Source: Girardia tigrina
Taxonomy: Eukaryota
DNA length: 64,000 nt
Assembly: GCA_001938485.1 (NCBI GenBank)
Contig: MQRK01168300.1
Location: forward strand, 2,433 to 66,432
Direction of reading: 5' to 3'
Part shown: positions 1 to 64,000 of the stretch, piece by piece
How positions within the stretch are numbered: the first letter of the stretch is position 1
Layout of the letters: every line of letters starts with the position of its first letter
The notes under the pieces: model-generated
What the model saw: the letters and a program-made list of their open reading frames with translations, nothing else
The model's database searches: none
Told to the model about the DNA's origin: nothing
Position numbers and translations under genes: made by a program

Positions 1-117
1 CATCTAAAATATCAATTTTCCATCTGGGTGGGAGAAACACATTTCCAAATACTAAACTCAACATACAAAATTCAACAAACCAATTTCAACATACCAAATT
101 TAAAATATTCTTCACAA
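1..117 (-). repeat. Dispersed repeat 5' end (TGTGAGGAATATT family), copy 1
   Basis: Reverse complement reads TGTGAAGAATATTT, a GT-rich tract, then TCTCCCACCCAGATGGA. The same pattern occurs at 5690, 8409, 13496, 16624 and 38822. Confidence 0.75.
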
Positions 118-119
118 TA

Positions 120-437
120 TTGAAGGTCCTCGTGGTAGAGCAGCACAGTTTTCTATCCCATTATGGAATCATTATGATGCATCTGCTGATGGATTTCCTA
201 AAACAATAAATTGTTGCGAAGGGTTTCATAATTCATTGAACTCTTTATTTCAATATAGTCATCCTAGCGTTATTATTTAATGGACCAAGTTATTTAATGG
301 ACTTAAGAAGAATATTGCTTACCAAAGATTATTCCTTAGTAGAGTGAAGTCAGGTCATATATTTACATATATTTTGATTTTTTATAGTGTAGTTTTGTCC
401 TTGTGTCGTTTTGTCCAATGGTGTTCTGTCCGGTCAC
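120..437 (+). mobile_element. MULE/Mutator transposase C-terminal remnant with subterminal repeats
   Basis: Translates FSIPLWNHYDASADGFPKTINCCEGFHNSLNSLFQYSHPS (MULE WN..y...prTnN..EgwH motif). It is followed by repeated GTTTTGTCC units ending CCGGTCAC. Confidence 0.65.
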
Positions 438-484
438 GCTACAAAAGTATACCGAGATATTATGTATTTTAATATTTTTTGCTC

Positions 485-817
485 TTTTTTTTCAACAAAA
501 TGGAGAATCTTGTCATCCATCTAGGTTTACAAAAACTTGGATGATAAAACTTAATATTTCCTTCTGGAAATGCCCTTCATGAAGCCCAGATTTAAATCAT
601 AAAGAGAATATATGGGGAATTATAAAATAGGAATTACGAAAAAGACGTCCTAAAATTAAAATGGATTTAAAGAATAAAATTTTAACAATATGGAATAGTT
701 TTCCCATTGATAAATGTCATGATTTATACAATTCAATGAATAGATGAATGGAAGATGCCATAAAAGCAAAGGACGATGTTATAAGATTTTAAAAAGTATG
801 TGTCCAAATTCTTTTGA
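485..817 (+). mobile_element. Tc1-like transposase 3' remnant
   Basis: Degenerate FFQQNGESCH...SPDLNHKENIWGIIK...YNSMNR, with stops. Confidence 0.7.
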
Positions 818-1951
818 ATTAGAGAACACAGTTTTTAATGCGAATAAAACTTTTATTATTTGACTTTTTATTTGATTTCTTGCAATTATTTTAGAATTAT
901 ATTTAGATTATCGTAAAATATCAAAGTATTTCATCTATTATACAAATAAGTATTAATGATTTATAATTTTTCATTTTTAATAAAATTTATTTTACGTATC
1001 AGAATACATATGAATTTGGGAAGTATTTATGCAGTTAACTAACTAGGATATCACAATTTAAAAACCTTTTTTATTGCTCCTATAAGGGTGATGAATCTTA
1101 AAATGGTTCAGTAGTTCCACAAATAAGCTGACTTGGTGCCTATTCCCGTAAGTAAAATATAATCCAAATCTCAAATCTTCACGATTCTTCAAGGGATTTA
1201 TTTACTTTGTACGGTTAGATAAACTAACTCGGCTTAGAACAAACCGAAAAGAAGCTGAAGAAGAACTGCAAGAATGTTCGGAATTCTAAATTCTTCTCTG
1301 ACACATAATATTCTAAACAATAATAAATATTTAAAAACATTAAGAAATTATTTTGAAAAGAATTTGCATATTTCAATAAAAATATTTTTTGTGGAAAATC
1401 AATAATTTACGAATAGTGAATCTTTTTTGCATAATTTATGGCTAATTATACCGATAAAATAAAAAAATAAAATAAAACGTAAATTCAACTAAAATAATTA
1501 CTTATTTTTAATTCACATTTGTGAGTGTTTTTTTGTGAATTTGTTATTAATTTGTTTTAATGACTATATCCACAATCAGGGACCCCCTCATAATTCCACA
1601 TATCTTGGCTTGATGTATCTAATGGCTTGACTTAATTTTTAGCTGCCTAATTATTACTGATAAATGACAAAAAATAGAGTAAAATAATTAATTTCAGAAT
1701 AAATTCTACTTCCGCAAGCGATGCGACACAGCCAGCGAGGGAGGGGGGTCGGATTAGTTTCGGGAATTATATTGGGAAATGGAACTATTAATACCATTAT
1801 TAAAGTCACATAATATATAATTTTACTAAAACACATTTCTTTCGGATTAGTAATATTATAATTGGTTTTCTTTTTGGAAAATAATTTTCATATTTTCTAA
1901 AATTATAGTTAGAAATATTCGAATAATAATTTCAAAAAATAATAAATGTAG

Positions 1952-2255
1952 TCCCGGCAGCTGGACCGAGTGGGGACGGCCGGTACCTATTAGACGTGCT
2001 AGGACTTGGTTCCCGGAGTTATTTCCGCGTCGGTTCGACGACGTCGGGTTGCCGATTGGGTCAGGTGATCATTGGTCGATATGGGATGGGATAGCGGTCC
2101 CGCGATCGGCTCGCGACGGTTCCGCTTCCGTGAACGCCGATACCTCTCCGTTCGTCGAAATACGGCCCGAGTGTGCGACCAACAAGACTTTGGGGATCCG
2201 TCATGCGTCACCAAATTGTGCGAGGCGATGGCGCACGGGATCCGGCCGATTGTAG
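1952..2255 (+). other. GC/CpG-rich island, possible coding exon of an unidentified gene
   Basis: Sharply GC-rich in an AT-rich background. About 100 codons are open after AAATGTAG (PGSWTEWGRPVPIRR...). No recognisable family. Confidence 0.3.
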
Positions 2256-3049
2256 CCGGTGCCGCATAGTGCGGTTTCCGTCAATATCATCATCGCGTAA
2301 AAAGATCCGAACGACGATTAATATTCAATATTGATCGAAAATATATAAAAAGGAACGTTCATAATTTTTATTCAAAACAAAAAATGATTTATTTCATTTA
2401 AAACTGTGCCACCAAATATTATTAAAACAAAAATTTCATGTTTTTTTTTAATTTTCGATCACTACAATAAAACTGATTTTTTAATTATTAATCATTTGAT
2501 TTAATGGACAAATAATTTTTATTTTATATCCTATTTATTTATTTTATTTTAATATTTGGGAAGCCATTTCTTTATCATTTTAATGTAACGTTGTAAAAAC
2601 CCTTTATCTTTAAAAATAATTAATAATAATTATTAAAAATTAACTTTTGTAGAAATTTAATCTGTATGAATCTAAAATGGACATAAAACCATGTAAAAAG
2701 ATTAATATTACCCCAATATTTCTTTTTTTGTTCGCCTTCGAAGAACAATAAAAAATATTTGTTAAAAATATAATAATACGTAATGCGCCCAAAAAACCCT
2801 TGGAATGAAGGTCTAATAATACATCAATTTAATTTATTTTTTGTGATACATTCCTTGAATGTTATAAGTAACTGAAATACAATTTGTTTTACTGTAACAT
2901 TTGCATGTATAATAAATTTTATGGACAATCATTTTTTTCGGCGTAATCTTGTATTCTCCATTGGAATGTTCTGGTATAATAAAGTTTCTTTTTTTAAAAA
3001 AAAAAGTTGTCGGCGAAGGTCAGGAATTTATAACCCGATTAAATCTTCT

Positions 3050-3911
3050 ATTTATCAATGTATTACTGAATTTAAGCATGGTAGACAGAGTGTTTTTATG
3101 AGAAAATTACCAGAAAACCTTTGGAAATTTTTTTGAACATTAAAGAAAAATTGGAAAATGTTTTAAAATTCGATAGATGCATCACAAAAAGAATGTTCAG
3201 TGACAGTCTGAACTTCAGGATAGTAAGTTTGGATTTCTCAATAAAGTCTATGGGTTTGAAAAAACTTTCTTCGAGGCTCGTTCCACTATTCCTAACAACC
3301 AATCTCATGACATTTGACCAAGTTGGAGATATTTTACTGCAAAACACGTGACAGTTGACGAAACTCAGCTCTTTTTCTATTAACCAAACACTAAACAGGA
3401 ATATAAGGATTGGAAATTCCCAAATGAGACGAGCACAAAAAAGCTAGGAGCATTAACCTGCCACCAGAAATCTTGCATAATTACAATTTTTTGGGATATT
3501 CATGTCGTGGTTTCAAGTCCAGAAAGCCAGTCCAAATGCAATATCTATTTTTTCCAGAATAATGTCCCAATACACAGAAGTAGATTCTCTACAAACGAAA
3601 TCGAGAAGGCTGGTTTCCACAGCCTCAAATTCCCTTCTATTTATAGGACCTAGCTACGAGTGATTTTTTACGCTCCTCCATCTCAAGAAACACCTACGAG
3701 ACATTTAACCTCAAATAAAATCAAAAGTAGAATCAAGAGATGGAGCAAGAATACCTTCTTGGAGCTAGTAAGACGCTGGGAGAATGTGTACCGAATGGTG
3801 GGTCCTATTTTGAAAAATAAATGCCTGTACATACCCACCAATGTTAGTTAAAAATTAATTCATGTGTCGTGTTCTTTTCTACTTCATTCCGCGTATTTAT
3901 TGGACGCACTA
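3050..3911 (+). mobile_element. Decayed mariner element
   Basis: Remnants of the LVP, VTVDET, FFQNNVPIH and DLATSDF motifs. TIR-like end ...CCGCGTATTTATTGGACGCACTA. Confidence 0.7.
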
Positions 3912-4299
3912 CATAAAATAAAATCTTCTTGATAGATAAATTAATGTTAGTAATTTTATTAATTAAACGATCAACAAATTTAGAACTTAAACTTTACAAA
4001 GATTCGTAAAGTTAGTAAATGTGATAGGATTACTTATAAATTTAATGTGTCTGATCATAAAAATATATGAATGGTAGGGGATGAGAAGCCTCACCAACGA
4101 TTGCTTATTCATCTGACTCAGTGGGTTGAACCGGAGTCTTAAACGATAACAAAAATGACACCCAATTTGTACTTATTAAAACAAAATACATTATTTTTGT
4201 TCTGATTTAATCTCATTGTCATAATATAATAAAATACATAAAATCGAAATATACCGATCCTGAAGCAACACCACATTTATTATCATACAATTTTAGTTT

Positions 4300-5690
4300 C
4301 TGTTGAAAAATGAATTTTTAAGTTTCTTCAATTATTAGAAAGAGAATAGATGAAACGACAAAAAGTAATTAACTGCCAACAAATTCAGATCAAAAATACA
4401 CTTTCATTTTGATATGGGATAATTGTTTCACTTGGAGCAGAAGAATTCTCTTTTGATTGTGGAGAACAAGAACATCTCTTTATCCTTTTTTGTTCCTATT
4501 CCCTTTTTCCCAAAACGATTTCTGGCAAATCTTTTGCTTTTGGTCCTTTGTTATTCAATTCGGATAATTCGGATCTTTTGTTCAAATTTCTTTTAGAAAG
4601 AATTGTTTTATTTATGTATATAATTTCTTTGAACGAATATTTTTTGTGGTTTTTGTTTCTAGAAATTTTAATGCGAATTTTCGTAAAAAAAGCAAAATAT
4701 TTGATTAAAGAATGAAATTTTCAATTATACACTTTGTCATGATGAAACCCAATCCAAATGTACTATAAACCTTTTTAATAATAAGTAACTTTTATAAACA
4801 CTCTTTATATATCATTTTAGTTTATATTTTTTGTTTGCTCTTTTTCAGCTCTAAAAAGGTTCAACAGGTTTTATAAGTTTAGTTTCTCCGATTGTTTTTC
4901 ATCAATCTTTGACTCAATTTCTTCTTGGTTTTGTGATCTCGATCGAGGTTCGTTGCTCATACTCATGAGAAGTTAGTTCGTTCATTTGAGCATTTCGAGT
5001 AAGATCATAGCCTTTGTTTTTTAATCTAAAGAGAGTCTGTACTTTCTGCTAAAGTCCTTCCTGAATCCAGAAATAATGCATAGACAATGTATCAATTATC
5101 GGATATTTCTAAAAATTTGTATTTTTGAACCACATATTCTCACATTTTAAATAAAGATTCCAAAACACAACGTTGAACATTGCTTTCGCATCAGTATCTT
5201 GTTCGAGAATCAAAAAGTTATTTTTTGTCAATTGTTAAGAGAACTCAAACATTTGACAGAACATTTATTACATTCACATTTCTTATCATCTCTATGATGA
5301 TCAATAGCATTGCTTTCACTTAGATCCATCACTCAATGTTTAATACTTCTCATTTCAATCTGAACTAACTTGAAGAAAATTATTTTATTTAAATTATTTA
5401 ATTTAAATTTTATTGGCTAAAATAAAATTATTTTTATACATTATTTTTAAACAATAATTGGATTATTAAAAATTTACAAAAATAAAATCAATAAAATTAT
5501 TTAAAATTTACAATAATAAAAATCAAACATTTGAATATTAAATCCAAATTTAAATAAATTAGTTTCAGATTATAAAAAAATAAATATTAATCATCCATCT
5601 GATTAGGAGAGACACAATCCCAAATCAACACACAACATTTACACATGCAAACACTACACAAAAACATCAACACACCAAATATTCCTCACA
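4300..5690 (-). mobile_element. Longest copy of the TGTGAGGAATATT family with a decayed ORF
   Basis: Terminus at 5690. The ORF start MRSIKH...CECNKC is homologous to 39108 and 13859. The 3' extent is approximate. Confidence 0.55.
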
Positions 5691-7999
5691 TCAGTCAAAA
5701 TCGGAGAATATTTCAAATCAATTAATCGAATCTTTTTATAAATCAAATATCGAAATCAATCGGATAAATTTGACGATTTCTCAAAAAAGAAAACATTTAT
5801 TCGATATGAATTCTGAAATATCTCACCATGGAAAATCATTGAGAAGGTTTTATGACAAATTATATTAGATAATCCCTATGAAGTACAACAATGAATGAAG
5901 TACAAATTCAGAAGCTATCCCAATGTCAACACGTCCCCTTACTCGATCCCCCTGAATAAATCCGATGAGCATCATTAAACAATTAAAAAACAAATTCATT
6001 TAATAATCACTATAAAGACTTCGAAAAATAGTTTTAGACATAAATCTACAGAAAATACATAATTTTATGACTTTTAAATACAATTGTTAAAACATGAATT
6101 TATTTCTTTAAATTTGACAATATTTAAATCTTTAAAAAACACTATAAAAATTAAATAAAGAATAGAAAATTATTTTATTTTCGATAAATGCAAAAAAATC
6201 ACATCTGTTTTCAGTTTATATATTTTTAAAAATAATTGTAATTAGAATAAAATTTTTATCACTGTTTTCGTTATTTTATTGTTTTAGCCAAACGTGTCTT
6301 CATCTGCTCGTTGAGTTCTTGCCGTAGTCCAGCTGTTTGGCCACCCCCTCCAGCAACATTGCCTTCCCAGATTCACAATTAAAAAAAATTAATTAATTAA
6401 ACAAAAAATTAAATTTCCTAATCAAAAACGAATGTATTTTATGAGAAAATTCTTTTTCCGTTCAAATAGTTCAATTTAAACGTAAAATATATAATTTAAA
6501 GAAATATATTCAAAATAAATATAATTAATATTTTTTTGTAATAATTAGTGTCATTATTTGAAATTCTACTTTTAAATTTATTATTAATTAAAATTAATGT
6601 TTTATAAATTACAAATATTTAAAAAATTTTAATAAAATAATTAAAAACAAATTTTTTTTAATTAATTAAAAATATTTTGTAATATTATAAAAATAAATTG
6701 ATATAAAAAGATTTTTTCCACTGATTAAATCTCGAATAATAATAATAATAATAATATATCAAATTAAAGAAAATAAATTTTTTTGAAAAATGAAAACAAC
6801 ATTTAAACAAAATATTAAAAAAAATCCAATTAATCATTAAAACAAATTATCTTGCAAAAATAATTGAAATTTTAATTAAATTTCATTTTTAATTGATAAT
6901 TTTATATTTCATTGTTAAAAAAATAAATTTTTTTAAATGCACAATGGAAACTTTTGCAGGACAATGGAAAAAGAATTATCGTCATTAAAATGAAAAGGTT
7001 ATCAATTTTCAGAGAAAACAATGGACCCCCCTTGATTTATTTTCTAGTTTTTTTTAATTGCGTTTTTCTTCCAATTGTTGCCATTTAACAATATTAGTTT
7101 GACAATTACACAGGATATAATATAATATAATATAATATGTAATATAGTATGATATGATATTTTACATAAATAATATGTTATAATAATAATAAAAATAATA
7201 ATAATAATATCAATAATAATAATTATCATTATTATTAATCCTATAATTTTAAAGCTATTTTTCTAAAAAAATAATAATAACTATAATTACACTGGAGGAA
7301 TAAATTCAGAAAGAGTTAATTTTTCACTATTTAAGAATAATATTAATGAAAACATTTTTCTTTTCTCTTGCAGAAAGATTCTTAGAGAATATAAAACAGT
7401 GCTAATTATATTTATAGAATAATTGCAGAAAACGCATCGTTTTATTCCCCCGGGTCATTTGCAACTGTTTTTTGAATAAAGATTTGTTATACACGAAGAT
7501 TCTTTACAATAACTATTGTTCGCAGGTTGGAGAAGAAGAAACGACTTAACAGTTTTAAATGTTTCCATTTAGAAAAGAAATTTTTTCTTGTTTTGTTCTC
7601 TTTATTCTTCTAAACTTGTTGTTGTAAATAGAAATGAGGGAAAACTGTTTTAATAACAGTAAGATTTTTTTAAAAGACTGAATTTTTATTGAGGTTTATT
7701 TGTATTTTTACATAAAAGATTGTCCGGGAAATTCCCGTCGTTTTAAGTTTGTTAGTCACGTTTATGCCACTTCCACTATCAGCAAGTTCGCAATTCATAT
7801 TCACCACAAAATATTATTTCTGATAACAAAACACTTATATAAACAAATTTCCCGTTAATTTAATCATTTCGCCGAAATTCAGTTTATTAAATTTTTCTAT
7901 CAATTTAATTTTTAAAATTTACCTTACAATTATAAAATTTATTTTAAATTATATTTATAAATTATCAGAAAAAAAATTAATTTACTAATTGTAAATCCA

Positions 8000-8400
8000 T
8001 TGATTCATGGATGTGTTTCATATTTATAACATTCCCGTCGTGCTATAGAATGACTTTCAAACTAGTTTTGCTTGAATTCATGAACAATCCCCATTCTCCA
8101 GGTATATGAGTGTATCCCATTCTAATAATTAATCCTTCCACATCATTTCAATAGCAAAATATCCTTGCTTGGACAAAAAACTATATAATTGTAACTGCAA
8201 TGAATTTTGTTCCCTTTTTAAAAAAGATCCTTACAATAATCGAAATCAAAGAAGCTCTTCCTTTTCTTTTGAAAGTAAATGATGCTTACCAGATCATAAG
8301 GTTCTTCTTGGGTTACAATATCTAAGGCATCAATATTGTCTCCATTACTTGTAAACTATATCATTTACAGGAACATAGATGGCTTTAGTGTTAATGAGCA
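8000..8400 (-). mobile_element. Chapaev3 (CMC) transposase remnant
   Basis: Minus strand gives EWGLFMNSSKTSLKVIL*HDGN, matching the EWRLFIDSSK.SLKAVLLHNGN motif. Confidence 0.65.
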
Positions 8401-8408
8401 ATCAGAAT

Positions 8409-8510
8409 TGTTAAGAATATTTTAAATGATGTTTATTGTATGTTATGTTTGAAGTTGTTTTTAGGATTGTGTATCTCTCAACCGGATGAAGATTGATAAT
8501 TTTAATGTTT
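8409..8510 (+). repeat. TGTGAGGAATATT family, degenerate copy
   Basis: TGTTAAGAATATTT, GT-rich tract, then TCTCTCAACCGGATGAA. Confidence 0.55.
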
Positions 8511-8594
8511 TGAACATTTGGATTATTCGGACATTTTTAAAATGTATATAGCACCTTTTAAGTTAAATTTATATATTTAGTCAATAAATATATA

Positions 8595-10134
8595 CAGGGT
8601 GTGACAAAAGTAACGCAAAACATGAAATTTAGATAGAATATACATGTAAAACATTAAATTTTTATTCAAACACAACTAAAAACGTCGTTTCAATTCATGT
8701 TCGAATAGTAATTCAGTCTTCGAAATGATGACCATCGCTGTTCAAACATTTCTGCAGCCTTGAAGATACCGACTGGCACACCCTTTGGTACAATTCATTG
8801 TCAATTGATTGTACACCATCGGTGATTGCTGCGGTCAATTCCTCGATTGTTTGAGGCTTTCTGTTGTACACCAAGTCTTTCAACGTTCCCCAAAGAAAAA
8901 AGTCCGGTGGCCATTCCATCCAACCACGTCTTCCAATCCACGAAGCTGGGAACTTTGCATTCAACCAGTCTCTCACAATAATTGCAAAATGTGGTGTTGC
9001 TCCGTCGTGCTGGAAAATGATTCGTTCACCACCTTGTATTCTCGACTNNNNNNNNNNNNNNNNNNNNNNNNNNNNNNNNNNNNNNNNNNNNNNNNNNNNN
9101 NNNNNNNNNNNNNNNNNNNNNNNNNNNNNNNNNNNNNNNNNNNNNNNNNGCACCAGACTGTGACTCCTGGAAGATTTACTTCTTTTTCGATGATCTCGTG
9201 AGGATTGTTGCTTCTCCAGTAGATGCAGTTGTGCCTGTTAATGTGACCGTTCAGCTTAAATACTGCCTCATCAGACCATAAGATGGAAATTAACAAAGGA
9301 AACATTTTCTACAGCATAAGCCAAAAATTCTTCTGCAAAGTGTAGGCGTCGATCTGAGTCGTCTTCATGGAGTGCATGAAATAATCTCGGGATGTATGGT
9401 TTCAAGNNNNNNNNNNNNNNNNNNNNNNNNNNNNNNNNNNNNNNNNNNNNNNNNNNAGCATAAGCCAAAAATTCTTCTGCAAAGTGTAGGCGTCGATCTG
9501 AGTCGTCTTCATGGAGTGCATGAAATAATCTCGGGATGTATGGTTTCAAGCCCATGCTTCTTAGACAACGGTGGAGACTTCGGTAAGAGATTTCATCACC
9601 GGAACCATCCAACTGACAAGCTATTCTGCGACACGAAGAAGTTGGAGTGGCATTGACCTCTCTCAGCACAGCAGTTTGGATATTAAAATCATTTATTACG
9701 GAAGGTCGTCCTGACTTTGGAAAGTCCCATACTGAGCCGGTGTTTTCAAACTTCTTCACGAGTCTCTGAATTGTTGATGGCTGAATTGTCTCTTTATTTA
9801 ACTCCACATTCAATTGCTTTGCTGTATTACTGTAATTGCTGCACTTATAAATGTATTTCACGGCTTTAATTCTTTCTTCGGTTGATAATCTGTTCTCCAT
9901 TATCGATTAAATGAACTCCAAACGTTCACTTTTAAATCCAATTTATGCTTAACACAAGCGATGAATCGATAAAGTAAATTTGAAATTCAAATTTTTTATT
10001 TATAAAAAAGAAAAGTTGAAACATAGAAATCGGCTGAGAAATGAGTCAAACTAATCACAGATTCTGAACGACCTTAAAAGTATGATTTAAAATTTAGTCG
10101 TTCCAAGATTTTGCGTTACTTTTGTCACACCCTG
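8595..10134 (-). mobile_element. Full-length Tc1/mariner-superfamily element (rosa/DD41D-like); transposase 9900..8713
   Basis: Perfect 26-bp TIRs (CAGGGTGTGACAAAAGTAACGCAAAA) and a TA TSD on both sides. Motifs KKFENTGSV, WSDEAVF, FQHDGATPH, WIGRRG, DFFLWG. The ORF is broken by N-gaps. Confidence 0.92.
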
Positions 10135-10410
10135 TATAATGTTAGATGTATTTGGAACATCAGCCACATTATCGATATTAAAAGACAACATCAATTATCA
10201 ACTTTTTATTTATCAAAAAAAAAATGCAAAAATACTCTTTTTTTTAACAAATTTAATTGAAATTAAATTCATTTATTTTTTTTATTTTGAGAAACTATTT
10301 GTTTCCCAAATCTCAAACCGGTATAATAAAAATAAATATAGCATTGATAATTCATTTTACTTTCTTTTAATTTTCCACGATTAAATATGTTTGTAAAATA
10401 CATAACACAT

Positions 10411-11092
10411 AGAGGGAGGGGGTCTAAAACTTTGTTACGTCACAAAAAATGATTATTATTGTAATCTTTTTTTCAAAAAACAATAAATAATATAATGCTT
10501 GATTTAACATTAGAATTAAATGAATTATGTAAATTTTATTATACGATGTATTACTTCTAAAGTCTCTATAATTCCATTCACATTTAAAACTGTAAAACTT
10601 TTCAAAAATTTAATTTTTTTAAAATTTTAAATTTTTAATCTCTAACATGTATTTATAATGGGAATAAATTTTATGCATATTCATTTTATAGTTTGACTTA
10701 AATTTTTTTACGTCATCAAAAGATTCGAGGTCATAAATCTAAAAAGATACTACGAAAAGAGGAAAATCAAGTACTTGCAATAATTGAAGATAATTTTGGA
10801 GCTGAATGCGTCGAATGGATCCAAGAAAATCTTTTTAACGAAGAAATTATTGAGTTGTCAATGCCCGAAGAATATGAATTATAGGAAAATATGTCAATTT
10901 TTACAATTGAAGAACATTTGGGAAAAAATGATGAGAAATAAATTAAATATTGTAGTTTATATATTTTTTGTTTTTGTCATTTGTGACATGACACCTAGGG
11001 GGTCTTATAAAGGCGTGACACTTTGTGACAAGGGGGAGGGGAGGTCTAAAAATCCAAATTTTCGCGTTGTATATTTTACGAACGAGCCCTAA
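10411..11092. mobile_element. Unclassified non-autonomous DNA transposon remnant
   Basis: GGGAGGGG(A)GGTCTAAAA subterminal motif occurs twice. MITE-like terminus ...ACGAACGAGCCCTAA. Confidence 0.35.
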
Positions 11093-13216
11093 TTTCATTT
11101 TCTTGTAATAAACTTCCGAAATTTTATCATAATAAACTTTATTTTATTTCTTGATTTTTTCTAAATTTAAAAATTCTACTTTTAATTCAACTATTTTTTT
11201 TCAAAAATTTTTAAAACGTTTTTCAAAAATTCTTAATGTTTAATAATATTTTAATTAAAATATTTCAAATCTTTTTGAAAATGATTTTAAATATTTCAAT
11301 AGTATATTGTAATTAAAGATTTATTTAATCGTAAATAATACATTTTAAATGAATTCAAAATATTTTTGAAAATAATTTGAAATTATTTTAGTAAATAATT
11401 TTTAATTTTAATTTGTTCGAATAAATAGAAGTTTCGAAATAGAATTTAAATTTATCAATCAAGAACAATGTATAATTACGAAAGTTTTGTGGCGAATTGT
11501 CCTGGAGGCGAATCGAGTTGCTATGCCAATAAGAGTATTGGAAATCACATTAGTGTTCTTAATATGAATTATCTTCAATCTATGTTTCTATTTATATATT
11601 ATACAACAAAAATGACCATTTGTACAATAATAATCTTTGATACTAAGGAAAATAATTTTTAATATTCTTTACGTAAATTTTAGGATAAAATATAAATAAT
11701 GTCAACATATTTTAAATAGAATAATTTTTTATTTATCCTTTGTATGGGTAAAATGGGATAGAATGCGATTAGCCAAAACCCAGTCCACGATTGGCAGTCA
11801 ATAAATATTTCCATTTTAGGCTTGGCTTTGGCCTATGTATTTTTTCCATTAATGTTTTGGAAATAATTAATCGCGTTTGGATTTCATCACGCAATGTTTC
11901 TTGTTTTTTTTCAGTTCATATGGCACGTTATCCTTGCTTCCATTGAGGAGCAAGGATGATGCTGAATAATGTTTATTGACATTTCATTATCCGTTTGTTT
12001 TGGCTTTAATTTTATAATTTTTTATACTCCATTGAAACAGATATCACACAAGTTAGATTAATTGATATTTACTAAAAATTATATTATTTTAATAATATTC
12101 CACTAGTCTAAAATCATTTGTAGTTTCAAAGGATTCTCACACCCCTTCATTTGTATCTTTATCATTGTGATGAAGCAACACCCTTTAACAACGTTTCCTA
12201 AAATTATCTTTGATCTTCCTAATAAACACTGAATTTACATTTCAGAAGTTTTACAGGAACAATTCGAAATGTTGTTAAAGGTGAAATTTCTGTTTACGCA
12301 AAAGTATTCTACATGTCTCATACACTTTCTCTTAGCGAATCTTAAGACAAATTTTGTTAATTTTAACTACAAATGTGAACTCCAGCAAGTAACAAATATT
12401 GTAGTACAAGTTATATAATTAAATAAGTGTGTTTTTGGAACAATCATTTTTCCTTTCTTTATCTCTCAAAAATCTTTAGTACAAGTTTGACTATTCGTTT
12501 TCGAAGTTTATATCGTGTTATTTGTTGCTTTTTTGCTAGGATGTTTATCCCTCAAATAAAGAATCATCCCAATTTGCAAATACATTTTTATTTTGCAAAA
12601 TGTCATGGTGTTAAAATGAAATTAGAGACTTTTAATTAATGGCTTTCACAAAAGTCTCCATCAAATCAGGTCTGATGGGAAGGAGGAATGACAAGTTTGA
12701 TCGATGTCGAACTTCGAAACGATTATCCAAAGTCAGGAAACATGTTTTTGCTCTATTCAAGACAATAAAATATGCTACCTAATGTTATCATATCTCTTTC
12801 ATACTATTTATCTATCTGGTTGAAGAATGGTTCTTTCTATTATCGACCCTTTTGATACGATGTCATATGTTGTGATTCCTTCATGATTGTGATAGTCTGA
12901 TGCGATTTGCCTCAATTTTTCTAGGTATTTTAATGTTAAGCTGGGCATAATTAATTGTCTTTTCTAAACTTCAAAACTTATATTAATTCATCTTTATGAA
13001 GTTCAGGAAATCAATGTTTTTGAAAAGAAATTATCCCCAAATCAAGAGCGACTGATATATAAATCAAGAAACAAAAACTGAAGAATGTTAAGTAAAGATG
13101 TCTCAATTTTAGAAAATATAAATTAGTAACAATATTTCCTTTTTTTCTATAAAATTTAACAAATAAAAATGTCTAAAAAAAGTTAGCAAATTCATGACCC
13201 TTGTCAGGGTTATAAT

Positions 13217-14292
13217 CAGGCCCCTCTGCTGACCGCGGCCCGCGGAAATAGCATTTTGCCGCGGAATTTGCTGTTTGCCGCGGAAAACCTTACATCGACA
13301 GCAATGTCCTGAGTAAATCTCTTTATTTACAATTACAGTGCCCTCGCGATTTAAGAAACTTCGGAAAACTAAAATTTAAAAAAAAGTTGCTTAAATCGAA
13401 AAAGTTGCTTAAAACGAAAAAAGTGCATTTTTATAATTTTTCATTATCAATTCATCAACAAAATCTTAATTGATTTCATAATTAATAATAAACATTGTGA
13501 GGAATATTTAAAATTGTTTGAATGTGTATTGTCTGTATGTTGATTTAAGTATGTTGAATTTAGAATGGTGATTCTCCCACCCAGACGGAAATTGGTATTT
13601 TTTATTAAATTTAAAGGATTGACTATTCGAACATAATTAAAATAATCATTTGATAAGTTCATATCTTTAATTTCACAATTAACATTAAGTTTAATATTTT
13701 TTTGTAAAATTTAAATTAAATGCATTTTTAATAATTTAATGATATTTTTTATTATTTTGGGATTTATTGAGAAATTGTAAAAATTTTTATTTTTTTAATT
13801 AATATTTTTAGAGGTTAAATATTTTAAAAAATAACTTAAAAAATTAATAAGAAAACCAATGAGAACGATGACAAACGATGAAAGACTTTCTGAGAGCCAT
13901 AATGACTCTAAATGTAATTGCAATAAAAATTCAAATGAGACTTGTCTAAATGTTCTTAATAAACATAACATTTAAATCAAACTTAAATATATTTACTTAT
14001 TCGATACTTTTTCAAAATTTCTATTGAAGATATTTTATTTTCAATATCTCTTAAAATACAAACTTTGAGAATGTCACTGGCACGAGAGAACTTGAAGGCT
14101 TACTGCTCCTTATTTTATAACAACAGTTAATTTAATTAGACTAAGTGTAGCTATATTTATAGTTGTTATGAAATATATTTTGGATAATCATTATATAGTT
14201 TTTAATTGTTCTTCTTTATATTTGCGAATGATTCAAAATCTCCTAATCCCATCCGACCTTTTACGCCGCGCCGCAGAAAACAGAGGTACCTG
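13217..14292. mobile_element. hAT-type non-autonomous element containing a nested TGTGAGGAATATT copy (from 13496)
   Basis: Imperfect TIRs CAGGCCCCTCTG...GCGGC / GCCGC...CAGAGGTACCTG. 8-bp TSD GTTATAAT / GTCATAAT (7/8). Subterminal CCGCGG repeats. Confidence 0.75.
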
Positions 14293-16623
14293 GTCATAAT
14301 CATAATAAATCAAATAAACAATTATTGCAAAATATAGCTTCAAGAAATAAGATCAAACTCATTAGGTCTTTAGTTATCAAGTCTCTTGAAAAGCTCAAAA
14401 TCAGTTCATCAAGACGAAAGGTTGAAAAATAAAATAAAGGGTCCTTTATACCTTAATGAAGGTAAAATTACACAATATGGATTTTCGGTATCAAATGGAG
14501 TTCATGTGATACGTTTTTTATGGTGATTGCGAATCTGAAGTTTGCCTCATACAGGAAATTTTTTATTTCGAAAACAAAATGTTTTAAGTCACATAATTTT
14601 TCAAAATTATATAAAGCGAGACGGAAGGAAGGAACAAATAAATTAAATAAATGATTTATTCAGAGTAAAAGATTTCAAATGAGTCTCTTGAGTTCATTAT
14701 CCCAAAGAAGTCGATTTTCGAAATTCGCAAAGGGTTTTTAATAATTCAGTATTAATTTCGTAATTGTTATAATCAATCAAGACTTTATTTTTAAATTTAT
14801 TCTCAAGTAACTCCTCAAAAAATAACCATAAGGATTAAGATTTCGAGAATATGGAGGGCAATCGATTCTGCATCCGGTTTTCGTATCAGCATCCACCCCA
14901 AGGATACGCGTACCAGAATGTCGTGATAGAAGACCGAGCACATCGTCAGTGTGATGCGGTCAGTGTCACCCTGCTTCAACCAACATCATCGACTTTTTCA
15001 GATTCAGACAAATTAGAGATCATTTATTTATTCGGCCGGAACGAAAGTTTAGTCAGTTATTTACATATTTTTTTCTTACACGGATTTTATACATGATGAA
15101 ATTTATATACTATATATAAATTAGAAGCATATATTATTCACATTGTCTTTTCTATAGAAATGTATTGAATTTGAGAAGCAAGTTAAAATATCTGTTGACA
15201 AATCCGTTCATGCTTGGTGATCGTTGGGTTAATAGGAGAGTAATAATATTATATTTTATGTATTGTATATTTTTTTTCTGTATTAAATTTGAAAGATAAA
15301 ACTCTTATCGATATTATTTAAACATTTATAATAATTATTTTTTCAGCGACAATTTTCATAATTCATTCATCTTTAAAAGACATTTTAACCGAACCAAACC
15401 GTTCACAATGATGAAAGGCGCCGTTTTGGGAGTTAAATAATAACATTGGATTACTTTCCAGTCGAATAGGACAGGTTTACGAATATTGAGTGGAAAATTT
15501 GATAGATCGTGCTTCAATGTTTTATCATTTGTGTTAAGTCGCTCAGAAATACGTTGACTCTCTATGTGAATATTTGATGAGCATTACAGCCGGTCCCGCA
15601 TTCACTCGGCGACTCGCGCTCAGCAAACTGTGAAACTGATATGATGGGAGAAAACTCTCGATGTCACATTTCCTCTTCAGGAATGACAAGAGCGAACGAA
15701 CCGTGACTTTATTCGTTTATTACACCCACGAAATATATATTTTTCATATGGACGAATATAAATAATAAATAATTATTGATTATGAGATTTTAATTACAAT
15801 TACTAATAACAAATAATAATAATAATAATGGTTAGGATTTTGGGGAGCCACAAAAGTTTTTGAATGTTTATATTTAAAATCTCTCAAATGAATTTTCAAA
15901 ATATTAAAAAAAATGTCTTAATAAATTAAAACGTTGAAAAATCTTAGGGTTAAAAATATTTTAAATGAAAGTCTAAAATGATAATTTTATTATTGAAACA
16001 TTATAAAAAATGAAAACTGATAAATGAAAGTTTATAAGAATAAAAATCATAAGAAAACTTTGGTTAAATATTTTTAATAAAATAAAGATTTCTTTAAATT
16101 GAAAATTTTATAATAACAAAAATAAAAAAGTTCAGTTTAAGTTTTTTAAATAATAATAAAAGCAATGTTGTAAAATTAATTATGGAAATTACAGAAATAT
16201 TTTAGGAACTATTCTTTCTTATATGTATAAATAGTTTGTGCAAAAGAAAAATTGCTCTCGAAAATATTTTCGAAAAATATGTTATTTAATAGAAATTTGG
16301 TGTTATGACTTGAACCCTTGATATCGGTCCTAAGAACTACTATTGAGGGTATTTTGTGGCTGATTTTTGAATGAATCGATTGAGATTTTTATATTTCGTC
16401 CATATTTTTTCATCAACTTTTGATACCGAACCTAACATTAATAATTAATGAATCTTTTGACAAGTTTTCTTAATATTTTAATGGTCTTAAAAAGTTCGAA
16501 AGAAAATTGCACTATTCTGATGTCTTTTAAACAGAAAAATCTTAAAAGTCATTGAATATGTTTTATCCAAATACTTTACACTTCTCATCTAGCTCGAAAC
16601 AAGCTTCACAATACACTCGTCGT

Positions 16624-17075
16624 TGTGAGGAATATTTTGAATGTTTGATGTTTTGTGTTTGAATGTGTATGTTGATTTGTAAATGTGTCTCTCCTACCCA
16701 GATGGATGATTAATATTTTAATTCTTATTATCTAAAAATATGTAATGTTTAAATTTATTTTTAATTTCAAATAATTTTAAAATTTTAAATAAGTTAATTA
16801 ATTTTTACAATTTTTAATAAATAAATCAAATTAATATATTTCAAATAATTTATAATCATTTTCATTATTATCCAATAAGTTTTGAGTGAATATTTTAATA
16901 AAATATTTATTTCCCATATGCTAAAAAAATAATGAGAATTAGTTCATTAATCAATTTCGTTTAGAATGCAAATGTACGAAAGTTTTGACAAAGATTGTTT
17001 TGAGGACAATCAAAATTGTTGTTTAAATAAAAATATAAAAAATCAAATTGGTGTTCTTAATAAACATGTACAACT
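16624..17075 (+). repeat. TGTGAGGAATATT family copy
   Basis: Same terminus, TCTCCTACCCAGATGGA motif and downstream ATGAGAA start. Confidence 0.7.
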
Positions 17076-17506
17076 AAGTGTGGATTATCGACCACATCAA
17101 CAAGGTAACTTTCTAACTATAACCTTTTGATGCGATCACATTACCTAAATATTGTCGGTTTTACGTTTTAAGAATTTATTTAAATGTTTATTTATTCTAC
17201 CGACAATTTTAAACAAATTTCTTTTTTTTATTTAATCATTTCGCCAAAATTCATTCTTTAAATTTTCTTTAAAATCAAATTTCTACTTTTGTATAAATTT
17301 ATATAATTTTCACTATTAAAATTTATATTTGAAATTAAATACTTTTGTAAAAAAATATTTAATTTAACTTCAACTTCAATTTCTTTCAACATAATTTTGT
17401 GCTAAATTGTACCTGAAAAAGTTTAACTTACTTATTTCCTTATTTCAAATTTTTAGTAAATATTTTTTTGTTTAAAAATTGTCGGTTTTACTTACAGATA
17501 ATACAT

Positions 17507-18560
17507 ACAGACAAGACCAAAAACATACACACCCAATTAGACTTTTATGTATATAATTGGACAATTAAGATTTTGGTCATTTAAAAATGTACGACAACTG
17601 TTGAACAATTTCATCTGCATCATCAGATGCCACGGACCCTGCAGTAGAAGTTTCACTTCAAAATTCGAGTGGCAACATCAGAAATCATAAGAAAACGTAA
17701 GTCCTTGATTTTGCACTTGCATTTTCATAATTTATGTGTAGAATTTCGGTGATAGATAAAGAAAGACTCATAGACGCCTATAAGGAAGGTCAAGATTTTA
17801 TGGTTTTGGCGCGACAACTGAAGATTAGCAATTCCGCTACCAGGGGAATCATATTTAGATACCGTAAAAATGGTACTATAACAACTGGCCAACATGATGG
17901 CGATAAGAAGGCCATTATTTCTTCCGAAGTTGGGAATCAATTACTGGAATTTGTAGAAGACTACCTAACATGTACCCTGGCCGAAATGAAGCAGTTCTTC
18001 GCAAGTATCGAGAAAAATTGTTCCCTAAAAACCATTTCCCGGTTTTTGCACGAGTAATTAATTACGATCAAAAAGGCTCATGGCTACGTTCAGGAGAGGA
18101 ATAGTGAACGCATCAAGGATTCCAGATATAATTGTCTCCAGAGAAGGACCACTTTTATTCGAAGTACATTGTGGAAGCTTGTATCATATCAAATATCAGA
18201 CATTCATAACTGAATTGTCTGTCAAATTACCCCGGACACCACATTATTTAGTCCATGACAACACGATCCATATAAACACGATCTCAAATCACACTATCAT
18301 TAACCTTCCTCCATATTCGCCTTTCCTCAACCCCATCGAGGCGTTCTTCGCCAAACTGAAAAGAGATATCCGAAATGAAGTCACAAACTATTCGGACACG
18401 CTTTTCATTTCTCCAAAACAAAGGCAGGTCGTGTTACAACAGTTAATCGAAACTGTTGCAGCGAAAGAGGAGTATAGAGATATGCGAAATGATTTTCGAC
18501 ACATTAAAAAGTTTTTCCAGACTGCCTCACCAAATCTGATATTTTTGGTGATTAATTAAA
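17507..18560 (+). mobile_element. Decayed Tc1/IS630-like (DD34E-type) element; 45-nt intron 17697..17741
   Basis: N-terminal HTH-like region, LVHDN, LPPYSPFLNPIE. Removing the GTAAGT...TAG intron restores the frame NHKKT|ISVIDKERL. Confidence 0.8.
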
Positions 18561-19878
18561 TGTTAATTATGTATTTTATAAATAAATATATAAATTTACT
18601 TACTTCTTAAAAAAATAAAGCATGTTTGTTTTTTGTTTAAAGCAAAATGCTCAATCAAATTTTAATAACTGCCGCATTTAGATTATTAAATGCTGGTAAC
18701 TGTATAACACACCCTACATACAAACATAACGTATTAACATTTTGAAATGACCTTTAACATTTTAATAGGGCAAATTAAAATAAAAATATACAAATATTTT
18801 TAATTTTTTTTAAAATAAACTACAAATTAAATTAAATATATGGATATTTATTACTCGGATATTAGCAGTCCTTCTAAGGAAAACCAAAATAAAGATGAAG
18901 CACAAGAAAAATGTTTTTGGTGTCCTTTCCAAATACTAAAAATGACAAGAACTGAATAATTTAATTTGAGGACGGTTAATAAACCTTCATACAACATTTA
19001 CACAATATTTGTCACATTATCGTCATTTATTATTTATATACAGAAAAAATAAAGTCAAACAAAAAAACTAAGTATTCATTAAATTTTATTGAATAATAAC
19101 AAAGATATGTCTCCCTGAACAAAATGTCAAAACGTGATCTTTTCCTTTACCAAATTCATCTGTATTTTTCGTGATTTCAAGAAATCTAAAGGCGACTCAG
19201 ACACCCACAACACTAAACTTCAAAGTATCTCTAGCGAATCGAAATTGACTCCGTGAGGGGTTAATGCGGTGCGGTTTTGAGGCACCTAAATCTGAGTCAA
19301 TACTGCCGGACTTGCTTATGTAATCCGTGTTTTTTATGTATTCGTCGTGGTAAACATCAAAAATTTCAAAATCTGAATTGCATTCCCAAAAACAGTCAGT
19401 TCTTATTTACGCATTATATAGAACGAGCAATCGAGAACGCTGGTAAGTTATTCTAATCGCATGTTTTACACTTATAACATGACAGATTTCCTTCTATATC
19501 GATAATAAATAATATAAATAATTAATATAGTATAGAGTGCCCTCGACAAATGTTAAAATGTCATATTAAAATGAAAACAAGTGTATTAATAATTTGCTCT
19601 TGTAAAACCTTTCCTTCTTAGTTTTATTTGATTCTTCTTTCACGATAAACTTTCAAAACCATTTCATTTTCGAATTCAGTCTTCTTTTCTCCTTTTAACT
19701 TAGTAAATTCCACAACCTTTACGATTTACAACAAATAATGATAAACCTTTTCTATATAAATACAAAAAATAACATTTAGATTTAAGGGCAATTTATTTAT
19801 AAACAAAATAAAGAAACGAAATCCGGATGAAAATCTTCTTTTAATAACCAAAGTCATCCGTTTAAAAATATATTTTAA

Positions 19879-19916
19879 GACAATTATTTCGACGGATCTA
19901 CCATCATCTTCAGGTC
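19879..19916 (-). ncRNA. Minimal type I hammerhead ribozyme motif (PLE pLTR)
   Basis: GAC-CUGAAGA-U-GAUGG/UAGAU/CCGUC-GAAA-UAAUU-GUC. The stem III palindrome is 1 nt short relative to the copy at 32162. Confidence 0.7.
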
Positions 19917-20950
19917 ACTAATTAATAATCAATTCACCGGTATATAAATACAAAAATGATGATTGTGTAATCGATTGCATGAAATCTCGCTAATCAAAAA
20001 TTCTCAATAAGCTATTTGAGACTGCCGATTGAACATTGATTTTAGGGCAACGTGACCTAATTAACAATGCTTTACACGACACTCTCTCCCAATAGCTGTC
20101 AAAATTCTTACACAGAATTTTGAAATTATCAAAATTAACATCACATTTACATTTTTTCCTATGTTCTGCAATATTATACTTACTCTCTTTTCGACCATGT
20201 TCTTGAATTCATTTACAGAGATGACGGGCAGTCTCTCCAATGTATGTGGCATCGCATCCATTACATTTATATTCATAAACAATATCAGAACAAAGTGTTA
20301 AAGGTGTAATAGATTTATTACTGAACATATNNNNNNNNNNNNNNNNNNNNNNNNNNNNNNNNNNNNNNNNNNNNNNNNNNNNNNNNNNNNNNNNNNNNNN
20401 NNNNNNNNNNNNNNNNNNNNNNNNNNNNNAATTAAACAATATTTAGGCATATTATTCATATCTAATGATCCTACAATTTCTTTCTTAGATCCATCAGGAG
20501 AAGCCAAACTCTGATTTTTCGAAAAATCTTTTAAAAGTATTTTATCTAGTGTAGTTTCCTTTATTAATTTTTCTAGAAAAGATTTAGAATAACCATTCTT
20601 ATTTAACAACGAACTTAGTTTATTAACACTTTCTACAGATTTAACAAAAGTGGAAGACAACGACCAGGAGCGATAAATTAAACCTTTAATCATGTTTCTT
20701 TTATACTTAAGTTCACACAAACTATTTGGTGAAGTATATAAACCTGTATCAGTTTGCTTCCTATAAATTTCAGTCTCGTAACCTAGAGATTTTCTTTCAA
20801 CCAAAAGATCCAGAAAAGGTAAGACTCCATTCTTTTCATTTTCAACTGTAAAAGTAACATTTGAATGTAACGAATTCATAAAATTTAAAAATGGAAGTAC
20901 ATCAGCCTGATTTTAAAAAACTAGGAATATATCATCAACGTATCGTTTAT
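19879..20950 (-). mobile_element. 5'-truncated Penelope-like element (RT C-half plus GIY-YIG) with 3' hammerhead
   Basis: YKRYVDDIF, LPFLDLLV, YRKQTDTG, VYEYKCNGCDATYIGETARHL. Confidence 0.9.
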
Positions 20951-21352
20951 ATATAAAATAAAGAAAACACGCCATTTTAATAATTTTTATTATACAACAA
21001 AACTTGTTTCGACATTACGGCATCATCTGTTGTGAAATACTTTCGGAATTCAAGTCATTTATATGGCACATTGACTACACTCAAACCTGTTTTATGCGAT
21101 TTTTTGTGCGATCTCATAATTTAATTTTTTGTATGAAATGGTAAAAATAAAGTCACATAAAACAGTTGAGTGTATTGCGCAATTAATTTTTTAAAGCAAA
21201 AACAAATTGATTGCGTCGTAGTCAATATGCCATATAAATGACTTCTAATCTGAAATTATTTCACAACTGATGATGCCGTAATGGCGAAACATATTTTGTT
21301 CTATAATAAAAAAATTAATAAAATGATCAGTTTTCTTTATTTTGTTTATAAA
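20946..21352. repeat. ~405-bp foldback element with a hammerhead motif in each arm
   Basis: Arms 20946-21078 and 21218-21352 are reverse complements. Inner hairpins at 21076-21174 and 21178-21215. Confidence 0.85.
21263..21299 (+). ncRNA. Minimal hammerhead ribozyme motif
   Basis: ACAA-CUGAUGA-U-GCC/GUAAU/GGC-GAAAC-AUAU-U-UUGU. The mirror copy at 20997..21033 (-) has the mutated core CAGAUGA. Confidence 0.7.
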
Positions 21353-21703
21353 TACAAAAACATGTATATTTTAATATAGATAATTAATATAATACATCCA
21401 CAGATTTGTTTTTCAAACATGTACTCATAACCACAAGCTTTTGATGTAAGAGTTTTGTGAATAATTTACAGGTTATAAAGTACTTTCGAATCAGAATTAG
21501 GACTGCCGAAACAACGACCTTTACAACGTATCCGTCCATAGATGACAGAAATTAGTCAAATTTTATTAGAATAATTATTCGATTAGAGTTTTTGATTTTT
21601 GTCAGAAATATTTATTTCATGAAAATCTCTAAGTACTCGACTTTCGTTCGAAAAAAATTAAGACATTCATTTTATCACTATTTTAATTTTAAAGATAATA
21701 TTT

Positions 21704-22954
21704 CTACAAAGGTGGAACTAGAACATCTTGCATGACCTTTTTATCGGAAGAATATAAAGGTATAGGAGTTATAATACTAAATTTCTCACTATTGTATAGG
21801 GCACTAAGCCCAGTCGACGGCCGGTCGCCTTGATAGCCCCATTTGTAAAGAGGATCTCTCATCGGCGGAAGTAACTCATGTAGAGGATTCGTAATTTCAT
21901 CGTCTACAACCTCACCGGAAGAATAGGCTAACATTTTCCCACAAATCATTTTACAAAAGTTACTCATACAACACATAATTACACGAATCATAAATAACAA
22001 CGCTACTACGACCTGATAGCAAATAGAATAAATATAAAATGATTCTTGGCAGAAAGGTATTTTTTGATTGTACGTCTTATTGTTTTGAACGATAACAATA
22101 TCATGGGACATTGCATCGTGACTCAAATGATTAATGAACACATTGGGTATCCACGCAAACCCTACGGTATACCAAACAATAGAGGCCGAATACAGTATCA
22201 AAAGAATACAAGAAACGAACACTTGCATATGGTCGGCATTGCTGTCGGGAACGACTGGATTTTCCGTCTGAAACCAAATCCAAGACCTGGACCATTCCAA
22301 GATCACGATAATCATATGAAAGCAACCGGACACGATTAGGAAAATATCCACCATATCACAAGTGTTCATATGGATTATTCCGACAGCCACAGCGGACATT
22401 TCGAATAAAATGATCAAAATACTGATAAAAGTCGAGATGAAAAACATGGCCCGTATCTTCTGATAGCCGTCATCGTTCGGTCGATTCATTGGATTCAGTA
22501 CGATCAATTCTTCGGCATTCGCTAACGGTTCCAAACTCAGATTCGAGAACCCGTCTGCGTTATTGCGAATTCCGAAACTGTTGCTCATATTCGAACCCGG
22601 ACTCGACAAAATCGGCAACGAGACTTGCAAAACCGATAACGAGTTGTGGCGCGGTTTTAATTTCGAAAAACGTGATTTTCGATTTTTGATTTTATCTCGA
22701 ATATTTTCCGACATTTGACCGAACGAATCGTTGATCATTCGATTTTGAGTGATCGTCTTAAAGGCGTCATTGATTCCCGGTCCCGTTAGAGATGGCTGAT
22801 AGAAGTTATTTGCATTTTGTGTTTGGTAATTTGATTTCGGTTGCGAGTCGCGTCTTCGGTGTGAGTTGTAACGGGCGGTCGGATTACTGCGCAGATTTGC
22901 GAAGACGTTTGAGGAATGAAAGTGGGTGTTTTCGTCGAATGTCACACCTTTCAT
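21704..22954 (-). CDS. Intronless 4-TM membrane protein, TMEM272-like, 416 aa
   Basis: Long clean ORF with four hydrophobic segments. Motifs GIIHMNTC..IFLIVSG, VWYTVGFAW and FCQESFYIYS resemble the TMEM272 pattern. AATAAA on the minus strand at 21616-21611. Confidence 0.8.
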   Translation of the reverse strand: MKGVTFDENTHFHSSNVFANLRSNPTARYNSHRRRDSQPKSNYQTQNANNFYQPSLTGPGINDAFKTITQNRMINDSFGQMSENIRDKIKNRKSRFSKLKPRHNSLSVLQVSLPILSSPGSNMSNSFGIRNNADGFSNLSLEPLANAEELIVLNPMNRPNDDGYQKIRAMFFISTFISILIILFEMSAVAVGIIHMNTCDMVDIFLIVSGCFHMIIVILEWSRSWIWFQTENPVVPDSNADHMQVFVSCILLILYSASIVWYTVGFAWIPNVFINHLSHDAMSHDIVIVQNNKTYNQKIPFCQESFYIYSICYQVVVALLFMIRVIMCCMSNFCKMICGKMLAYSSGEVVDDEITNPLHELLPPMRDPLYKWGYQGDRPSTGLSALYNSEKFSIITPIPLYSSDKKVMQDVLVPPL

Positions 22955-23123
22955 TTAGTAATATTTCCAGAGATTGTTTTAAAATAGTTAAAATATTCCA
23001 TATCGAATATTGATAATATTAATTGACTTTTTTAATAGATGTAATTATTAATATCGTATAAACTCTTCATTTTAATAACATAAAATAATATAATATAGTA
23101 TACTAATCCAATATTATACAATA

Positions 23124-23281
23124 CAGTAGAACCTGGCTATTCCGGCATGGCCGGTGATTTAAAATATTCTGGAATATATAGTTTGCCGGAATAGAGAGAG
23201 TCAGAACAAATACCGTTATTGAAAAATAGGGATTTTCGGACCTGCCGGATTAAAGAGGGACGGATTAGACAGGTTCAACTG
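23124..23281. mobile_element. Tigger/pogo-type MITE
   Basis: TA|CAGTAGAACCTGGCTATTCCG ... CGGATTAGACAGGTTCAACTG|TA. Confidence 0.8.
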
Positions 23282-23656
23282 TATTATATAATATCTCATA
23301 TAATATAATAGCTAGTGTACGCTGAGTATATCTTTTTGTTTTGTCACCTTCCCTTTTGTCCCATTTCTCATCAAGGATTCTTCTGTGATGGTTGTCTTCT
23401 TATTCTTTAGTATTCCTTTCTTTTTTAGATTTAGTAGTCAGCATGAATTCAGGAGCTTCGAAGTTGTATCCAAGACAATAACAATAGAACACTGTAAATT
23501 TAACAATAAATTTAAATCATTAGCTTTTTTAATATCCACGTCTTTCTTTCAAATTAAATAATCTTTTCCAGAAAAAAATAATAAAACAAGATTTATAATT
23601 AAATATACGTACAATTCAACTTCAACGAATGTCCAGAAATAATCCTTACCTATATA

Positions 23657-24038
23657 CCCCTGGCTCTCAAAACCGTGCTCCGTGGAACACTGGTGTTTTG
23701 CGAAAAAATCAAATATAGAATTAAAAATTGTTTTTAAAAGAAAAATCAGTACAATGTAAATTAATGGTGATGAAATCAATAAATGCCAATGACGATATTT
23801 GTAATATACTAGGCCGCGTGGTACAGTTAGCCATAGAAAATATTCTAGTCATCATTCACTTGATTTAAATTATAACAAATATGTATTTTTGGTTGGATAT
23901 CTTTCATGAAAATGTCGGATGTGATTCGTAAAGTTATTTGTGCGATTGCTTTAAATGTAATATATTATTGAAAGTGTTCCGCAGAAATAAATGTTAAAGT
24001 TTAGTGTACCTCGACTTCAAAAAGATTGAGAACCATGG
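23657..24038. mobile_element. hAT (Charlie-like) MITE remnant
   Basis: TGGCTCTCAAAACCGTGCTCCGTGGAACACTGG at one end; GTGTTCCGC...AAAAAGATTGAGAACCATGG at the other. Confidence 0.6.
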
Positions 24039-24769
24039 CTTTATACTGTAAATAGCAAGGTGTTAATGATTTTATAAGACATTGCGATACATAAATTTGA
24101 TAAATCTTCTATTCTAGAAGTTTTTACCGCTACGACGATCTATTAAGCGCAGATTTATGGAAACTAAGTATGATTTTTTAAAGGAAACTAAGTCAATCAT
24201 ATTTGTTATGGTACCCAATCCTTAATCATTCGAAAGTGAAGGTCATGGCTGTATATTAATATCAAGACACAAGAACCAACAGAAAGTTTATTTGTTTTTT
24301 AAATAATATAATAAAATAATATATTTGTATCATGTAATAACATTTTTTTACCTATTGTTATATATTTTAATAAAAAAATATCATTTAATAAAATATTTTT
24401 TTGCAACTAAAGAAATATTATAAAATGTTTATATTATATAATATATAACTCCTATTATATAAAACTTTTTTTCGTTAGTTAATAAAACGAACATATAATT
24501 TCTTTAAAAACAATATTTTATTATATAATTATGATAAATAGTAGTAAATCAAAAAGTCAACATTTCAAATAAACAAATATAATAAGAGAAACAATACTCA
24601 AAAATTGATAATGTTCATCATCAAAGCGAAGCTGCGAGATCAATGGATGATACATAGAGATGGCCAAACAACAAACCTTGATATGGGGGGTACATCAAAC
24701 GCCTAATAAAACAATCATATTTAACAATGAGATTAAACAAAATGATATCGAATAAAAAGAGTTTTGCTA

Positions 24770-27700
24770 TTATTCCGTAATTGTATTTGTGTTTGGAGAA
24801 TCCAATATTAAAGCGTTCTCTCCACTCGAGTCACAACATTCAATCGTCAGGGGTGAGCTGATGAGGAGCTTCTTCGACGACACCTCTTCACTGGCGTTAT
24901 TGTTGCTGGAAATGCGTTTCTTTTGATTATCTTCCTAAAAATATTTTTTAATTCACTTTGGTAATTATAAAGAATTAGAAAATCAAAATAGTTTTTAATT
25001 CATGCTTTATGCGGGCAGAACTCTACTTGGCCAACAGAATGTTTTCGTTGTCTTTTGTAGAAAGGAAATTACTATTACATTTTTTAATAAATTTGTAATG
25101 TTATTAGTAGCTATTAAAATCTTTTTTGTAGGGAAAATTTCATACAAAAAAATTTTTACAACTCCATTTTGCAATTAAATAATTACTAATAACATAATAA
25201 ATTTATTTTAAAGGAAGGAAGGAAAAAAACCAAAACATTTATATTTAATGCAGTTTACATATTTGTGGATAATCGTAAAACGATATTTTCCAAAATAAAT
25301 TAAATTAACCTTTTGAGATCAGTTGATTTGTTCAATCGATACGCTGTAGCAAAATACGACTACCCTGAAAATTTCAGCTCCACAGCATCATGGGGAGTAG
25401 GTTAAAATTGCAAAGTGAGGCTGGACACGGGAAAAGATCACACGAAATCAAGTTTATAGGAAAGAACAACAGAAAGAAAGGAATAAAGCATGGAAATTAA
25501 TCCTGTATTTATAATAATTTGATTCGCATAATGTAGTAAATGAATAATATATTATTTTTCCTTCACTTAATGTTAAATAGGAATAAAATGTATGTTGAGT
25601 CAAATTTATCATTTTAATGTCGAGGAAAAGAGATTGTAAAAAGAGGAGGAAGTCTCGCAGTTTGTCGACTCAATTAAATAACGTCTGTCGTCCCAGTTTA
25701 ATTGAGACATCCTTTGCCGTTTTTCTGTCTGCGTCGAGTCGCAAATCTTTTTGTCCAATTGTTTCATAACATCGGGCGTTTCTTTGTTTCACCCAATTGC
25801 GTCTCAGACGACATTCTTTAGTCTTGATAAATTAAAGAATATTTCTTTAATAAATATTGAAATATTTCTTGTTTTATTCTTTTTTTTACATCTCAATCAA
25901 AAGTTATGATAAACGTTCGTTGTGAGAATTATTATCATTTTTGTCTCTCTCTATCTAATTTTTTCTTTTTATTTGATTAATTAAAATAAAAATAAAAAAA
26001 TAATAACATAAATCATGAAAAGGAAATAAATAATAAAAATATTATTTATTTAATATGTTTTTAAATATAGCTTTTGTGGATTTCTAAGCAATATGAATAA
26101 ATAAATACATGTAAAAGAGAAAGAATGAAGAAAAAGAATTTAAGAAGGAGAAAAAAATGAAATATATAAATTAATAAATTTAGGTATTTTGGAAAATATA
26201 ATTTTTTTAAGAAATAGATTATTGCTCATTTTGGAAACTTATTTTCCATCATCATCAGTAATTATTAAATAAAATAAATAATTTATCAGTAAATATTATT
26301 TTTTAAATTTTTTATGAAGTCTCTTTAGGAAAAACCTGTGCCGTATAAGAGGTATGTAATTTTCAAAAAAGAATCTTGTTCTTCAAAACCAATCTCTGAT
26401 AGAAGCATTTTATTTACAAACTTCCTCCTCTTGAAATTCTTGTACGTAAGATGAATGAGAAATATCGAAAGAAATACAAAACGACAAAAGATACAGGTCT
26501 TTGCATAACACCACAGAGCTTTTCTGAGAAAAATTATAATGATGGTACGATGAAACGCTTAGTTCACAGAGTTTTGAATTTGTCTTCCATATTTGAAATC
26601 ACAGAACATGGTTCCAACATATTCCTAAAGGACACTCGAAAGATAACATGTACTTAAACAAGAAGATAGATCACAACATTAAGGCTAAATCGGACAAATT
26701 ATTTACACAAAAATTGTTTAAGAAAGAACTAAATGAAAAAAAACATTGAAGAGTACATATAAAAATTCAAAAATCAGTATTCCGGAAGGATTGTTTTCCG
26801 GAAGTTGTTTTAGTGACATCCAAAGGTCAAAACTTCCTCTAAAAGAAATCGAAAACGATTTGTATAGAATATAAACTAATCTGGTCAATAAATTTAATTG
26901 TAAAAGGTGCAAAAACTCGTATACTGGAGAGATTTCAGGGATCAACTGTGCAAGCAAGGCTGACATACTTCCACGAAGTGTCCCTGGGAAACTAGAATGG
27001 GTTCGAATCCGTCTCTAGGCTAAAGTGTCTGATAAGCTAACCGATATCTGCGCCGACAGAATATTGTAGTACCAGTGGGCTTCCAATCCACTTACAAAGC
27101 TCTATCTTCCTAATCTGAGTGTCATGGCTGTTGGGAGTAGTGACCCTGTAGTCGAGTGGTCGATTGCATCGTATAAACTCTTGATTTTAATCAGGATGGT
27201 GGTGTTGAGAAATCGGTTCGCCAGCTGAGGTTAATTATGTCAATTCCCAGTTGGGGGAGTGCCTTTTGAAGCCATAAGCGTCTCAGGCCTCCTAAAAAGC
27301 CTCAGACTTAATACCTTTATAGGATGTAAGAATCACACTGGAGAGATTAATCGTCATCTCGAAACCCGGATTAGTGAACATTCACAATCAAGTCGATCAA
27401 GTAAGGTTCTTAATCATTAGTTACATTGTAAAAATTGAATGTCTTCTATTTCAAAGGATGACTTTATTGTTTTACTTAAAGATTTCAATTTACACTATGA
27501 GCGGAAACTATTCATACAGCACTACAACCCAATAATAAACATTCAAAATGGACAAAGTAAAGCGGTTTCGAATATTACAATCTTTAATTAAAATAAAGAA
27601 ACAATTTGTCATTAACATCCAATAAAATCCTGAAATATTTAATATTTTATGATAAAATTTCCAATTAATTAACATTTTATTATCTTATTTATTACAATAT

Positions 27701-29940
27701 AATTGATGAAAATTATTATTACAATAGAAAATGAAATTACGAAACATGTACAATAATTTATATATATATATATATATATATATACAGGGTGGCCCAATGT
27801 GTACACAGCCTCTAATTTTTGCGAATCTATTTTTATAAAAAAATTCTGAGTTTCAAAATTTGACCTTTATTGCGCAAAAAGGTCAAGTTCTGGAATTTTT
27901 ACACCTCACATGTTATATATCAAAATACTCGTCTTGACGAGTAGATTTAGAATATNNNNNNNNNNNNNNNNNNNNNNNNNNNNNNNNNNNNNNNNNNNNN
28001 NNNNNAGGTCAAGTTCTGGAATTTTTACACCTCACATGTTATATATCAAAATACTCGTCTTGACGAGTAGATTTAGAATATGCAAAAATTAGAGGCTGCG
28101 TACCCATTGAGCCACCCTGTATATGTGTGTATTACTAATCAACGTGAGACATGTTTAGCTCACAATTTTTGATCATCTTCAGAAATTTTATTTGGGTTGT
28201 AATTTAATTGATTAATTGATTTGATTTACATATTATTATAAAAAATAATATTAAAATTAAATTTTATTATCTAATATTTATTATTGTTAAACCTAAATTT
28301 TATTAGTTTTATTTATAGATATTCGTTATTATGCCTGTTTTTCTTTCACCGAAAAATTTCAAATTATATATATATATATATATATACAGAAAAAACCGGT
28401 TTTATTCGATTGCATAATTTATAATTAACAGGAATTAATTCAAAAATATTTTTTGCGAATATTTATCAATCTGTTGGGAATTCAATTGAGCAACACGAGC
28501 GATGGATTAATTTTCTTTCTCAACAAACGAAAAAATGTGGAGATGAAGCATGGAAACATCCATCCCGAGATAAAATTGTGGCGTTGCATGAAAACGGGAA
28601 ATTGGCATGTCAAATTATCTTTCGATTTCATCCATTTAACTCTGTTTGGCAACGAACTGTTATTTTTATCTCCTCTTCTTTTCTCTCTCTCGTCCTCCTT
28701 CTCTCACACTCGACCCCCTCCCTCTATCTGATTAGAGATTGAATTAATGAGAAAATAATTATTGAATTTAGACTTAATAGATTTTCTTTTATTTTTCTTC
28801 AAACCAAAAAAAACAACAACAACATTGACAATTAATTTTTCATAATTTTCCTTTTCCGAAGATTTTCTCTGACATTTACCCCCATTTGATTTTAATTAAT
28901 TTACACATTTTCCCCGGTTTTTTTGCTTTCGTGCCAACTGAAACAAATCAATTATTTTTTTTGTTATTTTTTGCATAAGAGAAAATACTAAAAATAGAAA
29001 ATGTTTTTTGTCTTCAAAAGAAATTTATTCTTTAATTAATAAAAAAACCCCAAATCAAAATCAATTATTTTTTTTCACAATTTGTGTGGGTTGTTCTTGA
29101 AAAAATAAAAAAAATTATTTTAATTGTTAAATTTATATTTTAGAAAGAAAAAAATTTTAATGACAACAAAAAATTATCGGGATTGTTTTGTGATTTTAAA
29201 TTAATAAAATTATAATTATTTAATTATTAAATTTATATTTTAAAGAAAAATTAATTTAATGATAACAAAAATTATTGGTAATTTTTTGTGGTTTTAAATT
29301 ATTAAAATTAATATTATTTAATGATTAAATTTATATTTTAAAGAAAAAATAATTAAATAATAATAAAAAAATATCAAGAATTTTTTGTAATTTAAAATTA
29401 ATAAATTTATTTTTATAATGACAAAAATTATTGGTATTTTTTTGTGATTTTAAATTATTAAAATTATTATTATTTAATTGTGAAATTTAATTTTTACAGA
29501 AAAAAATAATGAAATGATAACAAAATATTATCGGGATTTTTTGTCATAATTTAAAATTAATTTAATATTTTTTTATTTTAAAATTTTTTTTAAATAATAT
29601 TTTTATAGAAATATTTGTAAAAAAAATGAAAGATCAAAACCGGGTTTTTTATTATTTTACTCTAAAAGAAAATCTATAAACGTTAAAAGATAAAATTCCC
29701 TCAACTCGAAAATAGTTCAGTGGAATATTTCAAAAACCCTCCCGAAATCGATTAGCCCCCCTCTTTGCCCTGCTTCTTTCTGGTTGAATAATTGATTAAT
29801 ATATTTTTGCTACAACAATTCCCAAACGTTTGTTTGGAATAAATTTGCATCATTTGCTACATGAGATATTTTGATGAAAAATTGATTTTTTCCCCTCTAA
29901 CGATAATGGATAAAACAATTTCTGTTATTGAATTAACAAA

Positions 29941-29992
<52 letters not shown>

Positions 29993-32235
29993 CTATTTTA
30001 TTTTTATTATTAGGGAAAAATTTTATTTACCATTTTTAAAAATTTTCTATAGAAATATATTTTGATTATTTTCTTTTATAAAATCAAAAAATGAAGTAAA
30101 AATAAATAATATTTTAAAAATATACCCATTTCATTGTTACCATATTTTCAGTATAATATAAAAAAGTTTAAAAAATATTATGTCAAATTCTTAGTGTGAA
30201 GATCATGGGTCTTATAAATAGCACTCGAGGATAACTATGAAGCATAGGAGAACCCGCGGTCGATTGTGAGATAGTCTTGTAGTTGTAGTTGTTGAAATAT
30301 AGAACATCCTGAAAAGCCTCTTGCTTAATACCTTTATATAATACGAAGGTAACATCAACTAGCCAGATATCGCTATACAAGGCAGAGCTGTAGTGAGGGC
30401 GGTGCGAGCGGTGCGGCCGCACCGGGCATATGGGCGCCAAAATCGCAAAATGACCAATTTTGACTGATCAGATCTCCTGTAGGCTAATCACTATATAATA
30501 ATAATTATAGTAGTCTTTTTTGTTTAATGTCAAAGCATCCATGAATTTATCCGAATAAATTGATGTTTTCTTATAGCTAGACGATGCAAGGCTTAAGCAT
30601 CAATGCTGCGTCATAGAGCATGTGAATACGAACGTCCAAAGTCAATTTAATTCTTTTAAGGCATAATTTGTAGTAGTGAATCTTTTACGCGCTGGGAGCG
30701 CCAGATTTGAACTTCGCACAGGGCGCAATTTTTCCTTACTACGGCTCTGATACAAGGTAATCAGGCATACTTCCAAGTAATGTTTGATTGAGTTTGATTC
30801 TACTTTCAGAAGAAAATATCTAAAAGATAGGCGAATACTGTACGTCAGCTGTAATTTTTAATATTCTGTGGGTCTTTTATCAACTCAAAAGTGAGGCCTA
30901 ACAGTGGTACTCGAGTTTGATGACACCTATAAAGAAATGGTGAACTCGTGATCGAAAATGGAAAAGTATGTCGAGGATTTTCGTTGAAATAGACGAGCTA
31001 GGTAATGCTATAAAATTATCAGTTTCCCAGAACCTCCGAAAAGGCCATAAAGTTAATACCTTCTTGCATGAGAGTATCAAATCAGATACAATTGTCCGCT
31101 ATGCATAGTCAGTTAGATATATTCACACGTAGGGTCCCTGGGAAACTAGATTGAGTAGTTATGGTGCTGATTAACTACATATGAGTTAGTGTACAGTTAT
31201 CTATGAGTATCTACTATGAATTTTCATTGAAAATATTGATATGAAGATGTCACATACGTCGCAGACCCCAGAAAGAGCATCTAGTTTAATATATGTAACT
31301 GGATGGAAGAATCACACAAAATACATTATAAATAATAGATAGACAGTTCTAATATAAATATAAACATAATGAACTATAAAGTTGTGTTCACACATTTTTA
31401 TAATAATACGGACAGATTACATAATGACGTATTTGACATTATGTAATTATATATTATAAAAATATTATTTCTAATTATTATTTTCTTAAGCACCTGATGA
31501 TGACGGTTTTATAATTGATTTTAATTGTTGAATAGTAAAAATATTTTTTTTAATCATACATTTATATTTTTCAACGAATCTATTCACCTTTTTTAAATTA
31601 TTTAAATTATTACTTCATTTATCAAAAATAAATTCTTATATGTGAATATATGAATCCCCTTGTACGCTCAGTAATGGTTCATGTTGATTTATTAACAATG
31701 CTTCAGAAATAAATTATCTTCATTCAATTATAAAAGACCAAACATTTGTCTTTTTTTCGAAACTTCTTATCATTTATTCATATTTAATTATATTTTATTT
31801 TTAAAAAAATCTTATTTTATCAATAATGACTAACTTTTTCAAAACGAACAGCTTTGAATAAAATATACAAGATCATTTTATAAATTTAAATAATTAAAAA
31901 ATAATGGTATAGTATTTTTGAAAACATAAAAATGCAATTAAAACAATTAACAAACAATTAATTTCGTCGGTAAAAAAAATTATGAATTTTAAATATGCTA
32001 ATATAGACGAGCGGCGATCACGCAATCGACAAATAATTGCGTCATATAAATAACTGTGTAACTCAATACGGTTGTCGATAGACCTGCCTTCACATTAATC
32101 TTAGGACCTAAAGATCTGATATATAGTGTTTCAAGCAGGCTAAAATTAAGTATTTCTTTATGACCTGACGATGACAATTACACCGTCGAAATTAATTGTC
32201 TAAAATAATAAAATATTTTCTTTAAATGTGTTTTT

Positions 32236-32285
<50 letters not shown>

Positions 32286-35200
32286 TTTTATAAAAAATAT
32301 ATTTTTTAACAAAAATCCTCGTAGAAACATATTACAATCATTAAAATAGCATAAAATAGGGAAAGGAAACAAGAAGTCCTTCAGCAATTTGTAGGGAGAG
32401 ATTGCGTGTTTTGTAAGAACGGAAGCTGTAGAAAGAAATGAATGTTTTTTATATCAAACCTTCCCTTAGAAATGATTCCGGATAACAATTAGAGCAAATG
32501 ACAGAATAAATTATTAATATAATAATTTAAATGCAATCTAAAAATCTCTCATTAAAAAAAATAAATAAATAACACAAAAAATATTATTTCTCTTCATGAT
32601 GAAACTAATTTATTTTTATTATTTTTTTGAAATAAAAAATAATTTTTTGAATTTTTATTATTTTTTTCATAAAATATTTTAAAAAAAAATATTAAAAAAA
32701 ACAAGATAATTTTATCGATTTTTTTAAAATTAATTTTAGGGATTTCGAATGGAATTTTGATGGCAAAAAATAAAATATTTTTTAACAAAAAAGATAGACA
32801 ATTTTCCCAACAGAGTTTATTTTTTTTCCCGGTATAATAATCCTCATAGACCAATGGAAACAAATTGCGCAACTAATTTCCAACTCACTCTTATGTCTGA
32901 GTTGACAGACGCGGGTCTTTTGCGACTAATTTGTTCTTTTTTCAGAATTGCCGTTTTTAATTTGATAATTTGTAGCAACTGATCCGTCTGATTGTTTTCC
33001 ATGGATTTTCGGGACGATTTTTTCATTAATCCCTGTAAGAAAAACAAAAATCAAAATTAACATTGCCATACGAAAAGGAAGAAGAAGACCAATTCTCATT
33101 TCCTCTTCGTTTTATTACCTCTATTAATTGCTGCCGTTCGGTGATTAAATTGTTGATTTGTTGTAAATGTTCTTGTCGAAGAAGGAAAAGAGCATTTAGA
33201 AGTTGGATTTTTTCCTCTCGGGTCGATAGATTATTGTTGCTGTTGATTTTCGATATACATTGTTGAAAAACGGCCCCCGATAAATGTAGACCTGAAAATG
33301 AGAGTCGTTAGGATTTAATTTTATATCTGTTTGATATGTAAGATTGAGAACAAGAAAAAACGTATTCTCCCTCTTCCTCTATTGGGATTCCTCCCTCCAC
33401 TTACCTGCTCACTATTCCTAAAGCCCGGGTCACAAAACTGGTTCATTGAATCGTGTAGAGGAATAAAATCAAACTTTAATTATAACAAAAAATTGTTACT
33501 CTTTACTTCTGTTTTTATTCCTTCTTTTTCTTTTTTTTGTATTTGCAAAAACGAAAAAAAAAACAGTAATTAATGTAGAAACAATTAGTAACTACCGGAG
33601 CTGTATTCCGTTTTTGAAAAGCAGTTAGCAACAACGGGCTTTAATTGTTTCTATTTGACTAATCAAAGAGATTAATTGACAAAAAATAGAGGAAAAATCA
33701 GATTTTTTTTAGGAATTATTTCTAGATTTATTATATTAATTTTCACTTACTTTTAAAATGAGCTTCGGAAAACGATTGGGAATTGGTTGATGACTGGGGA
33801 CCCCTGAATTAAAAGATATTGTTTATTGAAAAAAAATCATTAAAAATATTAATTTTCATTAAAAAAGAATAAAAAAGAATGGTAGTTAAATTTTCAACAT
33901 TTATTTTATTCCCTGAGAAAAAGAGGATATATAAAGAAAGAAAACCCTTTGATCAATGGTGGTCGACTGATGACAGAAGGGTCTTGTTAGATCTAACAAA
34001 TTTAGAAAAAAAAGTGAAAAAAAAATATCGAAAAAATTTATAATTTTCAATAAATATCGAAAATATTTATTTCAATTAATTGTTTAAAATCAAATGGAAA
34101 TTATTCTTTGATCGAATAAGACCGACCGGAGATGAAAGAGAATGGAAAACGAAAGAGATTTGGAAAATAATCAAGATTTTATTTAGATCTTATCTTCAAA
34201 TATTTTCCGAATAAAAAGAGAATATAAACGAAATTTCTTGAACAACACGACAAAGCCCATCAGAATAATTGACACAGATACGAGTTTCTACGTTTTGTAA
34301 GCAAAATGGACAAGGCATCAAACGTGAGTATTATTATAGTCATATTCGCAATCTCATCTGTCAGCGTTTCTTCTTGGACATCAGCCAGGTTGAGGGGATG
34401 AGTAAAATGTGCGGTTTAGCATTTCTCTCCCGTAACAAAGACCACACTCCTGAGACCGATGGCCAAATTAAGCCTTGCATGACACATACCAGCTTAACTA
34501 GCACTGGCAACCGGCAAGAATCTCTGTAGATGAGTAATTCCCCGCTCTGCTCGGCATCGTTTATAGCTGGCAGGCAAAAATTGGTGCTGAGGCAGTGTGA
34601 ATGTTGGCTCGGTTTACTAGCCCTGTTGGCATGAGCGCTGCCAACTCTTCAAATCCAGAGATTTGAGCACGGCACGCTTTGTTTGATGCTAGTACAATTT
34701 TTTCTTTTACTTATGTCTTTCTTTGATGTCTTTTTTCCATGAGGATATTTATTGATGAACATTAATCTGTAGAGCTTATACAACTGGGCTCAAGAAGAAT
34801 TGGATGCTAACTTTCATTTTTCAATTATTAGCAATTATCTTAGTAATGATTATACGTATAATAGTAATAACACTAATTCAGGAAGAAATTATGCAAAGCT
34901 TTTACTAGTAATAGTATTTTTATATAACCAAAACTCCATTAATGACCATATTGAATTTTAATAATTAAGGCTTAGAACTGCTTCATATTAAACTAAATAT
35001 AATATAATATATTAATTACTCTTAACCCTACAATGCGCCGTGATTCATATTTGAATCAACCAAATTTTACCTCAATATCTTTTAATCACGTGATATTCTT
35101 TGAGTGTTTACATACTGTGAACCAAAAACATTGTCTATGGAATGATAACTGCCCATAAAGTCATAGATGCAATATATTTTGTCAACAAAAATGACAGTTC

Positions 35201-36766
35201 AGTTTGTAATACTGGCCGCGTGTGTTGCATATATTTTTATATTTAAAAAAATTGCGCATTGTAGGGTTAATGTTTCATTGTATTTTGTATCAAACTTGTT
35301 ACATACCGAAGTTGCGTGTTAAACTATCCTGGAAAGTGATATGTGCGATCCTTGAGCGTCTTAGCGACGTCGGTCGCATACGACACAAGTACGTATCTAG
35401 TTCTATATGGATCATATTACTTGTATTACATTGTTAAACATGTCATGTAAAAAAAACTATGTTCTTTTTTTTAGTGTTCAATAAATTGTCTAAATTCTTC
35501 GGTTGTTCTCCTCTTGACGTGCGTCATTTTGCGTTTGAATTACGTACTTAAAATATATTTTTAAAACTAACTTTCCAAATAAACAAATTAACACCCTTTA
35601 TCAATTATCAGAAAAGCTTTAAAATTAAAGATAATAATTACTTAATATTTTAGTGGAGAGAAACAAATTATTACAATATATAAATAAGATTACCGTTTTG
35701 GGGGTAGTTCACTGACACTGGAACAAAACCTCTTTTTGATCTCGTCCAAATAGTCGTTTAGGCTTTCCTCTTCCAATTTCGTTCTCGTACAATCTTCACT
35801 CAAACGTAAATACCAGCGCCAATTACTCGAATCAAAACCCCAATGACAGACTTCAGTTTCCGACCACTTCATTCCGAATTCCTGATGGGTGTGACCAACA
35901 AAATCCGCTGGTGACATCATTCGGCCACATTCCAAGCATTCAATACACTGAGCATTCGAGTGAGTATACTTCAACGGGAATATTATGCCTTTCTGTTGTC
36001 CAAAACAGTCATGGGTAACTCTAATCTGATGGTAAGCTGCCGAATCCAGATTGATTTTGTCTGATACAGACGTGTTGTTATTTCCATCCGCGGGATTAAG
36101 ATCAACGTTGATGCTGTTGAAGAACTTCAGCAATCTTTCGGCATTTGATTGGGAAATCAAACCACAGCAGCTAACCTGTTTCGGCAAGATGTTATGCTTA
36201 TGAAGCACTCCCAATCTCTCGTCGTCGCATTCGGTACAAGTTATTCCCATTGAATTGATGGCTTCATTTATGTCACTAATACTAAAAAGAAACTGTTGTT
36301 ATTTTGTAAAAAGATAATCATTTTACTCGACGTTCTTCAATAAGTTGAGGATTTGCGGTAAGCACAGTAATTTTTCACCTTCATTATGGAAACTTGCGAT
36401 ATATGTTTTGTTGAGCAAAGTATATGTAAAGTTTTCTGTAGTCGAACTGTTGGGAGATTTAGCCCGGTTGTCTGATTCCAGTTCCTCCAAACCATTAATC
36501 GACTCGTTGGTTTTAATACCATCATTTTCCGGTTTTTGATACGGTCGAAATGGACTTGTTTTACTACCTATGTCGGTTGAAAGATTGCCATTAGCTGGAC
36601 ATCCATAAAGGTATCTCATCAACATTGTTGTGGGAAAAATCGTCTTTTTTGCTGCTAAAAGTTTCTGGGAATATAACTGTTGAAAATTTTTTATCATTTC
36701 TCGATCATAACCACTGATCGGACTTAACCAATCTAACCCTTTCAAAGGTTCCGGTTTTAAAAGCAT
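24770..36766 (-). CDS. ski: Ski/SnoN family co-repressor. Exons 36766-36327, 36281-35694, 33803-33751, 33291-33119, 33032-32889, 24934-24770 (520 aa)
   Basis: Ski_Sno domain (EKLLCLPQIL; CGLISQSNAERL) and SAND-like Smad4-binding domain (HDCFG...CIECLECGRMMSPADFVGHTH...CHWGFDSSNWRWYL), followed by a coiled coil. All introns are GT-AG with consistent phases (1563 nt total). Exons 1-2 are firm; exons 3-6 are hand-inferred. Confidence 0.88.
26935..27336 (+). mobile_element. Short non-coding retroelement headed by an HDV-like ribozyme
   Basis: Perfect 12-bp TSD ACTGGAGAGATT (26923-26934 and 27337-27348). No meaningful ORF. Related copies at 30190-31315. Confidence 0.85.
26936..27029 (+). ncRNA. 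HDV-like self-cleaving ribozyme
   Basis: P1 CAGGGAU/GUCCCUG; P2 GACAU/GUGUC; P3 ACU/AGU; L3 UCCACGA; P1.1 CC/GG; P4 CUAGA..AUGGGU-UCGA-AUCCGU..UCUAG; J4/2 G-CUAA with predicted catalytic C27020. Confidence 0.85.
27785..28119. mobile_element. Tc1/mariner MITE (length inflated by gap-flank duplication)
   Basis: TIRs CAGGGTGGCCCAATG...CAGCCTCTAATTTTTGC with TA flanks. Confidence 0.8.
29100..29560. repeat. Degenerate AT-rich minisatellite (~110-120 bp units)
   Basis: Recurrent ATGA(C/T)AACAAAAA..TTAT(C/T)GG..TTTTGTG.TTTTAAATTA units. Confidence 0.6.
29941..29990. repeat. (ATT)n microsatellite
   Basis: Seen directly. Confidence 0.95.
30190..31315 (+). mobile_element. Decayed head-to-tail trimer of the HDV-ribozyme element family
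   Basis: Three unit ends resemble CCTAAAAAGCCTCAGACTTAATACC. Ribozyme remnants at 30364/30760-30785 (GGCATACTTCCAAGTAATGT) and 31083-31150 (GTCCCTGGGAAACTAGA). Confidence 0.65.
30383..30749. mobile_element. hAT-type MITE, 367 bp
   Basis: TIRs CAGAGCTGTAGTGAGG / CCTTACTACGGCTCTG and a perfect 8-bp TSD ATACAAGG. Confidence 0.9.
32162..32200 (+). ncRNA. Minimal hammerhead ribozyme motif within inverted-repeat element 31921..32242
   Basis: GAC-CUGACGA-U-GAC/AAUUACACC/GUC-GAA-AUUAAU-U-GUC with palindromic stem III. Truncated mirror copy at ~31955-31971. Confidence 0.72.
34314..34692 (+). other. Structured GC-richer insert with an RTE-like 5'UTR segment
   Basis: CCAGGTTGAGGGGATG...TTTAGCATTTCTCTCCCGTAACAAA resembles RTE 5'UTRs. 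Multiple hairpins. Confidence 0.35.
35026..35266. mobile_element. piggyBac-type MITE
   Basis: TTAA|CCCTACAATGCGC ... GCGCATTGTAGGG|TTAA. Confidence 0.9.
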
Positions 36767-37199
36767 TTTTTGGTCAATTATAAATTTTGAATTAAAGAAA
36801 AAAAAGAAATGAAAGAAAAAGATTAAATTAATATTAAACTGGGGAAAATTATTATTCTCGTAATATATTTCAGGAAAAATTATTTTCTTGAAAGAAAATT
36901 TTGCGATCTTTATTGTGATTGGAGGGAGAAGAAAAACGGGAAATGGGAATGAGAAAACATCGACCCAATGGAATTTAAGGAAGGATTCCTTCATACAAAC
37001 TTTTCCCCCGAAACACACAATTTTGATTTGAGGTTCTCCATTTTCCGTTGCCAGTTTTATCTTTTGAATGTCTGAACTTGCCTGGATTTGAATTGCCAAA
37101 TCGATACTCTCCATCCACCATCGATGATTCGCTTCTCTTCCTCCTTTCCTTTTTTTCCTTATAAAACAAACAAAAAAATAGAAAAAAAATTAGAATTTT

Positions 37200-38600
37200 T
37201 TTCCCATTTTTTTCGAATTTAATCAAGTGTGAATAATTGTTGAAAATTTTTCCTAATTATTATAATTTTTAATATTATTGTTATTATTATTATTAAAAAT
37301 TCTANNNNNNNNNNNNNNNNNNNNNNNNNNNNNNNNNNNNNNNNNNNNNNNNNNNNNNNNNNNNNNNNNNNNNNNNNNNNNNNNNNNNNNNNNNNNNNNN
37401 NNNNNNNNNNNNNNNNNNNNNNNNNNNNNNNNNNNNNNNNNNNNNNTTTCATAAAATCATATATTATATATTATTAATTAATTTATATATATGGTTTTTC
37501 GATCAAATTCGTAAATGTTGCAAGTAATTTCGTAATCGTTAACTATATATATATTCAAATAATTTTTTAAATTTATAAATTAAAATTTTTATAAAAAATC
37601 ATTTAATCCTATATTAAAAAGTAATCATCAAGAAAAACCAACAAGCCAAAACATAACGATATCAGACAACGATCAGAGTGAAAGAGCAGTAATCAGCTCG
37701 GGTGTTTAAATATCACTTTTCCAAGGGTCTCAAGAGGCAGCAACCAGTGACTTGCAGCAGGAACCACGGAATAATATGAATGTTTCGATGCATTTTACAG
37801 AAAAATGTTGGGATACATTACGAGATCATTGGACAGAGAAGAATTCTATGAATAAAAAATTTGAATAAATTTTGAGTAACAACATTCTAATTTTTTAGTT
37901 TATATAATTTTATTGCTATTTTTATATTTTTTTGTATAACACGATAATACTATGGTTAATTAACTGTTTCATAATTTAGCTGCAATTTAATTTAGGGTTT
38001 ATATAATGTTGCATAAAAACAATTTTAATGATTACGAAATAAATAAAGTAAATCTATTATTGTTATTTTTTGTAAAAAAATAAACAAAAAATGAAGATTT
38101 TTCCTGTTTTCGAATTTAATTAAGTGTCAATAATTGTTAAAATATTTTTCCGTATTATTAAAATTATTGATTTTTTTTAATATTATGTAATAATTTTTAC
38201 TGTTATTAATTTTTATTATTATTCTTCATATTTTTATTTTTCAGATATCATAAAATCATATATATTTTAGTTATAATTAAAGCCAATTTATTATTATTCT
38301 TTTCTGTTGTAAATATAAAATAAAAGAAATTCATTTACTTCCTGTTTTTGAATTTCATCAAGTGCGAATAATTGTTGAAATATTTTTCCTTATAATAATA
38401 ATTATTATTATTATTATTTATTATTCTTCTTTTTATTGGTATTTTTCAGATTAAATAAAATTTTATATTTTATAATATTTTAGTTATAATTAAAGCCAGT
38501 TTATTAATGTTTTTTGTAATAAATATAAAATAAAAGAAATTATTTTTTTTCATTTTTTTAGAAATTTAATCAACTGTGATAAATCATTTTTTTCTGTTTT
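37200..38600. repeat. Four degenerate copies of a ~230-bp unit upstream of ski
   Basis: GAATTT(A/C)AT(C/T)AAGTG..AATAATTGTT at ~37215, 38112 and 38350; weaker at 38562. Confidence 0.7.
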
Positions 38601-38821
38601 TTTTTCGTTTTATTATATTTTTTTTAATTTCTTAAAAACAGGTTATAAGAAAATTTCATTGTTTTTAACAATGATTATTTTATTTAATTGGAACAAAAAT
38701 ATAAAAATAAATGAATTTTATAATTTTATGTTTTTTTTTCTTTAAATAAATATACATAAACTAAAAGAAGCCTTTTTTAGTTTTCAAAAAGCCTTGACAT
38801 AGATCTTGATTTTTTTCGGAT

Positions 38822-39230
38822 TGTGGAGAATATTTGAAATGTTTGAATGTTTTGTGTTTATTTTCGATTGTGCCTCACCTAATCGGATGGATGATTAATA
38901 TTTATAATCTGAAACTAATTTATTTAAATTTAGATTTAATATTCAAAATTTTAATTTATTATTATTGTAAATTTTAAATGATTGTATTAATTTTATTTTT
39001 TAAATTGGTAAATTATTAAATCAAAATTAATATTTTTAAATGATTAATAGTAATTTTATTTAAACCAAAAATATTTGTAGTTAGTTCAGATTTTGGGATG
39101 AGAAGTATTAAACATTGATTTATGAATACGAGCGAAAGTACTACTACTGATCATCTTGAAGATGATCCGAATTGAGTTTCTAATAAATGCTGTAACAAAT
39201 CTGTGAGTTTCCTGAACACGGATGAATCTT
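38822..39230 (+). repeat. TGTGAGGAATATT family copy
   Basis: Colinear with the reverse complement of 5230-5690, including ATGAGAAGTATTAAACATTGA. Confidence 0.8.
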
Positions 39231-39923
39231 CTTTCTGTCGGATGAAGGATATTTTAGCTTTTTTTCAGATTATTGTTACTGTTAATCCGTTCCTAAAATG
39301 AAGAATAATGATTCATTTTTGGAAAAAAATATGGAGTAATAATGTTTATTTTAAATTGAACTCTTCATTTAACCTTTTGACCTTTATTTCGGCCTTCACT
39401 GTCCTACTTAGTTGAACTATGAGTTTAATACAACTTTCAACAACGTCTTCAGTCTCCAAATATTTTTAATAAATATTATAAATTATCTGGTCCCTGAATC
39501 ATAAACGAAATTTTCATTTTAAAATAAAAAAAATGATCTATGAAACTTGGAGCTTCTGCATTTTTTATGGAACCTTGATCTTTTATATATGACAATTTTA
39601 ATGGCAAACCGCTTTCCTGGACCAAAATAAACCATTTTGGTAGAAGATTCTTCCTTGCCTTCAGGAATATGCAATCCTTAAAAAAATTTACTTTATTGCA
39701 GCCTAATATAATATCATTAGGGACCTTCTAGTTCAGTATTTCAGAACCATTTTTTACGATTTATTTATTAATAAATATCTTTCCCCGTTAGAAAAAGAGA
39801 AGTCTTGGATTAGACAAGTTTTTTAGTTTATATAAGACTTATAATTGAAGGCAAAAAAGGTAATTGTGTGGCCATAAGTGAATTTTAAGATTATTAATTA
39901 AGGGATATTATTTATTTATATAA

Positions 39924-40321
39924 CACGTTGACTGCCATGTTACTTGTGTTCGGGTGACAGCAGGAGTTCTCATCGGTCGTTTCCCCTTTACTTTCGTGAC
40001 TCCTTCCAAAGTACTTCCGAACATATTTAGATAAATTTTCGAGAGATTATTGAATTATTACAAAAATCGTTTATTAACTAAATTATTTACAGTGTAAAAT
40101 ATTGAAGCATTCCCTGCAAAGTTGCGGTTGACCAGTGCAACTTGAATAAAAAGTAATAGGTTGAATCGTCTAATATTTACAGTTTTTGTGTCGACATTTC
40201 GTAAACGACCAAAGCGTTCACCATTGATGTCCCCAGCAGAAGTTCAACACCAAACTTTCTATCTTACAGTGGCAAAAGTGGTCTGACGGGGATTTTTTTA
40301 ACAGGCGTGGCAGTCAACGTG
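39924..40321 (-). mobile_element. Internally deleted piggyBac element
   Basis: TIRs CACGTTGACTGCCA with (A/T)TAA flanks. The minus strand retains a Cys-rich C-terminal remnant, CRHKNC...CTGQPQLCRECFNILH. Confidence 0.8.
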
Positions 40322-40399
40322 TTAAAAGGATATTCTACGTAAATTTCCAATATTGTTCATATAACTGTTTCTTTATTTTCAGGGGTTCCGAGGGAAGCG

Positions 40400-41410
40400 A
40401 TGGATTTCAGAAATCTCAATTTGTTCTTTGATTTGAGCTGTGGAAAAATAAAATTATTATCTCGAACGGGGTTATTCTAAACTGTTAGTAGATATGTAAG
40501 ATCATGCAGTGAAGTCTATGATCTTTGGCAGGTAACTTACCTACATGACTCCCCATCTCTGAAAAGTGTTAAATATTAGGTTGGAGAGTTTAAAAGCGAT
40601 CGCACCTCCGTTTTTAATCAAGAAAAATCCGTTAGACCACAAGAAATTTGTTACGCAGTTGATGAAAAATTGACAAAGATGATCCAAGAAGAGCGTCGAA
40701 TGGCCATGAAAATTCTGTCAAAGAAACTCAATATCAGTGTTCGTACAGCTCACTCCAAATTGAAAACTTTGCTTCAGATTTGTACCCCATTTCTCGAACG
40801 GAGAAATAATGAGAAACCGCTTAAAGTGCAGTTAGAAGAACTTGAATCTGTAGGACAAACAAGGTGAGACGTTCCTAGCAAATTTAATTACGGAAGATGA
40901 AACCCAACCAAGTATGAATATTCCGGAAACAAAGCGTCAGTCAGCAGACTGTAAACTGTCCGGAGAGAAGCCATCTTTGAAGATGTAAAGGGCGACAAGT
41001 CATGGACAAACGATGATGATTTGCTTTTTCTATGACCATAAGGGTTTTATTTTCATGGATGTCGAGGAGAAAGGCATCAGCATCACTGATTATTTGATGC
41101 ATCCTGGGGAAGGCTCTTTGAGGAAGATGCTCTGGCCAATATATCACAAAAAGCTGTAACTTTCTGCAATTTTTCTAAATCAATATGTATGATCATCGTC
41201 AAATTTGCTAAGATTTACGACCATGTACACATTCACTTTAGGAGGCTCTCAATGACCCGTAGTTTAGATTATCACCTCACTTTACACTCCCAACCTTACA
41301 GATCTGATTAGCACCAACCAATATTTATCTCTTTAACCATCTTAGACCAGTATTCAGACGTCTACATTTAGTTCCAAAAGAAGATTTGAAGGATATTGTT
41401 GAGAAAGTTG
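40400..41410 (+). mobile_element. Decayed mariner transposase
   Basis: Remnants of KMIQEERR, LITEDET and DLAPTNIYLFNHL. Confidence 0.7.
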
Positions 41411-42620
41411 TTGAGTTCATAAAATTTTTGAATTTACAATCTTATCAAATTAATAATTAAATAATTAAATTCCGTAAAATATTGTTATAGATATGTTAAA
41501 ATAAGAGTTTCAGAAATTTAATATAAAAAATAATTTATATAAGAAATAAAATAAATTTTACGGTAGGTTTATTAAAAGATTTATGCAAAGATTTATTATA
41601 AAGTAAAAAAAGTTAATTTCAAATTTGATGAAAATATTTAATATAAAAAAAATCAAAAGTAATATAAAGTTTAATATTTTATTTGCGAAATGAAAATAAA
41701 CTAAACTATTTTTTGTAAATTTATTTTACACGATTAAATCAATGTAAATTAAACTTGTAATTATAATTTTAATTTGGAAATTGTAATTGGAATCAAAATA
41801 TAATTGTAAAACAATTAAATCGACTTAAATGAAAATGCGATTTTAATTTTATTTTGGAAAACGTAATTATTGATGGAAATATAATTTTATTTTTTATGTA
41901 CAAAAGGGGTAATTAAAAAGTTGTTAAATTAAACAAAATTGTGATTTTAAATTCTATTTTCAAAATATTATTTTATTAAATCCAAAGAAATTTTTAAAAC
42001 TATTATGAAAACGAAATGAAAAATGTTATTGTATAGAATTGGGAAATTTAATTGAGAAACAGGTAAATTTAAATATACAATAAAATTGAAATTTAATAAA
42101 AGACGCAACAAAATCTTTGTGACAAAATTTTAAACTAAACTAAACTAGATCAGTTTAGAAAACATTTAAATAAATCATTGAATCATTTAATAACACAAAT
42201 AAATTGTTAAATGCAGGAAAGTGAACGACTTTGAGACTAATATTTCAGAGCCTTTTGCATCTAACTGTACAAGATATCTTGAAACAAAAGATATCTTGGA
42301 CCCCTTTCATCATGGAAAAACATAGTAAAATTCGTAGACAACGTACACTATACTTAATTTTCTTCTTAAAAACTTAAAAGTTCATAAACATTTTTTAATC
42401 AGTATTCATCAAGTATAATTTAATCCCAATTTTTTAAAATGATATAAAATTTTAAGATGAATATTTGTGTGAATACGAAATGTGAATTTGACTTCCTCAA
42501 CCAAATGAAGCTCGTTTGTAAAATCTCCGAATTCAGAAAAGTCGGCTTACTATTTTCCATTCAACAATTGATGGGAATTACCACTTTCATCAACTACTAC
42601 GATCTAATTATCAAAGAATA

Positions 42621-43490
42621 TTGGGTTGACCAAAAGTCATTGTGTTTTTGAGTACGTCCTAATAAAAAGCTTGAAAATATAAAACAATGTGATAAAATTT
42701 AAATTCGATTATATATTCTGAAACCTTAATTTTTAGACTATGTTTATACAAAATATTAATTGATTTTGTTTTAATTTATTACTTTACCGTCAAATTAAAA
42801 TGGAAAATCAAAATGAGCATTTTCATCATGTTTTGTTGCATTATTTTCGCAAAGGGAAAACCGCTGTGCAAGCTCATAAGAAGATATGTTTTGTATATGG
42901 TAGTGACTCCTTAAAACTTCGACAGTGTCAATACTGGTTTTCTAAATTTCGTTCTGAAAAATTTCATCTGAAAGATGCACCACGCTCCGGTCGACCAGTT
43001 GAAGTTGATGAATTGTAAATGTTGTAAAATAGTTGTAAAAAATTGTAAAATAGTTGTTGAAGAATTGCAAAAACAACTAAGAAATTAAAAATACAAAATA
43101 TTTAGGAATATTTTATTTTATTATTATTTAATAGAGATTCATTAATTATAAAATTTATTTGTTTTTAATAAAACTTTCTGTGTACAATACATTCTAATTT
43201 TTACAAAATTTATTTCAATTTAATTAATTATTTCAATTTTACCTATAAAATATATTTTATAAAATCTTATTTATTTTAATTAGTTAAAAATATTATCTAT
43301 AAACTTAAATTTTTTATTTAAAGATTATTTCATTTTAATTAGTCGAACATTATTCTTAATTTATCTAAAATATAAATATGATTTTTTAAAAATATCAAAA
43401 ATTAAAGTTCACTAAAAGTAACCCCAACAATTTTCATTTTTTGATAATAAATACATTATTAAAAAACGCAATTACTTTTGGCCAACCCAA
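42621..43490 (+). mobile_element. Mariner remnants: 5' TIR, HTH N-terminus (42800..43018) and a 3' TIR
   Basis: TTGGGTTGACCAAAAGTCATTG; MENQNEHFHHVLL...LKDAPRSGRP; GCAATTACTTTTGGCCAACCCAA. Confidence 0.8.
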
Positions 43491-43559
43491 TATATATATA
43501 TATATATATNNNNNNNNNNNNNNNNNNNNNNNNNNNNNNNNNNNNNNNNNNNNNNNNNN

Positions 43560-43605
<46 letters not shown>

Positions 43606-43606
<1 letters not shown>

Positions 43607-43642
43607 CAATATATTTCGGTGGATTTTCCACCATCTTCAGGC
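43606..43642 (-). ncRNA. Minimal hammerhead ribozyme motif (PLE pLTR)
   Basis: GC-CUGAAGA-U-GGUGG/AAAAU/CCACC-GAA-AUAUAU-U-GC, with perfect stem II and palindromic stem III. Confidence 0.8.
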
Positions 43643-44305
43643 TGAATTAACAACAATTTCGCTGTCTTATATATAGCAAATTGATGATTATGCAAACATC
43701 TTGCGTGATAACTAATTAAATATTTTCAACAAATTGGAAGAGAGACTTGTTTGTACATTAATGGACGGATTAAGTGATTTAATCAATAATGCTTCACAAG
43801 TAACTCTTTCCCAATAATTTTTAAAATTACTGCACAACATTTTAAAATTAGTTGTTTTCACATCCAATTTACAACCCTTCATGTGTCCAGCAATATTACT
43901 CCCACTACCCAATCGTCCATGCTCCTGAATCCGTTTACAGAGATGACGAGACGTCTCGTCAATGTATGTAGCGTTGTACCCATTAGATGAAAATTGATAA
44001 ACCAGATCTGAACATAAACTCACAGGAGTGCGAGATTTATTGCTGAATATACTTTGAATTTTGTAAGATTTAGAAAAGATTTTTAAATTCAAATTTTTAC
44101 TATCGATTAATTTTAAAATAGTCGATTTAAATTCTTTGTAACCTTCTGAATAAGGAACGATTAGCGTATATCCAATATTAAAATTTTCATTAGATAATTT
44201 ATCGGGTTTTAATTCGTCTTTAACCTCATGTTCTTTATTCATTAATTTATCTATCGTCTCATTAGTTAATTCCTCTAAAAATGATTTCGAATAGCCATTT
44301 TTTTC
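43606..44305 (-). mobile_element. 5'-truncated Penelope-like element (GIY-YIG) between (TA)n tracts
   Basis: LVYQFSSNGYNATYIDETSRHLCKRIQEH...EALLIKSLNPSIN. Confidence 0.88.
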
Positions 44306-45672
44306 TATATATATATATATATAATTTTGGGTTTGTTGTCTAAGTGAATTGTAGTTTGGGGGGTTTTTTGAAGATTTATAAAGAATAAAGTATTGAGATG
44401 ATTTTCGTTTTTCGTTCTCTGAATCCACTGCAACAAAAATGAGCGGACAAGAAAAATGTGAAGATAAAAGCCAAACAAAGACAAAGACGAAGGTCGTATC
44501 CCTCGGAAATTGTAAAAGGGAAACTACGCCGAAAAAAATGGCTCTGGGACGCCACTTTATCTGGCTCCAGTGTTAAAGTATTTATCGACCAAGGTTTTGG
44601 AGTTTTCTAGCAATGCCACCAGAGACAATAAAAGACGAGAATGTAAAACGGTCCTCATTAGGGCCAAAAATTGTGATTGGTTTCATTTTAAATAGAACGT
44701 CTTAAAGTGTTTGGTCCTTTGAAAAAATGTAAAAGTTACATTTTTCTAGTAAAATTAAAATTTGAATTTTCTTGTTGAGTTTCTTTATTGTGTTTAAATT
44801 TTAAAATGTTATTTTTGGTCATACAAATAATTAAATAATTTATTATTTTTAATTTTTATTAAATAAATAAAGTATAAATTGTAAAAATTATGATTAAAAA
44901 AAATTAGATAACCCCACCGGATCGGTCCCAAGTCAAAAGAGACCGTTATTCCTAATTCTACCCAACCTTCTCGATTCATTTACAAAGAAAGATAACTTTA
45001 AAACTGTATTCAAAATTCTTCACGAGACAGTAAAGAATCAATGCCCCAAGATCGCTTCAATTATCCAAGTGGATAAAATAAACCTGGTGCAATTTCTAAG
45101 TAGTCCAGAAAGTAACCCTACCAAACGTCGCTTCAGAATCACTAGAAGCTTATCAACAACCTCTACTACTTTACTGAAGATATCAAAACATTGAAAACGT
45201 GGAACTAAGCTGGCTGAATAGAATGATTAGAACATAGTCAAAACGAAATACTTAGTGATGTTGAAGATGCTGATGATTCACATGTAGACGACAACAGCTC
45301 AATCTGCTCACACCACTCTCAAATCTCATTAACCAGAACTCATCGAGGCAAAAGACTAAGAGGTCCAAAATGCGCACAATGATGGGTTGGCACTGTTGGG
45401 TTCTTGATCAAAATTATAATTCATTAACACCAAAACTTTATTACATCTCTGAAAACAAAAATTTCATAAAGTTATTCTTCCAAATAACTTTTAAAATAAT
45501 TGCAAAACAATTAAAACAATACAATTAAAATTCAATTATTTATGAAAATAACTTTTTTAAAATTAATTAAGATATTTTTTTAGTTATAACTGTTTTAGAA
45601 AACTTTTGATTTTAAATATTTCCTTATTTTAGATATTATTTTTAAAAATTAATAATTTCAAAAATTTAAAGA

Positions 45673-46375
45673 ATGGACCTGTCCTTCACAGGCACCATAA
45701 TCTCAATTACCACGGAGATTATGGAAAAGCCACCAGAACCTGACCCAAGATACTGGTTCGATGATCTAGATATCTCAACTTACCTAGACACATTCGGAAA
45801 GTCAGACAATATTTTGCTGGCACCCAGCTGGGTAATTACCAGTGTCTTTGAGGGGAAAAAGGCTTGTCACATGTGCTACGCGGGTTCAACCTATTAAAAT
45901 ACAGTACTGCATTGCACCCGTCAACTATAACACGCATTGGTTTACTATGGAGCTACGTGTTCATCTTCAACTCACTAGTTGACTACCCCAGTGAGAAACA
46001 AGTGACAACACTAATTGCCCCATTTATCAATGCTATCAACAAAACAGCCACGGACAAGAACAATACCCTTTTTAATATAAAACTCCCAATAAAATACAGT
46101 ACATGTGAACATAAGACCAACAACTATGACTGCGGACCATTCACATGTGTTGAAACGAAAAACAAGGCATTTGCCGACGGTCTAGACAGGGAGATCTGAA
46201 AAATAATAAAACCTGTATGCGGACTCCAGTTAACAGCATCTAACGACTACTTATATACTGGAAAAGAATATGGCGGACTTTGACTGATTGAAACTCGTGA
46301 CGAATACGCCATGCAATCCACAATACAGGCCTTCATGAACCTGACTTGCGAAGATATGGGTGTTGCTGATCAATC
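45673..46375 (+). mobile_element. NeSL-like non-LTR retrotransposon remnant (Ulp1-like protease joined to post-RT region)
   Basis: WFDDLDISTYL and TNNYDCGPFTC (C48 peptidase-like), then YLYTGKEYGGL..RDEYAMQS, which is homologous to 52049-52378. Confidence 0.65.
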
Positions 46376-46439
46376 TAAACAGCACTCTAAAGAAACATAA
46401 AAAGAACATAAAAAAACGTTTTGAAAAAATTATCATTTG

Positions 46440-46705
46440 AAAAACGATATGGGCTGACATTAATGCAAACCGCATTATTGAACCTTTCTTTTTCGACAAT
46501 GACAAAGTGAATACTAATAATTGCTTGGCACTTTTCACTAATCACTTTTATCCTGCTCTTCAACAATTGAGAAATTGTGATAATATGCTATTCCAACAAG
46601 ATAAGGTACCACCTCATTTTGCCTTAGCAGTGCGTACTTGGCTAGATAATCATCTTCAAGACAGATGGATTGGACGAAGAGAAAGTTATTGAGATTGGCC
46701 ACCGA
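46440..46705 (+). mobile_element. Tc1/mariner (DD41D-like) transposase fragment
   Basis: FQQDKVPPHFALAVRTWLDNHLQDRWIGRR..WPP. Confidence 0.75.
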
Positions 46706-49178
46706 ATTACTTTTTTAAATTAATAATTTTTTAAAATAAGATTTTTCAATTACTGTTATTTTAGTCATGTAATAATTTTTGTTTAAATTTAATTTAATAA
46801 ATTTCAGATTAATAAATTTCATTCATATAAAAGAAAATTATAAATGTAATTTGAAATAAATTTTGAATTATTTCAAAAATATTTTTATTTTAAAGACATT
46901 TAAAGGATTTTCCTATAATAAGTTAATATTTAGAAAATATTTCTGTACAGTTGTTAATTTTTACTACTTCCATCGTCTTGTAATTTTTATATATATATAT
47001 ATATATATACATAAAAGCATCATAAAAATATTTGTTATTCAAACCGAGTTTTCCATTACATTTCGTCACTTTTTATGTAAAATAACTGTAAAATTAAACT
47101 TCCAAGAAAATGTTTATATAAAAGATTTCATAGATAAAAGCCTTTTACAAAAAATATTTATAAACGAAAATTTATTAATATTAATTATTTAAATGAATAT
47201 AATTTAGCCATATATAATATATATTGATGAATATATTACATTAAATATCAAATAAACTGATTGTGAGAAGTGTTTGTAACATCATTTCATAAATCATTTT
47301 TTCTTTACTCAATTTACATATTTATTATAAACAATTTTCAAACAAATTTTTAAACTATTTTCTTAATTAATAATTCATCCGCCATCTCTGTCTCAAATAA
47401 TTTTTCATTTATTTAAAATTTCAATCAAATTAAAATAATATTTCATTTTTAAACTTTAAAATTTTAAAATAAAAAACAAGCCTTTTATAATAGTTTTTTT
47501 ATAATTTTGTTTTTTAAGTAAAATATTATATGCTGTTTTTCATTTTGCGTTTTTTAAAAACATTTTTTTAATATTTTTACTATTTTTAAAATTTTTGAAA
47601 ATACGTTATATTTAATATTTTAAATATTTAATTTAATTTTTTTAATATTTTAAATATTTAATGTTTTAATCGTATCCCTAAATTAATTCAAAATTTGAAA
47701 AATAAATTTTTAGAAATATTTAAAAAATGTTTTAATAGAATTCAAATTATTTTAAAAATACTTTTTCTGTTATCTATGTTGATCCACTCCTTTTTCTACT
47801 AATATAATATTTTAATTAAAATAAATTTATAAAGAATAAGTTTAAATTTAAAATCTTTATGTATTATTCTAATTACTAAACTTTGTAATTTGATTTTCAT
47901 TCAAAATAATTTTTATTTTAAAACTAAAATTAACTACCGACTCATTCAGATAAAAGAGAGTAATTATTTTAACTGTTCAAAATTATCATAAAAACCAATA
48001 AAATGTACTTATTTTTATGATTAGTTAAGAAAATTGAATAAATATCCCATTTGAACAAATATTTAGCTATTTTTCCTGTTTTAATAATCATTTCACGGAT
48101 CTGAAATATTCAATTAGTTTGTTGTATATTTCTTTATAACATAAAGAAAGACTTTATTAAAAAAATCTTTTTTAACTTAATCTTATTAATAATAACATAT
48201 ATTTAAATTAATTATCATTATTTTAAGCAAGCTTTACAATATTTCAAAATATGAAATATTAAAATACATTTAATTGTACTTAATCAAATTGAAATTTTAT
48301 TTATTTTTTTTAAAACCTTTTAAAAATTTTTAATTTTAAAGTTTTTTCCTGTTATTGTAATAGGAAAATTTATTTCAATTACCAATTTTTGTTTAAATTA
48401 AAAAATTTGTTAAATTTAAAAATAATTTTTTATTTAAAACTAAATATCTTTTTTGTAAAAATTTCATACTCCGTATTTTGAATTTTAAATTGTATACATC
48501 TCAATTTGTCAGCAAAATTAAATTCACTTAACTTCACGTAATAATGAACTTTTTTTTTATTTTTGAAAATAAACAATTTTATTTGGACATTTTTCCTGGA
48601 AAATTTACTATTATTTTTTATTTTATTTTAAAACTGAATTTAATCTTATACAGACTCAAAAGAATACCCGTTAATCAACTCAGCTTCAGAGTAATTGGAA
48701 ATAGATATTAAGCTTAAATAAATAAAAATATTATTAAATTTGTTTTCCAAATATATAAAAAATGTTATAAAATATTATAAAATAATTATTATTCAACTAA
48801 ACTAAAAAATATTTCTTAATAATTTAAAATGTCTTTAAATTTTTAGTTATTTTAAATTGTCTTAATTTTGAAATTTTTCAAATAGAATATAAATTATGTC
48901 TTTCAACGATATATATTTTAATAATTTCATTTCGAATTTTTATTTGCAAATTTTATTTTAATTTTTATTTTAAAATTTATTTAAATAAATCAAAAAATTA
49001 TCAAAATTTGTTTAAATATTTGAATATTTTAATTATTTATATTTCTGTAATGAATATTATATCGAAATTTAAACTATTTTTACAAGAATTTTCTTTTTCT
49101 GCATATTTAAATATCGATAATTTTATAATCACAAAAGAAAACAGATTAATAAATTTTCAAAAAGTTATTAAAAAAGTA

Positions 49179-51858
49179 ATGTCGATGTTTATGAACGATG
49201 AAGAAAATTACTCAAGTTTCGTCAATGTTGATTTATCTGATTCACCATTTCATAAAGTTTTTCATCCAACAAAAAGTGAACAGTTTTATTTCTCTCTCAA
49301 TTCTTTTTTCAACATAGATATTTTCAGACAACATTGCAAATTTGTATTTTTAATCAACATTTATAATAAATTGTTTTCTGTCGATAATAAATATCCTAGT
49401 GAATGGATCAATGAATTGAGAAGTCAGTGTCATGCAGTTGGAACACAGTTGGCCAATTGTGAGGATCAATCACTCATACTGCCGTATTTATATATGAACT
49501 TACTGAGTTCGAATTGGTTGGGAGAATCTGTAAATAAATTATTTATTCAAGATCAAAACACAATCTATATGTTTCATTTACTCTTCTTAAATTTTTCACA
49601 CATCTTTCAACATAGCAATTTATCCTCCAGACATTTAAAGAATACCCTTTCTCTATATACAGATCTAATTAAATATCGAGAAGTACGACTTTTTCTTATA
49701 AATTCTTCATTTTTAAAAAGTGATCCGAGTAATTTATTCAAGGAGAAACCAATTGAAAATATTTCTCATCTTGAATCTATATATAATATAATTGGATTTC
49801 CTGAAGGAGAATCCACAATTACGAATCACCAAACTACTTCTCATTCTTCAAATGACTTTGTTAACTTATGTTCTGAATTGTGGGATTTACAAAAAAATAT
49901 CATGTTGATATTCCTCCGTTCCGAAGCTAAACAAATAACTGTAGACTTTTTGTATCAATATTTAAATAATCATATGAAAATTGTTGGTGATATTAATTAT
50001 GATCATGAAATAAAAAGAAATGGTTTCATGATTAATTTGAATGCATTTTTGCAAAATGTAGCATCAATGGTTTGCTTGGATAATATAGACGAAGATTATT
50101 TAAATCGGGAAGAATATCCATGCAACCCAAGGGAGGGTATCGGTAGACATTTGTTTGAAGAAGTAAGAATTGCTGCTGACAAGGACGATTTATTATGTTA
50201 CTCAATAGATTTATCGAATGATCCGTCGTATATTAAACTGAATTTAGAAACTCAATTATTTTACTGGAGTTTTTTGAGTTATAAAATGTCAATTTTACCA
50301 GCTTGGCGTACATACAAAACAATCGATATGAACTTGAAAAATATGGAAGAAGAAAAATGGCATTTAGAACAACACATTATGTATAATAATTTACAACATG
50401 ATTCACAAACAATGGGAATAATTTATGAAATGGAACAAAATATCAAAAATATGAAACTCATGAAAATTAGTTACGAAAATGTTTTATTGAGTGACGATTT
50501 TACAGAACGAACTTTGGAATTTCTCGTGACGAAAAGCAAATATATTTTAAGATACCAAAATGATGAAAGACATTTCAAATATTTATTACAATTATTATTT
50601 GAAAATATTTCCGACTCTTTATTGTTATTATTGGAAAATTGTCCACGAAAAATCGCGATGATTTTGAACTCATTTAAGTTCGAATCGATTGTTGAACTCG
50701 TCGTTCTCGTAATTAATAAGTCAAACTGCTTTACATCGCCGTATTTAGTACGCAAATTTGTAAAAATATTTGAAATTTTTGTTTGTAATGTCGGTAATAA
50801 ACTAATGGACCATTACAACTCAATATTCGTTGAAACATCTCATTTGTATGTGGGAATAGATTTTGTCAATAACTTGATCCAATATTTCAATGCCATTGAG
50901 AAAATGGAGTCAGGCATTTACACAAATGATAAATACAATACGAGATGTGCCATTTGTAACATTCTTCTCATTCTGTGTTTGGAGGCTCCATCTATCATTA
51001 AACTTGACGATTATTCCTTAACTAAATTTCTTAACTTTTCCTTCGATGATATAACACATTTGATGGAAAAAACTTTTGAAAATATAAAGAAAGTGCAAAA
51101 TATTCAATATACAGTTAAATCAATAAGCGGTTTGTCGAAAGAACAACATTATAACTTATCTGAAGAAATGTGCTTTTACCAACAAAATATTCCCGCATAC
51201 ATAAATAATGTTACATATTATTGTCGTTTCCTCGAGCTATTATCTAAAAATAATCAAAAACATTTTTTTAAAAAAGAAATAATTGATAAATGTGTCACAA
51301 TGTTTCATTATGTGTTTTGTGAAATCTCCGGTCCAAATAAAAAGAATTTATACATCGAAAATACCGAACAATTTAACTGGAGACCGAGATTGATATTTTC
51401 CATGTTCTTAGACATTTATTTAAATCTTAGTTCCGATCCTTTTCATAAAGCAATATCAAAAGAAGAAATATATTTTACAGATGAAAATTTTTATCATTTT
51501 TATGATTTTAATATGAAGAAGGACGATCAACTAAGAAAGAGATGCTTGAAATTGAAAGTTGTTTTAAATAAATCAAGTTATTTCAGAAACAAATATGAAA
51601 GAAGACAAAGCTGCCTGCATGATGCTCCAGATAAATTTATTTATTATTTCGGGTACAATAATGTCTGATCCGGTAAAGATTCCTCATTCAAATGTCATAA
51701 TCGACAATAAAGTTATTAAACGACATTTACTGACGAATAATTTTGATCCGTTTAGTCGTTTACCTTTAAAAGTTGAAGACTTGATTCCACAACGGGATTT
51801 AAAATCCGAAATTAAATCGTGGAAAAGAAGAAAATATAAAGTATATAATATTCATTAA
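49179..51858 (+). CDS. Intronless Ufd2/UBE4B-like U-box E4 ubiquitin ligase, frameshifted at ~51642
   Basis: Ufd2-core motifs NGFMINL, SPYLVRKFV, DKYNTR and SGPNKKNL...DIYLNL. The U-box DAPDKF|..TIMSDPV...IKRHLL...DPFSRLPL continues in the +1 frame. AATAAA at ~51886. Confidence 0.8.
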
Positions 51859-52048
51859 AGATATTGTTATAAGAATAATGTTGTAAATAAATGCATTTTA
51901 TTGTTCTACTAAATATTTTTGCCAATCTTTTTGATGTATTATTATTATTATTATTATCTGAAGTCTTTCGATATCAAAAAATAATATCATTCATAAAATA
52001 TAATGTTTTGTGCAGCATGGACTAACAAGAAGTAGATAACTCTTACTG

Positions 52049-53020
52049 TTAGGGAATTAAAGTGAATCCTATTGCCCGTTTAACTCTAAACCACCAAGAC
52101 TTTTTTGACAGAATGTTACCTTTATTATTACCTGTGGTCAACCAAGTCAGAGCCGAAGACAAATCAGCGAAGTCCACATTTAACCGAGAAGCAGCAGTGA
52201 AACAAAGGGAATCAGAGATTATTTGTTTTGTATTAGAGCATTTTGAGTTCAGCAGGCGAAAAGCTTGCACAATACTCTGTATGCTGTATTCGTCTCGAAG
52301 ATCATTCCAGCCCGCTCCCCCGTTATCAGTAGAAGAGTACAGGTAACAGACTTCCGAATTTTTAGGTAGATTTAACATTCGACGTAAAGCAGATCGCAGT
52401 TTACTGCTAACATTAGATTGATTATTGTTTTTACTGGTTTTAAAAGATAAAAACGTTGTTTTAATTTCTCTGGTCCGAAGTGAATAAATAAGTCATGGAT
52501 ATAAAATAAATTTAAATGCCTTTAACTTTTGCCAATTAGGTAAATCTGAGTCGAGAATTTTATTTGTGACAGAGACTAGTTTTTTAAGAGTGTCATATTG
52601 TGTTTGATCATAGTTAATTCCTATTGGAACACCTAAATACATATAGAATTCTTTCGGTTTTAATTTCTTTATTGGTGTCTCTTTTATATAAACTTCAGTA
52701 TTTTCTTTCTCTCATAGAATTGTAAATATGCACATTTATCAGGGCGGTATACAATGCCTGATTTTTCTGTGACAAAAACTGCTTTATTAATCATACTTTG
52801 TAAGTCATGATTTTTATTTACTATAAGCGCAGTATCATCCGCATATACCAACACTTGTACAGGAGAATTTCCTAACATGAATGGGGAGATATTCATTGAA
52901 CTTACTGCTTCTAGAACCGGATTAATCACTAGGGAGAACAAAGTCATAGAAAGAGGGCATCCTTGCCGAACACCCTTTGTGACTTTGATATTGGGGGTTA
53001 CAAGCGAGTCGCAGCTGTAA
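52049..53020 (-). mobile_element. R2-group (NeSL/Utopia-like) reverse transcriptase remnant
   Basis: KGVRQGCPLSMTLF, VYADD, YLGVPIG, YLYSSTDNGGAG. Confidence 0.85.
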
Positions 53021-53454
53021 TATTAACTATTATCTGTATATAATAGTTGAATTATATTATAATTTATATGTATTTGTTGTTAAAATTAATAAATATTTAC
53101 AAATATTTATATTTTTCATAGATGGGATATTTTTGATAAATAAATATAAAATTATATTTTTTATATAAATAAATAAAATATTTAACAAGGTTTGAGTAAA
53201 TAAAAGAAGAAAGAGAGACAGATATTTAAAATCAAATAATAAATAATAAATTCAAATTAAAATAAAATTTAGGCTAATTATTCTAGTTATCTAATTTTAG
53301 TAAATAGTGAATTGGAAGCTTCGAAAACAAAATTTATTATAAATTATTTATTTAATTTAAATTTTGATAATGGAAATGAATTTAACATACTGAAAAATAT
53401 TTCTTGTGAATTTTTGCATTAATATACATGAATACTACAGGAAGAGAATTTAAA

Positions 53455-54234
53455 AGGTTATCTTATGTCCAGCTGCTTGCTTGCCATTCTAATCGATGTT
53501 GAAGGACTTTGCTTGATCAATTTCTCAACTTCTTAACATTTTCTTCGACAATAACCATATTTTTCTTCATTTTCATCCCTTCTTTATCGACCATTACTCT
53601 ACTAATAGTCATAAATTTGTCAAATACTCTAAAATAATGATAAAAATGTTTAATTCATTTTAAATGCTATACTAACCTTTTAATTGTCTTTGGATCTATA
53701 TTGTGGTGATTTCCAAACTTTTTCTTGAATAATTTAATCGCTTCTGATGGTTAATTCGTATCCCGATTAAATAAATCCATAAAACATCGTTGTTCTGTAG
53801 AATATCGGTTCATTTTCTCTGAATAAAGATGAAACTTGAGCACTTTCGAAACTAAAACACACTCTAAATAAACAATACGAATTCTAAGGATCAAAATTTA
53901 ATTACAAATTGATCGATTTAAGGTTTTAATCGATGAAATTAATTTAAATATCGATAAATAAAAATTTTTAAAACTTATAATTTATTGAATAACTTTGTTA
54001 CTGTTCATTTAGGGTCAATGTATACTTCAAAGAAGTTGTTTAAAATTGAACAATCCATAAAATGAGTCATTATTTAACTTGTTTGTCTAAAATTTTTTGA
54101 AAAATTTTGTTACGTAATTTGTTATATGATGATTAATTTTTAAAAAAAATTTATTAGTCAATATACAATACATATACCCTAAACTTCAATTTAACATCAA
54201 AATTAGCGAAGGCATACCCTGTGGGAAACCCTGT
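53455..54234 (-). mobile_element. 5' part of a Tc1-like element; 48-nt intron 53629..53676
   Basis: MNRYSTEQR...KTIKR|VFDKFMT (HTH-like). TIR-like CAGGGTTTCCCAC at 54233. Confidence 0.6.
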
Positions 54235-54497
54235 ATATTATATAACAATTAATGAAATCCGAGCTCGTGTTGGACCCATTGTCTGTGCTACCATGCCCGA
54301 TATTCGTAAAATCGGCCAGTGTCCGTACGGGCCGCATTTTAGCTTATGATTAATTATCACAATTAATTGTTAAACATTTTATGTAGATAAGAAAACGATT
54401 TTTAAAAGTACAAGTTGACAAGATTTTTGATAATAAGAATGTAAAGCTGGGCTCATTACTTGAAGCGGTTTCATCTGGATATATATAGACATTAGAT

Positions 54498-55718
54498 ATC
54501 GTGTGTTCCATAAATAGTTGGAAATTTCAAACGTAGTTATTTCAAACAAAATTCACATTTTTCCAAAGCTGAGTAATTACAAACAGGTTCAGATATAATA
54601 AAGTTTTTAATACAAATAAGCTTGAGAAATTTCCACCTCAAAATACAAAGCACATCTCTCAAAAACTGAGTTAACACAATTAGAAAAGAAACATCGAGAC
54701 AGGGAATGAAATTCATTTTGAATAGAAGTTTTTAGTTCTTCTACTGAATTATAGTTCTTGGAACACACTTATTTTAAGATGGGGCCACAATCCAAAATCT
54801 TTTGGCGTCAAATTGGGTGAATATCTTAGCCAAGCATAGGAAAGCCTCGGCTTATTACAGCATCTTCTCCAAATTCTCCTTTCAAAAACTCTTTGGTGTC
54901 CAATGCAGTGCGAGACGTTGCCCCGTCCTGCTGAAATATGGTTGTGCTGAACCTTTTGTGCTTCTTTAAGTTCGGAATTACATAATCCTTCAACATTTTC
55001 TGATATCTCTCAGCTGTGACTGTGGAATTAAAAAAGAAAGGTCCAATGCACACTTGTGATGAAAATCCCGCCCAGACCATTATTTTCTAGGGATATTGTT
55101 TCGCAGGGAAACTGGGCTTTGGAGGAGAAAAACTGCCTTTTGGTGCCCATATCCTATAGTTCTTCTTATTTAAATGAGAATTGTCGTCGAAAATGGACTA
55201 ATCAATGATTAGGATTCTGTCGAGGAAATCAGGATCTGCATCCACTTGTGCGAGGAATTTTTCACAAAATGTATGTCTTTCTTGTTGTCTGCTATTAGCA
55301 GAAACAAAGTGTTCATACTGCTTTTTGTATGGGAACTTGTTAAGTTTGTGTGTTAAAATACGATGGACAGTATTTCGTAAAAAAACTTTGATAATTTTGT
55401 TAACTGATTTGCAAAGCGAACAGATTTAACTTCCCCAATCTCAGCTATGACGTTAACATTTTCATCGTTCTCTTTTCGACCAGGAGGACTTCGTTTATTT
55501 GATGAACCTGTTTCCGAGAAATTCTTCAATAAATAATCCACTATTAAATGGGAAAGTTTCTCAGAATTCTTTGTTATGTTTTTCTCTGGGTGATACCCAC
55601 GTATCGCTCCAGTAACCGATTCTTCTTGCAAGTAATAATGTTTCACTAACAATAATTTATCGCTCAAAGGTAGATTCATATTTGTAAGTCCGTCGTAAAA
55701 GTAATAACAATGTTTCAA
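54498..55718 (-). mobile_element. Decayed Tc1/mariner (DD41D-like) element
   Basis: KNFSETGS, MVWAGFS, FQQDGA, YSPNLTPKDFGLW. Confidence 0.8.
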
Positions 55719-55735
55719 AATAAAATCGTTTTAAA

Positions 55736-56213
55736 TTGTCAGCCGAAAAATGGATTGTTTACAACAAAACGTGTGATCCTGCCAAAACGATCCCAAAAGC
55801 AGAAATTCACCAAAATAAGGTTATGCTTTCCGTCTGGTGGGATTTTAAAGGAATTGTGTTTTTTGAATTCCTTCCGAGAAATGAATCCATATCAATTCAG
55901 ACAGATATTGTGGTCAGCTGGAGAAATTGCCGCACCCACCGTATTCTCCAGACTTGGCCCCATCGGATTTTCACTTATTCCTTAAACAGAAAAACATTCG
56001 CCAGTGATGATGACATCAAATCGTTCCTAGACGGCTTTTTTGCTGACAAAGGCAAAGGTTTTTATGAATCAGGAATAATGAAGCTACCGGAAAGGTGGAA
56101 GAAAGTGATTGAAAATAATGGACAGTATATCGTGTAAAAATATTTGTGCATCCATGTCATTTTTTGATAATAAATATTTTAGTAAAAAACACAATGACTT
56201 TTTGACCAACCCA
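55736..56213 (+). mobile_element. Mariner 3' half with TIR
   Basis: EKWIVYN, KVMLSVWWD, GIMKLPERWKKVIENNGQY; TIR ...GACTTTTTGACCAACCCAA|TA. Confidence 0.85.
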
Positions 56214-58249
56214 ATATTTTGTAAAAATTTTAAAATAACGAAATAAAGAGGCTGAATTGATTTTTATAAAAACAATAAATTTGGTAAAATTTATAATGTA
56301 GAAGAAAATTGGTTTGAAACAAAATAAAGTTAAGTTAAATATTTTTTAACGAAATTATTTTTAAAACAAAAAGTTTATTATAAATTAAATTTAAAATATC
56401 TTAAATAATTTCAGAGATAAATTTAATTAGGAAAAGTTTAATAAATTTAAACAAAAGTAGAAATTTGATTCTAAAGGAAATTTAATTAACTGATATTTGT
56501 CAATATGAATAAATCAAAAAGAAATTTGTTTAAATTTGTGTGTAATTTTCATTAATAAATTTTTGTGTGAAATTATAAATTCTAATCCGAATCAAACTTC
56601 TTCAAAGATAAATTCAAGGTAACTAGCAACCATCATTGGTTAAGTCTACGAATGCTTCATGAAGTCTTCATGATGCATAACACATCTCTCCTAAATCTCT
56701 GTTCGGTATTCTGTAGTGCCTTAATCGCCAAATATTTCTTGAAATGCTTCGAAAAATTTCATTCTCTACCAAAAATTGGTAATTGTAATGTAAAAAAATA
56801 GTGTTTGAGAATTAAATAATAAAGTAAATGAGAAAGCCCAGTGAAACCTATCGGCTGAATTTCTCACAAGTTACTAAAAAGTTTGTGATTTGCATTATTG
56901 GAGAGACAATGGAATTACTTGAATGTAATTTAGATTTATCAAAGCGGTTTTTCCAGAATCAGCAGTTTTGGTTTGGATCTGGGATTCTTTGAAGTTTCTA
57001 TCCGTAGATTCTGTTAGAAATTAAAAAATGTTAGAAAAAGTTTTGAAATAAGGTTAAATGAAATATATACAGAATAAAATTTAGATATATTTAAATATGT
57101 AAAGTTTGAAAAAGAAATTTTAAAAATTAAGAAGATCTAATTGAACTGCTAAGAATTAAGAATTTTTGAAATAAAATATACAAATGTATAATTTCAAAAT
57201 ATATAACGATTTTTTTTTTAAAATTAATAAAATTAAACGAAACGATTAAATATTTTGAAATGTTATCATAATTTAATATTGATTTATAAAATTTAAAATA
57301 AAATCAAATATTAATATTATGTGTTTTTATTCATATCGGTTTAAGAATTATAAAAAAAATTGTTTCTCGAAAAAATAAGTTTGTTTAAATATTAGTTTTA
57401 AACATTTGTTTTGTATTTTAATAAAATTTGGATGTCGGAAGTAAGTGTTCGTAATAATGCCGAGAATGTTCCAAGAACATCTAACAGTTTCTTTGATGTT
57501 TTTATGCATAGATGACAAATATTTTTTGAACGCATCACTGTTTAGGAATCTTCATTTCATTTCCAAGAACAGTACTGAGAACATCCTTCCTTGTTCCTGT
57601 CACACCACATTACAAATAGTTTTATGAGTTGCCTTATAGTCTTAATATAATCAGTGTAATCATCAACGATTGCACTTTCTCATTTCACGAGATGGTATAC
57701 AATTGCTTTTTTGGTACCCTCGAGCTCATTATCCACGGAAATATTTGTGATATATTTATGTTGTTCAGGAAATACACTATCTAGGCATTATTTTTAGGGA
57801 ATTTTGTCATCCACCTTCTTTCACATCACATTGAATTTGCTATCGTTAAACTACTTTACCTATTGACGACAGGTTCGTGTTTTGCTCATAATTAGAATTT
57901 ATCTGCAGGGGTTTCGACGTATTCAACAGCGATCAATGAATGAATAAATATTTTAACGCTCATTCATTTGACTGTGTTAATTAAAAATCCTTTAACTATT
58001 ATATTTGTAATCCCCTTAAAATAATCCCCTTAACTAATAATTATAAAATAATATTTTCATGAAAGTCGAAATTGTCTAAATTAGAAATGAATATCGGACA
58101 AAACCTTTTTTCTAACCCTGTATATCAACATGTAAACATTTATTTAATACTTCTTCCCAATATTTATCATTCTTTAGAAATGAAAATAGTTTCAAATAAA
58201 TTTATCTATAACATAACAATATACCTTTAATTTGGTCTCCCTCGATAGT

Positions 58250-58640
58250 ACGGGTTTCGACAAATGTAGCATTGATGTACATTGAACTAAACTACTAAAA
58301 ACTGTAGAATCGAATAGTAATAGAAAATATGTTTTGTAATAAATCACCTACTCCTTTAAGTTTGTGTTCGGACGTTATTTATAAGTATACGTGTAATGAG
58401 TGCAGTGCCACACACATGGGTGAGACTCCCGTCATCTCAGTAAAGAATCCATGAACACGTTCATAGAGGGGGCTACAGAATAGGAAAACTTTTAAATGTA
58501 GCTTGAGTATAAATGATTTCAAAATTATGTGCAACTTTTTTTAAAAAATATTGGGAGAGAGTATCATGGTGAACTTTGTTATTAAGATCTTGATATCCTA
58601 AAATCAATATGCAAACAGCACTCTCAACCTATTTAATATT
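58250..58640 (+). mobile_element. Penelope-like GIY-YIG remnant
   Basis: NKSPTPLSLCSDVIYKYTCNECSATHMGET; same family as the copies near 20061 and 43712. Confidence 0.75.
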
Positions 58641-58711
58641 CACATTTGCGCCAAAACACAATATTAAAACAAATCAGGAGTTTATAAAATTAATCTGGAT
58701 CCAAATTACAA

Positions 58712-58752
<41 letters not shown>

Positions 58753-61133
58753 ATATGATAATTTAATATAAAAAGTAATATATAAGTTAATTTTCCTCAC
58801 TGTAATATTTTTCAAAAATTAAAAAAATATTTCTGTTCTTTTAATTTGAGAGATTTGAATAATTTAAAATTAGTTTAATTATTTTTTATAATGTTATTAA
58901 AATGTTATTTTCAAGTTAAATGAATTATTTGATCCACCGGGGGGGTATGTGAATGAAAAGAAAAAAATCCTAAATGCAAATCGAGCAAGAAAATCCAAAG
59001 TTAATGTACCACTTCAACAAAAAGTAAACTTATTGGATCAAAACAAAATGTCTCCCACAAATCGTCAAATGAAATTACTAATTAATCACACATATAGAAC
59101 GACACACGGATAAAACCACACATTGACAAAAACACACTGATAAAATGGCACAGATTCAAAATATAAATAATATTAAAATAATTAATTTAAACTTTTATTA
59201 AATCAAATGATCCATTTTTTGCAAATATCGGTAATAAAAATTATATGGAATATAAATTTCGTCAAAGAAATTATTAAGAAATTACTATCACCAATTCGTT
59301 AAATGATTGTATTACCTTGCTGTTAGTGATTTTAACTAATTTTTATCCCCAAGACTGCAATCTTGTTAGTGGTGACATCAGATTTATTTCTTCTTTTTGC
59401 CTTTTCATTCAAATAAAATTTTTGTTGTAAAGTTCTTTAAAATAAATATTTTTATAAATATTTATAAAAATAAAATTTAACAAGTAAAAACAAAGTCTTA
59501 AATTGGTCAGTTTCCTTAACATATTATTTCAATAGCCATAAATATTAGTAAAAATTCTAAAAAATGTTTTTTCATAAATATTTGAGTCTCAAATATTACG
59601 CCATGAGCACTTTATTCGGATTGTGCGCCCAGTGTGCGTACTATTCGAACACAACACCTAGGCGTTGTTTCGAGGTAAGACAGTAGTAGCACTGACTCTA
59701 CTTCGTTTTTGGGTCTTTATATAACGTAACAAGAGAATTTACAATTAACATTCACACATAAATTGTATTCCATTAAAAGCAAATGAAAAAGAAGAAGAAA
59801 AAACGTATTTTATTTTCATTTAATTTGTATAAATATTAATTTATTTTCAAAGAGAGGTTTTTGCAAAAGTGAAAAGTCGAACGAGAATCCGATTGAGATG
59901 ATTCTAAGATCAAGATTCCCGTGTAATCCGATCATTTCCATTCGTATTGTTGCTGAAACATAATCTTAATTTGAAACTAATTCTTCTTTGAAATTCTTTT
60001 CAAACGCGTAATTTTTTTCAAACAATTTTTCCCCGTTTCATTTTTAAAGAAATCGCATTTTTATTTTATTATTGAATATTTTTTTGATTATTTTTTTTAA
60101 TTAATTTTATTGAATTTAAAAAAAAATATATTTACACAAAAATTATTTATTTATTTTTAAGTGATAGAAATATTATTTTAGTGAAAAAAAAACAAGTCGT
60201 TCTAAACTTGGCTTGGTCTGTTCGGTTTGGAAGGATTCGTTGTACAGAGGTTTAGACAAAACGAGAGTCATTTTATTTATTTATTTATATATTTATCGAG
60301 TATTTTTATTATGAAATAACAAAGTAAATATTTTTAAAAAGAATAATAAAACAGAGGTTTATGAATTATCAAGAGTCAAAATTACGAAAAATAAATAAAA
60401 TATTTAGCAATGAGCATTTTCTATTTTATTTATTTCTCTTTCTTATATTTTATAGAGAAATATGATTTTATGAAGGCAAAGTATAATCTTTACGCGACAG
60501 GCTGGCTTGAACATGACACTCGTAAAATTTGCATGAATACATCTGCATTGAAAACAATTAGTTAAATTATCCCCGAAAATCGACCGAGGGGCTTTAAGTG
60601 CAATCCGACTTTTCGGCCCTAAGTACGACTGATTCCTATTCTCTAGCGCCGATGAAACGCGATCGCAAAGCCGTCTTGAATAAAAGGATTACTATTTTCT
60701 TTTAATCTTCTTTGATATCATAATTCTCTGCCGACTTTATACCATACCAAACTTCTAAAAGAGTATTACAGTATCTGTATATTTTGTGTTTCAGTGTCGC
60801 ATATTATAATTACGAAGATTATAATTATAATATATCCATGGTTCTACATACCTTTGGCTGTATTCGTGGACTTCGTAAAGCCGCGAAAGGGTCATCTGAA
60901 CTCTCCCCTTGCAGTTATATTCAATCCTAAAAGTCAGGTGTCTTTCTTCAGTACCTATCGATTTTTCCACCGCCGTCGAGATGGTGGAATAGTTAAAAAT
61001 ATTATTAAAAAATATTAATTAAATTTTTTTAAAAAAAATATCATTTTGATATTCAATCTAATCATTGACGAAAGTCAATTTATTGCGAAGTTATTTCCAA
61101 TTGAAAATGGTTTTGTCAACGGAGGAGAGAATA

Positions 61134-61181
<48 letters not shown>

Positions 61182-61644
61182 ATATTAGGAAAAGGAGTGT
61201 GGGGGCGTTAGAAGTTCCCATTGCGGATAGGATCAGGTTCTTTAGGGAAGGTTCTTTAGTTTAATTTTTAAACTTAAATTTCAAAACTTTTCTTTTAGGA
61301 TTATTCCTAAATTACATATTTCTTGTATCCAATTCTAGAGCAATCCAATACAGAATCAAAGCACTTGTGAAGTAATGAGATCTTCGGCAAGTCTCAAAGG
61401 TCTCACTAAATGAACCAGGTTGGGGTTTCTGAAATAGTGTTAACTAGGATCAGGTATTTGCACTAGAATAACCAAAATACCATTACGAACGGCGATACTT
61501 TAACGAAAGTATTTTCTATCGATTTAATTTTTCAAGTTCCAAGAAATATTGTTATGATCTAACTTAGTTATGAAAAGTCTCAAAAATTCAAGACGATTGA
61601 AACTATTAAAAAATTGCTTTAGGGTCAAAAATGATCCTCTAGAT

Positions 61645-63740
61645 TAGCGATTCCCAACCTTTCTTGATCGCGGACCGGTCAGCATATATTTAATATATTA
61701 CTTGATGCATATTATATAGATATTATATGGAAATAAATTTAATAAATTTAACATAAATTTTATTTAAACATTACAGTGGGACACAAATCACAATGCAATA
61801 CAATCAAATCGAATCAATGTGAAATATACTGCTGCTTTTTATTGAAAATCTTTTCGAGGTGTGGGTGTAACGATGTTTCAGATAGGCAGCATTTACTTCA
61901 AGTGGGTTTCGATATTTGGTGTTACTAGCCGTCATGGAAGAAAACGTTTTTTTCACAAATGTATTTTGTTGCAAAAGTAATCAAAAGTTTCAATTCATTT
62001 TCATTTAGTATCGAATACTCTTCCATCACAGAAATCCAGAACTGTGTCAAAGACATTGATTAAAATTTATTTTTAGGGTGCAGTCAGCCGACAATTCAAT
62101 GAGATTTTCCTTCTCTTTTGGTGTAAGTTTCGTAGAGTTAATGTTTCTTTTTTAATGGATCACAAATCCAAACGTTTCCAGTGCGAGGATCTTCATCTTC
62201 AGGGTAATACTTTCAAAGTATTTAACCAATGACTGCAGAGGCAAACTTACAACACTGATAATAACTGTTCGGTTCAAGTCAGAAGACATCAAATAGTCAT
62301 CCAGAAGGATAAACTTCGGCAATTCTTTTTTTGTTAAGAACTGCTTTCACAATAACAGTTTATTTTTTAATGCTTCCACCTTATTTCAAAGTGTGAAAAT
62401 ATTCGCCATCCTTTCTAGGAGAGACAAGTTTAAATTATTGAGAATTGAGAATATTTCAGCCAAGTGAGTAACCTTCGCAATCAATTTCTTATTTTCTGGA
62501 AATTGCAAATGAACGGACTTTTGAACATGTAGAAATTCTTTTATTTCTTCTCTCAATTCAAAGAATCTTAAAAGAACCTTACCTCTTGACAACCACCTCA
62601 CTTCAGAATGTAATATGAATTGCTGGTGCTCAGAATCCCTATTTTGACACAGCATCTGAAACAGTCGAGAATTCAAAGATCGACTTTGAATTTCAATCGC
62701 AATCTCCACCACCTCATTCAGTATTATGTTTAAGTCAAAAGACAGTTCTTTTGTCGCTAGTTGTTCTCGATGGATCATAGAATGAGTGAGCAACATATCT
62801 GTATGACCAACTTGCTTCAATTTTGCCACTGTTCCTGAATGCAATCCACGCATGCTAGCAGCACCATTTGTTCATGCTTTAACACACTTTCTTAAATCTA
62901 GGTTGTGTTTTTCAAAAAAAACTGATAAAGCACTAAATATCTCTGAGCTGGTTGTGTATCCAGGCAAGTCGAGGACACGAAGAAGTTCTTCTATAATGTT
63001 TCCTTTATCTTCATACCGGATGAAACAGAGAAGAATGGCTAAGTTTCTGATGTCTGCAGTTTCATCCAACTGTATGGTGAGTTTTTAATTCCTTCGATCA
63101 CATGCTCTTCCACATCTGCAGCCATTTCCTCTATTCTTCTTTGAATTATGTTATCAGAAAGAGGAATCATCTTCGGTTTATCAGCAGCTTGAGATCCCAA
63201 AATTTCAATTGCAACCTTAATGAGACACGGTTTTATTAAGTTTGAAGCAACTGTAAATGCTTTTTTACATTTTGCAGAATTCAAAGCAACATAGAACGAT
63301 GTTTTCAAGAGAAATTTATCAGCAGTCTTCTTTTTCATCAAAGATCTTGACTGATTATCCAAATAATTACGGAGTCGCTCAAAAAATGACAGTGCTTTCA
63401 TTGCAAGATCTCGGTGCTTCGTATTCAAATGTCGACAAAGCTTTCATGGCTTCATGGCATCATTGGACAACATCTGAGAACAAATGACGCAAAGTGATCG
63501 AGGTAAAATCTCACTTCCTTGTTCCATATTGAAGCCAAACTTCAGGTACTCCTTATCATAATGTCGAAAAAAACTTTGTCTCAGCTTCTTTCTTGTATGA
63601 ATTTCACTACCATCATTGTCTGATTGCTTTGTCACCTGAACATCAGAATCCAATATACTCGGAACACATTCAGTACTTGTATCAGTACTACGTTATTCTA
63701 TTTGACAAAGCCCGCTTTTAAAAAAGCTTTCAATCTTTTA
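61645..63740 (-). mobile_element. Decayed hAT Buster/Charlie-type (ZBED5/SCAND3-like) transposon
   Basis: YLKFGF..CVIC..LSNDAMKP, LSDNIIQRRIEEMA, DETAD, HSMIHREQLA, EVRWLSRGKVL. TIR TAGCGATTCCCAACCT flanked by CTCTAGAT (nnnTAnnn). Confidence 0.88.
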
Positions 63741-64000
63741 CTGCTTCATTTTGTAACACTTTCAACCCTTAAATTTGAAAATGTAAAAACAAAAAAATTG
63801 AAATTCTAAATTAATTATACTGATTCAAACAATTATCAATAAAACTTATAATTTTATACTTATAGGGTTTTCACTTTAAATTGAGAATTTTTCATTTTAA
63901 ATTGACACTTTTTGAATTTGAATTGATTTTTTATTTTGAAACTATTCTTTTTTAATTTGACTTGAGATTTATTACTTTGAAATGATTTTTCTATTTTGAA

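Follow-up and report, generated by a model that had tools for sequence, protein, structure and literature searches.

What is the insert that splits a Penelope GIY-YIG motif in this stretch of Girardia tigrina DNA, and which machinery placed it there? We analysed the whole stretch of 64,000 nt (hereafter the window) and delimited the insert by its direct repeats. Two perfect copies of the 12-bp repeat ACTGGAGAGATT (26923..26934 and 27337..27348, both on the + strand) enclose 402 bp, made up of one extra T at position 26935 and a 401-nt non-autonomous retroelement (26936..27336, +) of a family that we call B, with the fixed ends CAGGGATC...RRATCAC. The longest ATG-started ORF in the insert encodes 34 aa and poly(A) is absent, in agreement with the initial annotation, which had described an insert of this length between perfect 12-bp repeats, lacking coding capacity and a poly(A) tail and interrupting a Penelope GIY-YIG motif. 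The host is a decayed Penelope-like element (26420..27590, +) in which the insert separates the Tyr codon from the Ile codon within the "YIG" of GIY-YIG. Its sequences flanking the insert share 67-83% identity with empty Penelope-type loci, in which the frame across the target reads CHGCQNSY|IGETNRHL. Three of four tested empty loci matched the Pfam GIY-YIG profile weakly (E 0.0045-0.058, below the cut-off), and the window's own Penelope pieces were not recognized by Pfam. An Rfam search of window positions 24000-31000 at E<=1 returned no match.

We searched both strands of the window with an HDV double-pseudoknot descriptor, which retrieved a single site at 26936-27029 on the + strand, with predicted cleavage 5' of C26936 and C27020 as the catalytic residue. 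When P1 had to be perfect, this descriptor yielded 0 hits per Mb of Markov-1 null sequence, and 3-4 per Mb once one P1 mismatch was allowed. The nested double pseudoknot (P1, P2, P3, P1.1 and P4) had been proposed for this insert from the sequence, and every helix was found where it had then been placed: P1 pairs 26936-42 with 26980-86, P2 pairs 26962-66 with 27025-29, P3 pairs 26967-69 with 26977-79, L3 spans 26970-76, P1.1 uses GG 26987-88 and P4 occupies 26992-27018. The conserved U/C/G of L3 and the catalytic C of J4/2 followed by A are in place. At position +1, where a G forming a G-U wobble is expected, family B has C+1:G and the head of the LINE described below has G-U; exceptions to G at +1 exist among HDV-like ribozymes, L1Tc being an example. 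Folding of the whole 402 nt gave an MFE z of -1.2, using a method that cannot model pseudoknots. Both the catalytic C and the L3 G are conserved in 23 of 25 aligned family copies. The window copy carries A at the last L3 base (T in 23 of the 25 copies) and a shortened P2; its ribozyme has taken up two substitutions, and the insertion is an aged one.

With the 25 close copies as input, RNAalifold did not recover the pseudoknot and reported no net term for covariation; such copies resemble one another too closely for covariation to be visible among them. We aligned 12 ribozyme heads from sister short families, leaving aside the LINE heads since their J4/2 has one extra base. A total of 95.7% of the cells were paired, compared with 14-53% in slid controls, and two-sided changes were found in 8 of the 24 pairs (P1 2, P2 4, P3 1 and P1.1 1, the last of these from CC/GG to CU/AG). 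None of 500 shuffles reached the covariation score, a count that should not be read as a probability since the rows are related and were chosen by us. Covariation had been anticipated across copies of the family; it is among the sister families that P1, P2, P3 and P1.1 covary.

To count copies, we searched the genome (1.43 Gb, AT-rich), whose assembly is fragmented and contains duplicate contigs, so that counts are inflated. This yielded 2767 first-look candidates, 40 of which were scored and showed 83-89% identity along almost their whole length, beginning with CAGGGATC and terminating in RRATCAC; the ribozyme-initiated non-autonomous family postulated from the window copy was thereby recovered. 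We examined 116 3' ends and retained 78 unique 3' flanks, among which a target-site duplication (TSD) could be called for 33 and was left uncalled for 45; copies L002 and L004 have none. TSD lengths ranged from 7 to 16 bp with a mode of 10 bp (7 bp in 2 copies, 8 bp in 3, 9 bp in 5, 10 bp in 11, 11 bp in 9, and 12, 14 and 16 bp in one each), 25 of the 33 falling between 9 and 11 bp. The single 12-bp TSD is that of the window copy. The initial annotation had taken this length for an L1Tc/ingi trait, an argument that fails because it is specific to the window copy. With no ORF, fixed ends and TSDs, family B has the makeup of a bipartite non-autonomous LINE derivative.

To look for an autonomous element with the same ends, we inspected RT loci of the genome. 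The first 30 (mostly LTR-type, four RTE-like) had no ends in common with family B. One RT locus is that of a LINE that has a single ORF and an HDV-like head; relatives of this LINE encode an APE, an RT and C2H2 fingers, three of the latter being present in full-length relatives. LINE 3' ends (…AAGAGCCTTAGGCTCAATACC…GGAGGCCCAC) align with the element 3' end (…AAAAGCCTCAGACTTAATACC…AAGAATCAC) along a tail of ~60 nt (27276..27336, +), homologous to the end of the LINE 3' UTR and terminating in CAC, with a score of 52 that was reached by 0 of 1000 shuffles. The LINE 5' UTRs have the same fold and the same core (CCTGG(G)AACTAG...CTAGGCTAAA, common to the LINE relatives and the short element) together with their own P1 (GGGATAC/GTATCCT) and a different P2 and P3. 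Each of the 4 head and tail comparisons scored above every one of 1000 shuffles. An autonomous LINE sharing both ends with the insert had been suggested as something to seek, and this APE-RT-C2H2 LINE answers to it: its head and tail are similar, at modest identity, and it occupies the same targets. We found no LINE with ends near-identical to those of family B. The middle body of the element (27030..27275, +) contains several hairpins and resembles sister short families; its middle 234 nt match no tested LINE locus. Given this unmatched body and the modest similarity of head and tail, family B is not a simple internal deletion of those LINEs; it may possibly descend from an unsampled LINE parent. 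Judging from the shared ends and targets, the APE-RT-C2H2 LINE is the likely mobiliser of the short element.

We then asked to which group this LINE belongs. Its RT motif is GVRQGC…YADD, in which we take GVRQGC to be RTE-type, and Pfam scans of L096 and L102 detected no RNase H. Like RTE elements, it has a single ORF with APE and RT, no ORF1 and no RNase H. In a quick RT tree (long branches, no labelled references and no outgroup), the LINE formed its own supported lineage. From its RT motif we infer that the LINE belongs to the RTE group and not to Ingi. The Ingi/Vingi label was also tried, and was dropped given the absent RNase H and the GVRQGC motif; the L1Tc/ingi link that had initially been envisaged is not supported. 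That the mechanism is otherwise the same and the mobilising LINE is nevertheless an Ingi/Vingi element appears unlikely to us: the motif is GVRQGC rather than GxPQGS, two motifs that we assume to distinguish the clades, the RT region of the LINE and an RTE-like RT from this genome share 30% identity (E 5e-42), lepidopteran proteins with a BovB-type C-terminal finger are among the nearest named matches, TSDs are mostly 9-11 bp and not 12 bp, and Ingi proper requires the RNase H that the LINE lacks. What speaks for such an assignment is that a single ORF with APE-RT, C-terminal C2H2, no RNase H and no poly(A) would suit Vingi, which PMC13708176 describes as having one ORF and lacking RNase H, that internally deleted derivatives are reported from Vingi (PMC5786205), and that C2H2 fingers are present in L1Tc.

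To identify preferred targets, we examined the sequences adjoining the LINE and the short families. A single nucleotide of 28S rDNA, GTTAC|CACAGGGAT, is the stacking point of the LINE and of several short families. In locus L103, 28S sequence ending in …GGTGTCAGAAAAGTTAC is followed by a 265-nt short element (A), a 3.86-kb LINE, a B-type element sharing 70% identity with family copies L002/L005 across ~400 nt, and a long non-coding element (C), each part being separated from the next by CACAGGGAT. Locus L127 is a similar stack, and the flanks of both were identified as LSU rRNA by Rfam. Starting from the downstream 28S sequence, we retrieved 23 assembled matches, 22 of which were preceded by an element end; these ends belong to 7 types, including the LINE and a 5'-truncated copy of family B (L143). 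The remaining match follows what is presumably 18S-like sequence. The upstream half-site had 38 matches in the genome; among 28 loci examined, one continued into 28S and three ended with the contig. The assembly contains no intact rDNA unit and one diverged empty site (L319), and since intact rDNA is missing or collapsed, the 28S counts show preference and not occupancy. Most family copies are dispersed in the genome, so this is a target preference rather than strict specificity. The site used by Anopheles RT1 and RT2 lies further 3' in 28S and gives a 17-bp TSD.

The 28S site bears on the origin of the ribozyme itself. The 5' strand of P1, which is also the first 7 nt of family B (CAGGGAT, 26936..26942, +), matches the final 7 nt of the 28S duplication CACAGGGAT exactly, and on this sequence identity was likely captured from the 28S target. 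The C+1:G start of P1 had been read as an L1Tc/ingi trait and is more simply accounted for by such a capture. Sister heads take P1 bases from the TSD: in L150 it provides the final T, and in L298 it accounts for 6 of the 7 pairs. This parallels the model put forward for R2, where the cleavage site is moved by duplications of the target (PMC3774820).

The Penelope site was quantified in the same way. The Y|I boundary of the Penelope GIY-YIG accounts for 13 of the 78 unique short-element 3' flanks, and for 9 of 59 flanks in the set that was not fished with Penelope flank. The terminal 14-mer of the LINE has 2697 exact occurrences; 948 Penelope sites are adjoined by a LINE tail and 2299 are empty, i.e. 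about 29% are filled (counting up to one mismatch, with duplicate contigs in both classes). The 5' junction was resolved at 4 of 20 fetched filled sites, with inserts of 408, 464, 611 and 3727 nt, and filled sites carry at least three LINE tail types. These differing insert lengths and tail types argue for independent Penelope insertions. The association could instead reflect amplification by Penelope, segmental duplication or assembly redundancy. Neighbouring contigs of the fragmented assembly are indeed near-identical, and the 5' junction was unresolvable at the other 16 fetched sites, yet one and the same codon boundary holds the short family as well as the several LINE tails, the passengers differ in length as well as in TSD (none, 9, 10, 11 or 12 bp), and an insert that breaks GIY-YIG would be expected to hinder copying by Penelope; we consider this account improbable.

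Insertion by targeting is also consistent with the sequence upstream of the junction. The Penelope half-site GGTGTCAAAACTCGTAC equals the 28S half-site GGTGTCAGAAAAGTTAC in length and ends, and a degenerate version with the same spacing precedes the window insertion (26906..26922, +). The Penelope target, C-x-x-x-Y|I-G at the protein level, apparently arises by coincidence of codons. Both this recurrent Penelope target and the stacking in 28S had gone unremarked in the initial annotation.

To assess sites elsewhere in the genome, we compiled a set of dispersed insertions: from 31 given, 1 was missed, 1 was dropped for N and 2 were discarded as possibly Penelope-like, leaving 27. The TSD is preceded by TAC at most of them (T in 23, A in 26 and C in 25), counts that are partly circular because several TSD boundaries were set by eye. 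Further upstream, G is found at -16 in 12 of 27 sites and at -14 in 12 of 27, and the 28S half-site is matched best at shift 0 (4.85, compared with 2.15-3.85 when shifted); as the flanks are 21.6% G and several boundaries were set by eye, this upstream motif is weak.

We hold with good confidence that the whole is explained by a bipartite ribozyme-headed element mobilised in trans by the APE-RT-C2H2 LINE at 28S and Penelope targets. The RNA would come from read-through transcripts of rDNA or of a nearby locus, and the self-cleavage predicted at +1 from fold and covariation would free an element RNA with a defined 5' end. The LINE protein may then bind the common ~60-nt tail, as the homology of the tails suggests, and would nick the preferred site ~GTGTNARAANNNTTAC|, after TAC, the position at which junctions are observed, with either the C2H2 fingers or the APE domain perhaps recognising the upstream half-site. 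The terminal AC of the family B tail is the AC of the target TAC, and priming on this common AC would initiate target-primed reverse transcription and give a TSD of 7-12 bp. The best targets would be the one 28S rDNA nucleotide and the Penelope GIY-YIG stretch that houses the window copy. An element ending in -CAC or -TAC restores part of the target, and successive insertions therefore stack head to tail.

It is very doubtful that the insert is a Pol III tRNA-type SINE whose HDV-like pairing is incidental. A B-box-like GTTCGAATC lies in the P4 stem-loop (27001..27009, +) and part of J1/2 is conserved and looks like a weak A box, but ARAGORN found no tRNA and an A-box search found no match in the element, the TTTT runs at 27185 and 27264 would terminate Pol III transcripts early, sister families with a short P4 lack the B box and retain the fold, and compensatory changes are seen in four helices. 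An internal promoter in addition to the ribozyme, such as Pr77 in L1Tc, may nonetheless be present. We give hardly any credence to movement of the short family by an RLE-type (NeSL/LIN9-like) element using the same 28S neighbourhood, for which one may count genome pieces that, going by their motifs, we take to resemble RLE-type LINEs: the planarian NeSL-related LIN9_SM does occupy the same 28S stretch (AAAA|GTTACCACAGGGAT), its junction lying 5 nt upstream of the nick, but it belongs to the RLE lineage, lies antisense to 28S, ends in a T-run and has no TSD in the figure (PMC4640811, S6 Fig.), whereas the short elements lie in sense, end in CAC, carry a TSD of 9 bp and have their tail and junctions in common with the APE LINE.

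Ribozyme-headed bipartite elements are already known, SIDE and NARTc being examples, and the window insert alone would be an ordinary new member of that kind. R2 SIDEs, as well as R2/R1 hybrid SIDEs, are non-autonomous elements of 28S that, as described in PMC3414825, are likewise non-coding, combine a 5' HDV-like ribozyme with a LINE 3' end and are moved in trans. Compared with that description, the driver here is a single-ORF APE LINE and not R2 or R1, the 28S site is another one, many copies are dispersed, and a large middle body is not LINE-derived (PMC3414825). NARTc has the ribozyme of L1Tc (PMC3185411), and NARTc/RIME with L1Tc/ingi resemble the present pair in having a ribozyme at +1 on both LINE and short element (PMC3185411, PMC4035085) and an APE-type driver with C2H2 fingers (PMC3185411, PMC4035085, PMC6765202). 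They differ, going by the same accounts, in that the LINE studied here has no RNase H, an RTE-type RT motif and no poly(A) (PMC3185411, PMC4035085), that TSDs here are mostly 9-11 bp and those of L1Tc usually 12 bp (PMC6765202), and that strong recurrent single-nucleotide targets are found here (PMC3185411, PMC4035085, PMC6765202). RTE is listed in PMC5786205 among the clades with a 5' ribozyme, and the bipartite non-autonomous RTE elements described there also have ends related to the 5' and 3' ends of a LINE; here, by comparison, there is no microsatellite or poly(A) tail, full-length relatives of the LINE have three C2H2 fingers, and the target preference is marked (PMC5786205).

Target-specific APE elements are placed mainly in the Tx1 and R1 clades (PMC4640811), and Tx1L targets another transposon, Tx1D (PMC1919474). 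Tx1L and the R1-clade rDNA elements thus resemble the LINE as APE elements with sequence-specific targets in a transposon or in 28S, but the elements of these clades have two ORFs where the LINE has a single one (PMC1919474, PMC4640811). According to PMC13708176, the RTE and Vingi elements employed in gene writing have dispersed insertions. We found no literature report of a marked target preference in RTE, nor of an RTE-like LINE at GTTAC|CACAGGGAT or in the Penelope GIY-YIG, in searches of full-text literature. What is likely new is a LINE of probable RTE affinity with a 28S target, a Penelope target that mimics it, and several ribozyme-headed passengers.

Taken further, and with confidence that is only slightly better than even, the LINE would represent an old and overlooked RTE lineage with C-terminal C2H2 that reads a ~17-bp site beside the 28S peptidyl-transferase-centre sequence, making it a target-preferring APE element outside R1 and Tx1; it would drive at least five ribozyme-headed non-coding families with a P1 borrowed from 28S, and about three in ten recognisable GIY-YIG genes of one Penelope family would have been knocked out because their codons mimic the 28S site. 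A single-ORF APE LINE with a preference for rDNA, a ~60-nt tail and natural passengers of 265-1100 nt would allow testing whether C-terminal zinc fingers aim an APE retrotransposon. The Penelope insertions would be a case of one transposon family disabling another via target mimicry, and the short families a natural series for a ribozyme acquiring its 5' strand from the target.

To search beyond this genome, we scanned metagenome and viral contigs. Viral-contig scans gave no match, and in metagenome contigs a CAC end preceding the 28S site was found once (L292; the CAC end was demanded by the search pattern, and this one contig has no 5' junction). L292 encodes a 1394-aa APE-RT-C2H2 ORF with 25% identity to the LINE across about 1090 aa, and has a GC content of 54%. 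Its best matches are P0012 and P0013, the latter of which falls within the supported lineage of the LINE in the quick RT tree. L292 adjoins the same 28S nucleotide, with a 28S flank that differs at 8 of 99 bases, which suggests that the 28S target is old.

The most frequent occupant of the 28S site, the single 28S rDNA nucleotide at which the LINE and several short families insert, was family C, present at 11 of the 23 assembled sites (counted as downstream 28S matches). This non-coding family is 1.1 kb long, has a head with a predicted HDV-like fold and the end GGATTCAC, and carries in its interior a second ribozyme-like core, ACTTCCACGAAGTGTCCC; we located it at positions 108-1212 of locus L124 and, in the two stacks of elements at 28S, in L127 and at positions 5646-6276 of L103. 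More families with differing heads and ends were found at the same site (L294, L297, L298, L302, L308 and L310; L132, L133, L145, L148 and L150), some of which may be other LINEs. An AT-rich tandem repeat of ~215 bp (L295, L296, L301, L306, L314-L316 and L320) also contains the 28S target without any mismatch (GGTGTCAGAAAAGTTACCACAGGGAT), and this site was empty in every copy seen. At L144, the target site is joined directly to a sequence that we take to be 18S-like, a junction apparently resulting from an rDNA deletion.

Short elements stacked head-to-tail, or placed behind a LINE tail, were also found outside rDNA (L029/L030, L068, L078, L207 and L237), including some within the Penelope site, the look-alike target in the GIY-YIG codons of Penelope elements. 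In the ribozyme head, the J1/2 segment joining P1 and P2 (window 26943-26961, family sequence CTGTGC.AGCCAG) is conserved among the short families, although this segment is ordinarily free to vary. It may act as an internal promoter or be bound by a protein.

Elsewhere in the window, we identified a degenerate sister element (31070-31325) with the family's ribozyme core (79-83% identity to family heads over ~50 nt) and a GGATGGAAGAATCAC end; it lies directly behind another decayed relative at ~30745-31070. A lone 3' tail at 30304-30342 was assigned to the same element system as family B, the short non-coding family with a predicted HDV-like ribozyme head, based on 91% identity over 35 nt. Host genes are also present: on the forward strand, a long ORF (48828-51668) encodes a Ufd2P core domain, and the reverse strand carries a Ski/Sno-family gene (35690-37189) and an ORF of 415 aa (21704-22954) that contains hydrophobic stretches and gave no Pfam match. 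Two further Penelope-like fragments and one decayed non-LTR RT fragment (20298-20912, 43712-44572 and 52049-53022) are all on the reverse strand.

Follow-up and report, generated by a model that had tools for sequence, protein, structure and literature searches.

A decayed head-to-tail trimer of a ribozyme-headed retroposon in Girardia tigrina, probably formed by separate insertions at one target site

Three head-to-tail units of a small non-autonomous element lie at ~30175-31313 of the window, by which we mean the whole 64,000-nt stretch of Girardia tigrina DNA analysed here, and we consider them, with a probability of roughly 0.7, to be the decayed remains of three insertions made separately at one target site. 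On this reading the trimer itself is an ordinary set of stacked insertions, and the main import of the locus lies in the elements to which it belongs: a LINE with C-terminal fingers, a 5' HDV-like ribozyme and a two-part target, together with several ribozyme-headed non-autonomous families. Copies lacking a promoter of their own would be cut from host read-through transcripts by the 5' ribozyme, and the LINE protein would insert the small element by target-primed reverse transcription from the 3' tail. The upstream motif and the target-site duplication (TSD) would outlast each insertion, so that the same site could be targeted again and the order TSD-unit-TSD-unit-TSD would arise; the stack would later have decayed, lost its 5' part and received a MITE. 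Double insertion that leaves a TSD in the junction is described as an established route to tandems in the available text of bioRxiv 10.1101/158386.

The trimer and other tail-to-head junctions

Profiles built from genomic copies outside the trimer confirmed the three head-to-tail units that a preliminary description had proposed from the letters alone, all five head and tail pieces being recovered. Tails matched at 30304-30348 (E = 5e-8), 31013-31077 (8e-5) and 31246-31306 (2e-4) and heads at 30752-30822 (1.4e-3) and 31096-31156 (4e-9); at E <= 1 the 64-kb window held these five pieces, the monomer at 26936 and nothing more. The 3' ends quoted earlier were located at 30312, 31039 and 31301, the decayed ribozyme starts placed after the first two of them correspond to the two head matches, and the reported 17-nt identity to the monomer is present. 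The units are, as had been claimed, copies of the element at 26936, whose start folds HDV-like. The ribozyme remnants claimed for the junctions are the broken heads of units 2 and 3, and unit 1 has no ribozyme. The inserted MITE is likewise real, with inverted repeats and an 8-bp TSD, while its hAT label is presumed from the length of that TSD.

Table 1. Features of the trimer, the reference monomer and its insertion site (window coordinates)
Feature	Position	Strand	Remarks
Unit 1	30175..30351	+	5'-truncated, decayed old-subfamily copy: central body and 3' tail, without ribozyme
Spacer 1	30352..30363	+	Starts AC; 7/10 and 7/10 identity to the other two post-tail 10-mers
Unit 2	30364..31078	+	Near full-length old-subfamily copy, ~340 nt without the MITE
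MITE	30383..30749	.	367 bp, terminal inverted repeats, 8-bp TSD 30375-30382 / 30750-30757
Spacer 2	31079..31088	+	Between units 2 and 3
Unit 3	31089..31313	+	Old-subfamily copy, 225 nt, large internal deletion
10-mer after last unit	31314..31323	+	7/10 and 6/10 identity to the spacers
Reference monomer	26936..27334	+	Young subfamily A, 399 nt
Monomer 5' TSD	26923..26934	+	12 bp, perfect copy at 27337-27348
HDV-like fold of monomer	26936..27031	+	P1 26936-42/26980-86, P2 26960-66/27025-31, P3 26967-69/26977-79
HDV-like fold of monomer, rest		+	L3 26970-76, P1.1, P4, catalytic-position C at 27020
Decayed coding stretch, taken to be Penelope-type GIY-YIG	26870..27555	+	Three-frame translation; monomer interrupts YTGE codons

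All three units fall in an old subfamily, older than that of the monomer, and the impression that they are quite diverged was borne out (49-60% identity). Unit-to-unit identities were 59.6, 51.7 and 48.7%, against 66.1, 64.1 and 62.8% for the best dispersed relatives, and the units share no deletion. Unit 1, the 5' limit of which is uncertain within ~15 nt, showed local matches of 64-70% to old dispersed copies; a short AT-rich repeat (30050-30174) adjoins its truncated 5' end, the sequence to its left looks like a separate repeat, and in two DNA runs the DNA left of 30174 runs on into other sequence. Unit 2 contains the MITE inside its head, and an 11-nt deletion has removed the P1 3' strand and P1.1 (GG) from its ribozyme, the catalytic-position C also being lost. 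The MITE, 95-97% identical to 39 other copies scored among 518 candidates, is young. In the head of unit 3, P3-L3-P1(3')-P1.1 is kept and the P4 3' half, J4/2 and the P2 3' strand are lost; the body of this unit had no match among the sampled loci. No head passed when the structure descriptor was applied to the trimer sequence freed of the MITE. All three trimer ribozymes are missing or broken, and the trimer is inert today.

The two spacers are likely decayed TSDs, and the 10-mer behind the last unit is likely the outer TSD copy. The three post-tail 10-mers share 20/30 positions (p = 0.017, 0.007 and 0.0014 under three nulls, the first against all 54 real targets and the second against 45 non-Penelope targets), and the spacers are 60-70% alike. 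The count of 20/30 depends on the end of the tail profile, another placement of spacer 1 giving 12/30 (p = 0.59), and the spacer limits are uncertain in that old-subfamily 5' ends differ in length. Neither an outer 5' TSD nor a GTG-N10-YAC site was found near the trimer, and the genome yielded no second copy of it. Contigs of one DNA run matched 30073-30173 and 30179-30310 with zero differences, and the remaining non-MITE part of the trimer was uncovered, which proves nothing. Decay has gone too far for the order of insertion to be proved, and the units may share one old common origin, given that the old copies formed a star-like, poorly supported tree. Our confidence in the stacked-insertion reading of the window trimer consequently leans on younger tandems, because similar spacers fit a duplication too, the tree does not resolve the units and the 5' target is gone.

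Outside the window, 15 distinct tail-to-head junctions were collected as the union of two surveys read by eye, the loci being a sample and not a census. The spacer clearly copied the flanking TSD in 8/15 (L046, L052, L125, L159, L170, L178, L193, L203) and partly matched it in 2/15 (L029, L078); four further spacers were Penelope-target-like with no flank visible (L168, L184, L190, L252), and a single junction (L119) had no spacer. Five of the 15 joined a LINE end to the small element, and at least six joined different subfamilies. At L052 three target copies surround two different units, and at L203 and L178 the duplicated stretch takes in the first bases of the downstream unit, from which it follows that the upstream unit was inserted later. 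Both observations that the preliminary description had said would count against its retrozyme interpretation, TSDs between units and different subfamilies per unit, were thus made in the younger tandems, whose TSD spacers and mixed units make the alternative it had also named, repeated insertion of the element into itself, the best reading. The available text of bioRxiv 10.1101/158386 describes tandem transposable elements from double insertion with the same TSD in the junction, mixed truncations and a preference for good target sites; we see no essential difference between these and the present tandems, of which the trimer would be an old example.

Three other origins of the trimer were weighed. 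Local tandem duplication, in which unequal crossing-over or slippage made three units out of a single old copy and its TSD, each unit then decaying on its own, would be expected to leave TSD-like spacers as well and is in keeping with three units all of one old subfamily. We nevertheless regard it as improbable, because no deletion is common to the units, each of which is closer to dispersed copies, and because the younger tandems that can be resolved mix subfamilies or combine LINE and small element. Template jumping, by which the LINE reverse transcriptase would have copied three RNAs serially in one insertion, would also produce the head-to-tail order; the spacer-free fusion at L119 fits it, and jumps are reported for R2 in the available part of PMC3414825. 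It predicts fusions without spacers, however, whereas a 10-12-nt target-like spacer was present in both window junctions and in 14/15 of the others, and we consider it very unlikely.

The preliminary description had preferred a retrozyme-like multimer, a trimer copied at once from a circular or multimeric RNA that HDV ribozymes cut to unit length. The head-to-tail order, the 225-400-nt units and the ribozyme fold at each start in intact copies agree with this, as do the younger dimers L029 and L203, in which both heads pass the structure descriptor, although these are 2/15 tandems only. Tandems are a minority, however: 4/64 exact 5'-motif matches lay directly behind a tail motif, all of them one locus in four contigs, and a junction was present in 5/68 distinct loci (70 sampled from the start of the 767-match list for the core motif). 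No array exceeded three units among 316 loci sampled, and the junction spacers are specific to each locus and not constant in the family. The monomer-to-multimer comparison proposed with that interpretation came out, within our sample, with monomers dominant and homogeneous tandem arrays not seen. With no foldable ribozyme in the trimer and no further copy of it, we give the multimer as little credence as template jumping. The broader proposal of a genomic HDV-ribozyme circRNA system with the trimer as its fossil is also doubtful, as dispersed TSD-flanked monomers dominate and the window junctions hold no foldable ribozyme; if true, it would be the first such system and a live model for the origin of retrozymes. 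Contigs of four sequencing runs, three of them presumed RNA, cover the element and include at least two joints at which the sequence goes back to an earlier part, each in single contigs. These joints are no evidence either way, because genomic dimers would produce them as well and the parts cannot be ranked by contig depth.

The small element and its HDV-like head

Genome-wide searches were made in the 1.43-Gb assembly. The monomer returned 2769 candidates, 40 of which were scored, and a 16-mer of the ribozyme core had 767 exact matches, compared with 0 for the reversed control. Copies of the family number in the hundreds to thousands, and most of them are dispersed monomers flanked by TSDs. 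Full copies measure ~390-410 nt (subfamily range 300-450 nt), have neither an ORF nor poly(A), and are followed directly by the TSD. TSDs were detected in 31/62 full copies versus 0.6% of 3782 mismatched pairs, and in 63/125 copies of an enlarged set, where their length was 8-16 bp, mostly 11-13 bp. We distinguished subfamilies A (that of the monomer), B, a long-P4 type, C and an old type, the copies of which are ~60% identical to one another. Family C (L180, L188, L209), 305 nt in length and bounded by TSDs of 12-15 bp, shares the ribozyme core and is unrelated in body and tail; its P1 has 6 bp and starts with G, and its 7-bp P2 contains one more compensatory pair. At L033:1096-1830 a young copy has inserted tail-to-tail into an old copy of opposite orientation, at the 3' end of the latter. 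We rejected a tRNA-derived Pol III SINE, since six loci gave no tRNA calls and no Rfam tRNA match and a B-box-like loop is confined to A, being deleted in B and C. The element is apparently an undescribed SIDE-type non-autonomous retroposon.

The first 96 nt of the monomer have an HDV-like topology, with P1, a variable J1/2, P2, P3 with a 7-nt loop, P1.1, P4 and a G-C-N-A-A joiner. Three features of the HDV consensus, a catalytic C followed by N-A-A, an L3 of the type UCCnCGy and a GG after P1, were nearly invariant in the head alignment. The fold was found by hand and then tested by pair counts on 40 hand-chosen copies of three subfamilies: 93.3% of 960 cells were paired, with 53 double changes that represent few independent events (0/500 shuffles), as against 15-53% of cells in slid-partner controls. 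Between A and B there are compensatory pairs, two in P2 and one in P3, and P4 varies in length at its distal end only. Within the window a structure-only descriptor matched the monomer alone; it passed 20/68 sampled copies and 3/4 LINE heads, and 20 shuffled windows gave 1 match. No Rfam family, HDV and hammerhead included, matched the window at E <= 1. A minimal ribozyme without P4 had been considered and was abandoned when P2 and P4 had been recognised in full. When heads and tails were folded as single strands, no z-score was significant, and we therefore claim no structure for the 3' tail.

These comparisons support an HDV-like nested double-pseudoknot ribozyme fold at the exact 5' end of intact copies, for which self-cleavage is predicted. 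The LINE and subfamily C start with a G able to wobble-pair with U, the TSD abutting it, and subfamilies A and B start one base earlier with a C, where two registers are possible. In L044, L046, L057, L088, L095 and L103, an additional hairpin with a GAAA cap extends P4. The subfamilies provide natural variants of an HDV-like ribozyme, with at least three P4 lengths, a J1/2 of 2-30 nt and a C- or G-starting P1.

The probable partner LINE and the target

The full-length LINE is 3.8 kb long and encodes an APE endonuclease (Pfam PF14529/PF03372), a reverse transcriptase (PF00078) and C2H2 fingers in one ORF, the frames of which are broken. Three loci, L293, L296 and L302 (G000:C254742, C217680, C229405), are full-length copies in which the fingers are C-terminal. 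The genome holds 5311 candidates, relatives with an intact protein of 1145-1234 aa exist, and at least one further subfamily (L252, L264) is close to the intact protein P0002. In a protein search the sole informative named match was CFDP2. With APE and RT in a single ORF, and judging by RTE-like motifs, we take the LINE to be RTE-like. A tail of short tandem repeats is usual in RTE; this LINE lacks one, and in it as in the small element the 3' end is followed immediately by the TSD, with neither poly(A) nor repeats in between.

The 3.8-kb LINE is the likely partner of the small element, because head, target and, more weakly, tail are common to both. All 4 of the LINE heads compared with the small-element model matched it (E = 3e-5 to 3e-4), and the LINE starts at the first G of the homologous HDV-like head, a G that the TSD abuts in L293 and L296. 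The tail profile matched six LINE ends at E = 8e-8 to 0.02 and, in a second search, three of the LINE loci; this modest tail homology was not picked up by whole-element profiles. Comparison of the small-element body with two full-length LINE copies revealed no homology, on which ground an origin of the small element by internal deletion of the LINE was rejected. We infer that the small element is mobilised by this LINE lineage. In L297, a LINE copy of 2.15 kb with a TSD of its own, a large internal deletion has brought the RT region up to the intact head; this copy is possibly a nascent SIDE.

Among 54 TSD-anchored sites of the small element, G was found at -14 in 33, T at -13 in 38, G at -12 in 32, T at -1 in 44, and A at +1 and C at +2 in 49 each, the +1 and +2 counts being partly set by the choice of anchoring. 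After removal of 8 Penelope-type sites, GTG began at -14 in 20/46 compared with 0-3 at 13 other offsets, where the 46 may still include a few shifted Penelope sites. Insertion thus favours the two-part motif GTG-N10-T^AC. Of 21 LINE copies examined, 11 had the shared target and a TSD, four of them at the Penelope site, and their sites carried T-13 in 9/11, G-12 in 9/11, T-1 in 10/11, A+1 in 10/11 and C+2 in 9/11.

The same motif occurs in an abundant Penelope family, within its GIY-YIG catalytic codons. The stretch surrounding the reference monomer (Table 1) was assigned to the Penelope type by motif, presumably correctly, and gave no profile match; further Penelope-like fragments were seen by eye at 20298-20912 and 43712-44572. 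Genome-wide, 481 exact Penelope sites are preceded by a non-T base and 2740 by T. In a sample of 30 non-T sites, 18 carried a tail, 3 of the small element and 15 of LINE ends, these calls having been read by eye with one duplicate pair among them. If the sample holds, roughly a tenth of the exact Penelope sites may be occupied. One retrotransposon thus repeatedly disrupts the endonuclease gene of another.

Known systems and other features of the window

According to the available parts of PMC7229834, bioRxiv 10.64898/2026.07.22.740005 and PMC7761336, the defining traits of retrozymes are type I hammerheads, an arrangement in tandem arrays and a high abundance of circles, and metazoan non-LTR retrozymes are 170-400-nt non-coding units, from dimers to large homogeneous multimers, tied to Penelope-like elements. 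The small element resembles them as a non-coding, ribozyme-bearing unit of this size range for which a head-to-tail order is possible. It differs in its HDV-like fold, in occurring mostly as monomers, in the mixed units with TSD spacers of its tandems and in its probable RTE-like partner; no hammerhead core motif was found in the monomer or the trimer, and head, target and TSD are common to an APE-RT LINE, with Penelope as the target. As four of the features that characterise retrozymes fail here, we do not class it as one, nor does it appear to function in that way.

Closer counterparts are the R2 SIDEs and R2/R1 hybrid SIDEs of Drosophila, which, as far as the available text of PMC3414825 describes them, combine a 5' HDV-like ribozyme with a 3' end recognised by an autonomous non-LTR element. 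The small element shares with these its non-autonomy, TSDs, variable J1/2 and presumed reliance on co-transcription. Its likely partner, however, is an APE-type RTE-like LINE and not R2 or R1, its body is not detectably LINE-derived, and its hundreds to thousands of copies occupy a dispersed, degenerate target rather than 28S rDNA. In NARTc/L1Tc of Trypanosoma cruzi, a short element and a LINE share an HDV-like ribozyme from nucleotide +1 (PMC3185411, available part), and the primers given there have a C at +1, as in subfamilies A and B. Here the host is an animal, the LINE protein looks, by its motifs, RTE-like rather than ingi-like, and the small-element head is ~80% identical to the LINE head over 45-60 nt. 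The small element probably works like an R2 SIDE or NARTc.

More widely, 5' HDV-like ribozymes are known from R2, L1Tc, RTE, baggins and some SINEs in the available parts of PMC6765202, PMC3185411 and PMC3414825. The ribozymes of RTE, baggins and SINEs in PMC6765202 are comparable in freeing promoterless elements from co-transcripts, and in the RTE element Perere-3 twister variants have the same role, without site specificity, according to the accessible text of PMC8501958. Our literature search, outside which lay most subscription journals and the repeat databases, returned no description of the small-element family, no RTE-like element targeting Penelope and no HDV-based retrozyme; in the literature searched, a two-part target, C-terminal C2H2 fingers and frequent insertion into Penelope codons were not found for such LINEs. 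The families may already stand in Repbase or Dfam.

The window is AT-rich (GC 20-35%) and, with Ski/Sno and Ufd2 domains, of animal type. Exons of a Ski/Sno-family gene (PF02437 and PF08782) lie on the minus strand at 35690-37190. A Ufd2/UBE4-type gene at 48828-51860 has a Ufd2P core in a 946-aa open stretch, a U-box-like part in another frame and no obvious intron, and is possibly a retrocopy or affected by a frameshift. Fragments of another non-LTR reverse transcriptase (PF00078) follow at 52049-53022. Inverted-repeat elements at 27784-28120 and 20984-21312 are probably other MITEs, and a perfect 94-nt direct repeat flanking a run of N at 9313-9550 is probably an assembly overlap.
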